NCBI RefSeq assembly: GCF_024298765.1
Contig: NZ_CP101210.1
Origin: Escherichia coli
GTDB lineage: Bacteria; Pseudomonadota; Gammaproteobacteria; Enterobacterales; Enterobacteriaceae
Length of the DNA stretch: 64,000 nucleotides
Reading direction: 5' to 3' (one strand)
Below the pieces are notes generated by a model. That model searched no databases. It saw nothing but the letters and a program-made list of their open reading frames with translations, and had not been told where the DNA came from. This document shows positions 1 to 64,000 of the stretch, piece by piece; the stretch's first letter is position 1; each line of letters opens with the position of its first letter. The translations under genes and the position numbers were made by a program.

Positions 1-13488: not shown

Positions 13489-14933
13489 CGCTGGATACGC
13501 TTAATGTGATGCTGGCCGTCAGCGAAGAGGGATTGATCGAAGAGATGATCATCGCGCTGCTGGCCTCACCGCAGCTGGCGGTCTTCTTTGAAAAATTCCC
13601 ACGACTGAAGGCGGCAATCACTGATGATGTTCCCCGCTGGCGTGAGGCGCTGCGCAGTCGGCTGAAAGATGCCCGAGTCCCGCCGGAACTCACCGAAGAG
13701 GTGATGTGCTATCAGCAAAGCCAGCTCCTCTCCACGCCGCAGTTTATTGTGCAGCTACCACAGATCCTGGACTTACTGCATCGTCTGAATTCTCCATGGG
13801 CAGAACAAGCCCGACAGTTGGTTGATGCTAACAGTACGATCACTTCAGCGTTACACACGCTTTTTCTCCAGCGCTGGCGTTTAAGTCTGATCGTGCAAGC
13901 AACGACGCTAAATCAGCAGCTATTAGAAGAAGAACGCGAACAACTGTTGAGTGAAGTTCAGGAACGCATGACGCTGAGCGGGCAACTTGAACCGATTCTC
14001 GCAGATAACAATACCGCAGCTGGTCGTCTGTGGGATATGAGCGCCGGTCAGCTTAAACGCGGCGACTATCAGTTGATTGTGAAATACGGTGAATTTCTTA
14101 ACGAACAGCCGGAACTGAAACGCCTGGCAGAACAGTTGGGGCGTTCACGGGAAGCCAAATCAATACCGCGCAACGATGCGCAGATGGAAACCTTCCGCAC
14201 CATGGTGCGCGAACCGGCGACGGTTCCTGAGCAGGTTGATGGTCTGCAACAAAGCGATGATATTTTACGTCTCCTGCCGCCAGAACTGGCGACACTGGGG
14301 ATAACGGAACTGGAGTATGAGTTTTACCGTCGGCTGGTGGAAAAACAGTTGCTCACCTATCGCCTGCACGGTGAGTCGTGGCGTGAAAAAGTGATCGAAC
14401 GCCCGGTGGTACATAAAGATTACGACGAACAGCCGCGCGGACCGTTTATTGTCTGTGTGGATACTTCCGGCTCAATGGGCGGCTTTAATGAACAGTGTGC
14501 GAAAGCGTTCTGCCTGGCCTTGATGCGCATTGCTCTCGCTGAAAACCGGCGCTGCTATATTATGTTATTTTCCACCGAGATCGTCCGTTATGAGCTTTCA
14601 GGCCCACAAGGCATCGAACAAGCAATCCGTTTTTTAAGCCAGCAGTTTCGTGGCGGCACCGATCTTGCCAGTTGTTTTCGCGCCATTATGGAACGCTTGC
14701 AAAGCAGGGAATGGTTTGATGCCGATGCGGTGGTGATTTCTGATTTTATCGCCCAGCGGTTGCCTGACGACGTGACGAGTAAAGTGAAAGAGCTACAGCG
14801 CGTACATCAGCATCGCTTTCATGCCGTGGCGATGTCTGCACATGGCAAACCCGGCATCATGCGCATTTTCGATCATATCTGGCGCTTTGATACCGGGATG
14901 CGAAGCCGCCTGCTCAGACGCTGGCGGCGATAA
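13482..14933 (+). CDS. viaA: VWA-domain protein, partner of RavA
   Basis: 483 aa; start overlaps the ravA stop by 7 nt; C-terminal von Willebrand A-like MIDAS motif region (DTSGSM). Confidence 0.92.
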
Positions 14934-14937
14934 ATTA

Positions 14938-15930
14938 TTACAGCAGAGAAGGGACGCTCTCGCGAACAGCTGCCGGCCATACACCACACTGAACCTGGCC
15001 GATATGTGGCAGTTGCAGCAGCAGCATGGTCAAACGAGACTGCCCGATACCGCCGCCGATGGTCTGCGGCATTTCACCGCGCAGCAGCGCCTGATGCCAC
15101 TCCAGCTCCAGGCGATCTTCATCACCGGTCAGCGCCAGCTGATGTTTCAACGTATCGGCATCCACGCGGATCCCCATGGAAGAAAGCTCAAACGCATCTT
15201 CCAGTACCGGGTTCCATACCAGAATATCGCCGTTCAGACCCGCATGGCCCAGCTCTGACGGGGTGCTCCAGTCATCATAATCCGGTGCGCGCACGTCGTG
15301 ACGATGACCATCACTCAACTTGCCGCCAATCCCGACGAGGAATACCGCGCCAAGATCTTTCGCAATCGCCCGCTCACGCCCTTTGGCATCGAGATCCGGA
15401 TAACGAGACAGTAACTCCTGGCTGTGTACGAAGTGGATCTGATCCGGCAGGAACGGTGCCAGGCCAAACTCTTCGCTAACCGCAGCTTCGGTTGCTTTAA
15501 TTCCCGCCCAGATCGCCTCTACCGTGCTTTTCAGAGTCGAGAATTGACGCTCACCGTCGCCCATTACGCGTTCCCAGTCCCACTGGTCAACATAGACCGA
15601 GTGCAACGGAGAAAGACGGTCTTCATCGGGGCGAAGGGCTTTCATGTGCGTGTACAGCCCTTCGCCCGCGCTGAAGTCGTGTTGCCCTAATGTCTGACGT
15701 TTCCACTTCGCCAGTGAATGAACCACTTCGAACTGGGCATCAGGCAGAGCTTTCACTTTTACCTGCACCGCTTTTTCACAGCCCGACAAGTTATCCTGCG
15801 TGCCATCCCCCACACGGCTAAGAATCGGCGCCTGGACTTCGATCAGCCCCAGACGTTCTTCCAGTTGACGGGAAAAGTGAGATTTCACGAAGCTAATTTG
15901 ACGTTGTTTGGCAATGTAAGCGGTTTTCAT
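14938..15930 (-). CDS. asnA: Aspartate-ammonia ligase (asparagine synthetase A)
   Basis: 330 aa; divergent from asnC. Confidence 0.95.
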
Positions 15931-16081
15931 TTTTTATACTCCTGCGTCCTGTTGCTTATGATTAAGCAACAAAAACCGACACGCATGCAATAATCATTCA
16001 ATAAAAAGCCTAACTCACTTTTGATTCATTAAAAAAGAAGGCTAAAATAGAATGAATCATCAATCCGCATAAGAAAATCCT

Positions 16082-16540
16082 ATGGAAAATTATCTAATCG
16101 ACAATCTGGACCGTGGCATCCTGGAAGCATTAATGGGCAATGCGCGCACCGCTTACGCCGAACTGGCGAAACAATTTGGCGTCAGTCCGGGGACGATTCA
16201 CGTTCGAGTAGAGAAAATGAAGCAGGCGGGGATCATTACCGGGGCGCGTATTGATGTCAGCCCGAAGCAGCTCGGTTATGACGTAGGCTGCTTTATCGGC
16301 ATTATATTAAAGAGCGCCAAAGACTATCCTTCCGCGCTGGCGAAACTGGAAAGCCTTGATGAAGTCACTGAAGCCTATTACACCACCGGCCACTACAGCA
16401 TCTTTATAAAAGTGATGTGCCGTTCGATCGACGCTCTCCAGCATGTACTTATCAACAAGATCCAAACAATTGATGAAATTCAGTCCACCGAGACATTGAT
16501 CGTCCTGCAAAACCCGATCATGCGTACCATCAAGCCCTGA
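16082..16540 (+). CDS. asnC: Lrp/AsnC-family transcriptional regulator
   Basis: 152 aa with N-terminal HTH; divergent from asnA. Confidence 0.95.
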   Translation: MENYLIDNLDRGILEALMGNARTAYAELAKQFGVSPGTIHVRVEKMKQAGIITGARIDVSPKQLGYDVGCFIGIILKSAKDYPSALAKLESLDEVTEAYYTTGHYSIFIKVMCRSIDALQHVLINKIQTIDEIQSTETLIVLQNPIMRTIKP

Positions 16541-16563
16541 TCGGCTTTTTTAATCCCATACTT

Positions 16564-16572
16564 TTCCACAGG
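16564..16572 (+). promoter_or_regulatory. DnaA-box-like 9-mer (ttttccaca) in the mioC promoter region
   Basis: Near-consensus TTWTNCACA between asnC and mioC. Confidence 0.5.
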
Positions 16573-16629
16573 TAGATCCCAACGCGTTCACAGCGTACAA
16601 TATGCCACTCTTAATAAAGGTGGCGGTTT

Positions 16630-17073
16630 ATGGCAGATATCACTCTTATCAGCGGCAGCACCCTCGGCGGTGCCGAATATGTAGCAGAACACCTGGCTGA
16701 AAAGCTGGAAGAGGCGGGTTTTACCACCGAAACGCTGCACGGTCCGCTGTTGGAAGATTTATCTGCCTCTGGGATCTGGCTGGTTATCAGCTCAACCCAC
16801 GGTGCCGGAGATATTCCGGACAACCTTTCTCCTTTCTATGAAGCATTGCAGGAACAGAAGCCCGATCTTTCTGCGGTCCGCTTTGGCGCAATCGGTATTG
16901 GTAGTCGTGAATATGACACCTTTTGTGGGGCTATCGATAAACTCGAGGCAGAACTCAAAAATTCCGGTGCAAAACAGACAGGCGAAACACTGAAGATCAA
17001 CATTCTTGATCACGACATTCCGGAAGATCCGGCAGAAGAATGGCTGGGATCGTGGATTAATTTACTCAAATAA
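16630..17073 (+). CDS. mioC: FMN-binding flavodoxin-like protein
   Basis: 147 aa flavodoxin fold; transcribed toward oriC. Confidence 0.95.
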   Translation: MADITLISGSTLGGAEYVAEHLAEKLEEAGFTTETLHGPLLEDLSASGIWLVISSTHGAGDIPDNLSPFYEALQEQKPDLSAVRFGAIGIGSREYDTFCGAIDKLEAELKNSGAKQTGETLKINILDHDIPEDPAEEWLGSWINLLK

Positions 17074-17095
17074 GTATACAGATCGTGCGATCTAC

Positions 17096-17104
17096 TGTGG
17101 ATAA
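17096..17104. promoter_or_regulatory. DnaA box (R4-type, tgtggataa)
   Basis: Exact consensus 9-mer at the mioC-proximal edge of oriC. Confidence 0.9.
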
Positions 17105-17275
17105 CTCTGTCAGGAAGCTTGGATCAACCGGTAGTTATCCAAAGAACAACCGTTGTTCAGTTTTTGAGTTGTGTATAACCCCTCATTCTGATCCCAGCTT
17201 ATACGGTCCAGGATCACCGATCATTCACAGTTAATGATCCTTTCCAGGTTGTTGATCTTAAAAGCCGGATCCTTG

Positions 17276-17284
17276 TTATCCACA
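17276..17284. promoter_or_regulatory. DnaA box (R1-type, ttatccaca)
   Basis: Exact consensus 9-mer adjacent to the AT-rich 13-mer unwinding region. Confidence 0.9.
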
Positions 17285-17299
17285 GGGCAGTGCGATCCT

Positions 17300-17345
17300 A
17301 ATAAGAGATCACAATAGAACAGATCTCTAAATAAATAGATCTTCT
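17300..17345. repeat. AT-rich 13-mer DNA-unwinding element of oriC
   Basis: Three tandem GATC-containing AT-rich 13-mers in rc orientation (ctaataagagatc / aatagaacagatc / aaataaatagatc). Confidence 0.85.
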
Positions 17346-17451
17346 TTTTAATACCCAGGATCCCAGGTCTTTCTCAAGCCGACAAAGTTGAGTAGAATCC
17401 ACGGCCCGGGCTTCAATCCATTTTCATACCGCGTTATGCGAGGCAATCACC

Positions 17452-19341
17452 ATGTTTTATCCGGATCCTTTTGACGTCATCATCATTGGCGGGGGTCATG
17501 CAGGCACCGAGGCCGCGATGGCCGCGGCGCGTATGGGTCAACAGACTCTGCTTTTGACACACAATATCGACACTCTGGGGCAGATGAGCTGCAACCCGGC
17601 GATCGGCGGTATTGGGAAGGGACATCTGGTAAAAGAAGTGGATGCACTCGGCGGTCTGATGGCGAAAGCGATCGATCAGGCGGGTATCCAGTTTAGGATA
17701 CTAAACGCAAGCAAGGGACCGGCGGTTCGCGCTACCCGAGCTCAGGCGGATCGTGTGCTCTACCGTCAGGCGGTACGTACGGCGCTGGAGAACCAACCGA
17801 ACCTGATGATCTTCCAGCAGGCGGTTGAAGATCTTATTGTCGAAAACGATCGCGTGGTCGGTGCTGTTACCCAAATGGGACTGAAGTTCCGTGCCAAAGC
17901 CGTCGTGCTCACCGTTGGGACGTTCCTGGACGGTAAAATTCATATCGGTCTGGATAACTACAGCGGTGGCCGTGCTGGTGATCCGCCGTCCATTCCGCTT
18001 TCTCGCCGTTTGCGTGAACTGCCGCTGCGCGTTGGTCGTCTGAAAACCGGGACTCCGCCGCGTATTGATGCTCGAACCATAGACTTTAGCGTGCTGGCGC
18101 AACAGCATGGCGATAACCCAATGCCGGTATTCTCGTTTATGGGTAATGCGTCCCAGCATCCACAGCAGGTGCCGTGTTATATCACTCATACCAACGAGAA
18201 AACCCATGATGTGATCCGCAGTAACCTCGATCGTAGCCCAATGTACGCAGGGGTGATCGAAGGTGTCGGCCCACGCTACTGCCCGTCGATCGAAGACAAA
18301 GTCATGCGCTTCGCCGACAGAAATCAGCATCAGATCTTCCTTGAACCGGAAGGGCTGACCTCAAACGAAATTTATCCGAACGGTATCTCCACCAGCCTGC
18401 CGTTCGATGTGCAGATGCAAATCGTCCGCTCCATGCAGGGGATGGAAAACGCGAAGATCGTGCGTCCAGGTTATGCCATTGAGTATGACTTCTTCGATCC
18501 ACGCGACCTGAAACCGACGCTGGAGAGCAAGTTTATCCAGGGGCTGTTCTTTGCTGGTCAGATTAACGGCACTACCGGTTACGAAGAAGCCGCTGCGCAA
18601 GGTTTGCTGGCTGGTCTTAACGCTGCCCGTCTGTCTGCAGACAAAGAAGGTTGGGCTCCAGCGCGTTCTCAGGCGTATCTCGGCGTACTGGTTGATGACC
18701 TGTGCACTTTAGGAACCAAAGAACCGTATCGTATGTTTACCTCGCGCGCAGAATATCGTCTGATGCTGCGCGAAGATAATGCAGATCTGCGTTTGACTGA
18801 AATCGGTCGTGAACTGGGCCTGGTGGATGACGAACGTTGGGCGCGCTTTAACGAGAAACTTGAGAATATCGAGCGTGAGCGTCAGCGTCTGAAATCGACC
18901 TGGGTAACCCCGTCGGCGGAAGCTGCAGCCGAAGTGAATGCTCACCTGACTGCGCCGCTTTCCCGTGAAGCCAGTGGTGAAGATCTGCTACGTCGTCCTG
19001 AAATGACTTATGAAAAATTAACCACGCTGACACCGTTTGCCCCTGCGTTGACAGATGAACAGGCTGCGGAACAGGTTGAGATTCAGGTTAAATACGAAGG
19101 TTATATCGCGCGCCAGCAAGATGAGATCGAAAAGCAGCTGCGTAACGAGAATACCCTGCTACCAGCGACGCTGGATTACCGCCAGGTATCCGGTCTTTCT
19201 AACGAAGTGATCGCCAAACTTAACGATCACAAACCGGCCTCTATTGGCCAGGCTTCGCGTATTTCTGGCGTCACGCCTGCGGCTATCTCCATTCTGCTGG
19301 TGTGGCTGAAAAAACAGGGTATGCTGCGTCGTAGCGCATAA
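17452..19341 (+). CDS. mnmG: tRNA uridine-5-carboxymethylaminomethyl modification enzyme
   Basis: 629 aa with N-terminal FAD-binding motif ([12 protein letters not shown]); transcribed away from oriC. Confidence 0.95.
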
Positions 19342-19404
19342 CGCATTAAAAATGCCTGGTAAGCACCCGCTTACCGGGCAACGCATCAAGAACAGGTAAT
19401 CACC

Positions 19405-20028
19405 GTGCTCAACAAACTCACCTCTCTGCTGAAAGACGCAGGTATTTCGCTTACCGATCACCAGAAAAACCAGCTTATTGCCTATGTGAATATGCTGCAT
19501 AAATGGAATAAAGCGTACAACCTGACTTCGGTCCGCGATCCTAATGAGATGCTGGTACGCCATATTCTCGATAGCATTGTGGTGGCACCGTATCTGCAAG
19601 GTGAACGGTTTATCGATGTCGGCACCGGTCCAGGACTGCCTGGCATTCCACTCTCTATCGTGCGTCCTGAAGCCCATTTCACTCTGTTGGATAGCCTTGG
19701 TAAACGCGTGCGTTTCCTTCGTCAGGTGCAACATGAGCTTAAACTGGAGAATATTGAGCCAGTACAGAGCAGGGTAGAAGAGTTTCCTTCAGAGCCGCCA
19801 TTTGATGGCGTAATTAGCCGCGCTTTTGCCTCTCTGAACGATATGGTGAGCTGGTGTCACCATCTTCCTGGTGAGCAAGGCCGTTTCTACGCGCTGAAAG
19901 GCCAAATGCCGGAAGATGAAATCGCTTTGTTGCCCGAAGAATATCAGGTCGAATCAGTGGTTAAACTTCACGTTCCGGCCCTGGATGGCGAACGTCATCT
20001 GGTGGTGATTAAAGCAAATAAAATTTAA
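19405..20028 (+). CDS. rsmG: 16S rRNA m7G527 methyltransferase
   Basis: 207 aa SAM-dependent methyltransferase directly downstream of mnmG. Confidence 0.95.
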
Positions 20029-20115
20029 TTTTTATCAAAAAAATCATAAAAAATTGACCGGTTAGACTGTTAACAACAACCAGGTTTTCTACTGATATAA
20101 CTGGTTACATTTAAC

Positions 20116-20160
20116 GCCACGTTCACTCTTTTGCATCAACAAGATAACGTGGCTTTTTTT
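20116..20160 (+). terminator. Rho-independent terminator after rsmG
   Basis: Hairpin gccacgtt...aacgtggc followed by a T7 run. Confidence 0.7.
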
Positions 20161-20525
20161 GGTAAGCAGAAAATAAGTCATAAGTGAAAATATCAGTCTG
20201 CTAAAAATCGGCGCTAAGAATCATCATTGGCTGTTAAAACATTATTAAAAATGTCAATGGGTGGTTTTTGTTGTGTAAATGTCATTTATTAAAACAGTAT
20301 CTGTTTTTAGACTGAAATATCATAAACTTGCAAAGGCATCATTTGCCAAGTAAATAAATATGCTGTGCGCGAACATGCTCAATATGTGATCTGAAGCACG
20401 CTTTATCACCAGTGTTTACGCGTTATTTACAGTTTTTCATGATCGAACATGGTTTGCAGAAAAGTCGCAATTGTATGCACTGGAAAAATATTTAAACATT
20501 TATTCACCTTTTGGCTACTTATTGT

Positions 20526-20553
20526 TTGAAATCACGGGGGCGCACCGTATAAT
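20526..20553 (+). promoter_or_regulatory. atp operon promoter (-35 ttgaaa, -10 tataat)
   Basis: ttgaaa, 16 bp spacer, tataat located about 90 bp upstream of atpI. Confidence 0.7.
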
Positions 20554-20644
20554 TTGACCGCTTTTTGATGCTTGACTCTAAGCCTTAAAGAAAGTTTTAT
20601 ACGACACGCGGCATACCTCGAAGGGAGCAGGAGTGAAAAACGTG

Positions 20645-21849
<1,205 letters not shown>

Positions 21850-21877
21850 TTTACCAACACTACTACGTTTTAACTGA

Positions 21878-22152
<275 letters not shown>

Positions 22153-22196
22153 TAAAGAGCAATATCAGAACGTTAACTAAATAGAGGCATTGTGCT

Positions 22197-22667
22197 GTGA
22201 ATCTTAACGCAACAATCCTCGGCCAGGCCATCGCGTTTGTCCTGTTCGTTCTGTTCTGCATGAAGTACGTATGGCCGCCATTAATGGCAGCCATCGAAAA
22301 ACGTCAAAAAGAAATTGCTGACGGCCTTGCTTCCGCAGAACGAGCACATAAGGACCTTGACCTTGCAAAGGCCAGCGCGACCGACCAGCTGAAAAAAGCG
22401 AAAGCGGAAGCCCAGGTAATCATCGAGCAGGCTAACAAACGCCGCTCGCAGATTCTGGACGAAGCGAAAGCTGAGGCAGAACAGGAACGTACTAAAATCG
22501 TGGCCCAGGCGCAGGCGGAAATTGAAGCCGAGCGTAAACGTGCCCGTGAAGAGCTGCGTAAGCAAGTTGCTATCCTGGCTGTTGCTGGCGCCGAGAAGAT
22601 CATCGAACGTTCCGTGGATGAAGCTGCTAACAGCGACATCGTGGATAAACTTGTCGCTGAACTGTAA
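22197..22667 (+). CDS. atpF: F0F1 ATP synthase subunit b
   Basis: 156 aa; GTG start; one N-terminal TM then a long charged helix. Confidence 0.95.
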
Positions 22668-22681
22668 GGAGGGAGGGGCTG

Positions 22682-23215
22682 ATGTCTGAATTTATTACGG
22701 TAGCTCGCCCCTACGCCAAAGCAGCTTTTGACTTTGCCGTCGAACACCAAAGTGTAGAACGCTGGCAGGACATGCTGGCGTTTGCCGCCGAGGTAACCAA
22801 AAACGAACAAATGGCAGAGCTTCTCTCTGGCGCGCTTGCGCCAGAAACGCTCGCCGAGTCGTTTATCGCAGTTTGTGGTGAGCAACTGGACGAAAACGGT
22901 CAGAACCTGATTCGGGTTATGGCTGAAAATGGTCGTCTTAACGCGCTCCCGGATGTTCTGGAGCAGTTTATTCACCTGCGTGCCGTGAGTGAGGCTACCG
23001 CTGAGGTAGACGTCATTTCCGCTGCCGCACTGAGTGAACAACAGCTCGCGAAAATTTCTGCTGCGATGGAAAAACGTCTGTCACGCAAAGTTAAGCTGAA
23101 TTGCAAAATCGATAAGTCTGTAATGGCAGGCGTTATCATCCGAGCGGGTGATATGGTCATTGATGGCAGCGTACGCGGTCGTCTTGAGCGCCTTGCAGAC
23201 GTCTTGCAGTCTTAA
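22682..23215 (+). CDS. atpH: F0F1 ATP synthase subunit delta
   Basis: 177 aa; operon position. Confidence 0.95.
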
Positions 23216-23227
23216 GGGGACTGGAGC

Positions 23228-24769
23228 ATGCAACTGAATTCCACCGAAATCAGCGAACTGATCAAGCAGCGCATTGCTCAGTTCAATGTTGTGAGTGAAG
23301 CTCACAACGAAGGTACTATTGTTTCTGTAAGTGACGGTGTTATCCGCATTCACGGCCTGGCCGATTGTATGCAGGGTGAAATGATCTCCCTGCCGGGTAA
23401 CCGTTACGCTATCGCACTGAACCTCGAGCGCGACTCTGTAGGTGCGGTTGTTATGGGTCCGTACGCTGACCTTGCCGAAGGCATGAAAGTTAAGTGTACT
23501 GGCCGTATCCTGGAAGTTCCGGTTGGCCGTGGCCTGCTGGGCCGTGTGGTTAACACTCTGGGTGCACCAATCGACGGTAAAGGTCCGCTGGATCACGACG
23601 GCTTCTCTGCTGTAGAAGCAATCGCTCCGGGCGTTATCGAACGTCAGTCCGTAGATCAGCCGGTACAGACCGGTTATAAAGCCGTTGACTCCATGATCCC
23701 AATCGGTCGTGGTCAGCGTGAATTGATCATCGGTGACCGTCAGACCGGTAAAACCGCACTGGCTATCGATGCCATCATCAACCAGCGCGATTCCGGTATC
23801 AAATGTATCTATGTCGCTATCGGCCAAAAAGCGTCCACCATTTCTAACGTGGTACGTAAACTGGAAGAGCACGGCGCACTGGCTAACACCATCGTTGTGG
23901 TAGCAACCGCGTCTGAATCCGCTGCACTGCAATACCTGGCACCGTACGCTGGTTGTGCAATGGGCGAATACTTCCGTGACCGCGGTGAAGATGCGCTGAT
24001 CATTTACGATGACCTGTCTAAACAGGCTGTTGCTTACCGTCAGATCTCCCTGCTGCTCCGTCGTCCGCCAGGACGTGAAGCATTCCCGGGCGACGTATTC
24101 TACCTCCACTCTCGTCTGCTGGAGCGTGCTGCGCGTGTTAACGCCGAATACGTTGAAGCCTTCACCAAAGGTGAAGTGAAAGGGAAAACCGGTTCTCTGA
24201 CTGCGCTGCCGATTATCGAAACTCAGGCGGGTGACGTTTCTGCGTTCGTTCCAACCAACGTAATCTCCATTACCGATGGTCAGATCTTCCTGGAAACCAA
24301 CCTGTTCAACGCCGGTATTCGTCCTGCGGTTAACCCGGGTATTTCCGTATCCCGTGTTGGTGGTGCAGCACAGACCAAGATCATGAAAAAACTGTCCGGT
24401 GGTATCCGTACCGCTCTGGCACAGTATCGTGAACTGGCAGCGTTCTCTCAGTTTGCATCCGACCTTGACGATGCAACACGTAAGCAGCTTGACCACGGTC
24501 AGAAAGTGACCGAACTGCTGAAGCAGAAACAGTATGCGCCGATGTCTGTTGCGCAACAGTCTCTGGTTCTGTTCGCAGCAGAACGTGGTTACCTGGCGGA
24601 TGTAGAACTGTCGAAAATCGGCAGCTTCGAAGCCGCTCTGCTGGCTTACGTCGACCGTGATCACGCTCCGTTGATGCAAGAGATCAACCAGACCGGTGGC
24701 TACAACGACGAAATCGAAGGCAAGCTGAAAGGCATCCTCGATTCCTTCAAAGCAACCCAATCCTGGTAA
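23228..24769 (+). CDS. atpA: F0F1 ATP synthase subunit alpha
   Basis: 513 aa; Walker A GDRQTGKT. Confidence 0.97.
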
Positions 24770-24819
24770 CGTCTGGCGGCTTGCCTTAGGGCAGGCCGCA
24801 AGGCATTGAGGAGAAGCTC

Positions 24820-27092
<2,273 letters not shown>

Positions 27093-27112
27093 CGCCTTAA
27101 TCGGAGGGTGAT

Positions 27113-27532
27113 ATGGCAATGACTTACCACCTGGACGTCGTCAGCGCAGAGCAACAAATGTTCTCTGGTCTGGTCGAGAAAATCCAGGTAACGGGTAGCG
27201 AAGGTGAACTGGGGATCTACCCTGGCCACGCACCGCTGCTCACCGCCATTAAGCCTGGTATGATTCGCATCGTGAAACAGCACGGTCACGAAGAGTTTAT
27301 CTATCTGTCTGGCGGCATTCTTGAAGTGCAGCCTGGCAACGTGACTGTTCTGGCCGACACCGCAATTCGCGGCCAGGATCTCGACGAAGCGCGAGCCATG
27401 GAAGCGAAACGTAAGGCTGAAGAGCACATTAGCAGCTCTCACGGCGACGTAGATTACGCTCAGGCGTCTGCGGAACTGGCCAAAGCGATCGCGCAGCTGC
27501 GCGTTATCGAGTTGACCAAAAAAGCGATGTAA
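27113..27532 (+). CDS. atpC: F0F1 ATP synthase subunit epsilon
   Basis: 139 aa; last gene of the atp operon. Confidence 0.95.
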
Positions 27533-27553
27533 CACCGGCTTGAAAAGCACAAA

Positions 27554-27584
27554 AGCCAGTCTGGCAACAGGCTGGCTTTTTTTT
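27554..27584 (+). terminator. Rho-independent terminator of the atp operon
   Basis: Hairpin agccagtctggcaacaggctggct followed by a T8 run. Confidence 0.8.
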
Positions 27585-27885
27585 ACGCGTATTGACCCGT
27601 CCTGAAAAGCGTTCACATAGATTCTGATGATATAAAACACCCCTGTTTTCCCGTTTATTCATTGATCGAAATAAGAGCAAAAACATCCACCTGACGCTTA
27701 AATGAAGGTACTGCCTTAATTTTCTGCAGACAAAAGGCGTGACGATGGTCGAAAATGGCGCTTTCGTCAGCGGGGATAATCCGTTATTGAACAATTTATC
27801 CTCTGTCCATTTCACGATGAAAAAAATGTAGTTTTTTCAAGGTGAAGCGGTTTAAATTCGTTCTCAAATTACAGTCAGGACGCGT

Positions 27886-29256
27886 ATGTTGAATAATGCT
27901 ATGAGCGTAGTGATCCTTGCCGCAGGCAAAGGCACGCGCATGTATTCCGATCTTCCGAAAGTGCTGCATACCCTTGCCGGGAAAGCGATGGTTCAGCATG
28001 TCATTGATGCTGCGAATGAATTAGGCGCAGCGCACGTTCACCTGGTTTACGGTCACGGCGGCGATCTGCTTAAACAGGCGCTGAAAGATGACAACCTGAA
28101 CTGGGTGCTTCAGGCAGAACAGCTGGGTACAGGTCATGCGATGCAGCAGGCCGCACCTTTCTTTGCCGATGATGAAGACATTTTAATGCTCTACGGCGAC
28201 GTGCCGCTGATCTCTGTCGAAACACTCCAGCGCCTGCGTGATGCTAAACCGCAGGGTGGCATTGGTCTGCTGACGGTAAAACTGGATGATCCGACCGGTT
28301 ATGGACGTATCACCCGTGAAAACGGCAAAGTTACCGGCATTGTTGAGCACAAAGACGCCACCGACGAGCAGCGTCAGATTCAGGAGATCAACACCGGCAT
28401 TCTGATTGCCAACGGCGCAGATATGAAACGCTGGCTGGCGAAGCTGACCAACAATAACGCTCAGGGTGAATACTACATCACCGACATTATTGCGCTGGCG
28501 TATCAGGAAGGGCGTGAAATCGTCGCCGTTCATCCGCAACGTTTAAGCGAAGTAGAAGGCGTGAATAACCGCCTGCAACTCTCCCGACTGGAGCGCGTTT
28601 ACCAGTCCGAACAGGCTGAAAAACTGCTGTTAGCAGGCGTTATGCTGCGCGATCCGGCGCGTTTTGATCTGCGCGGTACGCTTACTCACGGGCGCGATGT
28701 TGAAATTGATACTAACGTTATCATCGAGGGCAACGTGACTCTCGGTCATCGCGTGAAAATCGGCACCGGTTGCGTGATTAAAAACAGCGTGATTGGCGAT
28801 GATTGCGAAATCAGTCCGTATACCGTTGTGGAAGATGCGAATCTGGCAGCGGCCTGTACCATTGGCCCGTTTGCCCGTCTGCGTCCTGGTGCTGAGTTGC
28901 TGGAAGGTGCACACGTCGGTAACTTCGTTGAGATGAAAAAAGCGCGTCTGGGTAAAGGCTCGAAAGCTGGTCATCTGACTTACCTGGGCGATGCGGAAAT
29001 TGGCGATAACGTTAACATCGGCGCGGGAACCATTACCTGCAACTACGATGGTGCGAATAAATTTAAGACCATTATCGGTGACGATGTGTTTGTCGGTTCC
29101 GACACTCAGCTGGTGGCCCCGGTAACAGTAGGCAAAGGCGCGACCATTGCTGCGGGTACAACTGTGACGCGTAATGTCGGCGAAAACGCCCTGGCGATCA
29201 GCCGTGTGCCGCAGACTCAAAAAGAAGGCTGGCGTCGTCCGGTAAAGAAAAAGTAA
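27886..29256 (+). CDS. glmU: Bifunctional GlcNAc-1-P uridyltransferase / GlcN-1-P acetyltransferase
   Basis: 456 aa; N-terminal nucleotidyltransferase motif (LAAGKGTRM) and C-terminal hexapeptide-repeat region. Confidence 0.95.
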
Positions 29257-29417
29257 TTCTGGCTGGGAAATCCGGTCATATGGGATGAGGAGATAACATA
29301 ATCTCCCGCCCACAAGCAGTAACTATAAAAATAACCCCACTCTCTACAAGGCTCGGGGCGCCCGAAAAAACGGGCATACAGGTTGACCGACAACGATATA
29401 AATCGGAATCAAAAACT

Positions 29418-64000: not shown

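What the first reader, a model, noticed from the sequence alone, without database searches (positions are those of the whole stretch)
17085..17361. Complete oriC with matching switch in gene orientation
All the hallmark oriC elements are present between mioC and mnmG: consensus DnaA boxes at both ends, three GATC-containing AT-rich 13-mers, and at least 12 GATC sites. Genes to the left (rbs, kup) are mostly on the minus strand and genes to the right (mnmG, atp, glm, lpf, pst, bgl) on the plus strand, so both sides are transcribed co-directionally with replication. The window is therefore centred on the replication origin and any GC-skew sign change should fall here.
Basis: partly seen in the sequence, partly recalled or inferred. 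Interest (0 to 1): 0.3.

Follow-up and report, generated by a model that had tools for sequence, protein, structure and literature searches.

The report
E. coli chromosomal replication origin oriC

Summary

- **Identity.** Window 17085-17363 lies between mioC and mnmG. It matches the chromosome of 5424 of 5426 complete E. coli genomes. It differs from K-12 MG1655 oriC at one base, window 17151, which lies in a spacer.
- **Elements.** All claimed elements are present: perfect DnaA boxes R4 (17096-17104) and R1 (17276-17284), and boxes R2, R3 and R5M. The low-affinity arrays are unchanged. The three GATC-led AT-rich 13-mers are at 17298-17341.
- **GATC.** There are 12 whole GATC sites in the stated interval, against 1.4 expected. 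Eleven lie in the minimal origin, as published.
- **GC skew.** Cumulative GC skew reaches its minimum at 17484. Mean skew is -0.045 to the left and +0.037 to the right.
- **Other species.** In 19 other gammaproteobacteria the boxes, 13-mers and 8 of the 11 GATC sites are conserved. Spacers vary, and there are almost no indels between R1 and R4.

- The origin sits at 27% of the window, not at its centre.
- Only 9 of 15 genes on the left are co-directional with replication, and asnC and mioC point into the origin.
- On the right, 28 of 28 genes are co-directional up to 49.6 kb, but 15 of the last 16 are head-on.
- Part of the local skew follows gene strand.

Novelty: already known. Interest: very low.

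The parts
16630..17073 (+). mioC coding sequence, the left-flanking gene, transcribed toward the origin
   Evidence: RefSeq annotation of a record that differs from the window at 7 bases in 64 kb. It corresponds to the K-12 mioC position.
17097..17341 (.). 245-bp minimal oriC (conventional positions 23-267, where position 1 is the G of GGATCC at window 17363). The 232-bp origin feature annotated in the K-12 record maps to 17110-17341 and leaves out R4.
   Evidence: Ungapped alignment to NC_000913.3 with one mismatch inside the origin. It holds 11 GATC sites, as published for the minimal origin (PMC5742627). The 23-267 numbering is from my memory of the classical literature.
17096..17104 (-). 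DnaA box R4, a perfect TTATCCACA high-affinity site at the right-hand edge of the DnaA-oligomerisation region
   Evidence: Identical to K-12.
17108..17149 (-). Right-half array of low-affinity DnaA sites: C1 17108-17116, I3 17119-17127, C2 17130-17138, C3 17141-17149. The old 'R3' box TTATCCAAA at 17135-17143 (+) overlaps C2 and C3.
   Evidence: Positions derived from published spacing rules: 2-4 bp between sites and 20 bp from R2 to C3 (PMC5742627); 2 bp, same orientation (PMC6158602). Applied to the sequence. All bases are identical to K-12. The site coordinates are inferred; no published table was available to me.
17150..17169 (.). R2-C3 spacer (the published Fis-consensus region). It holds the only difference from K-12, at 17151 (window C, K-12 T, G in four other strains). 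That base is the centre of the inverted repeat GAACAAC-N-GTTGTTC (17144-17158).
   Evidence: The Fis consensus between R2 and C3 is stated in PMC5742627.
17170..17178 (-). DnaA box R2 (TTATACACA)
17188..17240 (+). Left-half array of DnaA sites: I2 17188-17196, I1 17199-17207, tau2 17210-17218, R5M 17221-17229 (TCATTCACA), tau1 17232-17240
   Evidence: using the spacing rules of PMC5742627 (9 bp from I2 to R2; 2-4 bp between the others). Identical to K-12. The R5M sequence TCATTCACA appears in PMC6158602.
17245..17257 (-). IHF-binding-site candidate GATCAACAACCTG between R1 and R5M, with 2 mismatches to WATCAANNNNTTR
   Evidence: The consensus and the location between R1 and R5M come from PMC5742627. 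Identical to K-12.
17276..17284 (+). DnaA box R1, a perfect TTATCCACA high-affinity site next to the unwinding element
17298..17341 (-). Duplex-unwinding element: 13-mers R (17298-17310, GATCTCTTATTAG), M (17313-17325, GATCTGTTCTATT) and L (17329-17341, GATCTATTTATTT). The T-rich strand is the window's - strand.
   Evidence: Exact matches. It is the least stable 45-60-bp stretch of the mioC-mnmG intergenic region by nearest-neighbour free energy, and falls at the 99.6th percentile of the whole window.
17342..17356 (.). AT-rich cluster flanking 13-mer L, outside the minimal origin
   Evidence: Sequence. [quoted passage not shown]
17371..17398 (+). Sigma-70 promoter-like site (TTCTCA-16-TAGAAT) pointing away from the origin into mnmG
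   Evidence: Consensus scan, 9 of 12 matches. This is a pattern match only.
17452..19341 (+). mnmG (gidA) coding sequence, the right-flanking gene, transcribed away from the origin

Best explanation
Window 17085-17363 is the single chromosomal replication origin, oriC, of an E. coli strain closely related to the avian pathogenic isolate MS1679.

How it works is taken from experiments on the K-12 sequence, which is identical here apart from one spacer base:
1. DnaA sits on the high-affinity boxes R1, R2 and R4 through most of the cell cycle.
2. At initiation, ATP-DnaA fills two oppositely oriented arrays of weak sites. The left array is R5M, tau2, I1 and I2. The right array is C3, C2, I3 and C1.
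3. IHF bends the DNA between R1 and R5M.
4. The AT-rich 13-mers next to R1 melt. Their T-rich strand (the window's - strand) is held by the DnaA bound at R1 and R5M.
5. Two DnaB helicases are loaded and forks leave in both directions. One goes leftward through mioC, asnC and asnA toward rbs. The other goes rightward through mnmG and atp.
6. After firing, the 11 GATC sites are hemimethylated and bound by SeqA, which blocks immediate re-initiation.

Shown here: sequence identity, element positions, GATC enrichment, duplex instability of the 13-mer region, the skew switch, and conservation across strains and species. Inferred from the literature: every binding and unwinding step.
For: - **Match to E. 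coli.** The region matches 5424 of 5426 complete E. coli genomes, always on the chromosome and once per genome, between mioC and mnmG.
- **Match to K-12.** The K-12 record annotates an origin_of_replication feature that maps to 17110-17341. There is one substitution inside the origin, at 17151.
- **DnaA boxes.** R1 and R4 are perfect, and R2 and R3 are present. All low-affinity sites are unchanged from K-12.
- **13-mers.** L, M and R are exact and form the least stable duplex in the intergenic region.
- **GATC.** There are 12 GATC in 277 bp against 1.4 expected, and 11 in the minimal origin as published (PMC5742627).
- **GC skew.** The cumulative minimum is at 17484, with skew -0.045 left and +0.037 right, and 0 of 10000 permutations as extreme.
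- **Other species.** The comparison used 19 other gammaproteobacteria: Enterobacterales, Vibrio, Colwellia and Shewanella. Elements not used to select those sequences are 70-93% identical to the window (R5M 0.88, R2 0.91, 13-mer R 0.93) against 0.48 for spacers. Eight of the 11 GATC sites are kept in at least 13 of 19 species. Sixteen of the 19 have no indel between R1 and R4.
- **Other E. coli strains.** Across six other E. coli strains, none of the substitutions seen touches R1, R2, R4, R5M, a 13-mer or a GATC.
Against: Nothing argues against the identification. The limits are as follows.
- No functional assay can be run here.
- The skew minimum is shallow, and skew is partly driven by gene strand.
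- Coordinates of the weak DnaA sites are derived from published spacing rules, not from a published table I could read.
Conservation of R1, R4 and their approximate spacing is therefore partly built in.
Confidence: 0.98

Rival explanations
1. The motif cluster is a chance or non-origin DnaA-box cluster. It would be a DnaA-titrating or DnaA-regulating site of the datA or DARS kind, and replication would start elsewhere.
For: Perfect DnaA boxes also occur elsewhere in the window, at 57065 and 63783. One-mismatch boxes are about twice as frequent as in shuffles across the whole window, 31 against 13.4.
Against: Only this site combines two perfect boxes 171 bp apart with the three 13-mers, the highest GATC density in the window, the skew minimum and the mioC/mnmG flanks. 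It is base-for-base the annotated K-12 origin. As described in PMC5742627, datA and DARS lie elsewhere on the chromosome; none is described there with an unwinding element.
Confidence: 0.005
2. The change in GC-skew sign and gene orientation at 17 kb reflects only local operon arrangement (coding-strand composition) and is not a replication signal.
For: Skew follows gene strand. Left + strand genes have +0.025 against -0.084 for left - strand genes. Right - strand genes have -0.012 against +0.055 for right + strand genes. Skew turns slightly negative at 57-61 kb, where genes are head-on.
Against: After averaging the two gene strands on each side, a component of about -0.03 (left) and +0.02 (right) remains and changes sign at the origin. 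The origin's identity does not rest on skew.
Confidence: 0.015

Closest known systems
Escherichia coli K-12 MG1655 oriC (NC_000913.3 3925744..3925975 as annotated; the 245-bp minimal origin of the literature)
   Same: Same flanking genes, mioC and mnmG/gidA. All DnaA boxes, the IHF site, the three 13-mers, the AT cluster and all GATC sites are identical in sequence and spacing. There are no indels over the 1301 bp compared.
   Different: One substitution inside the origin. Window 17151 is C where K-12 (same orientation) has T. This is conventional position 213, A in K-12 and G here on the conventional top strand. It lies in the R2-C3 spacer, at the centre of a 7-bp inverted repeat. The site has three alleles among the seven E. 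coli sequences compared. The window is in the opposite orientation to the K-12 record.
Origins of other Enterobacterales and of Vibrio chromosome 1 (the enterobacterial-type oriC consensus)
   Same: The R1-to-R4 span is exactly 189 bp in 16 of the 19 species sampled. The 13-mers, R5M, R2, the GGATAACTAC core of R3/C2 and 8 of the 11 GATC sites are conserved.
   Different: Spacers are about 48% identical. C1 (0.39) and I3 (0.60) are poorly conserved outside Escherichia and its close relatives.

Membership tests
E. coli-type (enterobacterial) oriC | Lies in the mioC-mnmG (gidA) intergenic region of the chromosome, in single copy | tested here: met
   5424 of 5426 genomes match, all on chromosomes, with a median of one place per genome. 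Second places are records cut inside the origin.
E. coli-type (enterobacterial) oriC | High-affinity DnaA boxes R1, R2 and R4, with R1 and R4 in opposite orientation at the edges of the DnaA-binding region | tested here: met
   R1 17276-17284 (+), R2 17170-17178 (-), R4 17096-17104 (-). The R1-R4 gap of 171 bp is shared with 16 of 19 other species.
E. coli-type (enterobacterial) oriC | Two oppositely oriented arrays of low-affinity DnaA sites with about 2-bp spacing (R5M, tau2, I1, I2 and C3, C2, I3, C1) | tested here: met
   The sequence is identical to K-12 across both arrays. The 11-bp register is reproduced from the spacing rules in PMC5742627 and PMC6158602. DnaA occupancy itself cannot be tested here.
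E. coli-type (enterobacterial) oriC | Unwinding element of three AT-rich 13-mers (GATCTnTTnTTTT) next to R1 | tested here: met
   Exact L, M and R 13-mers at 17298-17341. This is the least stable duplex in the intergenic region.
E. coli-type (enterobacterial) oriC | Eleven Dam (GATC) sites in the minimal origin | tested here: met
   Eleven sites in 17097-17341. The published number is 11 (PMC5742627).
E. coli-type (enterobacterial) oriC | IHF site between R1 and R5M, and Fis consensus between R2 and C3 | tested here: inconclusive
   The IHF-like sequence at 17245-17257 is identical to K-12. The Fis region carries the one substitution (17151), and no Fis matrix was applied.
E. coli-type (enterobacterial) oriC | GC-skew sign change at the site | tested here: met
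   Cumulative minimum at 17484 and change point at 17 kb. Resolution is about +/-2 kb.
E. coli-type (enterobacterial) oriC | DnaA-dependent autonomous replication and bidirectional fork departure | not testable with these tools
   Needs a minichromosome assay or marker-frequency sequencing.

The most novel reading that the evidence does not exclude
Conventional oriC position 213 (window 17151) is the central base of the inverted repeat GAACAAC-N-GTTGTTC in the R2-C3 spacer, the Fis region. It carries three different bases among the seven E. coli sequences compared. The alleles might tune Fis binding or cruciform formation, and so shift initiation timing slightly between lineages. Nothing here supports a functional effect. 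The same column also varies freely between species.
Probability: 0.04. Interest if true: 0.15.

Novelty: already known. Interest (0 to 1): 0.04.

Why it matters
It matters only for bookkeeping. It fixes the replication origin of this window at 17.1-17.36 kb. Sequence to the left is therefore replicated leftward and sequence to the right rightward. That sets the leading and lagging strand for every other feature in the window, including the 14-kb block of head-on genes at the right end. It adds nothing to what is known about oriC.

Tried and rejected
- **Paper not held.** I tried to read the paper that defined the low-affinity site arrays (Rozgaja et al. 2011) by DOI and by a remembered PMC id. 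It is not held. Site coordinates were therefore derived from spacing rules in two held papers.
- **Literature search on site sequences.** A full-text search for the site sequences returned mostly unrelated primer lists. One hit, PMC11952115, did confirm the K-12 sequence AACAACAGTTGTTC.
- ** to be ignored.** It used a wrong offset and its long list of 'differences' is meaningless. One search is the correct comparison.
- **Allele frequency at 17151.** I tried to estimate it with 57-bp queries. 1278 genomes carry the window's exact 57-mer and 1144 carry K-12's. About 555 genomes gave no hit, because nearby variants break the 28-base seed, so these are haplotype counts and not allele frequencies.
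- **Cross-species scan.** It also returned about 100 hits from Pseudomonas, Burkholderia, Firmicutes and Actinobacteria with few GATC sites. I did not examine these.
- **Chance cluster and datA/DARS readings.** Both were considered and rejected (see rival explanations).

Full report
**What is there**

The stretch 17085-17361 lies in the 378-bp gap between mioC (16630-17073, +) and mnmG (17452-19341, +). A 601-bp query around it matches 5424 of 5426 complete E. coli genomes. A 279-bp query of the origin itself does the same. Matches are always on the chromosome, with a median of one place per genome. Records with partial matches are ones whose sequence starts or ends inside the origin.

The whole window differs at only 7 bases from the last 64,000 bases of the chromosome of the chicken isolate MS1679, NZ_CP097719.1. 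It therefore ends just upstream of dnaA.

**Alignment to K-12**

The K-12 MG1655 record annotates an origin_of_replication feature, noted oriC, at 3925744..3925975. An ungapped reverse-complement alignment of 1301 bp shows 10 substitutions and no indels. The K-12 feature maps to window 17110-17341. Only one substitution falls inside the origin, at window 17151 (C here, T in K-12 read in the same orientation). Published K-12 oligonucleotides confirm the K-12 base (PMC11952115).

I use the conventional numbering, in which position 1 is the G of GGATCC at window 17363 and window coordinate = 17364 minus position. On that scale the 245-bp minimal origin (positions 23-267, from my memory of the classical literature) is window 17097-17341.

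**Motifs against chance**

- Perfect TTATCCACA boxes occur four times in 64 kb. Two are R4 (17096-17104, -) and R1 (17276-17284, +). R2 (17170-17178) and R3 (17135-17143) are one-mismatch boxes.
- The three 13-mers are exact: R 17298-17310, M 17313-17325, L 17329-17341, all reading GATCT... on the - strand.
- Twelve GATC sites lie wholly inside the stated interval and a thirteenth is cut by its end. The window-wide density gives 1.4 expected (Poisson 3e-8). No other 277-bp stretch of the window has as many.
- Eleven GATC sites fall in the minimal origin, the published number (PMC5742627).
- I placed the weak DnaA sites using the published spacing rules: 2-4 bp between neighbouring weak sites, 9 bp from I2 to R2, and 20 bp from R2 to C3 (PMC5742627); 2 bp and same orientation (PMC6158602). 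All of them are identical to K-12.
- The 13-mer region is the least stable 45-60-bp duplex in the mioC-mnmG gap and sits at the 99.6th percentile of the window. AT-rich stretches next to the lpf island and elsewhere are less stable still.

**GC skew and gene orientation**

Cumulative G-C is lowest at 17484. That is 143 bp beyond the L 13-mer. Mean skew is -0.045 to the left and +0.037 to the right (1-kb bins: t-test P = 4e-5). A change-point statistic puts the switch at 17 kb, and 0 of 10000 permutations are as extreme. The minimum is shallow between 16 and 19.5 kb.

Skew also follows gene strand. Left + strand genes have +0.025 and left - strand genes -0.084. Right + strand genes have +0.055 and right - strand genes -0.012. 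After averaging the two strands, a replication component of about -0.03 (left) and +0.02 (right) remains.

Orientation by side:
- **Left.** Nine of 15 genes are co-directional with the leftward fork. yieP, mdtD, ravA, viaA, asnC and mioC are head-on.
- **Right, 17.4-49.6 kb.** All 28 genes are co-directional.
- **Right, 49.6-64 kb.** Fifteen of 16 genes are head-on.

The origin is at 27% of the window, not at its centre.

**Comparison with other strains and species**

I scanned one genome per species for two perfect boxes 165-178 bp apart. Nineteen of the loci have 12-18 GATC sites within 100 bp of the boxes. All 19 are Enterobacterales, Vibrio, Colwellia or Shewanella. Every other hit has 7 or fewer.

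Aligned to the window, 16 of the 19 have no indel between R1 and R4. Identity to the window is:

| Element | Identity |
|---|---|
| 13-mer R | 0.93 |
| R2 | 0.91 |
| R5M | 0.88 |
| C2 | 0.86 |
| I2 | 0.85 |
| tau2 | 0.82 |
| 13-mer L | 0.80 |
| Spacers | 0.48 |
| C1 | 0.39 |

Eight of the 11 GATC sites of the minimal origin are kept in at least 13 of 19 species. R1 and R4 were required by the search, so their conservation is built in.

I compared six other E. coli origins: K-12, ZLWT, Ec-U3, AVS0543, an ST131 strain and an O112ab:H8 strain. Substitutions fall at conventional positions 8, 76, 79, 212, 213 and 236 (spacers or the edge of the AT cluster), at 221 (C3/R3) and at 250 (C1). None falls in R1, R2, R4, R5M, a 13-mer or a GATC.

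Position 213 carries C, T or G on the window's + strand in different strains. It is the central base of the inverted repeat GAACAAC-N-GTTGTTC (17144-17158).

**How it works**

The mechanism is inferred from K-12 experiments summarised in PMC5742627 and PMC6158602. DnaA stays on R1, R2 and R4. ATP-DnaA then fills the two oppositely oriented weak-site arrays. IHF bends the DNA between R1 and R5M, and the 13-mers melt. The T-rich strand, which is the window's - strand, is captured by the DnaA bound at R1 and R5M. DnaB is loaded and forks leave in both directions. SeqA binds the hemimethylated GATC sites and blocks immediate re-initiation.

mioC transcription runs into the origin. A promoter-like site at 17371-17398 points away from it into mnmG.

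**Verdict**

The feature is the already known E. coli oriC, and interest is very low.

Noticed in passing
window 31248-36781: A 5.5-kb low-GC segment (GC 0.42-0.48) between glmS and pstS carries lpfA, lpfB and lpfC of the O113 type plus a fourth fimbrial gene. K-12 has only 313 bp between glmS and pstS. This is a known type of fimbrial island at this site.
   Followed up: partly
window 49541-49621: cbrC is missing. yieK ends at 49540 and cbrB starts at 49622, whereas K-12 has the 588-bp cbrC gene between them.
   Followed up: partly
window 63652-63930: This is the second-densest GATC cluster of the window, with 9 sites in 277 bp. A perfect DnaA box lies at 63783-63791 (-). The region is the rpmH-dnaA intergenic region at the very end of the window, consistent with the autoregulated, SeqA-sequestered dnaA promoter.
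   Followed up: partly
window 49600-64000: This is a 14-kb block in which 15 of 16 genes are head-on to the rightward fork. It includes highly expressed or essential genes (rpmH, rnpA, yidC, mnmE, tnaCAB). Local GC skew turns slightly negative at 57-61 kb.
   Followed up: partly
window 57065-57073: A perfect DnaA box TTATCCACA lies inside tnaB. About 0.5 perfect boxes are expected by chance in 64 kb, so it may be fortuitous.
   Followed up: no
window 16562-16570: A one-mismatch DnaA box TTTTCCACA lies in the asnC-mioC gap upstream of mioC, just after a terminator-like hairpin at 16532-16547. It fits the DnaA-regulated mioC promoter known from K-12 (from memory).
   Followed up: no
window 16995-17092: GATC enrichment extends left of the origin into the 3' end of mioC. 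There are 18 GATC sites in 16990-17365.
   Followed up: no
window 27645-27802 (-): An Rfam match to the enterobacterial sRNA STnc410 (188 bits, full length) lies between atpC and glmU, antisense to the direction of the flanking genes.
   Followed up: no
window 1-1277 (-): The window opens inside a 16S rRNA gene, which is co-directional with the leftward fork.
   Followed up: no
E. coli genome collection (not the window): Two of 5426 complete E. coli genomes gave no match to the origin query. I could not identify them. They could be misassemblies or engineered strains.
   Followed up: no
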